Assembly: GCA_963677485.1 (NCBI GenBank)
Contig: OY781964.1
Location: 4,224,001 to 4,288,000 of the forward strand
From: Armatimonadota bacterium
GTDB lineage: Bacteria; Armatimonadota; HRBIN16
DNA: 64,000 nt
Direction of reading: 5' to 3'
The notes under the pieces: model-generated
Told to the model about the DNA's origin: nothing
Database searches by the model: none
Seen by the model: only the letters and a program-made list of their open reading frames with translations
Shown: positions 1 through 64,000 of the stretch, piece by piece
How the letters are laid out: each line of letters starts with the position of its first letter
Position numbering within the stretch: the stretch's first letter is position 1
Translations under genes and position numbers: made by a program

Positions 1-2
1 GT

Positions 3-332
3 GTGCTGATGATGCCGGTGCTGACTATGATCGCTGTTGCTGCCGGGATTGCCGGAGGTTATTTGGTAGCATTAGGTCTTGGAGTACCCTCACAGAACTA
101 CATCATGTCGATTAGAGAACTGACAACCACAAAAGATATTTTCACAGGGCTAGGTAAAACATGCGTGTTTGGCCTTATCATTTCTGTGGTCGGATGCCGG
201 ACGGGGCTTCGGACCTCTGGTGGAGCCACCGGAGTGGGTTTGAGCACGACCAATAGCGTGGTGATCGGTGTATTGAGCATATTCGTAGTGAACTTCATCA
301 TGGCGTATCTGTTTTTTGGTACTGGACAATGA
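3..332 (+). CDS. mlaE: MlaE family ABC permease (C-terminal part; gene starts before the window)
   Basis: Hydrophobic ORF with G-L-x-T-x-GGA-x-GVG-x-STT-x-SVV motif typical of the MlaE C-terminus; directly upstream of an ABC ATPase and an MCE protein. Confidence 0.9.
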   Translation: MLMMPVLTMIAVAAGIAGGYLVALGLGVPSQNYIMSIRELTTTKDIFTGLGKTCVFGLIISVVGCRTGLRTSGGATGVGLSTTNSVVIGVLSIFVVNFIMAYLFFGTGQ

Positions 333-1108
333 CGGAAACAGCCAAGAAGGAGTGCCCGGACGTCATATGCTGCAAGGATCTATGTTACACCATTGATGGC
401 AAGAAGGTACTGCAAGGCATTACCGTGAGTATACCTAAGGGTGAGATATTCGCTGTCATGGGTACCTCGGGATGCGGAAAGACCACTTTTTTGAAACTAT
501 TAGGCGGGTTGATCAGGCCGACTTCAGGACAGATCAACATGCTGGATTACTCTCTAGCCAAAATGCCAGAAGTGAAACTGAGTAAAATCCGCTGCCATTT
601 CCAGCTAGTGTTTCAGTACTCTGCGTTGTTTGACTCACTGACTGTCGAACAGAATGTGGCGTTTGGCATGAGGCGGCATAAACCAATGTCCGCAAAGGAA
701 GCCAAACCTTTAGTCGCTGAAAAGCTGAAACTGGTGGGTATGGAAGGATCTGAACAGCTCTATCCTTCACAGCTTTCTGGTGGAATGCAAAAGCGGGTGG
801 GGCTGGCTCGTGCATTAGCACTGGAGCCTGAAGTCTTGTTATACGATGAGCCGACATCCGGGCTAGACCCGATATCTGCTGGAGCCATCAACAGCTTGAT
901 ACGAGAGACAGCCTTAAGCCTTGGTGTGACTTCCGTAGTGGTATCGCACGATGTGCAAGGCGTGCTGACGACAGCCAACCGGGTCATGATGCTGTCCGAC
1001 GGTGTCGCGAAGGCGATCGGCAGCCCTGAGGAGTTGATGCACCATCCTGACGAATCGGTCAGGGCATTTATACAAGCCGGTTTGTTGATTCAGAATGGAG
1101 GGATATAG
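329..1108 (+). CDS. mlaF: MlaF family ABC ATPase
   Basis: Walker A GTSGCGKT, signature LSGGMQKRVGLARAL, LLYDEPTSGLDP; ATGA overlap with mlaE. Confidence 0.93.
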   Translation: MTETAKKECPDVICCKDLCYTIDGKKVLQGITVSIPKGEIFAVMGTSGCGKTTFLKLLGGLIRPTSGQINMLDYSLAKMPEVKLSKIRCHFQLVFQYSALFDSLTVEQNVAFGMRRHKPMSAKEAKPLVAEKLKLVGMEGSEQLYPSQLSGGMQKRVGLARALALEPEVLLYDEPTSGLDPISAGAINSLIRETALSLGVTSVVVSHDVQGVLTTANRVMMLSDGVAKAIGSPEELMHHPDESVRAFIQAGLLIQNGGI

Positions 1109-1110
1109 CC

Positions 1111-2481
1111 ATGCTATCATCACGTAAAGCTGCGATTATGACCGGACTGACGATATTCATCGCAGCAGTGCTGTTATACGGACTTGTGACCCTGTTAAAA
1201 GGGCCGCTAGCTGGCAAAGGTGTTTATCATCTCCGGATGCTGCCAAACGATGCTATAGGCATTCAAAAACAGAGCCGGGTCTACATGGCTGGTGTCGAGG
1301 TTGGACAGGTAAAAACTGTGGAACTGTCCAAAAATCTGAAGGCTACGATTACTCTGGAGATCGATACCGATGTGGTCATTCCGAAAGGTTCTGTGGCCTC
1401 GCTTCAGTCACCTGGGATCGCTGGCGTCGATAAACTGGTCGCTATTATGCCAGGCCATGGTCCCGGTAGGTTAAAAGAAGGTGACATTCTACCGTGTTCC
1501 CTTCAGATTGGCATCATGGAGATGGGGCCTGTGATTGCTGACACTATGGTGAGTGCGAAGAGATTGATGGACACCACGAACAAGATGTTGACCGATGCCA
1601 CGATGCGCAGACAGATACACGAAACACTTAACAATGTGCAAAGGGCAACGGCCGGTGCGGCTGCACTGACACAGCAGGCGATGGTCAGCTTGCAGAAGTT
1701 GACCGATCATGTTGATGCGCTGGCGCGAGACGCCCAGGGGGCCAGTCGGCAGTTGCCGGCTACCATATCGGAGATGCGCATCGCATTGCAGAAGGCCCAA
1801 ACCTTGATCGATACTGCGAATAAAGCGACCGAAGGGATATCAAAACTAACCTCCGACCCTGAGGTACAGGCTTCCATAAAGTCTACGTCTGCGCAGATAG
1901 AGATTTTGTCCAAGCAGATGAATGACATTGCGAAAGGCATCAATAACATCACCGGGGACACCAAATTCCAAGAGGACATCAAGGGTACAGTCGCTAAGGC
2001 GAATGACACGATGGCTAGTGCTAAAGAGACAACCATCAAGGTTGGTAAATTCATGGACCGTGTCTTGGCCCCACCAAACTGGAAATTCGAGCCCCTCATC
2101 ACCCTAGAGTCTTTTGCACTACCGACCAATGGTACTGTGCGCTCGGACTTAAACATGCGGCTGCCACTGCCGAAAGGCTCCTTCTTGAGTCTGGGGCTAT
2201 ATGATGTGACGGAACGCGACTTAACCAATATCCAGTACGGGCTGGAATTGACACCTGGCCTTGAGGGCAGATATGGGCTATATGCTGGTAAGGCAGGAGC
2301 AGGCCTCGACTGGAATATCAGCCCCACATGGCAATTCCGCGGCGACCTGTGGAACCCCAACAACCTGCAGCTTGATGCTAAAGTGCGGTATCGCGGCGGC
2401 AAGCAGTGGAGCATCTGGGCGGGTATGGATAGCATATTCGACAAAGGTCTGCCTCTAGTCGGTGTTCAGATCAACAGATAG
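1111..2481 (+). CDS. mlaD: MlaD/MCE family protein with long helical region and C-terminal beta-strand-rich (barrel-like) domain
   Basis: N-terminal TM; MCE domain (GIQKQSRVYMAGVEVGQV); long helical middle; alternating aromatic/Gly strands at the C-terminus. Confidence 0.85.
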   Translation: MLSSRKAAIMTGLTIFIAAVLLYGLVTLLKGPLAGKGVYHLRMLPNDAIGIQKQSRVYMAGVEVGQVKTVELSKNLKATITLEIDTDVVIPKGSVASLQSPGIAGVDKLVAIMPGHGPGRLKEGDILPCSLQIGIMEMGPVIADTMVSAKRLMDTTNKMLTDATMRRQIHETLNNVQRATAGAAALTQQAMVSLQKLTDHVDALARDAQGASRQLPATISEMRIALQKAQTLIDTANKATEGISKLTSDPEVQASIKSTSAQIEILSKQMNDIAKGINNITGDTKFQEDIKGTVAKANDTMASAKETTIKVGKFMDRVLAPPNWKFEPLITLESFALPTNGTVRSDLNMRLPLPKGSFLSLGLYDVTERDLTNIQYGLELTPGLEGRYGLYAGKAGAGLDWNISPTWQFRGDLWNPNNLQLDAKVRYRGGKQWSIWAGMDSIFDKGLPLVGVQINR

Positions 2482-2531
2482 ACACCCCCAGGCTGGGATA
2501 GAATATAAATAACTAGTAGGAGGACGAACTG

Positions 2532-2993
2532 ATGGCAATACAAGTTCTGTTTCGTAAGGACGTGCCTGGAGTGGGCAAAAAAGGTGAGGTAAAGAGTGTA
2601 TCTGAAGGTTACGCTCGCAACTATCTGCTACCCAAGGGGCTGGCAGTAGAGGCTGATAAAGGCATTATGAACAACATCGCATTACGCGAAAAGAATGATG
2701 CCGCGAAGGACCAGGTGGCCCGGGCAAAGGCTCAGGAGCAGACCGATATACTCAAAGGCAAGACGGTTGTGATCAAAGCAAAAGGCGGCAAAGACGGCAC
2801 CAAGCTGTTCGGTGCAGTCACCGCGCAGCACATCGTGGATGCCCTGAAATCCGACTTCAAGATGAACATCGATAAACGCAAGGTCATTTTGAAGGAGCCG
2901 ATTAAGATTGCTGGCAACTACATCATTAGTCTGCATCTATACCACGATGTAACCGCTACCGTTACGATTGTGGTTGAGGCCGTGGCCCAATAA
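2532..2993 (+). CDS. rplI: 50S ribosomal protein L9
   Basis: [28 protein letters not shown] and KLFGAVT motifs; GGAGG RBS upstream. Confidence 0.98.
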
Positions 2994-4430
2994 ATGGCCT
3001 TTGGCGATAACCAGCACTCGACACGAAGTGAGGCGTCATCGACAGCCAATCCCCAGATGATGCCTCATGACCTGGATGCCGAACAGGCGACTTTAGGCGC
3101 AATGCTCATTGATGGAGCAGCGACCGAACGCATGGCGGAAGTTCTTGATAGCGATGACTTCTACCGTCCTGCCAATCGCACCTTGTTCGAAAGCATGATA
3201 TCCCTTGCTACACGCAATGAGGCCGTTGACCTGGTCACCACCACAAATGAGCTAAAACGCCAGGGTAAGCTGGACGATGTTGGTGGGGCGCCGTTCCTTG
3301 CAATGCTGATGGAGGCGGTGCCTAACGCCGCGAACGTCGAGTATTATGCGAACATCGTGCAGGCGATGGGGCGGCGACGCAGACTAATGCGGGCTGGCCT
3401 CGATATCGTTAGACTCGCGAGTGGGACAGACGAAGATCCCAGGACGATGACAGAGCTGATAGACGATGCCGAGTCGCGCATATATCAAGTGGCCAGAAGC
3501 CGTGATGTATCGGGGCTGATGCATATACAACCGATGCTGGGTGCCGCGTTTGACCAGATCGAGACTCTGTTCCATGAGAAGAAGCATGTGACTGGAGTTC
3601 CGACTGGATACCAGTATCTAGATGAGATGACGGCAGGTTGGCAGCGCGGTGATCTGGTGATCGTTGCGGCACGTCCGAGTATGGGTAAGACCAGCCTCGC
3701 GATGAACATGGCAGAATACTGCAGCATTCACCATGGAAGCACTGTGGCTGTGTTTAGCTTGGAAATGGGCAAAGAACAACTGGTCCAGCGCATGATCTGC
3801 AGTCAAGCCGAAGTGAACGGCAACCTGTTGCGGCAGGGGCGGGTCCCTGAAGAAGCGTGGGATCGGATCCAGACGGCAGTCAGCCGGTTGTGGGAGGCTA
3901 AGATTTTCATCGACGATACACCCTCAGCCTCCGCGTTGGAAATCCGCAGCAAATGCCGCAGATTAAAAAGCGAGCATGGTTTGGACTTGGTGGTGATTGA
4001 CTACCTACAACTCATGCGTGGCCACCGGAAGAACGAGAACCGAAACCAGGAGATATCGGACATCGCCCATGCGTTAAAGGCACTTGCCCGCGAGGTACAA
4101 GCACCTGTGATCGCTTTGTCGCAGCTTTCGCGGTCGGTTGAAAGCCGTGATGATAAACGTCCGATGTTGAGCGACTTGCGCGACTCAGGAACAATTGAGC
4201 AGGCAGCGGATGTCGTGGCTTTCATCTATAGAGACACTTATTACAAGCAAAAAGCGTTGAAGAACGGCGATGAAGGCGAGTTCGAACAGGTTAGGCCGAT
4301 ACCTGGTGCAGTGGAGAAGGCCGAAATCATCGTAGCAAAACAGAGAAATGGTCCGACAGGCAGCGTGAAGGTTGGATTTAAGGCCGACTACGCGCGATTT
4401 GTGCCGTTGGACTTTACGTCGGAGGAATAG
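2994..4430 (+). CDS. dnaB: Replicative DNA helicase DnaB
   Basis: AARPSMGKT, FSLEM, DYLQLM, LSQLSR, SDLRDSGTIEQAAD and KQRNGPTG motifs. Confidence 0.98.
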   Translation: MAFGDNQHSTRSEASSTANPQMMPHDLDAEQATLGAMLIDGAATERMAEVLDSDDFYRPANRTLFESMISLATRNEAVDLVTTTNELKRQGKLDDVGGAPFLAMLMEAVPNAANVEYYANIVQAMGRRRRLMRAGLDIVRLASGTDEDPRTMTELIDDAESRIYQVARSRDVSGLMHIQPMLGAAFDQIETLFHEKKHVTGVPTGYQYLDEMTAGWQRGDLVIVAARPSMGKTSLAMNMAEYCSIHHGSTVAVFSLEMGKEQLVQRMICSQAEVNGNLLRQGRVPEEAWDRIQTAVSRLWEAKIFIDDTPSASALEIRSKCRRLKSEHGLDLVVIDYLQLMRGHRKNENRNQEISDIAHALKALAREVQAPVIALSQLSRSVESRDDKRPMLSDLRDSGTIEQAADVVAFIYRDTYYKQKALKNGDEGEFEQVRPIPGAVEKAEIIVAKQRNGPTGSVKVGFKADYARFVPLDFTSEE

Positions 4431-4433
4431 ACC

Positions 4434-5717
4434 ATGAGGATCATGATAGTGGGCGGTGGTGGCCGTGAACACGCGATAGCGTGGAAACTGGCTCAGAGCC
4501 CCCGTGTTAAAAAAATTTACTCTGCGCCTGGAAATGCTGGAATTGCTGATGTCGCTGAATGCGTAGATATCAACGTGAAGGATATTCAAGGGCTTGCCAG
4601 TTTTGCAGAGCAGAATGCGATTGACATCACGGTGGTCGGTCCTGAGACCCCTTTAATCGCCGGAATTGTGGATACCTTCCAGCAACGTGGTTTGCTGGTG
4701 TTTGGACCGAGCTCCGATCCTGCCCAGCTGGAAGGCAGCAAGAGCTTTGCTAAAGATATGATGCGTCGGTACCAGATACCAACGGCAGACTACGCCAGTT
4801 TTACCGACTCGGCAACCGCCATAGAGTATCTGAAGGGGTTGTGGGACAAGGGTACACGCAGTATTGTGATCAAGGCTGATGGTGAGGCCGCCGGTAAGGG
4901 CGTGCTGATGATCAATAGCTACGATGAGGCAGTTGACGGAGTGGTGAGCCTGCTTGACCAAAGAGTATTAGGTGAGGCTGGCCGCCAGATCGTGATCGAA
5001 GAACGTCTGGTCGGTGAGGAGGTCAGCCTTCTTGCCATTACCGATGGCTTTACGGCCCTGGCTTGCCCCAGCGTTCAGGATAACAAACGCGCACTTGATG
5101 GCGACCGCGGACTCAACACTGGTGGAATGGGCTGTGTCAGTCCTGTGCCTTTCTTTACCCCTGAGATGGCTAAAGAAGCACTTGATAAGGTGATCATGCC
5201 GGCCATTCAAGCCAGCCGAGATAGAGGTATCCCATTTAAGGGTGTGTTGTATGGCGGTTTGATGCTTCCGCCTGACGGTGTAAAGGCTCTTGAGTATAAC
5301 GTGCGGTTCGGCGACCCCGAAACGCAGTGCTTGATGCCGTTACTAGATACGGATTTCCTGGATATTATTGAAGCGGTGATCGAATGCCGGCTTGACAAGC
5401 TGCCGATTCAATGGAAGAGCCAGAGTGTGGTCTGCGTGATCGTGGCCTCTGGCGGCTACCCTGGAAAGTATCAAACTGGTCTGCCCATCAGTGGCCTCAA
5501 AGAAGCCAACTCTATCCCCGGGGTGACCGTGTTCCATGCGGGCACGGCATTTGACGCCGAGGGGCGAGTGGTGACGGCTGGCGGTCGCGTGCTGGCGGTT
5601 ACAGGGGTAGCGAACACCATTGCCGAGGCGCGGGATCTTGCCTACAAAGGTGTGAGCCACATCAAATTCGACCAGATGCATTACCGTACAGACATTGGTG
5701 CTAAGTTCATCAAATAG
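4434..5717 (+). CDS. purD: Phosphoribosylamine--glycine ligase
   Basis: GGGGREHA, APGNAG, LEGSKSFAK, NTGGMG, EYNVRFGDPETQ and GGRVL motifs. Confidence 0.98.
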   Translation: MRIMIVGGGGREHAIAWKLAQSPRVKKIYSAPGNAGIADVAECVDINVKDIQGLASFAEQNAIDITVVGPETPLIAGIVDTFQQRGLLVFGPSSDPAQLEGSKSFAKDMMRRYQIPTADYASFTDSATAIEYLKGLWDKGTRSIVIKADGEAAGKGVLMINSYDEAVDGVVSLLDQRVLGEAGRQIVIEERLVGEEVSLLAITDGFTALACPSVQDNKRALDGDRGLNTGGMGCVSPVPFFTPEMAKEALDKVIMPAIQASRDRGIPFKGVLYGGLMLPPDGVKALEYNVRFGDPETQCLMPLLDTDFLDIIEAVIECRLDKLPIQWKSQSVVCVIVASGGYPGKYQTGLPISGLKEANSIPGVTVFHAGTAFDAEGRVVTAGGRVLAVTGVANTIAEARDLAYKGVSHIKFDQMHYRTDIGAKFIK

Positions 5718-5744
5718 ACGGCTGCTGTATCGATGTTGCCAATC

Positions 5745-5781
5745 GACCGTCTCGGCTATGTGCCGAGACGGTCTTACTTTT
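5745..5781 (+). terminator. Intrinsic terminator after purD
   Basis: 12-bp stem gaccgtctcggc/gccgagacggtc followed by ttactttt. Confidence 0.75.
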
Positions 5782-5875
5782 AAGATATGTCTAGAATTCG
5801 GCTCATCGTATGGAATAATCTGACTAGTTCGTGCATCTTTATATTGGAACGACGAAAGACGAAGTGACTGGTGTG

Positions 5876-7954
5876 ATGGAAGAGACTGATATCATCAAGC
5901 GAGCGCAATCGGGTAGCCATCCGGCATTCGACCTGCTGGTAGACCGGTATTACCACATGGTGTATGGGATAGCATCCCGTATGTCTGGCAATGCAGTCGA
6001 TGCCGATGAGTTGACCCACGATATCTTCGTTGAGGCTTACCTGAAAATCGGGCAGATCAAGAACCACGAAAGGTTCGGGGGCTGGCTGAAGGTACTGGCG
6101 ATGAACACCTGCCGAATGTGGATCAGACACCGGCGTCGATTGCAGACTGTGCCTCTCAACGATGAAATACTCGTGAGTGTGGATGAACCAAGCAGATGGT
6201 ATGGCCATATTTATAGCGGTATGTCACGTCTGACGGCAGCCCACCGCATGGTGTTAGCTCTTCACTACTTTGAGGGACTGCTATATGCCGATATCGCCAG
6301 GTTCCTTGATGTGCCGACAGGCACAGTGATGAGCCGTCTGAGCCGTGCCCGCAAGTTGTTGAAGGAGGAAATAGAAATGGAAAATGCTGACTGTGACCAT
6401 ACGGAGATCGCAGACATTCGGATTAAGGAAGAGATTCAAGCGGAGGTCGCCTTATTGCTGTCAATGAGGGGCGTCAAGAGTGCCACCGGTACGCGACTGA
6501 GGGCGGTGTTTGAGAAGTCCCCAGAACGACTGACACTGATGCTTGACGACGCATCAGATTCGGTGTTGACGAACATCGCGATGGTGCTGCCGCGACTGAG
6601 CGCAGATGCCTGTCATGCGGTCTTTCGAGAGTGCTTCTCCAGTTCACCGATGCGTGCAGACCGGGCCCGCGTGGTGTTGCGTGAGTATATGAAGTTGTGT
6701 GAGCCAGAATCGGTGCCCGGTGCGGAGCTACACATGGCCTCATATCGGGCGTATGAGCTGGTTTACCGTCTGCTGAATTCGGATATGGTGACCTCAATGA
6801 AACTCAGCCTGCTGATGTTGTGCTCAGAGGAAGCACACGACCAAGCCGCCAGAGCACTATTCATCAGCACGATGTGTCTGTATGGCGATGAGGCATTTGA
6901 GACGTTATGGAGCCAGTATATGGCCCCCTCAACTCATGGTGAGCAATGGGTGAAACACGCACTAGCTCGGTTCGGAACGCGGTTTTTGAACCGTGTATCC
7001 GAATTGGTTAAAAGTGAGCAGCCGGAGATGCTGTTGAAAGGGCTTACGGGATTTGAACTGATCGTCCGGTCTATGAAACACCCGTGGAGTGTGGATGCTT
7101 CCGCTCAGAAACTGAACCACGAACGGCGAATCGCCGTGAAGTATCCAGCCCTATCGCCAGATGATCTCGATGGCGATGTGCTTCAATCGACAGCAGACCA
7201 GATAGCACTATTGACTGAGAGTCCGAGTGTTGAGGTCCGTGATTACTGCATACGGATACTCGCCATACTGAAGAATGACCGTTACACCAGTCATATTCGG
7301 CGCGGGTTGGCAAGCGACACTTTGTCGACAATGTTATGTGCAATCCGCGCTGTGGCTGACATTGGTGATGTCGAATCGGTGAGTATATTAACCGAGATGC
7401 TCAACAAGGTGAGTGTCGATGAGCAGGTGGCCTGCCTTGATGCCTTGGGAGCTATGGGCGTAGCTGATGCTGTACCAAATATCGCAGCACTAGTGGATGA
7501 CCCACATGAGGTTGTGAGAGCCTCTGCTGTGGCAGCCTTGGGCGGGATAGCCACTGCTGAAGCAAAGCTGATACTGTCGGGTCTGATGTCCACGGGCGAA
7601 GCCGCCACAAGAAGACTTGCTGCAAAAGCCTTGTATGGTGGGGAAACCCCTCGTCAAGCACCTCTGTCAGAGGTCCAGCGTCGTCTGGCGGAGAAACGCA
7701 AGCGGATGGTTCAGCCAGTTTGCTTCATTTCGCTTGATGCCGTAATGCGTTACGGATTGCCAGAGCTGCGCATCTACGATGAGAAAGAGCTGACCGAACG
7801 AATTGCCTGTGTATGCGAGGACTACTGCGCCGCACGCAGATACCTTGTTGAATACAGGCTGATGAACCGAGATAACGGACGCTACAGTTTCACACCACAG
7901 GGTGAGAGGATGTGGCATGTAGAACAAGCGATCATGAATGGGGTTGAGATATGA
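5876..7954 (+). CDS. ECF sigma factor with long C-terminal extension (HEAT repeats and DUF2087-like winged helix)
   Basis: Sigma2 (AFDLLVDRY..DADELTHDIF..FGGWL) and sigma4 (YADIARFLDVPTGTVMSRLSRAR); HEAT-like VRASAVAALG repeats; terminal YDEKELTERI..DYCAARRYLVEY; ATG 5876 preferred to GTG 5831. Confidence 0.85.
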   Translation: MEETDIIKRAQSGSHPAFDLLVDRYYHMVYGIASRMSGNAVDADELTHDIFVEAYLKIGQIKNHERFGGWLKVLAMNTCRMWIRHRRRLQTVPLNDEILVSVDEPSRWYGHIYSGMSRLTAAHRMVLALHYFEGLLYADIARFLDVPTGTVMSRLSRARKLLKEEIEMENADCDHTEIADIRIKEEIQAEVALLLSMRGVKSATGTRLRAVFEKSPERLTLMLDDASDSVLTNIAMVLPRLSADACHAVFRECFSSSPMRADRARVVLREYMKLCEPESVPGAELHMASYRAYELVYRLLNSDMVTSMKLSLLMLCSEEAHDQAARALFISTMCLYGDEAFETLWSQYMAPSTHGEQWVKHALARFGTRFLNRVSELVKSEQPEMLLKGLTGFELIVRSMKHPWSVDASAQKLNHERRIAVKYPALSPDDLDGDVLQSTADQIALLTESPSVEVRDYCIRILAILKNDRYTSHIRRGLASDTLSTMLCAIRAVADIGDVESVSILTEMLNKVSVDEQVACLDALGAMGVADAVPNIAALVDDPHEVVRASAVAALGGIATAEAKLILSGLMSTGEAATRRLAAKALYGGETPRQAPLSEVQRRLAEKRKRMVQPVCFISLDAVMRYGLPELRIYDEKELTERIACVCEDYCAARRYLVEYRLMNRDNGRYSFTPQGERMWHVEQAIMNGVEI

Positions 7955-8667
7955 ATATCCTGGTAGTCAATGGTAGTCCGCGTGGAGCACATGGAAACAC
8001 TGAGGTGTTGATCCATGCGTTCCTGGCGGGGGCTGTATCGGAAGGCGATACCGTCAGCAGTATCGAATTGAAAGACAAGAAGATAGAACACTGTAAGGGT
8101 TGCTTTACCTGCTGGACGACCACCCCCGGTATTTGCTGTCAGCATGATGATATGGAGCAAATACTGAACAGCGGCACGAGCGTCGATATCCTGGTGCTTG
8201 GCAGCCCGCTCTATATCTACAACTTCAGCGGGTTAATGAAGGACTTCATGGATCGACTGCTGCCGACGGCCCAGCCATTTATCGATGTCAACAATGGTGT
8301 GAGCACTCATCCATCGCGGTATGCTCATTTCAAGCCTAAGGCGATTGTGTTGGTCTCAAATAGCGGTTTTCCAGAGGTGAGCCATTTCGACGGAATGAAG
8401 CAGGTTTTTCGCCAGAGTTTCGGCGTGGCCAGCCCGATGATCTGCTGTGCCGGAGGGGCGATGTTGGCAAATCCTGCCCTGCGAAGCTCCGTTCACTGGT
8501 ATCTGCAGGCAGTTCAGGAGGCTGGACGGCAGGTGGCTGAGACGGGTTCTATCAACTCGGAAACTCAATCGATCCTCGATCGGCCCTTGGTTGATGATTC
8601 AGCAGCATACGCAGAGCGGCTGAACAGTCACTGGGAATCACTGGGTCTGACCAGGCTGCCATCATAA
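7951..8667 (+). CDS. Flavodoxin-fold iron-sulfur flavoprotein / NADPH-dependent FMN reductase family
   Basis: NGSPR..GNT, CKGCFTCW..C..DDM and GSPLY..SGLMKDFMDR motifs; overlaps the sigma factor stop codon. Confidence 0.9.
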   Translation: MNILVVNGSPRGAHGNTEVLIHAFLAGAVSEGDTVSSIELKDKKIEHCKGCFTCWTTTPGICCQHDDMEQILNSGTSVDILVLGSPLYIYNFSGLMKDFMDRLLPTAQPFIDVNNGVSTHPSRYAHFKPKAIVLVSNSGFPEVSHFDGMKQVFRQSFGVASPMICCAGGAMLANPALRSSVHWYLQAVQEAGRQVAETGSINSETQSILDRPLVDDSAAYAERLNSHWESLGLTRLPS

Positions 8668-8671
8668 ACAA

Positions 8672-8704
8672 AATCCCCGGTAAGCTATCAGCTTGCCGGG
8701 GATT
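8672..8704. terminator. Bidirectional terminator-like hairpin between convergent genes
   Basis: aatccccggtaagct / agcttgccggggatt stem. Confidence 0.7.
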
Positions 8705-8728
8705 AGAATTGTCAGCCGTGGTTTGGCC

Positions 8729-9274
8729 TTAGAAGCGGTAACCGACCTTAATACCCCAACCGTCATCAAGTGCGTTGTCATTCAGCACATTCCAGTTGAT
8801 TTCGGCCCGCCAAAAATCAGCGCGATATCCCAGGGCGATTGACCCTACGAGCTTCGTGTTGTTTCGTGTGTCGCCGTTTAGGTCCATGTGGCTGTAGCTA
8901 ATACCGAGGGCTGGTGCTGCATATACTGTGCCGTCTGTATTGAGGGCATAGCGTAGTCCAACCATAGGGGCCACTCGATAGGCTTGCGTACTGACCTTGG
9001 TTAGTGGGAAGGTGATCATCTCTTCTTTTACTGTAAAGAAGTCCGCTTCTACACTCAGGAAATAGTCGACTGCAGGGTTCTGCTTGAAAGTGTAGCTGCC
9101 AGTCAGCGAAACACCGGCGTCAGCCTTGATAGTAGAGCCTATATGGGTTTCATCAAGTGAGCTTTGATACATACCTATAGAGGCTACCCAGGGTTTTTCG
9201 ATATCCTGAGCGAAAGCGGCACATACGGAGCCTAACATCGCTCCTGCTACTAGAACGGCGGTGATCTTGTTCAT
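8729..9274 (-). CDS. Small outer-membrane beta-barrel protein
   Basis: Signal peptide ending AFA-Q; amphipathic strands; C-terminal VGYRF beta-signal; AGGAG RBS before ATG 9274. Confidence 0.8.
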   Translation of the reverse strand: MNKITAVLVAGAMLGSVCAAFAQDIEKPWVASIGMYQSSLDETHIGSTIKADAGVSLTGSYTFKQNPAVDYFLSVEADFFTVKEEMITFPLTKVSTQAYRVAPMVGLRYALNTDGTVYAAPALGISYSHMDLNGDTRNNTKLVGSIALGYRADFWRAEINWNVLNDNALDDGWGIKVGYRF

Positions 9275-9563
9275 ACGTTCCTCCTGTAAGGACAATGGTA
9301 TACCAGATGGATGAATGCGTATTCCATCTCTTCATTTATACCCTATATGTAAACATCAATACAGCATTATTAACGGGATTACCCGCATTGGCGTATATGT
9401 ATTTGCGTGATTCGGCTTGTCATTGTCTTGTTCCGGAGCTTTTGTATCACTCAGAGATGCTTTTCCGATAGAGTTGCAGATGCTCGCGTGAAAGGCTATA
9501 GTAGAATTGAGCGTCAGATGCTTGGCGCAAAGTCGTATGAAGTTACTATTGAGAGGTGTTCCT

Positions 9564-10652
9564 ATGAAACGGAGTGTGATCTCCCATGTTATGATGGGGG
9601 TAATCTGCGCGGGTGTTGTGATACCTGCTCTTGCTCAAACCCCTGCTGAGCCGCCCGCTGCCGCCGCACCGGCACCCGCCGCTGCAGCACCTGCAGCTGC
9701 TGCTCAGGCGGCCCCTGCACCAGCCACACCGGCTGGCACGGAGACGGTCATCGCTCCTGCACCAGCCGATGCAGCGGCACCGGTGGTTTCTTCTGAAGCC
9801 CAATCGTTGGTTGCCGATGTGAAACCTGCGGCTCCGATGTTGGTTGTGGCAGGGTTTAAAATGCCTCAAAACACCTCTCTGAGTGAAATAGTGTTGTCTG
9901 AAATTTGGGATAGCCTGTCAAGCAGTAAGCGTTTCCGGATGCCTGACCGTGGCGATACTGCCAAAATGATCAGCGATATGCAAATCGCCAACTCCGCGCT
10001 TGTGGAGAAGGCCTCCGCCATCGCCATCGGCAAGAAGCTGGGTGCCGACTATGTGATGTATGGCGAAGTAGTGCGGATGGATCGTGAAATCTTAACTCTG
10101 GCTGGCGATAACAACACCAAACGCTACCTGACCAGGGCCTACCTGACAGTGGATTGGAGCGTTGTGCAGGTTTCCAGCGGATTAGTGGTATTGAACCAGC
10201 GCATCATCCGCACAAATGAAAAAGGCGGCAGCTTTATCGACGCCTCATCACTATATCAGCGGTGTGCACTTGTCGCTTCCGACATCTATGTTCGTGCTCT
10301 GCAGGAAGCATTACCCATCAAAGCCACGGTGCTGAAGGTGACCGTTGGTAAGAATGGTATTATCCTGGTCGATATCGGCAGTCGACAGGGCGTCACAAAT
10401 GACTATGATTTCAATCTGTTTACCTTTGAACCAGTAGCGTTGCCAGACGGCAGGATGATCAACAAGCAAGTCGATCTTTTCCTGCTGCGCCCAGCGACCA
10501 TTCAACCGAACCTAAGTGAGTTGAGAGCTGGTCGGTATAGCCGTGCTGCTCTGGGGCTGGGATGGAAGTGGGACGATAAGCTGACCGAGAAAGCTCAAGT
10601 CGGTTACTATGTTGAAACACGGTTGCGCGTAAAAGAGGGTCTATTGAAGTAG
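9564..10652 (+). CDS. Exported protein with Ala/Pro-rich linker, CsgG/HfaB-like domain and FlgT-C-like domain
   Basis: Signal peptide (ALA-Q); PAAAAPA linker; AIAIGKKLGADYVMYGEV; IILVDIGSRQGV. Confidence 0.7.
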   Translation: MKRSVISHVMMGVICAGVVIPALAQTPAEPPAAAAPAPAAAAPAAAAQAAPAPATPAGTETVIAPAPADAAAPVVSSEAQSLVADVKPAAPMLVVAGFKMPQNTSLSEIVLSEIWDSLSSSKRFRMPDRGDTAKMISDMQIANSALVEKASAIAIGKKLGADYVMYGEVVRMDREILTLAGDNNTKRYLTRAYLTVDWSVVQVSSGLVVLNQRIIRTNEKGGSFIDASSLYQRCALVASDIYVRALQEALPIKATVLKVTVGKNGIILVDIGSRQGVTNDYDFNLFTFEPVALPDGRMINKQVDLFLLRPATIQPNLSELRAGRYSRAALGLGWKWDDKLTEKAQVGYYVETRLRVKEGLLK

Positions 10653-10677
10653 GCTTTCCCAGAACTACCATGCTGAT

Positions 10678-10714
10678 ATGAGGCGGTAACTGATCAAGTT
10701 ACCGCCTCATTTTT
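10678..10714 (+). terminator. Intrinsic terminator
   Basis: 14-bp stem atgaggcggtaact/agttaccgcctcat followed by tttt. Confidence 0.8.
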
Positions 10715-10771
10715 GTGGCAAGAGGGGAGACATGCGAATTATTGGATCGTGGATTTCGCTGTCATACTAAG

Positions 10772-12484
10772 CTATTTTGTGCAGTATAAGCTCCACTTAC
10801 CTGAAAGACGAAGCCTCTCCAACTCGATCGCCTGGTTGCCGGGAGCGGTCAACAACTCACCATCCGGAGCCATCCATAGCTTGATTGCGAATGGAACCTT
10901 CTGGGTGGATTTTTGCATGATCACATAGCTCTTGTTAGTCTTGCTGAGCACGGGATACGCCTCGCTGCCCAGATCGGTTTCACTCACATGATCGGCATTT
11001 CCCGCCACATACAGGCAGGACGGTCGCCGAGGCTCCAGCGCCAGCAGAACCAGGTTGGAACTGCCTGCATCAAGCTCAGGTTTCGCAAGAGCAACCAGGC
11101 TGTGCAGTGGTTCTATGTCGATCTTGTTCCAGGCGGGCAGTGCGATGGCGACGATCACGCTGGTCAGCAACATGCAAAATAGCGTTGCTTTAGCCGTAAA
11201 TGAAGGCACCTTGGTGGCGCCCATCGCGGTACCAAGGCAGCCGATGACATAGCAGGCACCAATCGCCAGAGCGCTAAGCCCCATTCCTGAGGCGATCGGA
11301 ACCACGTCAGCTGGTATCTTCATGCCAAACAGGGGGCTGTCCGGCGACATCGAAATCAACAGACTGGTGATCCCAGCGGCGAAAAAGAGAAATCCGAAGA
11401 AGATACCGGCGAAACCTATGATGCCGATTTCCCATTTTTTTAGGGCACCAGCAGAATGCCAGTTCGCCACAAGGTGATTCGCGACAAGCAGGCATAACGC
11501 AGGAATGACCGGCACAATATAGCCCGGCAGTTTGCTTTTGCTGATTGAGTAAAACACCAACACCACTGCCGCCCAGAGGGCCCATATCGCCACGGGGCTT
11601 CGGTTATCTTTGTCGAAAATCTTCCGCATATAACTCCACCAGATGCGGGGAGCGAGGGCGATGTAGGGGAGCATCCCTACCAGCAGCATGGGGATGTAGG
11701 CCCAGAAGGGCGCATTATGCCCGAAATCTTTACCTTCGAACCGCTGTATGTGGTGGTGGATGATATATTCCTGAACAAAGGCGTGGCCATTGGCCATATA
11801 CACGGCGATATGCCAGGGCAGCACAATGATAGATAATAACAGCAGGCAACCAAGCCATGGCACTCGGGCCAGCTCTTTCCAGTCCCGTTTGAATGAAACC
11901 AGCGCGAGCAGTGTCAAGCCCGGTAGCACCAATCCCGGCAGACCTTTGGTCATCATCGCCAAACCGACCCCTGCGGCTGCGAGATAATACCAGCGGCGGT
12001 CCACACGGATGGCCTCGATAATCCCAATGATCGCCATTGTTAAAAAGAATGTGAGCATGCTGTCCATCACGGCCTGCCGGGCCACCACTGTGCATAACAG
12101 ACTGCTCATTGTAAACAACCCTGCCAGCCAGCCTACCTGTGCACGTCCAGCCCGTTTGGACCACCACCAGAGCAACGCGGCGGTGCCCACCATAGCCAGT
12201 GCTGAGGGCAGTCTGGCTGCGAGTGGCGTGAAGCCGATGAACTTCATGCTGAGCGCCTGCGCCCAGTAGGTGAGAGGGGGTTTGTCGAAAAAGAGCCCAT
12301 GCCCCACACGCGGGGTGATGAAGTCGCCAGACTCCAGCATCTGCCGTGAGCATGTGGCATATAACCCTTCGTCAAGGTCAAATAGCCCGATTGCATTTAA
12401 CGCGCTCAGGCTGCATACAAAGGCCACAATGGCGAAGAGGATAAGGTGCATATTGTTTTTGATAACTGAGGGCGTGTGTTTCAT
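10772..12484 (-). CDS. ArnT/PMT-like membrane glycosyltransferase (GT-C fold)
   Basis: DLDEGLYA..QMLESGDF, FDKPPLTYW, ARLPSAL, MTKG and KSKLPGYI motifs; many TM helices; start chosen from the AAGGGAG RBS. Confidence 0.9.
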   Translation of the reverse strand: MKHTPSVIKNNMHLILFAIVAFVCSLSALNAIGLFDLDEGLYATCSRQMLESGDFITPRVGHGLFFDKPPLTYWAQALSMKFIGFTPLAARLPSALAMVGTAALLWWWSKRAGRAQVGWLAGLFTMSSLLCTVVARQAVMDSMLTFFLTMAIIGIIEAIRVDRRWYYLAAAGVGLAMMTKGLPGLVLPGLTLLALVSFKRDWKELARVPWLGCLLLLSIIVLPWHIAVYMANGHAFVQEYIIHHHIQRFEGKDFGHNAPFWAYIPMLLVGMLPYIALAPRIWWSYMRKIFDKDNRSPVAIWALWAAVVLVFYSISKSKLPGYIVPVIPALCLLVANHLVANWHSAGALKKWEIGIIGFAGIFFGFLFFAAGITSLLISMSPDSPLFGMKIPADVVPIASGMGLSALAIGACYVIGCLGTAMGATKVPSFTAKATLFCMLLTSVIVAIALPAWNKIDIEPLHSLVALAKPELDAGSSNLVLLALEPRRPSCLYVAGNADHVSETDLGSEAYPVLSKTNKSYVIMQKSTQKVPFAIKLWMAPDGELLTAPGNQAIELERLRLSGKWSLYCTK

Positions 12485-12534
12485 GAGGCTCCCTTGAGCA
12501 GTGCATAGCGTATTTGGTGCCAAGGAGATTCTAC

Positions 12535-12561
12535 CGGAGCGGGTCTAGATAAGCCAGAATG
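12535..12561 (+). repeat. 27-bp exact direct repeat, copy 1 (copy 2 at 20004-20030)
   Basis: cggagcgggtctagataagccagaatg is identical at both sites, each followed by a degenerately similar upstream region of an RCC1 gene. Confidence 0.9.
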
Positions 12562-12770
12562 GGTATTTGTGGGCAATCACCGGCTGTAACGAACGATGCC
12601 GATATCCGTAAAAATGCCAGTTTATGATCAACGTTCCAATATTATGCGTACTAAATATTGATATATCACTTCTTAAAAGGTACACTTTACGACATATATG
12701 CCGCAGGCATCGTAAGATTGGCTGCTTTTAAATGTGTTAGTGGCTAGAATGAAACGAACGGAGGCAACTC

Positions 12771-14942
12771 ATGAAATACTCAGCAACGCGGCTCGGAAAC
12801 GGTGCAATGGGATGGGTGGTGTGGTTATTGATGGTGGTGTGCGGCGTTTCTTGCCTGGCTCAGGGAGGCACCCTGGAGGGTTGGGGATACTATCGTCTGA
12901 TTCCCGGTGAACTGACAGGTTTTACGGCTGTGTCGGCAGGTTATACTCATGCGGCTGGCTTGAAACCTGACGGCTCAATTGTGTGCTGGGGTAGCAACGC
13001 AAATGGCCAATGCAGTGTACCAACACCAAACAGTGGCTTTGTGGCCGTATCCGCAGGTAATGAGTTCACTGTGGGGCTAAGGGCTGATGGGACGGTGGTC
13101 TGCTGGGGCTTGAATAATACAGGTCAGTGTAGTGTTCCTGCTCCGAACGACAGTTATACTGCAGTGTCGACAAATGGGAACCATACCGCCGGACTGAAGA
13201 GTGATGGCTCCGTGGTTTGTTGGGGGGCCAACGGCAGTGGACAGTGTACTGTGCCTGAGCCAAACACTAACTTCAAAGCCATATCAGCAGGTGCGTTTAC
13301 GACTGCCGGAGTCAAAGAGGACGGCTCCGTGGTGTTCTGGGGCGATAATAATGGAGCTCAGTGTAATTTACCTGCCACGAACGACTATGATGCAGTCTCT
13401 GTGGGTACTTGGTATACCATTGGATTGAGAAAGAACGGCTCCATCGTCGGTGTTGGCACCAACGGTTGGGGTGGGTGGGTAATCGACCCTGTGCCTAACA
13501 GCGGTTTTACAGCAGTCTCTGTTGGCAATAACCATCAGGTCGCGTTGAAGAGCAACGGATCCATCATTACTTTTGGCAGCCCCGAAGGAAATCGGTGGGG
13601 ACAATGTGATGTTCCTGGTCCGAATAGTGACTTTATCGCCGTTTCTGCAGGTGCCTTCTTTACCCTGGGACTGAAGTCAGATGGCACAGTAGTGTGCTGG
13701 GGGATGAACAACTACGGGCAATGCAACGGGCCGATGCCCAACCGAGATTTCGTCTCCATAATGGCGAACGAAAATCATAGTATCGGGTTGAAACCTAACG
13801 GTACGATCGTCTGCTGGGGTGACAGCGATAACGCATTGGCGCATATGCCGACATCCAATAGTGACATCATCTCCGTTGCCGCAGGCTGGGGCGCGGGTGC
13901 GGATTCATATGGGCACAGCGCTGTTCTCAAGGCAAATGGATCGATCTACTGTTGGGGAAACAATGGGGAGGGGCAGTGTAATACTCCAGAACCAAACAGT
14001 GGGTTTGTATCTGTCTCGGCGGGATACAGAAATACTGCAGGGGTCAAAAGAGACGGATCCATTATCTGCTGGGGTTTCAACCACTATGGCGCTTGCAATG
14101 TGCCCGAACCGAACACGGATTTCGCTGCGGTGGCTATTAACTCCAACAATGCAGTAGGGTTGAAGCGCAATGGATCGGTCGTTGGCTGGGGCAGCCCCTT
14201 CACCGGGGTCAACACAGTGCCAGAGCCCAACAGCGGCTACATTGCGATTGCCGCAGGCCCCGCTTTCGCTGTGGGACTGAAACGCGATGGAACGATTGTT
14301 GGTTGGGGAGACAATGGAAGTGGGCAATGTAATGTTCCTGAGCCTAACCAGGACTTCATTGCGGTATCCACCTGCGGCGGGACAGTGGCCGGGCTTAAGA
14401 GTGACGGTTCGATCGTCTGCTGGGGCGACAACACCTATGGTCAATGCATTGTTCCTTCACCAAACAGCGGCTTCATCTCAGTATCTACCGGCCGGTGGCA
14501 TACGGTGGGACTCCGGGGTGGGCATGGTATATCGGGCACATCGACTCTGGGTAATCTGATAGGTGACATCACCCGCCAGCAGCTCACGGCGGATTTGAGC
14601 AGCATGAGCAACTTGAATGTCACTCAGATCTTGCCCTTCCACCCGAAGAGCGATGGTAGTTTCGCCCTTCACAGCTACTTGGAACCACCGTACCAAGTGC
14701 GACTCACCAGCCCACATTACCTGGCTCTGCAAATCCCCAACGTCGATGCCAACACAGGCCTCAACTTCGCCCTCGTCAACGGCGATGCGGATGGCGACGG
14801 GCAGGTCAACCTGTTCGACTTCGTGGTGTTGGACCAGAACTTCGGCAAGATCAATGCGATGGCCGACTTGGACGGCGACGGGCAGGTGAACCTGTTTGAC
14901 TACGTGGTCATCGACCAGAACTTCGGAGCGAAGGGCGATTAA
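12771..14942 (+). CDS. Secreted RCC1/BLIP-II-like repeat protein (14 repeats) with C-terminal dockerin-like domain
   Basis: Signal peptide; ~40-aa repeats GLKxDGSxVCWGxNxxGQCxVPxPNxxFxAVSAG; twin GDxDGDGQVNLFDxVVxDQNFG. Confidence 0.9.
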   Translation: MKYSATRLGNGAMGWVVWLLMVVCGVSCLAQGGTLEGWGYYRLIPGELTGFTAVSAGYTHAAGLKPDGSIVCWGSNANGQCSVPTPNSGFVAVSAGNEFTVGLRADGTVVCWGLNNTGQCSVPAPNDSYTAVSTNGNHTAGLKSDGSVVCWGANGSGQCTVPEPNTNFKAISAGAFTTAGVKEDGSVVFWGDNNGAQCNLPATNDYDAVSVGTWYTIGLRKNGSIVGVGTNGWGGWVIDPVPNSGFTAVSVGNNHQVALKSNGSIITFGSPEGNRWGQCDVPGPNSDFIAVSAGAFFTLGLKSDGTVVCWGMNNYGQCNGPMPNRDFVSIMANENHSIGLKPNGTIVCWGDSDNALAHMPTSNSDIISVAAGWGAGADSYGHSAVLKANGSIYCWGNNGEGQCNTPEPNSGFVSVSAGYRNTAGVKRDGSIICWGFNHYGACNVPEPNTDFAAVAINSNNAVGLKRNGSVVGWGSPFTGVNTVPEPNSGYIAIAAGPAFAVGLKRDGTIVGWGDNGSGQCNVPEPNQDFIAVSTCGGTVAGLKSDGSIVCWGDNTYGQCIVPSPNSGFISVSTGRWHTVGLRGGHGISGTSTLGNLIGDITRQQLTADLSSMSNLNVTQILPFHPKSDGSFALHSYLEPPYQVRLTSPHYLALQIPNVDANTGLNFALVNGDADGDGQVNLFDFVVLDQNFGKINAMADLDGDGQVNLFDYVVIDQNFGAKGD

Positions 14943-15088
14943 ATCACCCATACACGCATGGAGCCAGAAGGCTCACACGTGTGCAGACGAATGGGGTGTG
15001 CCGAGATGGAGCGACCGGCTGGGTTCACCCCAATAGTTGAATGATGTAATTCGTGTATATGGCCGTGGGATGGCCAGGAGGCTAACAT

Positions 15089-17848
15089 ATGAACCTCAAA
15101 AAAAGTATCCGATTTGTATTACTACTCCTCGTAGTGATATGCAGCGTTAAGGTCGATGCACAATTCAAGCCGATTCGGGCGGATCTGCCCACTCCTAATA
15201 GTCGAATCTCCCTCCCCTTCTTTGGTGTTCGACATAATGATGCCCATGGAACTATCGGATCGCTCACTGCCCAAGCCACCGATGCATCACAGCCGCCAGT
15301 CATTGACTACTTCGCACCCCTCGGCGGGTGGGCCTATGATACAGTGAGTATCTACGGGGCAAACTTCACAGGTGTGACCGAGGTATATATTGCCAATTTC
15401 TACGCCGAATTTACGGTAGAGAACGACAATTTGATCAGTGCCTTGGTGCCCGAATACAGGGATGGGACAGGCCCTGTATCAGTGACTGGTCCTGGTGGCA
15501 CCGCGTACAGCACAGAGAATTTCACGATCTACACCTACGGGCCTATCATGACGACCACCATCGATTCATTTGAACCTGTCAGTGGACGGGTGGGCGACAC
15601 GGTCGACATCTATGGTATGGACATCACCGGTGTCAAGAATGTGGCGTTCAACAGAATGCCCGCACAGATAGTCGGATCTGAATATGGACACATTACGGCA
15701 GTAGTGCCGAAAGGAGCGACCACAGGCAAAATATCGATCGATGCCATGTACGGGCCGGCGACAAGCGAGGATGATTTTGTTGTAATTCCATCCACTCCGC
15801 CAGTTGGAGCCATCGAGATATGGGGAGGAAGTAAGCTTACACCGGGAGAGCCAAACGGGTTCACCTACATCTCAGCTGATGATCTCAGTACGATAGGTAT
15901 AGAGCGGGACGGTTCCATTGTAGGCTGGGGATCAAACTATGTTGGAATGCTCATGACTCCGTTACCGAACTCCGATTTTAGGATGGTGGCCTCAGGATGT
16001 GCGCACACTGTTGGATTGAAGAAAAATGGTAGCGTTGTATGTTGGGGCAACAACACAAGCGGACTACGCAATATCTCTGCACCAAACAAGGATTTTATAT
16101 CGATAGATGCAGGAGCGTATCATAATGCCGGTCTGAAGGCTGATGGAACCATAGTCTGTTGGGGTGGTAATGAAAATCAGCAATGTAACGTACCGTCACC
16201 AAATGCAGACTTTACGGCGGTGTCCGCTGGTTATAGTCATACAGTTGCATTAAGGAAAGATGGGTCGGTGGTATGCTGGGGTAGTAACAGCATGGGACAA
16301 TGCAGTGTGCCTTCTCCAAATGCCGATTTCGTGGCTGTATCTGCTGGCTTAAGTTATACTGTAGCTCTCAGAAAGGATGGGTCCATCACAGGTTGGGGTA
16401 ATAACGCATATGGGCAGTGTTCACCACCAGAACCGAATGTGGGATTCGTTGCGGTCTCAGCCGGGTATTATCACACAGTGGCACTTAGGGGAGATGGTTC
16501 GGTGGTTGTATTTGGTAACAATACGTACGGTCAGTGTGATATACCCAAACCAGATGGTATATACATAGCGATCTCCGCTGGTAGTGTTCATTCGGTGGCT
16601 TTAGGTAAAGACGGATCGGTGCAGTGCTGGGGGGGCAATGACAATAACCAATGTGGAGTCACACCGAATGATGACTTTACCTTAGTCAAATCGCGCGATC
16701 ATGTTACATTTGGGTTAAAAAATGACACCATTGTTTGCTTCGGAAGCAATTTAGGCAATCGAATTCATGTTCCCGAACCTAACCAAGGGTTTGTCGAAAT
16801 AGGTGTCGGGCAAGGTCACGCCGTAGGCCTGAGAAATGACGGATCAGTTGTGTGTTGGGGCGATAATTCTTTGGGTCAGTTGGATATTCCTCTACCCAAC
16901 CAGGATTTTGTGGCTATTGCCGTAGGAGCGCAGCACACACTAGCAGTGAAAAGGGACGGCACGGTTGCTGGCTGGGGTTGGAATGAATATAACCAATGCG
17001 ACATACCAGAGCCAAACCGCGCTTTTGTCGCGGTGGCCGCTGGCGATGCGCATTCGATAGGCTTGAAGGAGGACGGATCTTTAGCTCAATGGGGATATGC
17101 GTATTATTGTCAACAATATCCACTACCATCCCCAAACAGCGGCTATGTGGCCATCGCGGCAGGTGACTACCACTCGGTCGGATTGAAAAACGACGGATCG
17201 ATTGTTTGTTGGGGCTGGAACGGATTAGGCCAATGTAACGTGCCTGAACCAAATCAGGACTACATAGCTGTTGCGGCTGGCTATTCACATACTATGGGTC
17301 TCAAATGTAATGGATCGATCGTCTGTTGGGGAAGTAACAACGAAGGCCAGTGCAATATTCCTCTCCCTAACAGTGGCTTTACAGCTATAGCAGCAGGATA
17401 CAACATTTCACTGGCTATACGCAGTCTATATTCGATATCTGGGAATTTGCATCTGGACGGATATTACGGTAATCAGCTACCGGTGGAGCTGTCGGCTACC
17501 ATCAACACTACTGGGTATCCGGACATCACCCAATGTATGAGCTTGAACTCACGTAATGTCAGCGACTATCAAATCACAACCTATCTGCCGCCCCCATATG
17601 ATGTCCGCATTTTTGGATCCCATTTTCTACCCATCAAGGCGGCAAATGTTGCCGGCGGGAATATCCCCAACTTCTCCCTCGTCAACGGCGACGCCGATGG
17701 CGATGGGCAGATCAACCTGTTCGACTTCGTGGTGCTTGACTCCAACTTCGGCAAGTCGACCCCCATGGCAGACCTGAACGGAGATGGGCAGGTGAACCTG
17801 TTTGACTATGTGGTCATCGACCAGAACTTCGGAGCCAGGGGAGATTGA
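15089..17848 (+). CDS. Secreted protein: two IPT/TIG domains, 14 RCC1-like repeats and dockerin-like domain
   Basis: IDYFAPLGG..VSIYGANFTGVT and IDSFEPVSG..VDIYG IPT motifs; same repeats and C-terminus as its paralogues. Confidence 0.9.
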   Translation: MNLKKSIRFVLLLLVVICSVKVDAQFKPIRADLPTPNSRISLPFFGVRHNDAHGTIGSLTAQATDASQPPVIDYFAPLGGWAYDTVSIYGANFTGVTEVYIANFYAEFTVENDNLISALVPEYRDGTGPVSVTGPGGTAYSTENFTIYTYGPIMTTTIDSFEPVSGRVGDTVDIYGMDITGVKNVAFNRMPAQIVGSEYGHITAVVPKGATTGKISIDAMYGPATSEDDFVVIPSTPPVGAIEIWGGSKLTPGEPNGFTYISADDLSTIGIERDGSIVGWGSNYVGMLMTPLPNSDFRMVASGCAHTVGLKKNGSVVCWGNNTSGLRNISAPNKDFISIDAGAYHNAGLKADGTIVCWGGNENQQCNVPSPNADFTAVSAGYSHTVALRKDGSVVCWGSNSMGQCSVPSPNADFVAVSAGLSYTVALRKDGSITGWGNNAYGQCSPPEPNVGFVAVSAGYYHTVALRGDGSVVVFGNNTYGQCDIPKPDGIYIAISAGSVHSVALGKDGSVQCWGGNDNNQCGVTPNDDFTLVKSRDHVTFGLKNDTIVCFGSNLGNRIHVPEPNQGFVEIGVGQGHAVGLRNDGSVVCWGDNSLGQLDIPLPNQDFVAIAVGAQHTLAVKRDGTVAGWGWNEYNQCDIPEPNRAFVAVAAGDAHSIGLKEDGSLAQWGYAYYCQQYPLPSPNSGYVAIAAGDYHSVGLKNDGSIVCWGWNGLGQCNVPEPNQDYIAVAAGYSHTMGLKCNGSIVCWGSNNEGQCNIPLPNSGFTAIAAGYNISLAIRSLYSISGNLHLDGYYGNQLPVELSATINTTGYPDITQCMSLNSRNVSDYQITTYLPPPYDVRIFGSHFLPIKAANVAGGNIPNFSLVNGDADGDGQINLFDFVVLDSNFGKSTPMADLNGDGQVNLFDYVVIDQNFGARGD

Positions 17849-18284
17849 ACCCAACATCGCACCCGTCTATCAAATATACATAACATGTCGAAACGTTTGG
17901 TATTTTGCGGTTCTGCTCTCGGTTAGTACCCTGTGCCGTCATGTTCAAAGATGGGCAACTGGAACCATCGATTCCTTGGGGGGTGATGCGCCTGGCTCCA
18001 GGTGTCCGGTCAGAATATGTTCCATAGCTGCCCGCGGCAGCCAAATAATTGGTCTTTAATAGGATGTTTCCATAGTCTGCTGGGGTGACAATAAATACGG
18101 TCAGCTCGATGTGCCTGTTCCTAACAGCGGATTTTTGGTTATTGATGCCGATCAAACATATCATGCGGACTGAGAGCAGTTGGATCCGTTGTGTGTTGGA
18201 GCGATAGACTTGATAGACAGTGCGATGTTCCCACACCAAATCCAGATTACCTGTTTTTGGGCCCTGCACTCTACCACATATTAG

Positions 18285-19940
18285 TATCTTACCAACCATA
18301 TTTTGAACACGGTGTATAGAATATTCTGATATTACGCACCACACAAAGCGTTAGGCACAACGATCTGGCGAATAGCAAGTGCTGCCATGATGATACGCTT
18401 GCCAAGTGCAGTGAGGTAGTATTTGTAGCGTTTACCGCATTTTTTAACGAGCCGGAATACTCGGCATCGCTTGATGAAGTATGATATCTGAGAGCTGGAC
18501 ATCTGCGGTAAGGCTTTTTGAAGCATACGGTTTGTGATCCCGCTGATGCATCCCTCTCCGCGAGCAAGTGCAATGAGACATTCCAAATCCTTCTTGAGGA
18601 AAAGGTTGAATCCTCGATACGAGCGATGATCACGGGTGGTCGAGGTCGCGATTTTGATGATCTGATGTTCACCATCGCTGTTGTCATCAAGGGCGGAAAG
18701 AAAGTCAAGATATCTGTTGTTTGCAGATAATAACAGTTCCCTCAATGGAGGAAGGCTGTAGATGGTCTTTTGCATAGGGGCGTATTTAATCTCAGTCGTC
18801 CCATCATGATGTTCTACCTCACGGTAGTGTTTAAATTCAGAGACGTCATTCACAGTCGTCTCGATACGCAAGATTATCCCTTGCTTGTCATACATTTTGA
18901 TAGAAGCCCATCCCATGTAGTGTTTGATGCGCGTGCCTTGTATGCGGCGATCGAACTTGTAGTCAGTGCCGATCTCAGCGAGTGTTCGCCCATCAAGTTT
19001 CTTACCAAGAAACATCGCGATAGACTCTGGCGTTACCGTATGTATCGCTGTTTTGACTAGATTATCGTAGATGGCTTTGAGGTCTTCGGCGCGTTTGAAC
19101 ACGATGTCTGTAGCATATTCCACCTGCATTAGCGACCAATGATATGAATTGTCAGCAAGCCGTATCACGGGGCAATACATTCTGGCAAATGCATCCAGCG
19201 CATGGTGCAGCTTATCAGCAGGAAAAGCGTCTGCCAGCCTCTGAGCACAGCTAAAGTCGTCGATTTTTACAAAGGCGTTGTCCAGTGGAGTGAAAACTAC
19301 TCCCTCGGATTGAAGGCAATGCGCGAGATAATTGTGTCCATTACAATAGAATTGCAGACGGAAGGGCACCCAGGTCGGAACTCGTAGATAGCACAGTCCA
19401 AACTCTGCATCGATGAAATAGAAGTAGTAATGAAGACACTTGGTCTCCTTGATATTCAGCCGGGTTTTGTGGGTAATCTTGTCGTGCCACGGGGTGTATG
19501 CAGGACATTTTTCCAACACTGAGAATATGTGGACGAGACCGGGGTGACACCCTCGACTACTAATGATCTCTTTGATGCGGTCTTCTTTTCGAAATGAAGA
19601 GGCACGGCGTATATACTCAATTTCAATGCTGTTGGTAACGGCAAGGCGTTCCGCATTGGCTTTGATCTCATCTCGTAGAGGTTCGGCAAATTCCTTAGGA
19701 AAGTCAAATAGCCTGATGTTGCGTTGATGAAGATAGATGCCCATTCCGTCGCTATGACACCAGCCTGGGATTGTACCGGTGATAACTATGCGGTCGAAGC
19801 ATGAATATACCCCAGCTATCTGCTTTGCATAGCGTTCTTGAAGTGATGTCATTCTGGGCAACCTCACGAAAGGGTGTTTGAATGTATATTACGTGGCGAA
19901 TGCAATCATTCCTTTTTTGGTTGCGGCTAAGCCGCCTTAG
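18285..19940 (-). mobile_element. 1656-bp single-ORF insertion element bounded by TTAG, without terminal inverted repeats
   Basis: TTAG at 18281-18284 and 19937-19940; deleting the element restores an RCC1 repeat in frame; hairpin gcggc-taa-gccgc at 19923-19935. Confidence 0.88.
18332..19852 (-). CDS. Putative transposase with Rep_trans-like motifs and C-terminal winged helix
   Basis: Only long ORF of the element; CLHYYFYFID, QVEYATD, SIKMYDK..LRIETT; C-terminal ITNRML..RYKYYLTALG wHTH; GAGGT RBS before ATG 19852. Confidence 0.7.
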   Translation of the reverse strand: MTSLQERYAKQIAGVYSCFDRIVITGTIPGWCHSDGMGIYLHQRNIRLFDFPKEFAEPLRDEIKANAERLAVTNSIEIEYIRRASSFRKEDRIKEIISSRGCHPGLVHIFSVLEKCPAYTPWHDKITHKTRLNIKETKCLHYYFYFIDAEFGLCYLRVPTWVPFRLQFYCNGHNYLAHCLQSEGVVFTPLDNAFVKIDDFSCAQRLADAFPADKLHHALDAFARMYCPVIRLADNSYHWSLMQVEYATDIVFKRAEDLKAIYDNLVKTAIHTVTPESIAMFLGKKLDGRTLAEIGTDYKFDRRIQGTRIKHYMGWASIKMYDKQGIILRIETTVNDVSEFKHYREVEHHDGTTEIKYAPMQKTIYSLPPLRELLLSANNRYLDFLSALDDNSDGEHQIIKIATSTTRDHRSYRGFNLFLKKDLECLIALARGEGCISGITNRMLQKALPQMSSSQISYFIKRCRVFRLVKKCGKRYKYYLTALGKRIIMAALAIRQIVVPNALCGA

Positions 19941-20003
19941 GACTGAAGTGTGACGGCTCCATCGTCCATTGGGGCAACATTTAAGACCAGCAGGATGATG
20001 TAT

Positions 20004-20030
20004 CGGAGCGGGTCTAGATAAGCCAGAATG
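20004..20030 (+). repeat. 27-bp exact direct repeat, copy 2 (copy 1 at 12535-12561)
   Basis: Identical to 12535-12561. Confidence 0.9.
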
Positions 20031-20225
20031 AGGATTCGTGGGCTCCATATTATGATGTGCTCATGACAGCAATAATGCTTGATTATGCCCACATCGAGTT
20101 CACAGTGCATGATTTCTATTGATATAGCCATCTCCTGTCGGGTACATGTAAGGGCATAAGTGATCAGCGGTGAGGACCAACCAGTGCTAGACAAGTGTGT
20201 GAGCCCTAGATGATGGAGGCATAAC

Positions 20226-22364
20226 ATGAAACACACGATAGCCGTATTCTGTAGAAGCATGGTCAGGTGGGGCATCTGGCTTTTGATGCTGGTTTGCAGT
20301 GTCTATAGCTTTGCCCTGACGGGCACAATAGAAGGTTGGGGATCTAATTGCACAGCACCTGGTGATATGAGTGGCTTTATATCAGTTTCAGCAGGTGCCA
20401 TGCACTCCGCAGGGGTAAAACACGATGGGTCGGTAGTGTGTTGGAGATACAACCACGACCGCCAATGTAATGTGCCAGCACCCAATAGTAACTTCGTGGC
20501 GGTCTCCGCAGGTTTTTACCACACAGTAGGACTGAAGAATGACGGCTCGGTTGTTTGCTGGGGCAGCAACCAGCAGGAGCAGTGCAATGGGCCATCACCT
20601 AACAGCGGGTTCACGGCTGTTTCGACTGGCACCTACTATTCTGCAGGCCTGAAGAGTGACGGCAGCATTGTTTGCTGGGGCAATGCCGCCTATGGTGAGT
20701 GTAGTGTGCCTGCACCCAACAGCGACTTCGTCGCCATTTCTGCAGGTCCCGAGTTCATGGTTGGTCTGAAGCACGACGGCTCCGTGGTCTGCTGGGGAAA
20801 TAACGCAAAAGGCCAATGCAGTGTTCCTTCTCCGAATAGCGGATTTATCGGAATATCGGCAGGAGTCAACCATGCCGCTGGCTTGAAAAGTGATAGCTCG
20901 ATCGTGTGTTGGGGCCTGAACACCGATGGTCAGTGCAGCGTTCCGTCACCGAACAGCAGTTTTATAGCGGTTGCGGCCAGTAAATACCATACATCGGGAT
21001 TGAAGACTGACGGCTCGATCGTGTGTTGGGGCTGGAACGGTGATGGCGGATGCAATGTTCCCGCACCCAACGGCAACTTTACCGCCATATCGGGAGGTGA
21101 CTATCATACGGCAGGACTTAAGCGGGATGGTTCTCTGGTATTCTGGGCATGGAATGACGATGGTCAGTGCAACATGCTTGCACCTAACAGCGGATTTATC
21201 GCCGTTTCGGCAGGATATCATTCTGCCGGGTTGAAACAAGATGGCTCGGTGGTTTGTTGGGGATGGAACACATATGGTCAGTGTGTTGTGCCAGCTCCCA
21301 ACAGCGAGTTCATTGCCCTCTCATCTGGATACGCCCATACAATCGGCTTGAAAAGTGATGGCTCTGTCATCTGTTGGGGCGATAACTCATATGGTCAACG
21401 CCAGGTACCGGCGCCCAACAGCGGGTTTAGCTATATATCTGCAGGAATCAACCATAACGCCGGGGTTAAAACTGACGGATCAGTGGTCTGCTGGGGCTCG
21501 AATTCGTCGTCTCAGTGCTCTGTGCCCTCACCCAACAGCGGATTTATGGCGGTCTCCGCAGGCGACAGCCATACGGTAGGTTTGAAAACTGATGGAACGG
21601 TGGTCTGCTGGGGAGCCAACACGTCAGGGCAGTGTAGCGTACCGGCTCCGAACAGCGGCTTCACAGCGGTTGCAGCGGGGACAAGCCATTCTGCTGGACT
21701 GAAGAACGACGGATCTATTGTCTGCTGGGGATCAAACGCATTCGGTCAATGCACCGTACCAGCTCCTAACAGCGGCTTTACTTCCGTGTCAGCAGGAATT
21801 AGTAATACTGTCGGTTTGAAGAGTGACGGTTCGATCATCTGTTGGGGACTTGATGGGCATGGCCAATGTGCGGTACCGACACCAAACAGCGGATTTGCAG
21901 GTATTTCTGCTGGGGCTTACATTATTGAAGGCATTCGTACTCAGCATTCGGTGTCTGGTGCAGCCCATCTGGGTAACTTCGTGGGCGATGTCACTCATCA
22001 ACAGCTTGTGGCGTCCATCAGCAGCACGGCTAACCCGAGTAACTCGCAGTGCCTGAGCTTTTCGCCACAGATCGACGGAAGTTTTCTGATCAACAGTGCC
22101 ATCAGTCCTCCGTTGCAGGTCTTGATTAGCTGTCAGCATTTCTTGCGGCTCAAAATCCCCAATTTCGATCCATCAAACAGCATGAACTTCACGCTGGTCA
22201 ACGGTGATTCTGATGGTGAAGGACAGATCAACCTGTTCGACTTCGTGGTGCTCGATATGCACTTCGGGTCTTCGGACAGTATGGCAGACCTGGACGGCAA
22301 CGGGCACGTGAATCTGTTCGACTACGTGGTCATCGACAAAAACTTCGGAGCTAAAGCCGACTAA
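20226..22364 (+). CDS. Secreted RCC1/BLIP-II-like repeat protein (14 repeats) with C-terminal dockerin-like domain
   Basis: Same architecture as 12771-14942; GGAGG RBS. Confidence 0.9.
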   Translation: MKHTIAVFCRSMVRWGIWLLMLVCSVYSFALTGTIEGWGSNCTAPGDMSGFISVSAGAMHSAGVKHDGSVVCWRYNHDRQCNVPAPNSNFVAVSAGFYHTVGLKNDGSVVCWGSNQQEQCNGPSPNSGFTAVSTGTYYSAGLKSDGSIVCWGNAAYGECSVPAPNSDFVAISAGPEFMVGLKHDGSVVCWGNNAKGQCSVPSPNSGFIGISAGVNHAAGLKSDSSIVCWGLNTDGQCSVPSPNSSFIAVAASKYHTSGLKTDGSIVCWGWNGDGGCNVPAPNGNFTAISGGDYHTAGLKRDGSLVFWAWNDDGQCNMLAPNSGFIAVSAGYHSAGLKQDGSVVCWGWNTYGQCVVPAPNSEFIALSSGYAHTIGLKSDGSVICWGDNSYGQRQVPAPNSGFSYISAGINHNAGVKTDGSVVCWGSNSSSQCSVPSPNSGFMAVSAGDSHTVGLKTDGTVVCWGANTSGQCSVPAPNSGFTAVAAGTSHSAGLKNDGSIVCWGSNAFGQCTVPAPNSGFTSVSAGISNTVGLKSDGSIICWGLDGHGQCAVPTPNSGFAGISAGAYIIEGIRTQHSVSGAAHLGNFVGDVTHQQLVASISSTANPSNSQCLSFSPQIDGSFLINSAISPPLQVLISCQHFLRLKIPNFDPSNSMNFTLVNGDSDGEGQINLFDFVVLDMHFGSSDSMADLDGNGHVNLFDYVVIDKNFGAKAD

Positions 22365-22618
22365 AAGACAGACAATGTAAATATGAATGCCCATTGACAG
22401 ACCGCGGTGCGAGTGATATGACGGTGAGAGCTTGACGCCGTTGTAGATGCCGTGCTACACTCTAGGCGGCATGGCGGGATTACGCCGTTGGCATGTCTGC
22501 AAATATGCAGAGTCGCAATATCTCATCACCACATCGGTATGTAACCCCGCGTCGTACAATCATGTACTAGCAGGCAGTTATCAAAAAATCATATACTCGC
22601 ACATGGGATCAGTTATGA

Positions 22619-24966
22619 TTGGAAAGGGTAGATATAGTGCTCCGTTTGGCTCATTCACTAATCCCACTAATGGCGACGGTCATGATAACATTGATGGCAT
22701 CATCGCCATCATTCAGCCGCGACACATTCCACAAAACACAATGGTTTACTCCCAAACTGGTGGTTAAGAAAGCGATGCCTGATGCCGCTGGAGCTCGAAT
22801 CCGGCAGGTAAAGGGCACCCCTCGGCTCTTCGTGAACGGCCGGTTGGCTGTGCCAAATTTCTTGTTTGTCAACACAGATAGTGCCGTTAGTGAGGAATAC
22901 TCACAGCAGATCACCCATCAAGTGGCACTGGCCAAAACCGAGGCGAATCAGCATCTGGTATCCATGATCTACTGGCTTGATTGCAATAGCGAGCTTGATG
23001 ACAGCCGGAAATACTCCGATCTCGACCGTAAGCTGGATATGACGATCGCTGGCGATCTAGAAGCGAAGATCATGCTGCGATTGGGGATCATCAACACAGG
23101 ATATATCGACTCTGCCATCCCCGCGTCGGAGCGGATGAAGTATGTCGGCAACCCCGAATTGGGTGAGATGGCCAGACTATCTATGGCCTCACCCCTGTGG
23201 ATACAGCATACAGCCGATGAACTAGCGCGAATCATCAACTACCTGCGCAGCTCACCGAAATACGCGAAGCACATCATAGGTCTGCATTTGGACTGTGGTG
23301 AGTGGTTTCAGTATGGCTTCAGGGAGTGGGGGCTTGATATCAGCGAAGCGAACTCCCGCCTATTCAGGCTCTGGCTGAAAGAGAAATACGGAACTAACAA
23401 TGCCTTGCAGGCGGCATGGGGAACTGGATACAGCTTGGAGACAGCTCAGGTGCCCGAGGATTTGCCCGCCAACAAATATAACGACCATTACGACCGCACA
23501 CTGCTTTTGGAGAAGGGTGATGCGAGATGGATCGACTATCTGGACTACATCAGCACGATGGTGACAGATCGGTTATTGCAGATATCCAAAGTGATCAAAG
23601 ACTATTCCCAAAACCAATGGGTCATCATGATCAACTATGGCTACTTCTTTGAACTTGGGAATGCGGCTTCAGGACACTACTCATTGACGCGGCTTCTTGA
23701 ATCTAGGAATGTCGACATGCTCACCTCCCCAATATCATACCTCGACCGTGGATACCTGAGCCCATATCAGCAGACCGCCACCATAGCCGGATCCACGGGC
23801 GCCTACATGAGCACGGCGGAGTCCGTATTACGCGCCGGCAAGATATGGCTTTTCGAGAGCGACGATATGACCTACAAACAAAAGCTCAAAGGCCGTTACA
23901 TGACCGATGCAGATGCAGAAAGTATGTTTGGGATTCTCAAGAATATAAACGAGATACACAACGTACATAAGCGAGAAGCAGGGGTTTGCATTGTGAACTC
24001 CACCGGCATGTGGCCGATGGAGCTGCGGGGTCAGGGCTGGCTTGATGATGCGCAGATCTGGACCAACTACAATGCTCTCACTGAACTGTATCTGAAGTAT
24101 ATCCAAGCAACGAAATCAAAAGCGACATACGAAGTAGCGATCGTGGTGGATGAAAAGGCAGACCGCATCTCGCGTCAGCCGATACAAACTATCACTGCCA
24201 TGAAATCTGGTTTGCGGTATGCTGCCTGCAGGATGGGCGCATCTGTCTGTTTCGTGCTCCTCAGTGATGTGCTGGCCGGGAAGGTGAATGACGCAAAGCT
24301 GTATGTTTTTGCTGACCCATATCGCTTGTCTGATGATGAGGTGACCAAACTAGGCTCCATCATACACCAAAAGGGTAAAACTTCGGTGTTTATGTATGGG
24401 TTTGGTGCTCAAAGTGTCGGAAATATCAGAAAACTGACCGGCATGGATATCAGTGCTGACAAAACCAACTTGAGCAGTCAACTGAGCATCAACAAGCTCC
24501 AAAAAGCACTCCCAGGACTGACTTCTGACGCCGGAGCCACCGTCAACCCGCGATATAAAGTCACAGCTCATCAGACGGAGACCCTTGGATACTATTCGGA
24601 TGATGCCATCGGCGCGGCGCTCTACCAGGCACCGAACTATAACACGCTGTTTATGGATCGACCATCATCACTCCCGACTCACTCAGAGCGATTGCCAAAT
24701 ATGCTGGGGTTCAGGTGTTTGCAGAGGATAATGATGTCTGCGCGGCCAATAACAACATGATCATGCTCCATGCGTCCTATGCTGGTATTAAGCTGATCCA
24801 CTTCAAACCTGGTATGGACGTATATGACTACTTCCACAACAAGTGGTATGAAAATGTATCGTCGGTGAACCTGGACGATATGCCATTTGGATCCACACGG
24901 TATCTGTTCTATGGACAAAAGGCTGAGATCGAGAAGATGAACCTGCCGGATTGGAGCCTGGACTAG
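22619..24966 (+). pseudogene. GH42-like (beta-galactosidase-like) glycoside hydrolase with a single frameshift near 24650
   Basis: FRLWLKEKYGTNNALQAAWG and EVAIVVDE motifs; adding one T to the TTT at 24650-24652 joins ORF 22619-24760 to ORF 24715-24966 (NTLF-YGSTIITPDSLRAIAKYAGVQVF). Confidence 0.7.
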
Positions 24967-25127
24967 GCAGGTGGCGACACGATGAGTAACTGCTCAGCCA
25001 TCGTCGACGGGTTCCATCGACCTGCTAAAGCAGGCCTTGTCACCCGTCGCTGATCAAATGGCTGCCCGCTGAAGCGGACGCCTTTCGACTTCGCAGCGTC
25101 CGCAGGCGGTTACTGTGGCAAAGAAAT

Positions 25128-25171
25128 GACAATCAGGGCAGGATTTGGTGCCTGCCCTGATTGTCTGTTTT
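25128..25171. terminator. Bidirectional terminator between convergent GH genes
   Basis: Perfect 15-bp stem gacaatcagggcagg/cctgccctgattgtc followed by tgtttt. Confidence 0.8.
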
Positions 25172-25189
25172 GGTTTGAGAGGCTTTACT

Positions 25190-27895
25190 CTACCACTCGA
25201 CACGAACCTGCTGGATGCTGTGAATCGAACTCTTTCCTATGGAGACCACCGCGAGGCTGGTTTTGTCGTCCCACTTGCAGGAAGCGAGTTTGCCGTTCAC
25301 AGTCACGCGTTTGGGCTGTTTCACGAGGTGCATATCCAGCCGATATCCGCGTTGCTTGGGCTGAGCTTTGTATGTGCCCGACGCAGGCGCTACGGTGATA
25401 CTCAGGCTGTTCAAGGACTGCATCTGCATCTTAATGGACGTCCAAGAACACTGGTTGTTTTTGTAGTGGAGTGAGGTGCCATCGTCTTCATAGAGTTTAA
25501 ATGAGCCGTTCTGCCCAGGGTAGATATCCAAAATCAACGGATCGATGGGCTTCTGGCTGCTGAACTCCATATCTGGCTGCATGGGGATAATCGCACCCTG
25601 ACGCACAAACACAGGAAGGCGATCGAGCGGACAGGTATACTTAACGGTCTGACCGCCCTGGTAACGCTGACCTGTGAAGTAGTCGACCCACACCCCAGCA
25701 GGGAAATAGATGTTACGTGTTGCTTTCCCGTTTGTGGCGGGTGTCACGATGGGCGCCACCAGCATTTCCTTACCCAACAGATACTCGTCAAAGTGGTTGT
25801 AAGCTTCGTTGTCGTTGGGATACTCCAGATAGAGCGGGCGGCTTAGCGGCAGCCCGGTGTCGTAAGCTTCACGGCAATAGGTATACAGGTATGGGATCAA
25901 CCGGTACCGTTGGGTTACGAATTTCCGGGCCAGGTTGAGGCCTTTATCGCCATAGTTCCAGGGCATCCGAGCATTGCCTTCCTCTGGATTCTCATGACAG
26001 CTATGCAGTCGGAATATGGGGCTGAAGGCTCCGAACTGTACCCAGCGGGCGTAAAGCTCGTAGTTGTCTTTCAGATTGCCCACAAACCCGCCGATATCAT
26101 GGGTGACATAGGGGATGAGCACATTGCCGGATTTTACCGTCAAAGGTACTTCGTAGTTCAGCACCTTCCATGTCGACCAGGCGTCACCGGTGAAGAATCC
26201 GGGGTACCGATGCGATCCAGGCCCACCATATCGGCTAAAGATGAAGCTGCGTTCGCCTGTATGCTTCTCCTGAGCGGTGTAATACATGCGGTTAGTCCAC
26301 ATCTGCGAATTTAGTCCTGGCATATTCGCATAGTCGCCGTCTATCCACCAGAAGTCAAGCCCTTGATCCACAATTTCGTTGAGATAGTCGGTATAGACAG
26401 TGGCTTCTTTCTTGTCTGCCAGATTGAATCGAACGCCCTGAACCCCATACGATTCGGTGCCCAGAACCATCGGCAGTTTGGTGAATCCACCGTTGTTTCC
26501 CCAGTCCAGCACGCGGAGCGCAATCAGATTCCGGCCAGTGGGCTTAAGGTAACCACTGATCTCAGTTTCGGTGAGTTTGTCATATACGCTATTGCCTGGT
26601 GAACCATACTTCGCCACCATCTTGCCGTTGATATAGAGTTCGTATTCGTCATCGACACCACCAAAGCTAAGGAAGACTTTACCAGTCTGCATCTTCGCAG
26701 GCAGTTCCACCCATTTACGGAACCATCCATATCCATCGTATTTCGGGTAACCAGCCTGCTCCCACATAGTGGCTTTCGCCATCCTTGGCCACGAAGAGTC
26801 GTCATATTCGGTTTGAGACCAGCCTTGAGCCATACCCTGGTTGGAAGGGTCGACTTGGAATATCCAATCCGTGCTGATGTCCATCTTTACACGGTCACTG
26901 ATGCTGGGTTTACCTAGCTTCTTGAGTGCATCGTTAATTCTGGTGTCCAGTATTGATAGACCTGAACTGGGGTGGTCATTAGCTGATGTTTTGATCCCAT
27001 TTTCGTGCAGCTTCTTCAGAAAGGCTGTGGGATCCTTGAACACCGGGCTCCAGTCGAGGCCACCATCCCAGCCGTGGAGATGCCATCCAAAGTCAAATAC
27101 GAACACATCCAGCGGTATGTGCTCTGTACGGAAGCGCTCGACGAGTGACCAGAGATACTTCTCGTCAGTTTTCTGGTTGTTATACTCGAAGTTGATATCA
27201 GTGATCCATGCACCTAGCACATACCGAGGTGCCATGGGGATGCGGCCAGTTAAGGTCGTATACTCGCTGAAAAAGTGTTTAAAGTCTTTGCCATAGACGA
27301 ACAGGTACCAGTCTTTGCTCTCTTTGGAACTCCGCGGGGTAATCCACTGGTCGTGAGTATCCCATACCGGCGTGCTGCTGTCATCAAAGAAGCAGAACCC
27401 ATTTCGGCTCAAGAAACCATCGGGTAGACCGGGCAGGGTGTTCTGGGGCATGGTTTGCTCATAGATCGAGTTAAAGCTAGGCATAGGACCACCCAGATTT
27501 TGGTCGTCATATATCCCAGAACTCCATTCGTGGTGTCTTGTCGAGTCCTGCCAGACCGCACGAAGATTCTCTGAATTGAAATTGCCAGATCCCACGCGGT
27601 ATCGTAACAGCACTTTGGGGGTGCTGATTTGCAGCCAGCCGTTCTTTTCACTCGTCTTGAACTGCTTTGTGCTCATCGAGCGGTTGGTGACGATGGCAGT
27701 TGGTGCATCTGTGAATGATCCGTATTGCATGCGGATGAGGGTGGTAGATAGAACGTCAAACCGCGCCTGTCCACAGGTGACCTGGTTACCGGCTTGCACG
27801 AAATCTGCCCCACGAACTGGTGCCATGACGAGACAGAATATCACCGGCATTAAGATGCCGGAAATCACCTTTCGGATGCTTATATTAGTAGACAT
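25190..27895 (-). CDS. Secreted GH31 glycoside hydrolase with inserted sugar-binding domain
   Basis: LTGRIPMAP, IPLDVFVFDFGW, WWID nucleophile, FTGD, THDIGGF, RWVQFGAFSP and LYEDDG motifs; AAGGAG RBS before ATG 27895. Confidence 0.92.
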   Translation of the reverse strand: MSTNISIRKVISGILMPVIFCLVMAPVRGADFVQAGNQVTCGQARFDVLSTTLIRMQYGSFTDAPTAIVTNRSMSTKQFKTSEKNGWLQISTPKVLLRYRVGSGNFNSENLRAVWQDSTRHHEWSSGIYDDQNLGGPMPSFNSIYEQTMPQNTLPGLPDGFLSRNGFCFFDDSSTPVWDTHDQWITPRSSKESKDWYLFVYGKDFKHFFSEYTTLTGRIPMAPRYVLGAWITDINFEYNNQKTDEKYLWSLVERFRTEHIPLDVFVFDFGWHLHGWDGGLDWSPVFKDPTAFLKKLHENGIKTSANDHPSSGLSILDTRINDALKKLGKPSISDRVKMDISTDWIFQVDPSNQGMAQGWSQTEYDDSSWPRMAKATMWEQAGYPKYDGYGWFRKWVELPAKMQTGKVFLSFGGVDDEYELYINGKMVAKYGSPGNSVYDKLTETEISGYLKPTGRNLIALRVLDWGNNGGFTKLPMVLGTESYGVQGVRFNLADKKEATVYTDYLNEIVDQGLDFWWIDGDYANMPGLNSQMWTNRMYYTAQEKHTGERSFIFSRYGGPGSHRYPGFFTGDAWSTWKVLNYEVPLTVKSGNVLIPYVTHDIGGFVGNLKDNYELYARWVQFGAFSPIFRLHSCHENPEEGNARMPWNYGDKGLNLARKFVTQRYRLIPYLYTYCREAYDTGLPLSRPLYLEYPNDNEAYNHFDEYLLGKEMLVAPIVTPATNGKATRNIYFPAGVWVDYFTGQRYQGGQTVKYTCPLDRLPVFVRQGAIIPMQPDMEFSSQKPIDPLILDIYPGQNGSFKLYEDDGTSLHYKNNQCSWTSIKMQMQSLNSLSITVAPASGTYKAQPKQRGYRLDMHLVKQPKRVTVNGKLASCKWDDKTSLAVVSIGKSSIHSIQQVRVEW

Positions 27896-27986
27896 ATGGG
27901 ACTCCTTTATCACTGAGCGATCGTGTAGACTCTACCATTTATGATATATCCTGGCAAATATGCATACTAGACCAATTTAGTGTAGA

Positions 27987-28014
27987 TTGACATTAGCGGT
28001 AGAAGATGTATAAT
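27987..28014 (+). promoter_or_regulatory. Consensus sigma70 promoter upstream of kimA
   Basis: TTGACA (27987-27992), 16-bp spacer, TATAAT (28009-28014). Confidence 0.7.
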
Positions 28015-28295
28015 AGCTCAGGTATCACCATGAATATGGATGTAACGAGACGTCTACCACTCTGCGCTGCTTGCAGAATACCACAAGATGATGCTGTCGG
28101 CTATTCACCCAATGAAGCAACCTATAAACCGGTCATGAAAGCCGGTATATTAATAGACACCGGGTCATCAGATCCGGCGCGGCAGACGGATAATCTGCCC
28201 TAATCGGTAGCATGTTACTTTTCGGACAACCAATACGACATTGAGGCCGCATGAACTTTCCGGGTGACAGCCACTAAGGTATATACAGGCTAAAA

Positions 28296-30209
28296 ATGAA
28301 TATCAGTTCGAAACAGTTCCGCCGCTTCCTGTTCGGTCGCCCTCTCTCCTCTGACAAACTTGCCCATCAAAGGCTACCTAAATTCCTGGCATTACCTGTG
28401 TTCTCATCGGACGCATTGTCGTCTGTTGCATACGGAACCCAGGAGATTCTGCTCCAGGCCACAGCTATAGGAATGGCTGGACTAGCCATCACGATACCGG
28501 TCGCAGCGGCGATCATCTTCGTGCTGGTTTTAGTGTCCATCTCATACACCCAGACGATATATGCCTACCCCAGCGGTGGCGGCAGCTATATTGTGGCTAG
28601 GGAAAACTTAAGCACCAATATGGGGCTGTTAGCGGCTGCCGCTTTGTTGACCGACTATGTGCTCACGGTTGCCGTATCAATTGCCTCCGGGGTGCAGCAG
28701 ATCACCTCGTTCTTCCCACATTTGGCGCACATGCACATGGAAGTACCCTTGTGCTTACTGTCGGTGGCTGTGGTGACGCTTGCTAATTTGCGGGGAGCCA
28801 AAGAATCGGGATGGTTCTTCAGTATGCCCACCTATTTCTTTCTCATCTGCATGTTGGTGATGGTGGGTGTGGGTATTTTTGGACCGATGCTGGGTTACCA
28901 TCTGATGGCATATTCTGATGTGATGACACCGGCCGAACGCGCGCAGTATGCAGCCTGGCAGATCCACCAGCATGGCCTGGCTGTCCAACTGAGTGGGTTT
29001 GCGATGGTCGCGATCGCCCTCAAAGCCTTCGCCTCAGGGTGTTCTGCCTTGACTGGTGTTGAAGCCATTTCGAACGGAGTGCAGGCGTTCAAGAAGCCTG
29101 AGAGCAAAAATGCAGCTCAGACACTGGCGGCGATGGCGATACTTCTGGGCATCATGTTCCTGGGCATGAGCTACCTGGCTCAGACCAACCATGTGATTTA
29201 TGCCCATGGTTTTGACCACCAGACGGTGGTAGCCTGGGTGAGCCGTATTGTGTTCCACAATAACCCTGTGGTGGTGGGCACTGTCCTGTTTAGCACGGCC
29301 ATCATATTACTGTTGGCGGCCAATACCAGTTATGCCGACTTCCCGCGGCTGGTGGCGATTTTGGCACGTGATCGGTTCATGCCGAGGCAGCTTAGCAATC
29401 TGGGCGACCGGCTGGTTTTTGCCAACGGCATCGTGATGCTGGGCATATTTAGCTGCGTTTTGATTGTGGCCTTCCATGGAAAGACAGATAAGTTGATCCC
29501 GCTGTACGCGGTAGGCGTATTCCTGAGCTTCACATTGTCTCAGGCGGGTATGGTACGGCACTGGTTTCGCGACAGGGGAAAACACTGGCAGACCAAGGCG
29601 TTATTCAATGGAATGGGTGCAGTCGCCACATTCATAGTGCTCAGCGTGATAGTTTATGAAAAAACGCTTGAAGGTGCATGGGTCGTCATCATCATCATTC
29701 CGGTCTTGATGGCCATGTTCACTATGATCAATAAGCATTATGAACGCCTGCGCGAAATGCTTCGGATGGCCGATGATGAAAAAGCCGTTGAAGCCACAGA
29801 CAGGCCGCATACTGTACTAGTTCTTCTTGACCGTTTACACCGTGGCAACATCAAAGCGCTGCGGTATGCGAAATTGCTCAGCAATGACGTTCGTGCGGTG
29901 CGGGTTGAGGTGCATCAGGATGCCAAAGTGAGTGAGATGGTGCGGCGTGAGTGGAACCAGTGGGGCGGGGATATCCCGCTGGTGAACATCGCTTCGCCTT
30001 ATCGGTCGTTGTTTGAACCGATCGTGGAATATGTGAAGCAGGTGCGAGAGGACCGGCCCGATCATATCGTGACGGTAATCCTCCCCGAGTTCATCGTCGA
30101 TAAGTGGTATTACCGTGTGCTTCATGCCAACCATGCTACCATGTTGAGGCATGCATTGGGAAACATACGTGGTGTGATCATCACCGGGGTGAGATTTTAC
30201 ACGGACTAG
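28296..30209 (+). CDS. kimA: KimA/YdaO-type APC-fold potassium transporter
   Basis: SSDALSSVAYG, YPSGGGSY, DYVLTVAVS, ALTGVEAISNG, ANTSYADFP and LIPLYAVGVF motifs; soluble C-terminal domain. Confidence 0.88.
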   Translation: MNISSKQFRRFLFGRPLSSDKLAHQRLPKFLALPVFSSDALSSVAYGTQEILLQATAIGMAGLAITIPVAAAIIFVLVLVSISYTQTIYAYPSGGGSYIVARENLSTNMGLLAAAALLTDYVLTVAVSIASGVQQITSFFPHLAHMHMEVPLCLLSVAVVTLANLRGAKESGWFFSMPTYFFLICMLVMVGVGIFGPMLGYHLMAYSDVMTPAERAQYAAWQIHQHGLAVQLSGFAMVAIALKAFASGCSALTGVEAISNGVQAFKKPESKNAAQTLAAMAILLGIMFLGMSYLAQTNHVIYAHGFDHQTVVAWVSRIVFHNNPVVVGTVLFSTAIILLLAANTSYADFPRLVAILARDRFMPRQLSNLGDRLVFANGIVMLGIFSCVLIVAFHGKTDKLIPLYAVGVFLSFTLSQAGMVRHWFRDRGKHWQTKALFNGMGAVATFIVLSVIVYEKTLEGAWVVIIIIPVLMAMFTMINKHYERLREMLRMADDEKAVEATDRPHTVLVLLDRLHRGNIKALRYAKLLSNDVRAVRVEVHQDAKVSEMVRREWNQWGGDIPLVNIASPYRSLFEPIVEYVKQVREDRPDHIVTVILPEFIVDKWYYRVLHANHATMLRHALGNIRGVIITGVRFYTD

Positions 30210-30327
30210 GCGTATAAGGTCAGTAATATGACCAACCGATAGAAGGGTATATCGCTACTTTTGTTGTATATAAGGCTAGTATACAGCGCAAACGAGCGAC
30301 GATACCCACACTATACGAGGTTATTTA

Positions 30328-32331
30328 ATGTCCTATAAATACATACTGCGTCTGGCTATTCAACCGAGATTCCACGAAAAAGAACGATTTGATTCTATGG
30401 TGGAGTTCTGCCAGCAGGCGCAGATTGACGACGTCATGTTTTTCATCAACTGCGAAGAGCTCAATCAGGGTCACCTGACCAGAGAGCAGACAATGCCCTG
30501 GCTTGATCTGATTGCTCGGGCACAGCAGATACTGAAACCAATGGGAATCACCACCTCTATTAACCCCTGGATCACCACGCTGCATACCGACCGCGGCCGC
30601 AAGCTGCAGACAGGGCAAGATTTCACCACCATGGTGGACCCATATGGTCAGGTCTCGACTGCCGTGGCCTGCCCCTTGTGTCCAGAATGGCAAAGCTACA
30701 TTACCGATATGTTCGCGTTATATGCCAGCATCAAGCCGCACATGGTGTGGGTAGAAGATGATTTCCGTCTGCACAACCATGCTCCTTTGCAGTGGGGAGG
30801 CTGTTTCTGCCCGCTGCATATGCAGCAGTTTTCGCAAAAAGCGGGCCATGAGCTCAGCCGCGAACAGTTCGTAGCCGGATTGCTGCAGCCCGGCGAGCCG
30901 CATCCATACCGCAAGATATGGCTGGACACCGCCCGCGAAAGCATGGCCGACCTGGCTGAAAAGATAGGGCAGGCGGTTCATGCCGTTTCGCCCGATACCC
31001 GCGTTGGCCTGATGAGCTCCAGCCCCACGGTCCACTGTGCAGAAGCCCGGAACTGGGAAGCTATCCTTCATGGTCTGGCAGGCGACAACGTGCCCATGGT
31101 GTTACGGCCGCATCTGCCCGCATATCAGGGAACTGCAGGGCAGCACTATCTGATGGGCTTTTCCGATGTGACGCAGATGACTCAGGCCTCAGTGCCCTCA
31201 AGCACGGAGTTATATCCTGAACTCGAAAGCTTCCCCGATACCCGCTTCACAAAGTCCAGAGCGTTCACGCGGCTGCAACTGGAGACCTCTCTGCTGATTG
31301 GTTCTCAAGGCATCACGTTGAATATATTCGACATGATGGGCAACGGGGCGATGATGACCGAGGGCTACCAGCAAACCTTAGCCGAAGTCAAGCCGTTGCT
31401 GAACAGTATACAGGCACTGGGATTGACGCGCGAAAGCCGATCTGGGGTACGCGTGCTGTTTGACCCACTGGCGTCCTACGATATCCACACCTCGCAGGGT
31501 CATGGGATGCATGAGCTCTACCCGTATAACTCGTTCTGGTCTAGCCTTTTGAGCGCGTTTTGTGTGAGCAACCGCTATGACTCGGAATTGGTGCCAGAGG
31601 GCTGCGCGGTGGCGGTCTCCGGGCAGTATTTCCGAGGCCGCAGCCGCGAAGAGCTTCAAGCACTGTTTGACACGCACTTCGTGATGCTGGAAGCCGAAGC
31701 CGCGTATGTTCTGTGCGAACTGGGGTATGGCGCCATGGCAGGTATCAAGAGCGCCAAATGGGTGGCTCAGGACTCTGGTGTGGTGTCGTATGAGCAGATA
31801 TGTGACGGATCGGTGTATAGCGGTCTGGAAGAGGCACGGCTATCGGGGCAAAATTCCTGTGGTGACTACCTGGATATAGAGTATCTCAACACCCCCACGG
31901 TGCTGTCCCAGATGAAGAGTCCGGCTGGTGACACGGCAGGTGTGGGTTGCGCGGTGGTGGATGGGCGTGTGTTCGTGCTGCCTTACGGCCACTTCGGGAT
32001 GCAGAACCACCTGAACCCGGTCCGGCAGGCGATGATTCAAGACGTGCTTCGCCGTGCCGAACTCAGCGAACGGCCTGCCTTTGTGCAGGATGCACCATAT
32101 GTCTACCTGCAGCAGCATATTCAAGACGGGCAGACCTGTCTGTTGCTGAGCAACTTCGCTGACGATGATGTGTCCGAATTGCGCGTCTTCTTACCTGGCG
32201 GAGGCAGTACTCAAGCCAGGCGGATCAACCGAGATGGGGAGAGTGCCATCAGCCTGGTTCGCGACGGCGAGTTTGTGACCATCCCGGGCACCTTGCGTCG
32301 CTGGGAAACCCAGGCCGTGGTGATTGGGTGA
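30328..32331 (+). CDS. Putative glycoside hydrolase (TIM barrel followed by GH42-trimerisation-like domain)
   Basis: ACPLCPEW, WVEDDFRLHNH, GCFCPLH and YPELE motifs typical of uncharacterised GH-like proteins; no signal peptide. Confidence 0.55.
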   Translation: MSYKYILRLAIQPRFHEKERFDSMVEFCQQAQIDDVMFFINCEELNQGHLTREQTMPWLDLIARAQQILKPMGITTSINPWITTLHTDRGRKLQTGQDFTTMVDPYGQVSTAVACPLCPEWQSYITDMFALYASIKPHMVWVEDDFRLHNHAPLQWGGCFCPLHMQQFSQKAGHELSREQFVAGLLQPGEPHPYRKIWLDTARESMADLAEKIGQAVHAVSPDTRVGLMSSSPTVHCAEARNWEAILHGLAGDNVPMVLRPHLPAYQGTAGQHYLMGFSDVTQMTQASVPSSTELYPELESFPDTRFTKSRAFTRLQLETSLLIGSQGITLNIFDMMGNGAMMTEGYQQTLAEVKPLLNSIQALGLTRESRSGVRVLFDPLASYDIHTSQGHGMHELYPYNSFWSSLLSAFCVSNRYDSELVPEGCAVAVSGQYFRGRSREELQALFDTHFVMLEAEAAYVLCELGYGAMAGIKSAKWVAQDSGVVSYEQICDGSVYSGLEEARLSGQNSCGDYLDIEYLNTPTVLSQMKSPAGDTAGVGCAVVDGRVFVLPYGHFGMQNHLNPVRQAMIQDVLRRAELSERPAFVQDAPYVYLQQHIQDGQTCLLLSNFADDDVSELRVFLPGGGSTQARRINRDGESAISLVRDGEFVTIPGTLRRWETQAVVIG

Positions 32332-32335
32332 TCGG

Positions 32336-32587
32336 GTAGGGGCAGCCCCCCGTGGCTGCCCTGTTCGGATTCGTATCCGCAGATGAACGCGGACGGGATG
32401 TCTCACGCGAAGACGCGAAGGGATGTATTTTAACGCAAAGGCGCAAGGGTGCAAAGACGCGAAGGGGAATGATGGGATTCGCCGTGTGTCAGTAATATTG
32501 GCGGACGCTATTTACCCAGAAACCGTAGGGGCATCGCGTGCGGTGCCCCATAGATCGCCCCGGTTAGGAGAAAACCGGCGCGGTCAT
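32336..32587 (+). repeat. Mosaic intergenic repeat cluster (GTAG-type REP hairpins, 8-9-nt tandem units, CCGGCGCGGTC motif)
   Basis: GTAGGGGCAGCC..GGCTGCCC (32336-32361); GTAGGGGCATCG..CGGTGCCCC (32525-32549); acgcgaag/acgcaaag/gcgcaagg/gtgcaaag units. Confidence 0.75.
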
Positions 32588-32602
32588 CAATGGTTTATTC
32601 CC

Positions 32603-34162
32603 CTACGCTAGGTCGCGGATCCTGGCGATGAACACCGGGCTGACGCTGATCTCGCGCACACCCATCTTGAGCAACTCCAACAGCGCAGCGGTGCGGGCGG
32701 CCATTTCGCCGCACACACACACGGGCTTGCCATTGGCGCGGCCTGCGTCCACGGTCATTTTGATCAACTCCAGCACCGATTCGTCCAACTCGTCGTATAG
32801 ATGCCCCACGGAGCCGTTGGTGCGGTCGACCGCAAGGGTGTACTGCGTCAGGTCATTCGTGCCGATGCTGAGATAGTCTACATCGTGAGCGATCTGGCTG
32901 GCATGGAGGGCGGCTGCGGGCGTCTCGATCATCGCGCCGATTTTGACATTGCTGACCGGATGCCCCTGTTTTGACATCCGTATGATGGTGTCCTTCACCA
33001 GATTCAAGGCCGTGTTCAATTCGGATAATCTGGAGACCATGGGCAGCAGAATCGTGACCGGGCCAAAGGCCGATGCGCGGATCATCGCCCGAAGCTGGGT
33101 GGTGAACAGCTTGGGCTGTGCCAGGCTCAGCCGGATGCCCCGCAGGCCCAGTGCCGGGTTTGCCTCGCTGGGGTGCTGGATGTAGGCCAGCGGCTTGTCG
33201 CTGCCGGCATCCAGGGTGCGCAACACCACAGGAAGCCCCTTTGCGATTTTGACAAGCTCCGCGTAGCACTCATACTGCTCATCTTCAGTAGGCGCGGTGC
33301 TGCGGTCTTGAAACAAGAACTCAGTGCGTACGATGCCGAAACCGTCGCAGCCGGCACTTATCGCCTGTTTGGCGTCTTCAATCGAGCCAATGTTGGCTTT
33401 GATGTTGAGCTCACCGATGCCGTAGTCTGCCAGTGCCCATTTGGCTTCTGAGAGCATGTCTTCTGCCGCGATCATCGCAGACGTTATGTCACGCCGGTGT
33501 GGCTGGACGGTCACTACGCCGAAATTCCCGTTGACGATGATCATCTCATCCTCGCGGGTTTTTTGCATAATATCCGGAACCCCAAACACGGCGGGGATGC
33601 CTGCCGCGCGGATTAAAATGGCCGCGTGCGAGTTGCATCCACCTTTGGCGGTAATGACCCCTGCGGCCTTTTTTAACGCCGCGACCTGTGAAGGGTAGAG
33701 CTCATCGGTGACGAACACGGTATCCGCGCCGATCGCATTATCAGCACTCTGATTTGCCAGGTTGGTGCAGAGGCGATGGCCGATGTCGCGGATATCCACC
33801 GCTCTGGCGCGCAGGTATTCGTCGTCAAGCTGTTCAAATCTGGCGGCGATGGCGTCACTGGTCTGTTTGGCCGCTTCGTATGCCGAGACACCTTGTTTGA
33901 TGAGTTCGACTATGGGGTCGATGAGCTCGGGGTCTTCCAGCAGCATTAGGTGAGTCTCCATCACCTCACGCTGCAGATCATCGGTGGCATCGTCGCATAG
34001 CAGTTCGACGTCATCCTGCGCTTCTGCGAGGCTGCATTCCCACAGCTCCAGCTCTTCCGTGACAGAGGCATCTGGGTTGAGCTCGGGTACAACCTGTCGA
34101 GGAATCCGCACACGGCCGATGCCGGTACCTTCAGAAACGGCTATTCCAAATATGATCTCCAT
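32603..34162 (-). CDS. ptsI: PTS enzyme I (PEP-protein phosphotransferase)
   Basis: GGCNSHAAIL phospho-His motif; RTEFLF, RTLDAGSDKP, EANPALGLRGIR, SIGTNDLTQY and CVCGEMA motifs. Confidence 0.95.
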   Translation of the reverse strand: MEIIFGIAVSEGTGIGRVRIPRQVVPELNPDASVTEELELWECSLAEAQDDVELLCDDATDDLQREVMETHLMLLEDPELIDPIVELIKQGVSAYEAAKQTSDAIAARFEQLDDEYLRARAVDIRDIGHRLCTNLANQSADNAIGADTVFVTDELYPSQVAALKKAAGVITAKGGCNSHAAILIRAAGIPAVFGVPDIMQKTREDEMIIVNGNFGVVTVQPHRRDITSAMIAAEDMLSEAKWALADYGIGELNIKANIGSIEDAKQAISAGCDGFGIVRTEFLFQDRSTAPTEDEQYECYAELVKIAKGLPVVLRTLDAGSDKPLAYIQHPSEANPALGLRGIRLSLAQPKLFTTQLRAMIRASAFGPVTILLPMVSRLSELNTALNLVKDTIIRMSKQGHPVSNVKIGAMIETPAAALHASQIAHDVDYLSIGTNDLTQYTLAVDRTNGSVGHLYDELDESVLELIKMTVDAGRANGKPVCVCGEMAARTAALLELLKMGVREISVSPVFIARIRDLA

Positions 34163-34419
34163 TAGCTGCCTTCTCGCAGGAATTTGGCCAGAGCTTCTAG
34201 CGCAGCCGATTCGTCCGGACCATCCGCTTTGACTGTGACCGTAGATCCTTTGCCCGCGTCGATGCCGATGAGCGAGATGACGCTGTTGGCCTTGGCCTCA
34301 CTGCCGTCTTTTTCGACGGTGATGAGCGCATCAAACTGCTTCGCCAGCTTCACGAACTGTGCGGCTGGCCGGGCATGAAGCGCCAGCTCCGGGTGCATGG
34401 TGACTGTAAGCTCTGTCAT
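34162..34419 (-). CDS. ptsH: Phosphocarrier protein HPr
   Basis: LHARPAA (His15) and ANSVISL (Ser46 region). Confidence 0.95.
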   Translation of the reverse strand: MTELTVTMHPELALHARPAAQFVKLAKQFDALITVEKDGSEAKANSVISLIGIDAGKGSTVTVKADGPDESAALEALAKFLREGS

Positions 34420-34868
34420 GATGCCTCACCCTCAACTTCCAGCAGGGGATCACCCAGCTTTACGTGCTTTCCGGCGAGTATCTTCACGCTGCCGCCCATC
34501 ACCACGATGGGCGAAATGGTCTGTTTTCCGGCCGCCTTGATGGCCTCGATGTCGAATTCGATCAGCCGCTGACCCAGTTCGATCTGCTGGCCTTTGGCCG
34601 CCAGAAGGGTAAAGCCCTCACCGTTCATCTCCACGGTGTCGATGCCCACATGCACCAGCAGCTCCACGCCCTCCGCAAGCTCCATCCCGAAGGCGTGCCC
34701 GCTTTTGGGCAGTGCGGAGATGTTGCCTGAAGCTGGTGCCACGACCACACCCTCATCGGGGATGATCGCCACGCCATCGCCCAGCATCTTCTCCGCGAAC
34801 ACAGGATCGGGCACCTGGTCGATCGGGATGACTTCGCCGGACATCGGTGACATGATTGTGATGACCAT
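34416..34868 (-). CDS. crr: PTS glucose-family EIIA
   Basis: VPDPVFAEKMLGDG, HAFG and ELLVHVGIDTV motifs. Confidence 0.93.
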   Translation of the reverse strand: MVITIMSPMSGEVIPIDQVPDPVFAEKMLGDGVAIIPDEGVVVAPASGNISALPKSGHAFGMELAEGVELLVHVGIDTVEMNGEGFTLLAAKGQQIELGQRLIEFDIEAIKAAGKQTISPIVVMGGSVKILAGKHVKLGDPLLEVEGEAS

Positions 34869-34873
34869 CGGTG

Positions 34874-35104
34874 TTACATTAAGTCCTTTATCTCTTGTTC
34901 GATGATCTCCGCCTCGGTGCCGATCACCACCTGAATGTTGCCGCCGCCCAGCTTCATGATGCCCACGGCCCCCTCGCTCTTCAGTGCGCGCTCGTTGAGC
35001 AGGCTCATGTCAACTAATGTGATCCGCAGCCGAGTGATGCAGCTATCAAGGTTCTTGATATTCGCTTTACCACCGAGTGCATCGAGAATATGTTGTGCGT
35101 CCAT
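34874..35104 (-). CDS. Stand-alone PTS glucose-family EIIB
   Basis: ALGGKANIKNLDSCITRLR (phospho-Cys) and IQVVIG. Confidence 0.93.
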   Translation of the reverse strand: MDAQHILDALGGKANIKNLDSCITRLRITLVDMSLLNERALKSEGAVGIMKLGGGNIQVVIGTEAEIIEQEIKDLM

Positions 35105-35122
35105 GGTTATACCTCTTATATG

Positions 35123-36310
35123 TTATGCCGTGTTGGCATCGACCTCTTCATCGGGTTCGCGGCCCGGTGTGGCCAAGTCCATTTTACGGATGATGAGCCG
35201 GAATAGGAAATAGTAGACCGCGGCGTAGACCAGGCCGATGGGTATGATCCACAACGGGTGAGTGGCCTTGCCGTAGAAAAGCACGTAGTCGATGAGCCCC
35301 GCGGAGAAGCCAAAGCCGTGCTTGATGCCCAGCAACTCGCATACAGCCAGCGCGCTTCCGGTGAGCACTGCGTGGACGCCATAAAGGATCGGTGCCAGGA
35401 ACATAAACGCGAACTCAATCGGCTCGGTGATGCCGGTGATCAGCGAGGTCAGTGCCGATCCCATCAACAGACCTGCGACCACCTTGCGCTGCGAGGACTT
35501 CGATTCATGCACCATCGCCAGGCAGACCGCCGGCAGTGCGAACATCATGATGACATAGAATCCGGTCATAAACTGACCGGCGGTGGGGTCGCCAGCGGCA
35601 AACCGCGTGAGGTCGCCATGCACCAGTTTCCCTGCTGCGTCCGTGAAGGAGCCGAAGTCAAACCAGACCATGGTGTTGATGACATGGTGCAGACCGAACG
35701 GCACCAGCAACCGGTTGGCGATGCCGTAGAAAAACACGCCGATGGGTCCGCTGGCGATGAGCGCGTTGCCCCCGGCGTGGATGGAGGCCTGTACATATGG
35801 CCAGAGCCAACTGGCCAACAAACCGATGATGAGTGCCGAAAATGAAGTCAAGATGGGCACCAGCCGTTTCCCGCCAAAGAAGCCTAATGCTCGGGGCAGC
35901 CGCGTGCGGTGATACTTATTGTACAAACTGGCGGAGACCAGGCCAATCACCAGACCGCCTAAAACGCCCATATTCACGGTGGACGGGTCGCCGGGGTTCA
36001 AGCCAGGGTGGACCGCTTCGATGGTCTTGGTCATGACCAGGTAGCCCACCACCGCCGCCAGCCCGGCCACGCCCGCGTCGGCCGCAAAGCCGATGGCTAC
36101 TCCGATGGCGAAGATCAGCGGCAGGTTGTCGAAAATCGCACCACCGCCCTTCATCATGACGAATCCCACGGTGTGGATGATTCCGATGGGTACCGATGCC
36201 TGGATGAGTTCGCCAAATCTGAGCATGAGTGCCGCGGCGGGCAGCACTGCGATGGGCATCATCAGCGACTTCCCGATACGCTGAAGCACGCCCATAAAGT
36301 TGGATAGCAT
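35123..36310 (-). CDS. PTS EIIC permease, N-acetylglucosamine/glucose family
   Basis: LQRIGKSLMMPIAVLPAA, PFGLHH, GDLTRF, GITEPIEFAF and FSAGLIDY motifs; GGAGG RBS before ATG 36310. Confidence 0.92.
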   Translation of the reverse strand: MLSNFMGVLQRIGKSLMMPIAVLPAAALMLRFGELIQASVPIGIIHTVGFVMMKGGGAIFDNLPLIFAIGVAIGFAADAGVAGLAAVVGYLVMTKTIEAVHPGLNPGDPSTVNMGVLGGLVIGLVSASLYNKYHRTRLPRALGFFGGKRLVPILTSFSALIIGLLASWLWPYVQASIHAGGNALIASGPIGVFFYGIANRLLVPFGLHHVINTMVWFDFGSFTDAAGKLVHGDLTRFAAGDPTAGQFMTGFYVIMMFALPAVCLAMVHESKSSQRKVVAGLLMGSALTSLITGITEPIEFAFMFLAPILYGVHAVLTGSALAVCELLGIKHGFGFSAGLIDYVLFYGKATHPLWIIPIGLVYAAVYYFLFRLIIRKMDLATPGREPDEEVDANTA

Positions 36311-36394
36311 GATGTTAGGCCTCCGAAGGATGACAGGGATATGTGATAGTATTCGCCATCCGCGCGGCGTTTCCCTTCTGTGGGATTCGGGGAA

Positions 36395-36778
36395 GTTCTC
36401 ACGCGAAGACGCGGAGCGGGACTTAACGCAATGGCGCAAGGGGGGCAATGAACGCAAAGGGGAAATCCACAGATGGTGCAGATAACACAAATGAGCTAAT
36501 GACCGCGCCGGTTTCTCAGAGCATTATCAAACACCTTGCAGCCCATCTCCGGCGCGGTCTGGCCTGGGAACGCCAATCTCCCGATTGGCATATACTCGGT
36601 GCGGGTCTGGCGGTTAGCCTCCCTAGCCTTGTTAGGAAGTATTAACCACGAATACACACGAATGATCACGAATGGGAAGGTCTCACGCGAAGACGCGAAG
36701 GGTAACGACCGCGCCGGTCTGGCGGCCAGCTCCCATTCACCGAGCGACTAATATCCGGCGCGGTCTGGCGGATAGCCT
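36395..36778 (+). repeat. Second mosaic repeat cluster (same 8-10-nt units, GACCGCGCCGG..CCGGCGCGGTC stems, REP-like hairpin)
   Basis: tctcacgcgaagacgcg at ~36397 and 36681 (also 32401); ccacagatg/gtgcagata; cacgaat x3; stems 36501-36559 and 36707-36765; gccaatc-tccc-gattggc. Confidence 0.75.
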
Positions 36779-36849
36779 GTTATCTACGTGCCTGTCCGCC
36801 GAGAGTTGCCCCACAATTACAAAATAACGCACAACTGCACCAAAATCGC

Positions 36850-36879
36850 TTGACATCCGTCTGTGGACAGCAGTAAGCT
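36850..36879 (+). promoter_or_regulatory. Candidate sigma70 promoter upstream of the Rhs cluster
   Basis: TTGACA, 18-bp spacer, TAAGCT. Confidence 0.4.
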
Positions 36880-36941
36880 GATATCAGACCGATAAAACGA
36901 ATGCAACGAAGCAAACAACAACAGCAAAGGACATATTATGC

Positions 36942-37538
36942 GTGAAGGCCGCCACCGGTACAAATAACTACGACAAGTGCAACGCCGCCACGGGCGACAT
37001 GCGCCTCAATGGCACAGATCTGAAGTATTACCACTTCGACGAACTCGGCAGCACGCTCCTCCTGACGGATGCGAGCGGGGTGCAGAGGGAGAGTGCAGTA
37101 GTGACACACACAATAGACACGCGATACGACTTGCCATCGGAGCAAACGATCCGATGTCGTGAGGGTTACGAATATGTGGTAGGCGTGCAAGTACCAATCA
37201 CGATTAAAAAACTCGAATATAACTCAATAAGCGAGATATTCAAGATATTCGAGGACGGTCCGTTGGTAATGTCCACTGCAGACTTTCGACGTAACCCCTA
37301 CATATTAATAGCAATAGAGAACAAGGATCCACAGTTCAATGTGAGAATAGATGGAGTATTGTGCTTCTTAGGTGATAATAGTAATCGGGACTGTTGGTTC
37401 AGATTACACTCCATTGTGCTCGGAATAGTGGTGTTGACGGATCCGGATAATGTCTGTCTGTCTTTAGATAAGGATAGAAATAACCTGCTGATCACAGATA
37501 AGAAAACCGGCAAAATACGACTACGAAGGCCTATATAG
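36942..37538 (+). CDS. Rhs-core fragment fused in frame to an unrelated AT-rich ORF (likely orphan immunity gene starting GTG 37101)
   Basis: KYYHFDELGSTLLLTDASG matches the next gene; similarity stops at 37086; GGAGAG precedes GTG 37101. Confidence 0.6.
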   Translation: MKAATGTNNYDKCNAATGDMRLNGTDLKYYHFDELGSTLLLTDASGVQRESAVVTHTIDTRYDLPSEQTIRCREGYEYVVGVQVPITIKKLEYNSISEIFKIFEDGPLVMSTADFRRNPYILIAIENKDPQFNVRIDGVLCFLGDNSNRDCWFRLHSIVLGIVVLTDPDNVCLSLDKDRNNLLITDKKTGKIRLRRPI

Positions 37539-37596
37539 GTGACACATATACATATGAGTGAAGGTGTAAAGTCTAGATTCGATTAGGCCATTGCAT

Positions 37597-38466
37597 ATGC
37601 GTAAAGAAGGCACAGATCTGAAGTATCACCACTTCGACGAACTCGGCAGCACGCTTTTCCTGACGGACGCCAACGGTGTGCAGACCGACAAATACGTCTA
37701 CAACGCCTGGGGCAAGGTGGTTTCTTCCAGCGGCACGACGGTGAACCCATTCAAGTATGTGGGCCGTTTGGGGTATTACACCCATGCAGAAGCAGGTAAT
37801 ACTTTGTTGCTGCTGGGCACACGCTTCTACGACCCTGACGCTGGCGTCTTCACCCAGCGTGATGCGGCGAAAGACGGCTTGAGCTGGTATTCCTACACCA
37901 GCGGGCAATCGATGGTGGCGGTGGACCCGTGGGGTATGAGTCCCCATACTGACAGGGTCCAATTCTGGTTGCCATGGTTATACAGACTGGCGGACAACTG
38001 CGGAAATGCTTCAGGAATGTATGATGCCAGCACAGCTACCGGTTGGGAAGTTGTTGGGCAAGCATCGTTGTTTTCGTTCGGGTTGGGGGTATCGGGCTTT
38101 GCTTGGGAGAAGGCGGCAGCAGATTTCATTCCAAGAGCAAGTGCGGGAGTATCATATGCAGCCGGACATGTCTACGAAGAACCTGTAATGCGAAGGACCT
38201 TAGGATACGCCGCTGGTAGGGTGGCAAGATGGTTTTGCGGTATAGCAAACACTGTAACGCCCATATACAGCGATTTCGATGCCATATGGAAAGTGTTAAA
38301 TGATTGTGTAAGGAATGGGAAATTCAATTTTGAACCGACCGTCGATGGTTGGCTTAACAGTTCTGACGAGAGCTGTATCAAATCTCTAGCACCTTTTGGA
38401 GATGCTGTATGGCGTTCGCTCGTACAGATTGGGATAGGGACAGTTAGTCTCCGAGTACATCTGTAA
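37597..38466 (+). CDS. Orphan Rhs core-associated domain with C-terminal toxin
   Basis: HFDELGS..TD..G, YNAWG, PFKYVG..GYY, GTRFYDP..G.F..RD and VDPWG, followed by a ~175-aa novel C-terminus. Confidence 0.88.
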   Translation: MRKEGTDLKYHHFDELGSTLFLTDANGVQTDKYVYNAWGKVVSSSGTTVNPFKYVGRLGYYTHAEAGNTLLLLGTRFYDPDAGVFTQRDAAKDGLSWYSYTSGQSMVAVDPWGMSPHTDRVQFWLPWLYRLADNCGNASGMYDASTATGWEVVGQASLFSFGLGVSGFAWEKAAADFIPRASAGVSYAAGHVYEEPVMRRTLGYAAGRVARWFCGIANTVTPIYSDFDAIWKVLNDCVRNGKFNFEPTVDGWLNSSDESCIKSLAPFGDAVWRSLVQIGIGTVSLRVHL

Positions 38467-39050
38467 TGGCAAAGGTAAGTACGACCTTGATTAAAAACCT
38501 CGCAGATGGTATCACAAAGTTAAAAATCATAGTGCTTGATATGGCCTCAAGAACCCTTATCGTAGTGCTACCAACGATCGGATATTTTGTGTTGTGTTTC
38601 ACAGAGCATTCTAGAGGTCGATACTACCCTAATCAACCTCCGCTATTACGGATATTATTGATAGCGGCAACGATATATTTCATGATTCAATTCGGAATTA
38701 TGCGCAGATATATCATAACTACGAGAGATAGTGGACATCCACGACAAACCTTGCTTCGTTACTTAGGGTGGCCGACTGTTTGTATGGCCGTAGTTTTTGC
38801 ATATGTTTGGCATTTGTCTGCATGGTCGCATCTATACCTGATATTTGGGCTTTTATTATGCGGTATAAGTTATATACATAGCACGGAAGACTACCGCATA
38901 ATACGCGGATTATCAGGCGGTTTTCGGTATCTTTGGCTGATTCTAGTGTCAGTTTGGTGGATCGGAATAGTCTTCTACTTAAAATTCATCATACCCATTA
39001 TTATGGCCTGTGAGATTAATAGGTACTGGCACCATCATCGATGGTACTAA
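38466..39050 (+). CDS. Multi-pass membrane protein, putative immunity protein
   Basis: TAATG coupling to the Rhs toxin; about 5 hydrophobic segments; AT-rich; ends HHHRWY. Confidence 0.65.
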   Translation: MAKVSTTLIKNLADGITKLKIIVLDMASRTLIVVLPTIGYFVLCFTEHSRGRYYPNQPPLLRILLIAATIYFMIQFGIMRRYIITTRDSGHPRQTLLRYLGWPTVCMAVVFAYVWHLSAWSHLYLIFGLLLCGISYIHSTEDYRIIRGLSGGFRYLWLILVSVWWIGIVFYLKFIIPIIMACEINRYWHHHRWY

Positions 39051-39189
39051 ACAATGATCCGCAGAAAGGAAAGGCATATAACAAATCCAGAATTGCTAAA
39101 TACCGGCGCGAATATTACCGCGCATTCGGTAATTAATTCGGTGGTATGATCGACGGTGCGAATATAGCGGCTTTGTATCGACCAGTAGG

Positions 39190-39768
39190 ATGTCATTTAT
39201 AATGGTCATGATGAATCCAAGGAAGCGTGCCAAGCTAATGCTTATCGTGAGAACTGCATATCTATTGCTTTATTGTGTGATCGTGTCAGGATTATCATGG
39301 ATCATGATGTTGTATGCTGGGGTGTCATACAACTGGTTCGGTGACGGATCAGCCGTCAGGGTTGCACCACCTACCTTGAAGATTATGGTAGTGATCTCAT
39401 CACTACTTGGAGCGTCGTGTATAAACACCCTCTTGGTATTGCGAAAGAAAGGTGTTTATACACCTTTCGTGCGACGACGCTTAGCAATCGGAATTCTATT
39501 ATTCGTGATAACCTGTCTTTATACGATACTGTCGATGTCCTATCAGGTTGTGCTGTATTGGATTATTTGTACAGTATGGGCGTTATATCTTCTGAACATT
39601 AGGCGGTTGATGCTAGGGGAGAGGGATCATCTTTATAAATATGAGATAGTAACGATCTTCTGTGCGTTATCATTAACGGTGTATTATATCTACATAACTA
39701 ACGTTGCGGCATGCATCATAAAAACAGACTATATAGATTATTATCTTGTTTATCATAGATGGTATTGA
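39190..39768 (+). CDS. Multi-pass membrane protein, paralogue of 38466-39050
   Basis: Similar length and TM pattern; PP-x-L-x-I motif; ends YHRWY. Confidence 0.65.
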   Translation: MSFIMVMMNPRKRAKLMLIVRTAYLLLYCVIVSGLSWIMMLYAGVSYNWFGDGSAVRVAPPTLKIMVVISSLLGASCINTLLVLRKKGVYTPFVRRRLAIGILLFVITCLYTILSMSYQVVLYWIICTVWALYLLNIRRLMLGERDHLYKYEIVTIFCALSLTVYYIYITNVAACIIKTDYIDYYLVYHRWY

Positions 39769-40000
39769 GTGGCGATTCATGACATCCCACATCAGCTCGG
39801 TCGGCATCAACACAGCCTTCTACGCCACTTACCGAGTGCGTGATTGATCGGGTTGAATAGAAGGCATTATGTGCCAGTATCCTAACAACCCATGTTTAGT
39901 AGATGCATGCGGGTGTATCGAATTCCAGTTATGGGTCCTCAGGAATACAAAGGTCGTTCGCTGTGGCAGGCCTCGACGCCTGCCCCAACACTCACCACAT

Positions 40001-40030
40001 TTGACAACCAACCCCGAATCCAGCTATAAT
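40001..40030 (+). promoter_or_regulatory. Consensus sigma70 promoter of the pyr operon
   Basis: TTGACA (40001-40006), 18-bp spacer, TATAAT (40025-40030). Confidence 0.8.
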
Positions 40031-40053
40031 GCTATAAGAAGTCCGGAAACCGA

Positions 40054-40087
40054 TCCTTTAAGACCGTCCAGAGAGGCGGGTAAGGAG
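40054..40087 (+). promoter_or_regulatory. PyrR-binding RNA loop
   Basis: cctttaa-gaccGTCCAGAGAGGcggg-taagg matches the CUUUAA...GUCCAGAGAGGC consensus and lies directly upstream of pyrR. Confidence 0.88.
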
Positions 40088-40160
40088 CCTGGTGAACCCG
40101 CATTCATCTGTCTCTAATCCGATCCATCTCAGGACCTCCAACACCTGTAAGGAGGACCTT

Positions 40161-40715
40161 ATGCTTCGCGAAATCCCCGTGATGAACGCGCAAGACATGC
40201 GCCGTGCTCTCACACGCATAGCCCATGAGATATTGGAACGCAACAAAGGGTCAGAAAACCTCGTTTTAGTGGGCGTGCTTCGCAAAGGAGCCCCCATCGC
40301 CAACCGCCTCGCCGCACTCATTCAAGAGATCGAAAACAACCCGGTTCCGGTAGGTCAACTGGATATCTCCCTCTACCGCGATGATTACCGCACTCACACC
40401 GTGACAGGAATGGGCAGCACGCAGATGCCTGTGGATATCACCGGCAAGTGCGTGGTGCTGGTGGATGAGGTCTTTTTCACAGGCCGCACCATACGGGCCG
40501 CCATCACCGGCCTGTTTGACCTCGGCCGGCCGTCCAACATCCAACTTGCCGTGCTGGTGGACCGCGGTCACCGCGAGATCCCTGTCCGGCCAGACTATGT
40601 AGGTAAGAACATCCCCACCTCAAAAAGCGAGTTCGTAGAGGTGCGCCTCCAGGAGCTCCACGGTGAAGACTCGGTGTGCATTGTTAAGTCGCTTGAGGAG
40701 GAACCGAACGAGTGA
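40161..40715 (+). CDS. pyrR: Pyrimidine operon regulator / UPRTase PyrR
   Basis: RALTRIAHEILERN, LDISLYRDD, VDEVFFTGRT and DRGHREIP..DYVGKN motifs; GGAGG RBS. Confidence 0.97.
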   Translation: MLREIPVMNAQDMRRALTRIAHEILERNKGSENLVLVGVLRKGAPIANRLAALIQEIENNPVPVGQLDISLYRDDYRTHTVTGMGSTQMPVDITGKCVVLVDEVFFTGRTIRAAITGLFDLGRPSNIQLAVLVDRGHREIPVRPDYVGKNIPTSKSEFVEVRLQELHGEDSVCIVKSLEEEPNE

Positions 40716-41632
40716 TCACTGACTTACTGGACCTTAAAGGCGTATCAGCAGAGGACATCAAGACCCTGCTGGACAGCGCAGATTCCTTCAAAGACATTCT
40801 CTACCGCGACATTAAAAAAGTGCCCACCCTGCGGGGCCGGTCACTCTGCACACTATTTTACGAAAACAGCACCCGCACGCGCGTCTCGTTTGAGACCGCC
40901 GCCAAGGTGATGTCCGCCGATACCGCCAGCGTGAGTGCTTCGGGCAGCTCCATCCAAAAGGGCGAAAGCCTGGCCGACACCATCTGGACGCTCCGGGCGA
41001 TGCAGTTTGATGCGCTGGTGATGCGGCACCCTCAAAGCGGTGCGGCAGCTTACGCGGCGGCCAAGCTGGACATTCCTGTAATCAACGCCGGCGACGGAAT
41101 GCACGCCCATCCCACTCAAGCACTGCTGGATATGCTGACCATCAGGCAGCACACAGGCCAGTTGGAGGGGTTGACCGTAGCGATAGTGGGGGATATCTCT
41201 CACAGCCGCGTGGCGCGCAGCAATGTCTGGGGGATGAGCATTATGGGTATGAACGTGCGGCTGGTGGCACCGCGCACCCTGTTGCCTCGCGACGTAGAGC
41301 GGTTTCCCGCCCAGGTCAGCACCAGTCTGCGTGACGGCATCGCCGGGGCTGATGTGGTGATGTGCCTGCGGCTTCAGAGTGAGCGCATGAGCGGTGGTCT
41401 GCTGCCCAGCCTGTCGGAATACGCTCAGCAATGGGGTATCAACAGTGACACAATCAAGTACGCCCAACCCGGTGCGTTGGTCATGCATCCCGGGCCGATG
41501 AACCGCGGTGTGGAGATATCGGCAGAGATGGCCGACTCGCCGCAATCGGTGGTGCTGGAGCAGGTCACTAATGGGGTGGCCATCCGCATGTCGGTTCTCT
41601 ACCATCTGCTAGGAGGGGGTTCGGAAGCGTGA
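40712..41632 (+). CDS. pyrB: Aspartate carbamoyltransferase catalytic subunit
   Basis: FYENSTRTR, NAGDG.HAHPTQ and HPGPMNRG motifs. Confidence 0.98.
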   Translation: MITDLLDLKGVSAEDIKTLLDSADSFKDILYRDIKKVPTLRGRSLCTLFYENSTRTRVSFETAAKVMSADTASVSASGSSIQKGESLADTIWTLRAMQFDALVMRHPQSGAAAYAAAKLDIPVINAGDGMHAHPTQALLDMLTIRQHTGQLEGLTVAIVGDISHSRVARSNVWGMSIMGMNVRLVAPRTLLPRDVERFPAQVSTSLRDGIAGADVVMCLRLQSERMSGGLLPSLSEYAQQWGINSDTIKYAQPGALVMHPGPMNRGVEISAEMADSPQSVVLEQVTNGVAIRMSVLYHLLGGGSEA

Positions 41633-42900
41633 CAAAGCTGTTAAAAGGGGCCAGGATCATCGATCCTTCCCAAAACATGGATGCGATCGCCGACCTGTTG
41701 ATAGAGGATGGCAAAGTGGCCGCCATCGGCGAAGGCCTGAGTGGCGATGAGGTGGTCGACTGCACCGGTCTGGTGCTGTCACCTGGGCTAATCGACCTGC
41801 ATGTGCATCTGCGCGAACCGGGCCAGGAATACAAAGAGGACATCGAGTCCGGCACCATGGCCGCCGCGGCGGGCGGGGTCACTGGTGTGGTCTGTATGCC
41901 TAACACCGTGCCGCCCATCGATGACCCAGTCATCGTGCGCGGTATCCTGCAGAGGGCGGCTGAGGTTGGTAAAGCACGGGTCTACCCGGCTGCTGCCGTG
42001 ACCAGGAACCTGCAGGATGAAGGTCTGACAGACATGGCCGCGCTGAAGCAGGCTGGAGCGGTCGCCGTGACGGATGATGCCCATCCGCTGGCACTGGCTG
42101 GTGTTCTGCGCCGCGCGTGTGAGTATGCCCAAATGTTCAAGCTTCCTGTGATGCTTCACTGCGAGGACAAAACGCTCAGCGGCGAAGGCTTCATGAATGA
42201 GGGCTACACCTCCACTGAGATCGGTCTGAAGGGCATGCCCACGATCGCCGAAGATATCCATGTCAGCCGAAACTGCACGATGTCGCTGTATACGGGAGCG
42301 CATGTGCATATGCTGCATGTCAGCAGCGCGTTCAGCGTGGACCTGATCCGCAAAGCGAAGGCCAGGGGTGCCAATGTGACGGCGGAAACCTGTCCGCATT
42401 ACTTTACCCTCACCGACGAAGCGTGCGTGGGATATGACACGAACTTCAAAATGAACCCTCCGCTGCGCGATGAGGCCAGTCGACTGGCGGTGCTGGAAGG
42501 GCTGCTCGATGGCACCATTGATGCCATCTCAACCGACCATGCGCCTCACGCCAAAATGGAGAAGGACAAAGAGTTTGGTTACGCTCCGTTTGGAGTGGTT
42601 GGTCTGGAGACCAGTTTCGCGGTGAGCTACACCTACCTCGTCAAGACCGGCAAGATGAGTCTGATGGAGCTCATCAACAAGATGAGCACGATGCCTGCTA
42701 GAATTATCGGCGTGCCGGGCGGCAGCCTCAAGGTGGGCTGTGTGGCGGATATCGCACTTTTTGACATCAACCAAGAATGGACGGTCGATCCAGACCAGTT
42801 CTATTCGAAGTCTCAAAACACCACGTTTAAGGGCTGGCCGCTAACGGGCCGAGCTGTACACACGCTGCTTGGTGGTGAGACGGTATACCAGTTACGATGA
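41629..42900 (+). CDS. pyrC: Dihydroorotase (type I)
   Basis: DLHVHLREPG, MPNT, KMNPPLR and TDHAPH motifs. Confidence 0.97.
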   Translation: MTKLLKGARIIDPSQNMDAIADLLIEDGKVAAIGEGLSGDEVVDCTGLVLSPGLIDLHVHLREPGQEYKEDIESGTMAAAAGGVTGVVCMPNTVPPIDDPVIVRGILQRAAEVGKARVYPAAAVTRNLQDEGLTDMAALKQAGAVAVTDDAHPLALAGVLRRACEYAQMFKLPVMLHCEDKTLSGEGFMNEGYTSTEIGLKGMPTIAEDIHVSRNCTMSLYTGAHVHMLHVSSAFSVDLIRKAKARGANVTAETCPHYFTLTDEACVGYDTNFKMNPPLRDEASRLAVLEGLLDGTIDAISTDHAPHAKMEKDKEFGYAPFGVVGLETSFAVSYTYLVKTGKMSLMELINKMSTMPARIIGVPGGSLKVGCVADIALFDINQEWTVDPDQFYSKSQNTTFKGWPLTGRAVHTLLGGETVYQLR

Positions 42901-42903
42901 GTG

Positions 42904-42934
42904 AAAGCCTGCCCTTGATACCGGCAGGCTTTTT
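42904..42934 (+). terminator. Intrinsic terminator between pyrC and carA
   Basis: aaagcctgcc / ggcaggcttttt stem with U-tract. Confidence 0.7.
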
Positions 42935-42964
42935 GATGAAATAGCACAAGGGGGAAGCAGAGAT

Positions 42965-44083
42965 ATGCGTTCGATACTCGTTCTAGAAGACGGCTCGGTG
43001 TATGAGGGGCTCAGCTACGGAGCCATCGGCACCGCAGTCGGGGAGGTCGTCTTCAATACCGGCATGACCGGCTACCAGGAGATTTTGACCGACCCAAGCT
43101 ACGCAGGACAGATCGTCACCTTGACCTACCCTTTGATAGGCAACTACGGCATCAACCCGGAAGACATTGAGAGCCGCGCTCTGCAGCCGAAGGCCCTGGT
43201 GGTGCATCAGGCTTGTGCGGTGCCCAGCAACTGGCGCATGAGCATCAGCTTGAATGATTACCTGAAAGAGTTCGGCATGCTTGGGCTTCATGGCATCGAC
43301 ACACGCACCCTCACCCGTGAGATACGCCACGCCGGCGTTATGATGGGTGTGGTCACAAATGAGCTGACCACTGCCGAAGCTTTGGCTGTGCTCAAGGCTG
43401 CCCCCAAATATGATGACAATAACTATGTGAAGCAGGTCACCACGCCTGAGCCATATGTATGGGACATCAACGGAATGAAGCCGTCCATCGCGCCAGCTCT
43501 GCCGGGCACGAAGTATCGCCTGACCATGATCGACTGCGGCTTGAAGTATAACATCCTGCGCCGGTTTGCCAGTTTTGGTTCCCGAATCACGGTGATGCCC
43601 TGCACCAGCACGGCTGAGGATGTGATGCGCACCAATCCTGACGGCATTTTGCTCTCACCTGGGCCTGGTGATCCGGCTCTGCTTGGTGACATCGTGGCGC
43701 TAGTGAAGAAACTTTCTACACAGAAGCCGATGTTTGGCATCTGTCTGGGTAACCAGATGGTGGGATGCGCCTTCGGCGGCCATACCTTCAAGTTGAAGTT
43801 TGGGCATAGAGGGGCGAACCATCCTGTGCATGACCTGTTCAGTGACAAGGTGCGGATTACATCCCAGAATCACGGGTATGCGCTTGATCCCAACGGGCTG
43901 GGCGATGGTATGCAGGTCTGGCAGCAGAACCTGAACGACGGCACCGTCGAAGGTCTGCGCCACTGCGAGCTGCCCATCATGACCATCCAGTACCACCCGG
44001 AAGCCTCACCTGGTCCGCGAGATAGTGACCCGTATTTCGGTGAGTTCTTGAATTTAGTCGACCAGTATAAGAGTGCCAAGTAG
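42965..44083 (+). CDS. carA: Carbamoyl-phosphate synthase small subunit
   Basis: GEVVFNTGMTGYQE, LSPGPGDP, GICLG, SQNHGY and QYHPE motifs. Confidence 0.98.
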   Translation: MRSILVLEDGSVYEGLSYGAIGTAVGEVVFNTGMTGYQEILTDPSYAGQIVTLTYPLIGNYGINPEDIESRALQPKALVVHQACAVPSNWRMSISLNDYLKEFGMLGLHGIDTRTLTREIRHAGVMMGVVTNELTTAEALAVLKAAPKYDDNNYVKQVTTPEPYVWDINGMKPSIAPALPGTKYRLTMIDCGLKYNILRRFASFGSRITVMPCTSTAEDVMRTNPDGILLSPGPGDPALLGDIVALVKKLSTQKPMFGICLGNQMVGCAFGGHTFKLKFGHRGANHPVHDLFSDKVRITSQNHGYALDPNGLGDGMQVWQQNLNDGTVEGLRHCELPIMTIQYHPEASPGPRDSDPYFGEFLNLVDQYKSAK

Positions 44084-44119
44084 GCTGTCAACAGTTTCAG
44101 AGTTAAGAGAGGTTCGTTC

Positions 44120-45805
44120 ATGCCAGTAAGACAAGATATCAAAAAGGTGATGGTGATAGGCTCGGGTCCGATCGTCATCGGACAAGCGGCGGAGTTTGAT
44201 TACGCGGGCACTCAGGCCTGCCGTGCCCTGCGTGAAGAGGGTATGTTCGTGATCCTGATGAACTCCAACCCGGCCACCATCATGACCGATAACGAAGTGG
44301 CGGACAGAGTTTATATTGAGCCGTTGACGGTGGAATTTGCTGAGAAGGTGATCGCACGCGAACGTCCAGACGGACTGCTGCCCACCCTGGGAGGGCAGAC
44401 CGGGCTTAACCTGGCGGTGAACCTGGCACAGGCAGGCATTCTTGAGAAGTATAACGTGGAGCTGCTGGGCACCTCACTGGACGCCATTCAGAAGGCGGAA
44501 GACCGCGAGTTGTTTCGCAACACGATGAACAGCATCGATCAGCCGGTGCCGCAAAGTTGGATTGTAGAAAGCGTAGACCAGTTGCGGGAAGTGGCGGAGC
44601 TCTGCCCGTATCCGGCCATCATCCGCCCCGCTTACACGCTGGGCGGTACCGGCGGCGGTATCGCGGCCACCAAAGAGGAGCTGCTGAGCATCGGCGAGAA
44701 GGGGCTTAGCCTCTCCATGCGCAACCAGGTGCTGATTGAGCGTAGCCTGATCGGGTGGAAAGAGGTGGAGTATGAAGTGATGCGTGACGGCAACGACACG
44801 TGCATCACGGTCTGCTCGATGGAAAACTTCGACCCCATGGGTATTCATACCGGCGACAGCATCGTAGCTGCACCCACACAGACACTGACCGACAAAGAGT
44901 ATCACATGCTGCGCACGGCTTCGCTGAAGATCATCTGTGCGCTGGGGATTGAAGGCGGCTGTAATGTGCAGCTTGCGCTGTCACCGCACAGCTTTGAGTA
45001 TTTCGTTATCGAAGTCAACCCGCGTGTGAGCCGATCCTCTGCATTGGCGTCTAAAGCCACAGGCTATCCGATCGCACGTGTGGCGGCTAAGATCGCCATT
45101 GGGCTGAGGCTGGACGAGATCAGCAACGAAGTCACTGGCATGACGAAGGCTTGTTTCGAGCCTGCGATTGACTACATCGTGGTGAAGTTCCCACGTTGGC
45201 CTTTTGATAAGTTCGTAACAGCAGACCGCCGCGTAGGCACTCAGATGAAAGCCACTGGCGAAATCATGGCCATTGACCGCACCTTTGAAGCCGCTTTGAT
45301 GAAGGCCATCCGAAGCCTCGAGATCGGTGCGATTGGGTTGACCCGTAAGGGAACCGCGAGCATGTCGGATATGCAGATCGAAGAGGGGATCGCAGTCGCC
45401 ACCGACGAACGTCTGTTTATCATCGCCGAGGCGTTCCGTCGCGGAATGATGGTGGAAGAGATACACCAGATCAGCAACATCGATGTCTGGTTCCTCGAAA
45501 AAGTGCGGCTGCTGGTGGAGATGGAAACCCGACTGAAAATCAACGCCAAGCAGCTTGCTGATTTCGCCAACGAGCCATCCTCAGTTTCCGATGATGTGTT
45601 GACTATGATACGAGACGCCAAGACGTTGAACTATCCTGACAAGATGCTGGCCGACATGGCCGGCGTCAGTGTCATTCAGATGCGCAAGGCGCGGCAGAGT
45701 GCGGGCATCATGCCGAATTACAAAATGGTCGATACCTGCGCCGCCGAGTTTGAAGCGCTCACACCATATTATTATGGAACTTACACCGCAGGCTCTACCG
45801 GCTGA
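44120..45805 (+). CDS. carB: Carbamoyl-phosphate synthase large subunit, N-terminal half only (561 aa)
   Basis: [33 protein letters not shown] and [18 protein letters not shown], then a stop; the second ATP-grasp half is absent. Confidence 0.92.
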
Positions 45806-47292
45806 TCCTTCTGACGCGGGCGGGATGAGGCATTTCTCGCCCGCCCCTTTGACCACTGCCTGAGTGCTGTGATTTGCTCTTTCATGGTCTGTGACAGCGG
45901 CACCGTCTGGTGAAGCTCCTTGATGATGTGCTTGGCCTCAAGCTCCTCACCAGCATGAAATGCCTTGAACAAGCCGCCTATTACAGCTTGTTCTATTTCG
46001 GCTCCACTGAACCCGCTGGATGCTCCCGCTAACCGCTCCAAATCAAACTTCGTGGCATCACGCTTCCGCTTGTTGATATGAACCTCGAATATCTTCACCC
46101 GTTCGGACCTCTCAGGAAGGTCCGTGAAGAACACTTCGTCGAAGCGCCCTTTGCGTAACATTTCCGGTGGAATCTGCGACACATTATTAGCTGTCGCAGC
46201 CACAAAAACCGGGGCTGTCTTTTCTTGCATCCACGTCAGGAAACTAGCGAAGACTCGGGCGGTTGTCCCTCCGTCGCTCATACCGGAGCTCTGAACGCCG
46301 CTGAAGCCTTTGTCAAGCTCGTCGATCCACAGCACGCAAGGGGCCAACGCCTCAGCCTGTTGAATAGCTGCCCGCATGTTCTGCTCAGATGAACCCACCA
46401 GACTGCCAAACACGCGGCCAACATCTAACCGAAGCAGGGGCATGGACCACTCTGATGCAATCGCTCGGGCTGCCAGGCTCTTCCCGCATCCTTGCACACC
46501 GATAATCAAGACACCTTTGGGGTAGGGCAGTCCAAATTCGAGAGCTTTCGGACTGAACCCGTCCTTGCGCTGACGCAGCCAGTCCACTAAAAGATCCAAA
46601 CCTCCGATGGAACTAAAGGGCTCAGTGTGTCCTATGTAGTCCAAGATGCCGGATTTGCGGATGAGTTGCTGTTTCTGCTGAAGCACGACAGATGTTTGAA
46701 ATGAACCGGTCTGAGCTAGAGATAGCGCGAGCACATTTTCAATCTCCATGGCTGACAACCCGCTGGCGGCATCTACTAACTGCTGCATCTCTGGTTCCAT
46801 AACATCTTTGCCATTACCGAGGGCTTTGCTAGCGGTGATGATCATCTGCCTTACCTCATCACGGTCTGGCAATGGTAAATCCAACACGGTGATCAGGTGC
46901 AGCAGTTCAGACGGCACCGAAAGAACTGGTGATATTAATAACAGAGTGCTCTGACGTGTTCGAAAAACTGTGATGAGCTCCTTGAGTAGCCGCCTGTTAA
47001 TACTGTCATCAAGATACGGGTGAAAGTCTTTCATGATCAAGAGGCTGCGTGACGGCAGGTCGTGTGCTTGAAGTAGCGCCCTCACGGGTTTCATGGTATT
47101 TGGGTCAGGCCGTCCGTCAGATGAGAACCCCGTGGCGTTCGACCACTGCACAATCTGGTAACCAAGCTCCTCCGCAACAGGCATCAGAGCCTGGATGACT
47201 CTCGCCTCTTCTTGCGTCACAACATTAATAGCAGCGAAACGAGCCTTCAAAAGAAGGCGAAACTGCTGGCAGAACCCCTCGATTGCGGTCAT
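45781..47292 (-). CDS. Ycf46-like AAA+ ATPase
   Basis: [40 protein letters not shown] and [10 protein letters not shown] motifs; 3' end overlaps carB by 25 bp. Confidence 0.9.
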
Positions 47293-47566
47293 TTTAGCCT
47301 CAATTTTTAAAAAAACTTTGAAATTGGATGAATAAATATATACATCCCGCTCATAAAGATGGTACCATAAGAACGTTCAGGAGGATTAACCAACCAAATG
47401 AGCTGGATTCATGCTTGGTTTGTTTGCGAGACACGCCATGCGCTATGCGTATAAACATGATTCTATGTAAGTGTCCCGTCGTGTAAGCTTCACCAGAATT
47501 TAAAAGAATATGAGGAGTGCGCCTGCTATGTTGGGCGCTCCTGAGCTCTTCAAGGAGGCCTGAGTG

Positions 47567-48430
47567 ATGTCAGTTTCTCGAAATTTGAAGTTGTTCGCCG
47601 GCTTGACAGCCGCAGTTGCCCTTTTTGCAGGCTGCGGCGGTGGCGACAACACTGCTCCGTTAGAACTTCGCCCAATTATCAGTGGTACCTCGGTACAGAA
47701 CGGTGCTGATCAAACTGCCGGTCCTATCGTTATTGGTGCCAATTATCAAGTGCCAAACTACGGAGTAGTGCAAGCACAGATGGGTGCTGCGGTTGACGAC
47801 TATGCTGTAACTACTAATAGTCTGCCGACTGGACCTTTAACCAATCCTCCGACTCTGAATCAGAAGGGTGTTGCCTTCATCCGCGCCACCCGCTTCTTCC
47901 AGGGCGGCTTGGTTGGCGACCCAGTAGATCCAGGGATGGACATCTATCTCATCAGCCAGGCTGATGCGCTAGCTCCTACCACCCTTGCTGGTAAGCTCAA
48001 CGGCAGGTCATACTCTCCGATCATCAGCGTTCCTGATGTGAGGAACATCGCAATCGCGCTACGCCCAGGATACTACGCTGCAGCTATGCGTAGTGTACCT
48101 TTCTATCCTGGTCTAGAGGCTGCACGTGGAATAGTCATTTTCCGCGTCTGCGAACAACCATTGATCATAGCGGGTGTTTCCACCTTCCCAACCCAGGTCA
48201 CAATGGCCCTGCCTGCCTACGGTCAGGTTATGGACCACACTTCGACAATAGAAATAGAAACCAACTCTGCAGCTAACGCTGTTCGTGCAGGCTTCTACAT
48301 GGTGCATGCCAACGGCGTCTCGCAGCCAAGCGAGAAGGGCTTTATTGGCGGCAAGTCTATAGTCAACGGTGTTGATGGCGGACCTGCACTCGGGAACCCG
48401 ATCTCTCTCATCACTTCTTGGTCACTGTAA
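47567..48430 (+). CDS. Hypothetical lipoprotein
   Basis: Signal peptide with lipobox FAGC-GGG; AAGGAGG RBS. Confidence 0.75.
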   Translation: MSVSRNLKLFAGLTAAVALFAGCGGGDNTAPLELRPIISGTSVQNGADQTAGPIVIGANYQVPNYGVVQAQMGAAVDDYAVTTNSLPTGPLTNPPTLNQKGVAFIRATRFFQGGLVGDPVDPGMDIYLISQADALAPTTLAGKLNGRSYSPIISVPDVRNIAIALRPGYYAAAMRSVPFYPGLEAARGIVIFRVCEQPLIIAGVSTFPTQVTMALPAYGQVMDHTSTIEIETNSAANAVRAGFYMVHANGVSQPSEKGFIGGKSIVNGVDGGPALGNPISLITSWSL

Positions 48431-48448
48431 GACTAAGGCCACTTAGAG

Positions 48449-49345
48449 ATGAAAACAGCTAGACTGATCAGTCTGCTGTGCGCATTAGGGACGGCCGCAA
48501 TTGCGGCCGCCCCTGTGTTTTCTCAGCCCTGGGGATCAAACGCGCAGAGCATTGACAACTCTTTTTCACCCGACTATTCGCTATTTTCCGCCAAAGCAGG
48601 GACCGTGGCCGCCGGTGGTGTCTACCGGGGTGCCGAACTGTCTGGGCGGGAACTGGTAATCCGAGAAACTTTCGTCTATGGAAATACAGCCGATGGCGTG
48701 GCTGGCTGGTACATGACGATGGACCAAGAAGCCATAGGTAAAACAAAGACCAACCGCTTTACCACCGACGCTAGTAAGTGGGGCATCGCCTACGGCAGAC
48801 CCCATAACTCATATGACGCATCCAATGTGGGAGTGTATTTCGAGCATACCGATGCTGGCGAAGGGACTCTTGTAAAAGATGCCAATCTACAGATACTGGC
48901 TAAAGTAAAAACTGATGCTTATGGCGTGTACACGGTTCGTAAACAGGGTGATATGACCTGGACATATACGGGACAGTATGCCGATGTCAAGGGTGGATCC
49001 GAAAGCGCAAAGGCCGTGACAGGCACCGCAATACTCGAAAAACCCTTAGGCAAAAGCCTCACCGCAAGGGCATCGTTAGGCCTTACCGGCCAGAGGATGC
49101 ACTCAAGCAACACCCTGAAGACTGTCATGAATGGTGCCCTCACATACCATCCTAATGACTGGTTCACGATGGAAATTGGCGGAACTCTGGCACCGAGCGG
49201 GCTTCCCGCTGCCGGATCTAACCTGTCTACCTTGAGCTGTTACAGTATCTATTTCCCGGATTCCGAAGGTTTAGTTGGCGACATGAAAGATAGCTCCGTT
49301 GCTGCCCTCACCTTCCGAGCAGTAATCAGCATCCCCGTAAAATAA
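48449..49345 (+). CDS. Exported beta-strand-rich protein, possible outer-membrane barrel
   Basis: Signal peptide; alternating hydrophobic strands; probably co-transcribed with the lipoprotein. Confidence 0.6.
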   Translation: MKTARLISLLCALGTAAIAAAPVFSQPWGSNAQSIDNSFSPDYSLFSAKAGTVAAGGVYRGAELSGRELVIRETFVYGNTADGVAGWYMTMDQEAIGKTKTNRFTTDASKWGIAYGRPHNSYDASNVGVYFEHTDAGEGTLVKDANLQILAKVKTDAYGVYTVRKQGDMTWTYTGQYADVKGGSESAKAVTGTAILEKPLGKSLTARASLGLTGQRMHSSNTLKTVMNGALTYHPNDWFTMEIGGTLAPSGLPAAGSNLSTLSCYSIYFPDSEGLVGDMKDSSVAALTFRAVISIPVK

Positions 49346-49362
49346 GTTTGAATTGCATTAAT

Positions 49363-49400
49363 CAAAGGGCCGTCACGTATTTGTGACGGCCCTTTGTTGT
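49363..49400 (+). terminator. Intrinsic terminator
   Basis: 14-bp stem caaagggccgtcac/gtgacggccctttg followed by a T-rich tail. Confidence 0.8.
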
Positions 49401-49441
49401 TATAATATTCGATAGAACTAAATGCACTGGGAGTAGCCGGC

Positions 49442-50515
49442 ATGATACTGGAATCCAAACCGAACTGGGAAGAAGCGAAGCAGCAATGGAGTGCGTGGTG
49501 GAACTGCGAAGCAGACCGGGAGCCGATGTTTATAGTCGTAGCTCCAAATCCAGATCCCAAGAACCAGGAAGCTTTACCTCAAGTCGATGCGTATAATGCA
49601 TGGACAAACGCTGAGTATCTTGTTAAGTCTGCCGCATATCGTTCAAATGTTTTATCATACATGGAACAAGGCTTTCCTTGGGCAAGTGCATCGCTAGGAC
49701 CTGGATCACTAAACACAATCCTAGGAACTGAACCCCATTTTGACGCTAACACCGTTTGGTATGATCCCTGCTGGACGAGCATTGACCAAGCCAATATCGA
49801 GCTGGATCCGAATAATATCTGGTACAAGTGGTCTCTCGAGACCACAAAGACTCTAGTAGATGCTGGTAAGGGCAAGTGGCTGGTCGGTATTCCTGACTTG
49901 ATGGAAAATATCGATGTCATCAGTGCTATGAGAGGGAATATGGAGCTTTTACTTGATCTGGTTGATGAACCAGAGCACATACATCGGCTGCAAAGACAGT
50001 TGCTGCAGGTATGGAAACAGGTTTATGATGCTATTTATGATCTCGTGAAGGATGAACAGGGTGGAAGCTCATTCTATGCCTTCGATATATGGGCTCCCGG
50101 CCGCATTCTCAAAGCTCAATGTGACTTCAGTGCCATGATCGGTAAGCCGATGTTTGACGAGTTCGTGATGCCATATCTGGTGGAGCAGCTGGAGATGGTT
50201 GACTATTCTATGTATCATCTTGATGGGCCGGATGCGATCAAGCATCTAGACAGCGTATTAAGCCTCGAGCGGTTACGTTGTTTGCAGTGGGTGGCAGGAG
50301 CTGGTCAGCCTGAGCTGCCTGATCCTGTGTGGGACAACATATATCGCAAGACGCTAGATGCAGGTAAGGCTCTTCACATCAACTTGCCATCCAGTGAGAC
50401 GGTGAACTTCGCAAAGCGGTGGGGTACCAAGGACCTGCTGATGATTACGTTCTGTCACAGTCATGAAGAAGCTACGCGTTTGATTGGCGAATTACGAGGC
50501 CTGAAGTTTAGCTAA
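49442..50515 (+). CDS. URO-D-superfamily (methyltransferase-like TIM barrel) protein
   Basis: SLGPGSL, MRG..ELLLDL.DEPE, QCDFSAMI..MFDEFV.P, YHLDG and QWVAGAG motifs. Confidence 0.75.
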   Translation: MILESKPNWEEAKQQWSAWWNCEADREPMFIVVAPNPDPKNQEALPQVDAYNAWTNAEYLVKSAAYRSNVLSYMEQGFPWASASLGPGSLNTILGTEPHFDANTVWYDPCWTSIDQANIELDPNNIWYKWSLETTKTLVDAGKGKWLVGIPDLMENIDVISAMRGNMELLLDLVDEPEHIHRLQRQLLQVWKQVYDAIYDLVKDEQGGSSFYAFDIWAPGRILKAQCDFSAMIGKPMFDEFVMPYLVEQLEMVDYSMYHLDGPDAIKHLDSVLSLERLRCLQWVAGAGQPELPDPVWDNIYRKTLDAGKALHINLPSSETVNFAKRWGTKDLLMITFCHSHEEATRLIGELRGLKFS

Positions 50516-50542
50516 AGGCTTGGCTGCTTTAATGAAATGCAA

Positions 50543-50569
50543 TCGGGCGGATCGGACTGATCCGCCCGA
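50543..50569. terminator. Hairpin between convergent genes
   Basis: tcgggcggatc/gatccgcccga stem. Confidence 0.55.
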
Positions 50570-50585
50570 CCCGTCCGATCTGGTG

Positions 50586-51746
50586 TTACTTACTTAACTT
50601 CTTCAGATAGCTCTGCATGTTTTGGTTGATTTCTGTAATTTCATTGTATATCGAGCCCGATCCCATTTTGGCATGCCATAGGTCAGGCTGCTCCAAGCAG
50701 TCGTAAGTCCAGTAGCAGGCTCCACAGAACCCGTCCGCGATCATACTGAGCAGATACCAGCGTATTGCCCCTGCAGCTTCCGCCTCCGTGTGATGCACCG
50801 TGGTGAAGGTGCCGAATTCCCCTGAAAACACAGGCTTTTTGTTACGCCTGCAGATGGGCAGCAGTTTCGGCCATTCACAGCACGCTTTATCTTCCGCATA
50901 TGCTTGAGGAGCAGGACCGTAGCAGTGGATATCAACGTATGACAGGTTGGATTGCGCTAATGCTAAAGGTCGGAACGGCACGCGCGGATCAGGTGCTTTG
51001 TCACTCCACATCTTGGCGATACGTGTACGGGCCACGGCACGCAGTGTGAACACGCTGAGTGATGTTTGCGCCCCTGGTGAAAGCTTGCGCACATGCGCAC
51101 TCAACTCGTTGCTATACTTAATGATCGCCTTGTCCAGCAGTTGCTGGCATTCATATGGGTTCGCCAAGTCCCAGGGTTTGTTGTTCCAAGTGATGATGCC
51201 TTGCGTGATGAAGGGCTTCAAGCTCATCTCAATGACAGCCTCGTTCTCAAACTCCCAGGAAAATACGGACTTCGGGAATGCCGGGTCCAGCTTACATAGC
51301 CCGGTGATCAGGCTGGTCAGGTACGCCTTCTTTGCCTCAATGTAACTCTTCTCAAAGAAGAACCGTGAGGTTCCTTCGAAAACGCCAGTTGCTTTCGCCG
51401 CTATGCTTTGGTAACGCTGGATGCCTGGGAAATAGTCCGCCACAATGATGATGTAGATTCCGTGCAGTCGGCATCTTTTAGCGAAATCCACCATGTTCTT
51501 TAGGAACGCGACGTTCAGCTTGTTGCCATCTGTTAGTTGCACGTTACCCAGGAATACCCGGACGATGTTGAACTTCGCGCGCATCATGTCATCCAGCATC
51601 GCTTCGACATGCTTAGGATCGTAGCTGCTTGGGGCAAATACGGTGTGGGCACCATTGGGCAGCAACCTTATATATTGAAACCCCATCGGCCGGAACTCCT
51701 TGCCGGTGCTCTGATTCATGAATCCATCTGCTGTGGGAATAAACAC
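50586..51746 (-). CDS. Clan GH-A (GH5-like) glycoside hydrolase
   Basis: FNIVRVF, SWEFENE (acid/base), DIHCY and PVFSGEFG (nucleophile). Confidence 0.8.
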   Translation of the reverse strand: MFIPTADGFMNQSTGKEFRPMGFQYIRLLPNGAHTVFAPSSYDPKHVEAMLDDMMRAKFNIVRVFLGNVQLTDGNKLNVAFLKNMVDFAKRCRLHGIYIIIVADYFPGIQRYQSIAAKATGVFEGTSRFFFEKSYIEAKKAYLTSLITGLCKLDPAFPKSVFSWEFENEAVIEMSLKPFITQGIITWNNKPWDLANPYECQQLLDKAIIKYSNELSAHVRKLSPGAQTSLSVFTLRAVARTRIAKMWSDKAPDPRVPFRPLALAQSNLSYVDIHCYGPAPQAYAEDKACCEWPKLLPICRRNKKPVFSGEFGTFTTVHHTEAEAAGAIRWYLLSMIADGFCGACYWTYDCLEQPDLWHAKMGSGSIYNEITEINQNMQSYLKKLSK

Positions 51747-51757
51747 TGTAATACCCT

Positions 51758-52687
51758 CTAGGACTGTTCCATCAACCAGCGTTCAGCATCAATGGCTGCC
51801 ATACAACCAGAGCCGGCCGCGGTGATAGCTTGACGATAGACATGATCTTGAACATCGCCGGCTGCAAACACACCTGGTATGCTGGTATAACTGCTTCCTG
51901 GTCTGGTGACGATGTATCCCTCAGGATTCAATTCCAGTTGTCCCGCAATCACCTCGGTATTCGGTTTATGCCCGATGGCAAGGAAGACGCCGCCGATATC
52001 GCGCTGCCTGAGTTCTCCGGTGACCGTATTGCGTAGAGTGACACCAGTGACTTTCCCTGCTGTGACATCGTGTATTTCATCAATCACAGAGTTCCATTCA
52101 AATTCGATCTTTGGATTTTCCAAGGCGCGTTTCTGCATGATCTTACTGGCGCGTAGACTGTCACGACGGTGAACAACCACAACCTTAGTGGCAAATCGCG
52201 TCAGGAAGATGGCCTCTTCCATGGCTGTATCACCGCCACCGATCACCATGACCTCTTTACCGCGGAAGAAAAAGCCATCGCATGTGGCACAGGCGGAAAC
52301 GCCTCGTCCACGGAGGGCGGTCTCGCTTTCAATATCCATCCAACGAGCAGAGGCGCCACTAGCGATGATCACGCTTTCCGTTAAGTATTCTGTGCCCATA
52401 CTATCTGTCAAAGTGAATGGGCGCTTGCTAAGATCAGCTTTCACAATCGTGTCGCCGATCACCTCGGTACCAAAACGTTCTGACTGCTGCTTGAAATAGC
52501 CCATCATCTCCGACCCAGACAAAGGTTCGGGATACCCTGGGTAGTTCTCAATATCGGTGGTGATGGTAAGCTGCCCACCTGGTTGTGTGCCTTCAAAAAG
52601 TATTGGACTCAGGGTCGCACGAGCGGTGTAGATGGCGGCTGTGTATCCTGCAGGACCAGCGCCAATGATGGCCACTTTGTGAATCAT
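51758..52687 (-). CDS. trxB: Thioredoxin reductase
   Basis: [34 protein letters not shown] and FAAGDV motifs. Confidence 0.98.
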
Positions 52688-52744
52688 TCTAAATGTTCCT
52701 CCGGAACTCGATTAATGTTGTTTTGATCCTGGTCGTTTGGGTAT

Positions 52745-53167
52745 CTAGGTTTCCTTCAGGTGACAATTCATATTGGGGCACTTGCGCACTCTGCGTGTAA
52801 AGTCGATCAGCCGTTCTATGATGTCGGTTGGCACGGCATGCTCCATTTTGCACGCCGCTGGCTCCGCTTGATCTGGAGCGACATCAAGTACATTCATTAG
52901 GAAGTCACGCAATGCTTCGTGCCTGTGGATAACATCTGAAACCACACGGTGACCCTGCGCAGTGAGTGTGATCACATCATATGGTACATAGTTAATCAAT
53001 TCTTTTTCGGCCAGGAGCTTCAAGGCTGCCGTCACCGATGGTGGGGCAACACTCAACCTCGCACCAATATCTCGCGCGCGGGCAGCTCCCTTTTCCTTAG
53101 CCACATGGTAGATAACCTCCAGGTAGTCTTCCAGACTGGCCGAAAGCTTGGCAGATTTTAACGCCAT
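52745..53167 (-). CDS. DtxR/MntR family metal-dependent regulator
   Basis: SLEDYLE, V.PPSVT.AL, RHE.L..FL and ACKMEH motifs; GGGAG RBS. Confidence 0.92.
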   Translation of the reverse strand: MALKSAKLSASLEDYLEVIYHVAKEKGAARARDIGARLSVAPPSVTAALKLLAEKELINYVPYDVITLTAQGHRVVSDVIHRHEALRDFLMNVLDVAPDQAEPAACKMEHAVPTDIIERLIDFTRRVRKCPNMNCHLKET

Positions 53168-53417
53168 AGTCATCTCCCTAATATATTTCGTCAACACTAA
53201 TATCTTTCGCCTCTTTTCCCGATTTGTCAACAAATACGGAATGGCCAATTCCTATGTCGTGTTAAATAGGAAGAAGAGCAATACAATTGTGAGGTTTGCT
53301 TGAATAGAGTGTGGAAGCTCTGTAAAATGTCGAAGGTGCGTAGTGCTTATCACCCTTGAGCGCACTTGACTATGTAAACCATAAGGAGAATTACACCGCA
53401 TTTACGGTGTTGTATAA

Positions 53418-54347
53418 ATGAAACACGTCATTGCGATTCTGAGCGTACTAATGGTAGTGGTGAGCAGCCTGATGGCAGCACCGGTACCCACCAAACTGAC
53501 CGGGCAACTCAACATGTCTGGAGCCTGGGCGATCTATCCGCTTGCTCAAAAATGGGGAGAGACGTTCCAGAAGCTCCACCCAGATGTGAAGCTGAATATC
53601 TCTGCAGGGGGAGCCGGCAAGGGGATGGCTGATGTGCTGTCTGGTGCCGTTGATATCGGCATGGTATCGCGCGAGATCGACCCCAGCGAGCGAGCACGGG
53701 GAGCCAAACCAATTATGGTTGCGAAAGACGGCGTGTTTGCCATCATCAGTTCGAAAAATCCAGTGCGTGCGAAAATACTTCGCGCTGGTATCAGCCGTCA
53801 GAAGCTCGCCGAGATGTTCATCTCTCAGAAGGTGAACAACTGGAAGCAACTTGGCGGGCCTGATGTGCCGGTTCATGTCTACACACGATCGGATGCCTGC
53901 GGAGCCGGCTCAGCATGGGCCGCGACCCTTGGTAAATACAAGCAAGATCAGATCAAAGGCATAGGTATATACAGCGATCCCAGTGTGATTGACGCCGTGA
54001 AGAAGGATGTTCTGGGTATCGGATATTGCAACCTGGGATTCGTGTTCACTAAAAAGGGCATTGAGAAGGGGATCTACCTGGTGCCAATTGATGCTAATGG
54101 GAACGGTAAAGCTGATCCCGCTGAGTTCATCGATACCCGTGAGCGTGCATATCATGGTGTGGCCACAGGCAAATACCCCGGTGCCAGGCGTGAGTTTTTG
54201 GTCACCAAAGGTAAGCCAAATGCGATCGCCGCAGCTTTCATCAGCTTCGCCCTGAGCGAACAGGGAACGAAAATAATGAAAGAAATCGGTGGATTTGTGC
54301 CTGTGACACCAATCGAGCGAACTGCTCAGTTGAAGGGCATGAAATAG
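53418..54347 (+). CDS. pstS: Phosphate ABC transporter substrate-binding protein
   Basis: Signal peptide; SGAWAIYPL, GGAGKG and DIGMVSR motifs; precedes pstCAB. Confidence 0.9.
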   Translation: MKHVIAILSVLMVVVSSLMAAPVPTKLTGQLNMSGAWAIYPLAQKWGETFQKLHPDVKLNISAGGAGKGMADVLSGAVDIGMVSREIDPSERARGAKPIMVAKDGVFAIISSKNPVRAKILRAGISRQKLAEMFISQKVNNWKQLGGPDVPVHVYTRSDACGAGSAWAATLGKYKQDQIKGIGIYSDPSVIDAVKKDVLGIGYCNLGFVFTKKGIEKGIYLVPIDANGNGKADPAEFIDTRERAYHGVATGKYPGARREFLVTKGKPNAIAAAFISFALSEQGTKIMKEIGGFVPVTPIERTAQLKGMK

Positions 54348-54384
54348 CCATCGTTGAGTTGATCGAGCTATCACGGACATTATA

Positions 54385-55323
54385 ATGTCACATATGAAAC
54401 TGCACCGCAAGCTGTATGAGTTCGTGGCTGGTAAGCTGATGTTGCTGACCAGCCTGTTCTCTGCATCGGTCGTCATATTGATCGGGGCTGCGCTCTACCT
54501 AAGGGCACGTCCGTTATTAGCGGTCAAGAGCTGGCAGCAGCTACTGCTAAGCCGTGAATGGCAACCTTCCGCTGGATTGTTTGGCTTCCGTCCGTTTATC
54601 GAAGGCACCTTCTGGGTGACCGGGCTGGCGGTCATCATCGCAGTGCCTGTTTGCCTCATGGCCGCTGTTTACCTCTCTGAATATGCGTCGCCCCGTATCA
54701 GGGTGATTGTGAAGCCGATGATAGACATACTGGCGGGGATACCGTCGGTGGTTTATGGCGTGTGGGGTGTGTTGGTGGTGGTCCCATTCGTTGCGAATGT
54801 GCTGGCCCCTTATGCTTCACGACATTGGCACGCTATCTCATTTCTGTCCGCGGAATATAGCACAGGCTTTAGCATCTTCTCCGGCGGTGTGGTTCTAGCG
54901 GTGATGATAAGCCCGGTGATCGTATCGGTGGCCGCGGAGGTGCTTCATGCGGTACCGATGGCATATCGGGCCGCTTCGTATGCTGTGGGGGCCACCAGGT
55001 ATGAGACGATCACCCGAGTGGTGATGCGTAAAGCGCTGCCCGGTTTGGTGGCCGCGGTGGTTCTGGGCACATCGCGTGCACTCGGCGAAACGATGGCGGT
55101 GCTGATGGTGGTGGGGAACGTACCTCAGATCGCCAAGTCGATATTCGATCCCGCCTATCCGCTCCCCGCTTTGATAGCGAATAACTATGGCGAGATGATG
55201 TCTATCCCGCTGTATGATTCGGCTTTGCTGGCGGCAGCTTTGCTCCTATTCGGCATCATCTTGATTTTCAATATCCTGGCCCAACTGGCGTTAATGCAAG
55301 CGGTGAGGAGGTCCACACGGTGA
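54385..55323 (+). CDS. pstC: Phosphate ABC transporter permease PstC
   Basis: LAGIPSVVYG and SRALGETMAV motifs. Confidence 0.95.
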   Translation: MSHMKLHRKLYEFVAGKLMLLTSLFSASVVILIGAALYLRARPLLAVKSWQQLLLSREWQPSAGLFGFRPFIEGTFWVTGLAVIIAVPVCLMAAVYLSEYASPRIRVIVKPMIDILAGIPSVVYGVWGVLVVVPFVANVLAPYASRHWHAISFLSAEYSTGFSIFSGGVVLAVMISPVIVSVAAEVLHAVPMAYRAASYAVGATRYETITRVVMRKALPGLVAAVVLGTSRALGETMAVLMVVGNVPQIAKSIFDPAYPLPALIANNYGEMMSIPLYDSALLAAALLLFGIILIFNILAQLALMQAVRRSTR

Positions 55324-56168
55324 AGATGCGGAAACTGCGTGACAGTCTATTTACCTTTGCCGCTGTATCAGCCGTTATTTTGATTTTGGCCTGTCTGACG
55401 ACCATACTTGGCACCATAATCAGCAAAGGTATCGGAGCGATCAACTGGCAGATACTCACGCAGGAGCCTAAGGGCAGCTTCTATACGGGTGGTGCAGGCG
55501 GGATCGCCAATGCGATCGTCGGCTCGTTGTATATCGGCTTTGGAGCCACCACACTGGCCTTGCTTGCAGGTTTGCCATGCGTTCTGTATCTGCGTTGCTG
55601 GGCACATGGCACCCGGCTGGCGGCTGTGATACGTGGTCTGATGGACGTGTTGTGGGGCATCCCATCGATCGTATTTGGTGCTTTCGGCTTCACCATCATG
55701 ATATGGCTGGGGATACGGGCATCCCTGCTGGCGGGTATCATCACCGTGGCCTTGTTTGAGCTGCCCATCATCATACGGTCAATAGATGAAGTGGTGCGCA
55801 TGATCCCCCGCGAGCTTGACGAAACAGCGTATGCGCTGGGATCGACACGCTTTGAAACTGCCCGTAAGGTGATCATGAAGCAGGCCCTTCCGGGCATCGT
55901 GCTGGGCACGCTGCTGGCCTTTGGACGGGGGATTGGCGATGCCGCCTCTGTCTTGTTTACGGCGGGATATACCGACCACATCCCAAGCTCAATCATGGAT
56001 CCCACAGCGACGCTGCCTCTGGCCATCTTCTTTCAGTTGGGCACTCCGTTTGAAGAGGTGCACCAACGGGCCTACGCTGCTGCGTTGATACTGGTCGTGA
56101 TGGTACTGACGGTGAGTGTGGTATCGCGGCTAATCAGTGCCCGATTGAATAGATACTCAGTGAAGTAG
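55320..56168 (+). CDS. pstA: Phosphate ABC transporter permease PstA
   Basis: GGIANAIVGS, GIPSIVFG and GRGIGDAA motifs. Confidence 0.93.
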   Translation: MKMRKLRDSLFTFAAVSAVILILACLTTILGTIISKGIGAINWQILTQEPKGSFYTGGAGGIANAIVGSLYIGFGATTLALLAGLPCVLYLRCWAHGTRLAAVIRGLMDVLWGIPSIVFGAFGFTIMIWLGIRASLLAGIITVALFELPIIIRSIDEVVRMIPRELDETAYALGSTRFETARKVIMKQALPGIVLGTLLAFGRGIGDAASVLFTAGYTDHIPSSIMDPTATLPLAIFFQLGTPFEEVHQRAYAAALILVVMVLTVSVVSRLISARLNRYSVK

Positions 56169-56176
56169 GGATTAAT

Positions 56177-56935
56177 ATGACCACGGCACACATACAAGTT
56201 GAACATCTGAACCTGACATACCAGGAACACCCTGGGCTAAAGGATATCATTGTCGCCTTTCCGCGTAACGAGGTCACTGCGATCATTGGCCCCTCGGGAT
56301 GCGGTAAGACCAGCCTGCTGCGCTGCCTCAACCGGATGATCGATCTGGTGCCAGGTGCGGTGGTCACCGGTAAAGTGCTGGTGGGTGATATGGACATCTA
56401 CGCCAAAGGGGTGGACGTCACTGCGGTGCGCAAGAGGGTAGGGCTCATCGCCCAGAAGCCCACGGTATTGCCGATGTCTATCTTTGAGAACGTGGCCTAC
56501 GGACCGCGAATCTACGGTTATGAGAGCCGGAAGAAGCTGCATGATACGGTTGAGCGGTGTCTGGTTATGACCGGGCTTTGGGATGAAGTGAAGCATCGGT
56601 TGAAGGATCCGGCCGGTCGGTTGTCTATTGGTCAGCAGCAGCGCTTATGCCTGGCTCGCGGGCTGGCTGTGGAGCCGGAAGTGCTCTGCTTTGATGAACC
56701 CACCTCGGCACTAGACCCGCTGTCCGCACAATGGATCGAACGCGAGATACTCAGCCTGAAGCAAGGGTATACCGTCGTGGTCGTGACGCATAACCTTCAA
56801 CAGGCGATGCGTATTGCCGACAACGTGATATTTATGCGGTTGGGTGAGGTCGTGGAGGCCGGCAGCGCTGATGAGGTGTTAGGTTCACCAAAGCATGAGT
56901 TCACCAAAGCCTACATCAACGGGATCGAAGAGTAG
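56177..56935 (+). CDS. pstB: Phosphate ABC transporter ATPase PstB
   Basis: GPSGCGKT..CLNRM, PMSIFENVAYG, LSIGQQQRLC and DEPTSALDP motifs. Confidence 0.96.
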   Translation: MTTAHIQVEHLNLTYQEHPGLKDIIVAFPRNEVTAIIGPSGCGKTSLLRCLNRMIDLVPGAVVTGKVLVGDMDIYAKGVDVTAVRKRVGLIAQKPTVLPMSIFENVAYGPRIYGYESRKKLHDTVERCLVMTGLWDEVKHRLKDPAGRLSIGQQQRLCLARGLAVEPEVLCFDEPTSALDPLSAQWIEREILSLKQGYTVVVVTHNLQQAMRIADNVIFMRLGEVVEAGSADEVLGSPKHEFTKAYINGIEE

Positions 56936-57201
56936 GGGCCGTTAACATATACTGGTCTATTCGGATAGTGGGTACATATTGCATATGATACATGACGGCT
57001 ACATTGCTCATCCGCTTTTACGGTAATATCAAATCGACACCTCCATAACATCTCACTTCCAATTCCCTGTAAAGCCGCTTCTGATCAATGTCCAGAAATA
57101 CGTTGCATGTTTTATGCTACAATAAGTTCACTATGTAAATACGGCGATTATCCAAAATCGGCTAATTGCTGCGTTTGTGAACCCATTGACCGGGAGGGTT
57201 T

Positions 57202-58143
57202 ATGATGATGAAACAAAACCGTCGAACTAAAATTCTGAAGGGTATCGGCATACTATTGGTGTTGCTTATACTCAATGGCTTTCGGCTGCACAGGATGCAG
57301 CAGTATCCGGTCATGTCGGTAAAAGATGTCTCATCGGAACTCACCGGAGACGCGTATTTCCATACATCCGATGGGCTTCTGAACTTCAAGACCGGTAAGA
57401 CATATTCAATGAACAAGTATGGCCCGATAGTGTGGGATGCCAGGCAAGAGCGTGTATTAGTCGGCGAAGACTGGATTGATGATAAATCTGGCAATAGTAG
57501 ACCGATGATTCGGCTGATGACTGGTGACCGTGATGACTGGCTCCTTGAATACCGCAAGTATGATTTCGCTTCGAGCCCGCGTAGGTGGAGTTGTGACACT
57601 ACAAAACGATATGTTATAGCGTCACCATATCTGCTAGATTTGAAGTCGCGACAGATTACTAGGCCGCTCATGCCAGGTACAAAGGCAGGTGCTTCCAGCA
57701 TCGGGGAGTGTTTTTGGTTCTGTAATGGCAAAGGACTGGCTCTGTGGAATGCCCGGACCAAACAGGTTCAAGATACCATCCCGATACCCAATCTGACCTC
57801 GCAGGTGCCTTGGAGAGTGGGCAGTTTCGCGGTGTCTCCATACGGAAAATATGCTGTGGTTCCTGTCAGCACTATCGACTTTCCATTTATAGAACCAATT
57901 GGGCTCGTTTTCGCGGTAGTCAACCTGCAAACTAAAAGTATAAGCACACGTAAACTCTACAACTTCTTTGTATGGGGTAATCCTGTCGGTACCTATTTTG
58001 CTGATGATGAGCATGTGATTTTGAACCCAGGCGGTTCGTATTTTCTTATGCGGGTGACAGATGGCAAGACCTGGGTTATCAAAAAAGCATTGAACCGGCT
58101 TCAATACCACATCAACACGGTTGGTAAGTCACCAGATCAGTAA
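57202..58143 (+). CDS. Hypothetical membrane-anchored protein, possibly a beta-propeller
   Basis: N-terminal TM; LALWNART and FAVSPYGKYAV strands; GGAGG RBS. Confidence 0.6.
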   Translation: MMMKQNRRTKILKGIGILLVLLILNGFRLHRMQQYPVMSVKDVSSELTGDAYFHTSDGLLNFKTGKTYSMNKYGPIVWDARQERVLVGEDWIDDKSGNSRPMIRLMTGDRDDWLLEYRKYDFASSPRRWSCDTTKRYVIASPYLLDLKSRQITRPLMPGTKAGASSIGECFWFCNGKGLALWNARTKQVQDTIPIPNLTSQVPWRVGSFAVSPYGKYAVVPVSTIDFPFIEPIGLVFAVVNLQTKSISTRKLYNFFVWGNPVGTYFADDEHVILNPGGSYFLMRVTDGKTWVIKKALNRLQYHINTVGKSPDQ

Positions 58144-58168
58144 TATGCGACGATGGCCGGGTCTACTA

Positions 58169-59212
58169 TCACCGTATGAATATCTCCTCGTCAGAGAGCA
58201 ACGGCTGGGCCATGGCTGAAGGCTCAGCTTGATACCAGTAGGCTGTACTGGCAAAGTCATCACGTCGGGAGCGGTGCCCATGGGGTGTGAAGTGCATATT
58301 CTGCAGTGTCATGCGGAAATTCTTGTCGAAATGGATGGGGTCGGGTATGTGCCAGCGGTAGAGCATAAACCGCGGCTGATAGTTATACCGCACACCATCG
58401 CCGCCAATCACGGCATACATACCGGCGTATAACCCAGAATAGGGTTGGTATTTACCGAGCTCGCTGTCATACCCAAACGCGAAGGAACCGCAGAAGTAGT
58501 CTTCCGTGCCCGTATAGTTGACCGAAGGAAACTTATCATCGTCAATATACATCTTCGCTTCACCTTCTACCCAGCAGCCGTTATCACCGTTGGTGCCAGT
58601 AAACAGCGCAACGCCCGCAAAGTGGCCGTTCCCCCGAATACCATCCACGATGGTATAGGCTTGATTTTGGGCAACGGGGCGTTCCTGACGGTAGCAGGCG
58701 TGGAAATATCCGCTGTTGTCAGCCACTTCGCCTTTTTCAAGCGTGATGGTGTAGTAGGTGAACAGTGTATCCTTGGGCGAGCGGTTCTCGAGTGTGATCC
58801 GGCAGTGCTTGCGAAACGGCATGGGCCAGTAGCAATTCATGCCTCGACAGGGGGCGACCATCACCATGGCGGAATTCAGCGTAGGGAAGTTTCCCGATGT
58901 GTCTTTCACTGTGTCCGGGTAGCCATATCCGAAGAAGGCACCCAGGGGAACCTCCACGGAAGGCTGCTCCTGACCATCCCAGTAGATGCGGATGATGAAG
59001 CTCTGACTGATATGTCCGCCAATCCACATGCTGCGCACGCTGCCTGGGCCATCGGTATCAACCAGCACCAGCGTTTGACCAGCCTCAACTGCGATCGATG
59101 GATTCAACTTTTCACAGGGTTCGCCCTTTGACCCGCCTCCCCTGGAGCCGTTAGGGTTCTCAGGTGAGTAGGCATAACTCTTCACGTTACGGATTTGCGA
59201 AATGTCGGTCAT
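58169..59212 (-). CDS. DUF2961 / GH172 family glycoside hydrolase
   Basis: SPENP.G..GGG, IYWDG..PSVEVPLG.FF, NCYWPMPF, WVEGE.K, TGTEDYF and YRWHI.DPI motifs. Confidence 0.9.
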   Translation of the reverse strand: MTDISQIRNVKSYAYSPENPNGSRGGGSKGEPCEKLNPSIAVEAGQTLVLVDTDGPGSVRSMWIGGHISQSFIIRIYWDGQEQPSVEVPLGAFFGYGYPDTVKDTSGNFPTLNSAMVMVAPCRGMNCYWPMPFRKHCRITLENRSPKDTLFTYYTITLEKGEVADNSGYFHACYRQERPVAQNQAYTIVDGIRGNGHFAGVALFTGTNGDNGCWVEGEAKMYIDDDKFPSVNYTGTEDYFCGSFAFGYDSELGKYQPYSGLYAGMYAVIGGDGVRYNYQPRFMLYRWHIPDPIHFDKNFRMTLQNMHFTPHGHRSRRDDFASTAYWYQAEPSAMAQPLLSDEEIFIR

Positions 59213-59306
59213 CAGGGTGGGTTTCTCCTATATACTGGCGGCCAGGTTACTGGTGGTCGGGCCCCATGTCGACTTATGATAACAAACTACCAGAGCAATA
59301 ACAACC

Positions 59307-59339
59307 AAAACCCCCTCCAGACTGACGCCTGGAGGGGGT
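59307..59339 (-). terminator. Intrinsic terminator of argS
   Basis: accccctccag/ctggagggggt stem followed by TTTT on the minus strand. Confidence 0.75.
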
Positions 59340-59363
59340 AAGATCTGGATGCCGCGAGAGAGG

Positions 59364-61040
59364 CTACATGCTCTCCGGGGCGGAGACACCCAGAAGGTCA
59401 AGTGCGTTGTGCAGAGTGATCTGTGCAGCCTGAACCAGCGCCAGCCGGGCTTTAGAGAGTTCGAGCGGTGTATCGGGATGCACCACTTTACAGTTCTGGT
59501 AGAAGCGGTGGAAGGTGTCCGCCACTTCACGGCAATACTGCGTCATGCGGTGAGGTGCCCTCTGCGAAGCGGCGGTCAGAATCTCCTCTGGCAGTTCCGC
59601 GATCTTCTTGATCAAGTTGATCTCGTGCTCAGAGGTGAGTCCGCTCAGGTCCTGCGTGGCAACATCGGGAAGGGGGATACCCTCCTCAGCGGCTTTCCGC
59701 AGGATGCTGCAGATACGCGCATGGGCATATTGCACGTAGTAGACCGGGTTCTCGTTGCTCTTCTTGGTGGCCAGTTCGATGTCAAAATCCAGACCGGTGT
59801 CACTGCTGCGCATCAACAAGAAGAAGCGTGTGGCATCTCTGCCGGCCTCTTCCAGAACATCGCGAAGCGTCACCACGTTGCCTGCCCGTTTGCTCATGCG
59901 GACCATCTCGCCGCCCTTAAAGATGCGCACGATCTGGTGGATGAGAACTTCCAGCTTATCGCTGCCGTAACCCAGCATATCAACTGCTGCTTTGGTGCGG
60001 GCAACATAACCATGATGGTCAGGGCCCCAGATGTCGATCAGTGTGTCAAATCCGCGGTCTAGCTTGTTTTTGTGGTAGGCGGTGTCTGCAGCGATGTAGG
60101 TCGGCTGCCCATTCGCACGCACGATCACGCGGTCTTTGTCGTCACCATACTGGGTGGATCGCAGCCAGAGCGCGCCTTCGTTCTCGTAGACAAAGTTGGC
60201 GGCTTTGAGCTGTTCGATACAGCGCATCACTTCACCGCTGTCGTGAAGCTCCTTTTCGCTGAACCACACATCGAACTCGATACCAAAATCAGCCAGGTCC
60301 TGCTTCTGCTGGGCTTTCATCGCGGCCTCGGCGTAGGTGCGGAAGCGGGCACTCACCTCATCGGCTGCGCCGATGACATAGTCAGGCCCGAACTGCTGCA
60401 GCATCTCACGGGCGATGTCGATCACGTATTCGCCTTCGTAAGCATCGCTGGGCATGGCGATCTCTTGGCCGAGGAGCTGCTTATAACGGACCAGCAGCGA
60501 GTCGGCGAAGTTCTGCATCTGCAAGGAGTTCAGGGCATCGTTCACGTAAAACTCGCAGGTCACGTCGTAACCAGCGGCTTTCAACATACGCGCAAGGCTG
60601 TCGCCGATAGCACCACCACGGCCATGGGCCATGTGGATCGGGCCATTGGGATTGGCACTCACGAATTCGATGTTGATCTTGTGCCCGTTGCCAATCTGGC
60701 TATGGCCGTAACTGCATCCTGCAGCACAAATTTCGCGAACCAGTTCATGCAGCCAATCAGGCTTCAGTTTGAAATTGATGAAGCCACCGCCAGCCACAGA
60801 TACCTCAGTCACGAGGCGGTCCTCCGGCATGTGCTTGATGAGGATATTCGCAATTTCGAACGGCTTCTTACCGGCCTGCTTCGCTAATAACATCGCAATA
60901 TTCGCGCTGAAATCACCGAATGATGTGTTCTTCGGTGGATCGACGCTGAAGTCGGGCATCGTATCAAAAGAGAGAGCACCGCTCTCTCGAGCATTCAGTA
61001 GAGCTTTTTGAACGAGATGGGTCACACGCAGCTTCGCCAT
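59364..61040 (-). CDS. argS: Arginine--tRNA ligase
   Basis: EFVSANPNGPIHMAHGR (HIGH region), DDKDRV, WGPDHHGY, MSKRAG and NPVYYVQYAHAR motifs. Confidence 0.98.
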   Translation of the reverse strand: MAKLRVTHLVQKALLNARESGALSFDTMPDFSVDPPKNTSFGDFSANIAMLLAKQAGKKPFEIANILIKHMPEDRLVTEVSVAGGGFINFKLKPDWLHELVREICAAGCSYGHSQIGNGHKINIEFVSANPNGPIHMAHGRGGAIGDSLARMLKAAGYDVTCEFYVNDALNSLQMQNFADSLLVRYKQLLGQEIAMPSDAYEGEYVIDIAREMLQQFGPDYVIGAADEVSARFRTYAEAAMKAQQKQDLADFGIEFDVWFSEKELHDSGEVMRCIEQLKAANFVYENEGALWLRSTQYGDDKDRVIVRANGQPTYIAADTAYHKNKLDRGFDTLIDIWGPDHHGYVARTKAAVDMLGYGSDKLEVLIHQIVRIFKGGEMVRMSKRAGNVVTLRDVLEEAGRDATRFFLLMRSSDTGLDFDIELATKKSNENPVYYVQYAHARICSILRKAAEEGIPLPDVATQDLSGLTSEHEINLIKKIAELPEEILTAASQRAPHRMTQYCREVADTFHRFYQNCKVVHPDTPLELSKARLALVQAAQITLHNALDLLGVSAPESM

Positions 61041-61113
61041 TTGGGGGTTATCCTCCCTATGAAAACAGAACGATGAACGCTCACCTATGGCGCGTTCATC
61101 GACTTGAACAAGT
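61021..61113 (+). repeat. argS 5' end and leader, copy 1 (degenerate copy at 62663-62755)
   Basis: First 33 bp identical (gtcacacgcagcttcgccatttgggggttatcc), then degenerate similarity including a conserved hairpin. Confidence 0.9.
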
Positions 61114-61321
61114 ACATATTATAACAGAATAATGACGGTAAATGGGTTACCAAACATGTCATTTTGTTGGGATATTCCGCCCAATTAGTGTGAAATCAGC
61201 ACAATATTACTATATAATAGCTGTTATTAATACTAGTCTTTATACTATCGGTATAAATTCATACACTTAATTCATCAGGCAGGGTAAACTTATGCCATCC
61301 TACACCAGAAAGGTGGATACT

Positions 61322-62455
61322 ATGAAGTTCTCTAACCTAGGCAAGCGTGTAATTCGAGTAGCAGCTTTCGCGCTACTGGCATTCGCTGTCAGCGGATGTG
61401 GAGGAAGCGGAAACGATGACAACCCATCAGGTGATACTACCTCAGGCACTGGCCTTTTCCCCAATAATGCAACTGCATTCAAAATGAGGGAAACAGTCGC
61501 CAGATCTGGCTCCGACGTGGTCGTGTGTTTGGGACAGCCAGTGGCCACACAGTTGGCGGGTGTCTCTGTAAGGCCTTTTGTCACGCCAACAAATACTGTC
61601 TATTTTCAGTATGTGAGCAGCAGCATTAAAATGTGGAATGGTGCAGAAATGGTGACTTTCCTGCCCAGCACTATTAAGGTTGGGGACACCTGGAGCTTCA
61701 TTAACAAGGGTGCGAACACCACTATGCTCGTTCTGCCAAGACAGACGATCACGGTGCCTGAAGGCACCTACCCTGACTGCTGGGGCTTCCAGATGACCTC
61801 GATAAGGTCATCGAAGACACAAATAACCACGCTGTGGTTCGCTGTCAACGTGGGTTTGATCAAGCAAACCGAGACGGTGGCCGGCACATTACAAAGCAGC
61901 TTGGAGCTTGTCTCTAGAAACTTGCCTGCATCGCAAGCGACAGGGGCTACCCTGTTACCTTTGGAATCAAAGACCTTGGTGATGGCCGCTACCATGAATG
62001 GTCAATCGTTAGCGGACGTTTTGATCACACTTGGGCGCCAAAATGCAGGAGTGACAACACTGACTACCCCCATTGGTCCGATGGATCTGTTCAATTCTGG
62101 TGACGCGTTGATGTTACGCATCGATGCATCTACTAGCTGGACCTTTATCCCAGCATCGGTTCAGGTCGGATCAACTTGGGCACCAGACGGTAGCCCCAAC
62201 ATGAGTGGCACTGTGACGAAAATAGAGACAGTGACAGTACCCGCAGGCAGCTTTAACTGCTTCGTGATCCAATTCCAAGGGATCAATGCTAACGGCAAGT
62301 GGTGGTGTGCACCCGGTGTGGGTGTCGTGAAATACGAGGCGACGCACCAGTATTGGGACCAGCCTACCGGAGTGTCTGTCGATCAACTCATCGACGAAAA
62401 CATGGTTCAGACAGGAACTCTAAAATACCTGAACATGACGGAAGTGGCTCCATAG
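61322..62455 (+). CDS. Lipoprotein with two tandem DUF3108-like beta-sheet domains
   Basis: Lipobox VSGC-GG; repeated VG(D/S)TW..T(I/V)TVP(E/A)G..C..W(F/C)A..VG(L/V)(I/V)K. Confidence 0.75.
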   Translation: MKFSNLGKRVIRVAAFALLAFAVSGCGGSGNDDNPSGDTTSGTGLFPNNATAFKMRETVARSGSDVVVCLGQPVATQLAGVSVRPFVTPTNTVYFQYVSSSIKMWNGAEMVTFLPSTIKVGDTWSFINKGANTTMLVLPRQTITVPEGTYPDCWGFQMTSIRSSKTQITTLWFAVNVGLIKQTETVAGTLQSSLELVSRNLPASQATGATLLPLESKTLVMAATMNGQSLADVLITLGRQNAGVTTLTTPIGPMDLFNSGDALMLRIDASTSWTFIPASVQVGSTWAPDGSPNMSGTVTKIETVTVPAGSFNCFVIQFQGINANGKWWCAPGVGVVKYEATHQYWDQPTGVSVDQLIDENMVQTGTLKYLNMTEVAP

Positions 62456-62467
62456 GCAAATATCAAA

Positions 62468-62495
62468 CTCTGCCACAGGTCAACCTGTGGCAGAG
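62468..62495 (+). terminator. Strong hairpin after the lipoprotein gene
   Basis: ctctgccacagg/cctgtggcagag stem; no U-tract. Confidence 0.5.
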
Positions 62496-62662
62496 CGACT
62501 CATATCATCGCAACCCGGTCATATCAAACTCCGAGGGCTGGAATTCATACCGCACCCATTTCTAAGGTAGTCATTTGGCGTAATACTGTATCGAGCGAAT
62601 TCCAGCTTTTCCTGTCGCTAGCTGCCCTTGATGATGACATAACTCTTGCCCTGTATCGGCTT

Positions 62663-62755
62663 GTCACACGCAGCTTCGCCATTTGGGGGTTATCCACCTT
62701 ATGAAACCAAACGATGAACGCTCACTAATTGCGCGTCCATCGACTAGAACGAGTA
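62663..62755 (+). repeat. argS 5' end and leader, copy 2 (non-coding)
   Basis: Direct repeat of 61021-61113. Confidence 0.9.
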
Positions 62756-63112
62756 TTTGTCATTACACATATTGTTTGATGGTATCGTGCGATTTCCTAG
62801 ATATGGTCATGTACAGAGTTCATTCGAACAAATTACCGTGGATCTTAGCCTCCAGATACAAATGTAATCATAGATGATGGAGCACCTCAATCATGTTTCC
62901 TTATGGTTTATCCTCAATATCTGGCGATATACACCCATCAATTTGACCGCGGGGCACTGTTGCTTTGCCATATCGCCTCATTGCCATAGAAATCAGCTAA
63001 TCCGTGACAACGGGATAGTATTTTAGCGTAATACTGTGTAGAGCGTATAACTGATGTTCCTGGAGTGGCGTTTGTGAATTATCAACGGCCCGTGACTCTT
63101 CGCGAGTGGGGT

Positions 63113-64000
63113 ATGGACTCGCCAAAGTGTGCAGGTTGCCCACAGAGGGTGCTTCTCGTGCTGTGCTTTGTGTTGATGTGCACAGCTTTACTATCAGGGT
63201 GCCGTCCTCAGCATTACATCGTAAAGCCTTCTTCGGCTTCCTCCATAAGAGAGTCGGCCAGTAACAAAGGCCAGTCACCAATGATAGGTCACGTACAGGT
63301 TGGAGCCTTTGCACCCGAATCTGCCGGGCTGTATGGTATCAAGAACGTCTCGCTAGCGGCGCTTGATAATGAGAAAACCTATGCCCTGTATCGGCTTGCC
63401 ATACGAAACACATATGGTGCGGAGCTATCGGACATGAACTACCTTGGGGTAGGATCCGTGGGATGGGAGCATCGGATGGGCATTTTTCGCAGGTGGCTAT
63501 TCCGAGCTTCGGCATACGGTGACCCCACCATCGCCATAGAGCCGACCGGCCCTGAGCAGTTTGGTGCATTTGCCGATACACCTGAAATGCGTGAACTAAG
63601 GTCGATATTCAGGGATGCGGATATAGCGGGTATCATCGTTTGGGTGCGGTTTGCCTCCGAGTGTAATCTGCGAAAAAGTGTCTATTCGGTCTACTATAAC
63701 AAGCTCAAAATCGCACAATACCGCAGTAAAGTGCGTTGGTTTCATGCGTATATGCCCGCGAATGCTCGGTTGGTGTTCAGCCCTCTGGTGAATACGGTCG
63801 CTTTAAAGCAACCTCAGCAACTCAATACTATACGCTCGATGTATGAACCTGGCGTCTATGCACGCATCGGAGGAACCCTCTACGCCACCCAATGGATAGA
63901 CCCTAATAAAGCCTTTGCCTGGTATCATACCTTTATGCGGCGTTTGGATGCCACCACTCCATTTCAAATATGCGAACTAGGCGGTACGCACAGCAAGAAG
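63113..64000 (+). CDS. GH26-like lipoprotein, runs off the window end (absent from the ORF track)
   Basis: Hand-translated open frame to 64000; lipobox LLSGC; IAIEP, WVRFASECN, LVFSP and PFQICELG motifs. Confidence 0.7.
   Translation, partial: MDSPKCAGCPQRVLLVLCFVLMCTALLSGCRPQHYIVKPSSASSIRESASNKGQSPMIGHVQVGAFAPESAGLYGIKNVSLAALDNEKTYALYRLAIRNTYGAELSDMNYLGVGSVGWEHRMGIFRRWLFRASAYGDPTIAIEPTGPEQFGAFADTPEMRELRSIFRDADIAGIIVWVRFASECNLRKSVYSVYYNKLKIAQYRSKVRWFHAYMPANARLVFSPLVNTVALKQPQQLNTIRSMYEPGVYARIGGTLYATQWIDPNKAFAWYHTFMRRLDATTPFQICELGGTHSKK

Follow-up and report, generated by a model that had tools for sequence, protein, structure and literature searches.

The window analysed here is a stretch of 64,000 nt of contig OY781964.1 (assembly GCA_963677485.1, Armatimonadota bacterium), positions 4,224,001-4,288,000 of the forward strand. 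It contains a mobile unit that interrupts the decayed remnant of an RCC1-like repeat gene, itself marked by upstream stops and frameshifts. The features of the locus, in window coordinates, are:

18285-19940, minus strand: mobile unit, 1656 bp; 22 copies, reading frame restored on removal
18332-19852, minus strand: gene for a 506-residue protein, the presumed transposase; sole long ORF of the unit, with at least 7998 relatives
18683-19852, minus strand: double TBP-like (Rep_trans-like) domain, presumed catalytic, codons 1-390; AlphaFold pLDDT 96.3
18335-18682, minus strand: MarR/HxlR-like winged helix-turn-helix, codons about 391-506; structural matches at Z 8-10.3
18890-18892, minus strand: codon of Y321 in K-M-Y-D-K, the presumed catalytic tyrosine; invariant in 70/70 sequences
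18281-18284, unstranded: target-derived TTAG (CTAA on the ORF strand), outside the element; varies among otherwise identical copies
18285-18293, minus strand: subterminal motif at the ORF-distal end, GGTAAGATA on the ORF strand; family consensus GTAAGGGA
19913-19922, minus strand: conserved box beside the hairpin, AACCAAAAAA; family consensus AACCAAAC
19923-19935, predicted on both strands: subterminal hairpin GCGGC-TAA-GCCGC, one base from the element's own TTAG
19937-19940, unstranded: element-borne TTAG (CTAA on the ORF strand), invariant; exchange point just after it, TTAG^G

The mobile unit and its copies

Read on the ORF strand, the unit runs from 5'-CTAA and the hairpin to GGTAAGATA-3'. 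Removal of positions 18285-19940 by script yielded a single open frame ending in DVPTPNPDYLFLGPALYHILGLKCDGSIVHWGNI and a stop, the same frame that an earlier note on this DNA had written. Both TTAG tetramers stand where that note placed them, at 18281-18284 and 19937-19940. Its length of 1656 bp holds for the unit with one TTAG included, but the distance strictly between the two tetramers is 1652 bp. Its description of an element without terminal inverted repeats, filled by one 506-residue ORF, was borne out: no inverted repeat joins the two termini, and the minus-strand ORF at 18332-19852 (506 residues from an ATG, 511 from an upstream GTG) occupies 92% of the unit.

Twenty-two copies of the unit were found in the 5.22-Mb genome, with identities of 99.2-100% and different flanking DNA each time. 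Such recurrence of 1660 bases amid unrelated flanks is far beyond chance, and the ORF was intact in all 22 copies. The 506-residue protein was found in none of the 30 related genomes searched; two other, unrelated genomes gave 7 and 47 matches, again with unrelated flanks, and copy numbers of the family within one genome can reach 22 to about 40. These are thus not single-copy genes in conserved neighbourhoods. A promoter scan of the element gave no signal above that of shuffled sequences, and an Rfam search of it gave no match at E <= 1.

As a whole, we consider it fairly probable that the unit is an insertion sequence of a new family, which moves as single-stranded DNA by means of a TBP-fold, Rep_trans-like transposase. 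This judgement applies jointly to its parts, namely that the element is an autonomous, recently active, multi-copy insertion sequence with its single protein as the transposase, and that it belongs to a large family with no entry among the Pfam, NCBIfam and PHROGs models.

Target site and conserved ends

The right, hairpin-side tetramer was TTAG in 22/22 copies, and the next base was G in every case. The left tetramer was TTAG in 17 copies, ATAG in 4 and TTAA in 1. A comparison of 21 near-identical copies counted 4 differences in the 84 nt of the left tetramer and 1 in the 34,692 nt of the element's interior (p = 1.6e-10, Fisher test). In genome G003 the hairpin-side tetramer was constant in 21/21 copies and the other tetramer was variant in 1/21, and one solo mini-element had CTAC at its other end. 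A subfamily carries CCAA on the hairpin side (11 loci); the nine of its loci with a readable other end showed CTAA in 8 cases and CTAC in 1, and none of five genomes tried was a multi-copy genome of this subfamily.

Since the hairpin-side tetramer is invariant and the other end variable, the insertion point is precisely C^CTAA as read along the ORF strand, or TTAG^G along its complement, with CTAT and TTAA tolerated. One tetranucleotide, that beside the hairpin, belongs to the element, and no target duplication is made. The earlier note had left two readings of TTAG, an invariant core or a variable 4-bp duplication; the duplication falls, and the core is fixed on the element's side and variable on that of the target. 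An orthologous empty site was sought for one ATAG copy, but its flank matched no DNA of 30 relatives; that the variant tetramers come from the target is thus supported by the statistics given above, not by empty sites.

Both ends of the element are conserved across more than 10 phyla. Of 61 loci, spread over many phyla, 47 had the ORF-distal type of motif 3' of the ORF with a CT-initial tetramer after it, a few of which (those with CTTT, CTTC or CTGT) may be false matches; GTAAGGGA is its most frequent form (13/47). At the opposite end, alignment of 38 distinct sequences showed A20, C21 and C22 of the box to be invariant and A19 and A23-A25 to be at least 90% conserved. The hairpin lies at the equivalent position in 52 of 61 loci, and 92.6% of the cells of its stem pair, as against only 4-38% in slid registers. 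Compensatory changes were seen in two of the five pairs (7 cells), with a score matched by 0 of 500 shuffles; that they are so few was counted against the preferred explanation. A derivative of 235 nt without coding sequence retains both ends and occupies separate sites under the identical boundary rule, and head-to-tail arrays show one CTAA per joint.

Pairing of a guide sequence with the tetranucleotide was also considered, as the CTAAG of the loop in this copy could pair with the cut site. Other members of the family do not conserve the loop sequence, and the idea was dropped.

Family, predicted fold and candidate active site of the protein

The 506-residue protein has at least 7998 relatives, which form at least 6547 clusters at 50% identity and come from more than 10 phyla. 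Their database labels are 'hypothetical protein', 'MarR family' and 'ArsR family transcriptional regulator'; the earlier note had named the first two rightly. It had also reported no DDE, HUH, recombinase or IS110 motif, and no catalogued transposase model was in fact matched. Searches of the protein against Pfam, NCBIfam and PHROGs returned no transposase model (in Pfam, 0 families at E <= 1), DDE models matched neither the protein nor 70 family members, and the protein gave no match to a DEDD or Transposase_20 domain and contained no HUH motif or match to an HUH-transposase model. Winged-helix Pfam families matched 31 of the 70 members, and PF02486 and PF25227 matched none of them at E <= 10. 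PF02486 was likewise without a match at E <= 10 in the whole source genome; it occurred in 4/151 and 8/401 of the genomes sampled. PDB sequences held no useful match, a profile search of the PDB gave weak winged-helix matches only (MarR 3bj6 at E 0.017), and a protein atlas search returned unnamed clusters alone. No description of this element, or of any transposase with a Rep_trans or TBP fold, came up in the open-access literature or bioRxiv.

AlphaFold models of the protein were confident (pLDDT 94 and 96). The best structural match of the N-terminal domain was to TBP (Z 8.5, 8.2 and 8.2), and TBP, RepSTK1 and RepDE filled ranks 1-5 of 48,161 chains with 177-194 residues aligned. RepSTK1 (4cij_A) aligned over 194 residues at Z 7.0 and rmsd 4.9, and RepDE (4cwc_A) over 179 residues at Z 7.0 and rmsd 5.6, where Z 7-8 is a middling range on the scale of the search tool itself. 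Foldseek gave RepDE and RepSTK1 probabilities of 0.72-0.95 on the PDB, with no match there at E <= 1e-3. In a viral library it found 20 matches at E <= 1e-3, TBPs together with inovirus proteins, among them the inovirus initiator A0A345MNV4 (E 7.8e-5), which carries PF02486 according to PMC13107129. No RNase H-like transposase or integrase was among the listed structural matches, Aquifex RNase H3 appearing at rank 47 with Z 4.8. The predicted fold is thus a double TBP-like domain, neither RNase H/DDE nor HUH, and the protein belongs to no catalogued insertion-sequence family by the models searched. The C-terminal winged helix proposed earlier is real, with Z up to 10.3 to MarR/HxlR-type regulators. 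TBP, a non-enzyme, outscored the Rep_trans structures (Z 8.5 against 7.0), and this too was counted against the preferred explanation.

The interpretation in the earlier note was supported, none of the refuting conditions it had set (an RNase H/DDE fold or a catalogued insertion-sequence family, single-copy homologues in conserved neighbourhoods, an unconserved MYDK tyrosine) proving true. The structural matches to RepSTK1 and RepDE speak for its comparison with Rep_trans, but profile-profile comparison gave no signal. With hhalign the probability was 0.26% for a 6-sequence and 1.3% for a 12-sequence Rep_trans alignment, both of them small; a first set, from a search with pT181 RepC, was of little use, nearly all its sequences being more than 86% identical. 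Homology to Rep_trans is therefore something we infer from the predicted structures, the sequence profiles being without signal.

Six residues, D20, E245, K319, Y321, R329 and E331, are invariant in 70/70 sequences with identities down to 28%, so that the tyrosine of the MYDK motif singled out by the earlier note is conserved throughout. They sit on four separate predicted strands: D20 on 12-27, E245 on 238-252, K319 and Y321 on 316-323, together with the near-invariant K323 (at least 90% conserved), and E331 on 327-334. The Rep_trans proteins compared here show R-x-D-x-A-x-D, [RK]-x-Y-x-K and R-x-E in matching order, and pT181 RepC has RIYNK. In PMC4797284, the RepDE tyrosine lies on a beta-strand with basic flanks (R189-Y191-K193), and the metal-binding carboxylates D46, D142 and E214 lie on separate strands; at the level of the motif, K319-x-Y321-x-K323 fits this [R/K]-x-Y-x-K. 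The structural alignments start at model residue 13 for RepDE (its residue 39) and at model residue 12 for RepSTK1 (its residue 1). If the first strand is ungapped, D20 would fall on metal ligands D46 of RepDE and D9 of RepSTK1, as numbered in PMC4797284. Y321 is presumed to be the catalytic tyrosine, and D20, E245/D249 and E331 are presumed to bind metal. Y143, Y145, N171 and N192 are further invariant residues outside the Rep_trans pattern.

The Rep_trans group used for comparison (PF02486) comprised pT181 RepC/RepD, RepSTK1 and MOBT relaxases such as ICEBs1 NicK and ICESt3 RelSt3. With these the model shares the crescent-shaped TBP-like double domain (Z 7.0 to 4cij_A and 4cwc_A) and also the strand-borne tyrosine of [R/K]-x-Y-x-K, acids predicted to lie on different strands and a DNA-binding domain set apart from the catalytic one. 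A G+C hairpin adjoins the site of action in both, and the pT181 ICRII stem CCGGC/GCCGG (L103, 4359-4378) is the commonest stem of the element family. Unlike them, the protein has about 130 extra residues and no sequence-level match, and its 506 residues are encoded in a 1.66-kb chromosomal repeat with defined ends rather than in a plasmid, phage or conjugative element. pT181 is cut in the hairpin loop, whereas the cut of the element lies outside it; with a loop of 3-5 nt the cut cannot be in the loop, a point counted against the preferred explanation.

The same build is described for Rep-Arvir (DUF7845, PF25227), which in PMC13107129 is an archaea-exclusive replication initiator of viruses, plasmids and integrative elements, with an N-terminal TBP-fold nuclease, distantly Rep_trans-like, followed by a MarR-like winged helix. 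Its catalytic set E25, D207, Y283 and E303 parallels D20, E245, Y321 and E331 in order, its domains correspond to the TBP-like residues 1-390 and MarR/HxlR-like residues 390-506, and its link to Rep_trans is likewise detectable by structure only. The present family differs from this description in being bacterial and residing in an insertion sequence, and PF25227 gave no match to it at E <= 10.

Mechanism, rival explanations and relation to known transposons

We hypothesize that Y321 nicks one strand at both CTAA boundaries. Nicking would free, or copy out, a single-stranded unit with its ends joined as GATA-CTAA-hairpin; this junction would be cut again and inserted at a target CTAA, with second-strand synthesis left to the host. 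The overall route would be peel-and-paste or a rolling-circle-like copy-out, and the element would parallel, with a Rep_trans fold, the HUH transposons IS200/IS605 and IS91. The MarR-like winged helix probably binds the conserved end formed by the hairpin and the AACCAAA box. That prokaryotic transposases thereby gain one more catalytic class, in which a tyrosine nuclease of TBP fold, akin to Rep_trans, is fused to a winged helix and carries out single-strand transposition into C^CTAA, seems to us slightly better than an even proposition.

The same new insertion sequence might instead move as double-stranded DNA, a circular or synapsed CTAA junction recombining with the target CTAA by short-core site-specific recombination as in IS110/IS1111 or IS607, which would make the TBP-fold protein a new kind of recombinase. 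A 4-nt core common to junction and target, the lack of duplication and inverted repeats and the single core per joint in head-to-tail arrays would all suit such a route, as would an orientation relative to replication that is not strongly biased (15/22 copies, p = 0.13, with GC skew placing the origin near 2.15 Mb and the terminus near 4.75 Mb). However, in 6/6 full-length cases (binomial p = 0.03), and likewise in a mini-element, the variant core lay on the same side, and the two ends of CCAA subfamily members differ from each other as a rule; a variant core that is always on one side puts the exchange point outside the core, not within it. The closest enzymes by fold are, moreover, single-strand nickases. 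IS110/IS1111 elements themselves (DEDD transposase, bridge or seeker RNA) resemble the present one in having a short donor-target core and neither duplication nor terminal repeats, but the protein has no DEDD domains, the element has no Rfam RNA, and a single tetranucleotide serves as target across phyla instead of each element having its own. We regard movement as double-stranded DNA as unlikely.

A second alternative accepts the new insertion-sequence family but confines its likeness to Rep_trans to a shared TBP-like scaffold. The chemistry would then be a different one, such as that of a hydrolytic metal nuclease forming no covalent bond through tyrosine, or one that proceeds by a 3'-phosphotyrosine link. 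The rank of TBP above Rep_trans, the absent profile signal and the invariant Y143, Y145, N171 and N192, which the Rep_trans pattern leaves unexplained, are in its favour. It has to contend with the invariant [K]-x-Y-x-K and R-x-E on neighbouring strands and with an invariant Asp on the first strand and Glu on a middle one, in the order and strand pattern described for RepDE and RepSTK1, and we think it rather improbable.

Very improbable is the proposal that the protein is a mere MarR/ArsR-type regulator and the repeat is mobilised by an enzyme encoded elsewhere. The database names and the genuine winged helix would agree with it, but the ORF accompanies the same two conserved ends in more than 10 phyla, makes up 92% of the unit and is intact in 22/22 copies, and a 390-residue domain with an invariant tyrosine and acidic residues would be superfluous in a regulator. 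An ordinary DDE-type insertion sequence duplicating a 4-bp TTAG target, which the TTAG at both ends of the window copy might suggest, is refuted, and we give it virtually no credence: the two tetramers are unequal in 5/22 copies where identical target duplications belong, terminal inverted repeats and a match to DDE models are absent, and the fold is not of the RNase H type, the listed structural matches including nothing nearer to it than the RNase H3 mentioned above.

Single-strand transposition by a new-family insertion sequence, our preferred explanation, has precedents among HUH enzymes. IS200/IS605 elements move by single-strand peel-and-paste, use an HUH Y1 transposase of about 150 residues and show a strong orientation bias with respect to the replication fork. 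They insert at a fixed tetra- or pentanucleotide, carry a related tetranucleotide at their own end and a subterminal hairpin, and give rise to short non-coding derivatives. The present element shares the lack of inverted repeats and of duplication, insertion beside a fixed short sequence, the tetranucleotide at its own end, the subterminal hairpin and the short derivatives. It differs in a TBP-like rather than HUH/RRM fold, in a protein of 506 rather than about 150 residues, in a hairpin seen at one end only and perhaps in its replication-strand bias, which looks weak at the 15/22 given above and was also counted against the preferred explanation. IS91/ISCR elements and Helitrons, which use HUH Y2 or Y1 enzymes for rolling-circle transposition, share with it the absence of inverted repeats and duplication, a lone ORF of comparable length, a tetranucleotide target preference and a hairpin near one end. 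The nuclease fold is a different one, the 506-residue protein not being an HUH Y2 transposase, and the 22 and 21 copies examined end precisely, with no read-through capture of flanks seen.

Transposon classification follows transposase fold and chemistry, with DDE, DEDD, HUH tyrosine, tyrosine and serine recombinase, and Cas1 types. The present element probably represents an unrecognised class of bacterial transposon, and a Rep_trans/TBP-fold transposase, if confirmed, would add one to this list. HUH nucleases are known as initiators, relaxases and transposases, and Rep_trans proteins are known as initiators and relaxases only (PMC4797284, PMC6499999 and PMC13107129). All three lifestyles of HUH enzymes would then be represented in the Rep_trans superfamily, transposase as well as replication initiator and conjugative relaxase. 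The family, at more than 6500 clusters (50% identity), would also rank among the larger transposon families labelled as regulators or hypothetical proteins. Because its members are annotated as MarR/ArsR regulators or as hypothetical, genome annotations miss the insertions and the gene disruptions that result. A small single-protein element with ends mapped to single bases, seamless insertion at a defined site and a 235-nt mini-element makes the proposal testable and may offer a DNA-insertion tool. No RNA data set was listed among the carriers of the element; contigs of three metagenome runs also carry it with few differences and contained neither an empty site nor an end-to-start junction, none of which weighs either way.

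The element and its boundaries

Features at the insertion site (positions in the window)
18281-18284 and 19937-19940: TTAG tetramers
18332-19852, minus strand: sole long ORF, 506 aa counted from its ATG
15089-17848 and 20226-22364: large, secreted-looking RCC1-like repeat proteins of 919 and 712 aa
17849-20225: decayed third RCC1-like paralogue with stops and frameshifts, containing the element

The two TTAGs enclose 1652 bp; counted with one of them, the unit is 1656 bp. Scripted excision of 18285-19940 fused the flanks into a single frame, ...PNPDYLFLGPALYHILGLKCDGSIVHWGNI*, the same continuous host sequence that the earlier note had obtained. The interrupted frame is a decayed remnant of the RCC1-like repeat genes found on both sides. 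Both RCC1-like proteins end in a C-terminal dockerin-like DxDGDGxINLFDF pair. No inverted repeat was found between the element termini, as had been noted before.

The 1660-base sequence was present 22 times in the 5.22-Mb single-contig source genome. Identity was 99.9-100% for 21 copies and 99.2% for one, the ORF was intact in all 22, and the flanking DNA differed at every copy. These data confirm the precisely bounded, true insertion of the earlier note, with refined boundaries: the element is mobile and recently active. With a few base differences it was also found in three metagenome runs, and its protein was absent from all 30 relatives searched, two of which are congeneric. The element is real, active and abundant. 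Two copies (391-2050 and 5217907-5219566 of the contig) lie within 0.5 kb of either contig end; the start point of the assembly may have been placed within or close to a repeat.

Read in window orientation, all 22 copies had TTAG as right tetramer with G as the next base; at the left the tetramer was TTAG in 17, ATAG in 4 and TTAA in 1. Leaving out the single diverged copy, differing positions numbered 4/84 in the left tetramer, 1/34,692 in the interior and 0/84 in the right tetramer (left vs. interior, Fisher's test, p = 1.6e-10). Since the left tetramer varies amid near-identical interiors, it is not copied with the element and is derived from the target, and the right tetramer belongs to the element. 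Between the two possibilities raised earlier, an invariant TTAG core or a 4-bp duplication, invariance holds for the right TTAG; the left one varies in 5 of 22 copies, hence the paired TTAGs do not represent a duplicated target. Read on the ORF strand, the element runs 5'-CTAA-hairpin...GGTAAGATA-3' and enters at C^CTAA, with G never found at flank positions -2 and +1 beyond this site. An empty site was sought via the flank of one copy, which had no match in the relatives.

An unrelated alphaproteobacterial genome (G003) obeys the same boundary rule. On the hairpin side, upstream of the ORF, CTAA was found in all 21 distinct copies, preceded by C in 19 and by A in two, both within tandem arrays; on the far side the tetramer was CTAA in 20 and CTAT in one. 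This genome also carries a 235-nt non-coding derivative with both element ends preserved. It occurs in a head-to-tail array (mini-full-mini-full, one CTAA per joint) and alone at two further sites, one reading C|CTAA...GAGA|CTAC and the other with CTAA.

Mini-element loci in G003
L099: 826-4539
L164: 1501-1738
L166: about 1500-1705

Family and conserved ends

At least 7998 of 8000 scored candidates were relatives of the protein, and clusters at 50% identity were matched in 6547 cases at E <= 1e-3 and in 659 at E <= 1e-30. Most relatives are carried on contigs of 1.6-2.5 kb, a pattern typical of collapsed repeats, and several genomes are multi-copy (47 matches in G003, 7 in another genome, G002). 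The 80 fetched loci covered Chloroflexota, Acidobacteriota, Nitrospirota, Planctomycetota, Desulfobacterota, Pseudomonadota, Bacillota, Bacteroidota, Armatimonadota, Gemmatimonadota and others. Distant, near full-length relatives (22-25% identity), annotated as hypothetical proteins, occur on megaplasmids of Rhodococcus, Burkholderia, Paraburkholderia and Mycobacterium.

The end upstream of the ORF consisted, in 52 of 61 loci, of C[T/C]AA, one base, a G+C stem of 4-5 bp with a loop of 3-5 nt, and then AACCAAA. Stem cells paired in 92.6% of cases, vs. 4-38% in slid registers, and compensatory double changes were seen in two of five stem pairs (7 cells), a score matched by 0/500 shuffles. The commonest stem, CCGGC/GCCGG, is also that of the pT181 origin hairpin ICRII (L103 4359-4378), whose 10-nt loop holds the nick site, whereas the element loop is 3-5 nt; the stem identity may be due to chance. 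Downstream of the ORF, 47 of 61 loci had a GTAAGGGA-like subterminal motif, exact in 13 and most commonly so, followed by a CT-initial tetramer: CTAA in 37, CTAT, CTAG and CTAC in two each, and others, some possibly false matches, in four. Eleven loci (L044, L045, L047, L058, L059, L070-L072, L075, L077 and L091) form a subfamily with CCAA as hairpin-side tetramer, and their far end, readable in nine, was CTAA in eight and CTAC in one. This mismatch of ends fits an element-borne hairpin-side and a target-derived far-side tetramer. At locus L036 a tandem array of GTACCTAA units, each with the CCTAA target motif, adjoins the element downstream of its end (from about 4560).

The protein

No explanatory match for the protein was found in Pfam, NCBIfam (no model of release 20 matched), PHROGs or PDB sequences. 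Over 70 members, Pfam returned winged-helix families only (HVO_A0261_N in 31, HTH_45 in 14), and the relatives' database names are "hypothetical protein" and "MarR family", both also given in the earlier note, and "ArsR family transcriptional regulator". AlphaFold modelled the full-length protein at pLDDT 94.0 and residues 1-390 at 96.3. In structure searches with this predicted model, residues 390-506 matched winged helices of the MarR/HxlR type, with Z reaching 10.3, as anticipated for the C-terminus. For residues 1-390 the top five of 48,161 chains were three TBPs (Z 8.5, 8.2 and 8.2; 176-178 aligned residues), followed by the Rep_trans (PF02486) initiators RepSTK1 (4cij_A, Z 7.0, 194 residues) and RepDE (4cwc_A, Z 7.0, 179 residues). 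Foldseek against the PDB gave the two Rep structures E values of about 4e-3 to 1.3e-2 (probability 0.72-0.95), and against viral models 20 matches at E <= 1e-3, to TBPs and inovirus proteins, including A0A345MNV4 (E 7.8e-5), described in PMC13107129 as a PF02486 initiator.

In a 70-sequence alignment extending down to 28% identity, D20, R21, G105, Y143, Y145, G152, P163, N171, N192, E245, F252, K319, Y321, R329 and E331 were invariant, and D249 and K323 were conserved at >=90%. The tyrosine of the MYDK motif, Y321, thus proved conserved as the earlier reading expected. K319-x-Y321-x-K323, R329-x-E331, E245-x-x-x-D249 and D20 are spread over four distinct predicted strands and follow the order of RepDE, where the active-site residues are Y191, R189 and K193 and the metal ligands D46, D142 and E214, one per strand, equivalent to D9, D116 and E196 of RepSTK1 (Carr et al., PMC4797284). 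The structural alignments start at model residue 13 with RepDE 39 and at model residue 12 with RepSTK1 1, so D20 would match D46 and D9 if the first strand is gapless. RLDLAFD-type, [RK]xYxK and RxE motifs occur in that order in Rep_trans proteins of pT181 and ten other genomes. Four of the invariant residues, Y143, Y145, N171 and N192, belong to the first TBP-like repeat and are encoded on the minus strand at about 19277-19426 of the window; no Rep_trans counterpart could be assigned to them. A second tyrosine could be relevant to a two-tyrosine mechanism.

Counting against the Rep_trans reading, two profile-profile runs versus Rep_trans alignments returned probabilities of 0.26% and 1.3%, and TBP, which is no enzyme, outscores the Rep structures, at Z values of 7-8 that the search tool itself notes as middling. 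The protein is not a PF02486 member; on the predicted model it has the Rep_trans fold and probably a similar mode of action. Rep-Arvir, archaeal initiators described in PMC13107129 as a TBP-fold nuclease with a MarR-like winged helix and a Rep_trans link detectable only by structure, have the same build. We consider a Rep_trans-like tyrosine nuclease the best reading of the transposase and somewhat favour it.

Novelty and mode of transposition

Of the catalogues searched, which exclude ISfinder, none contains the element, and searches of open-access and bioRxiv full texts turned up no description of a transposon whose protein has a Rep_trans or TBP fold. According to PMC13107129 (2026), Rep_trans enzymes were previously thought to be confined to bacterial mobile elements, of which it names plasmids, filamentous phages and conjugative transposons. 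The earlier interpretation is supported to the extent that computation allows.

The data show site-specific, duplication-free insertion at C^CTAA, one element-borne tetramer, a mini-element consisting of the ends only, head-to-tail arrays, and conserved ends with a hairpin and AACCAAA box on one side and a GTAAGGGA-type motif on the other. A staggered double-strand core exchange is argued against by the variant tetramer, which was on the same side in 6/6 full copies (p = 0.03) and in one mini-element; this constancy favours strand exchange at a point beyond the core. IS91-like read-through was not seen, every copy in the source genome and G003 ending precisely. We propose that a tyrosine nuclease would nick a single strand at each of the two CTAA boundaries and join the element ends into a GATA-CTAA-hairpin junction, which would be inserted at a target CTAA, the complementary strand being made by the host. 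Peel-and-paste and rolling-circle copy-out, with either strand moving, are both candidate modes. GC skew put the origin at about 2.15 Mb and the terminus at about 4.75 Mb, and 15 of the 22 copies shared one orientation relative to replication (p = 0.13).
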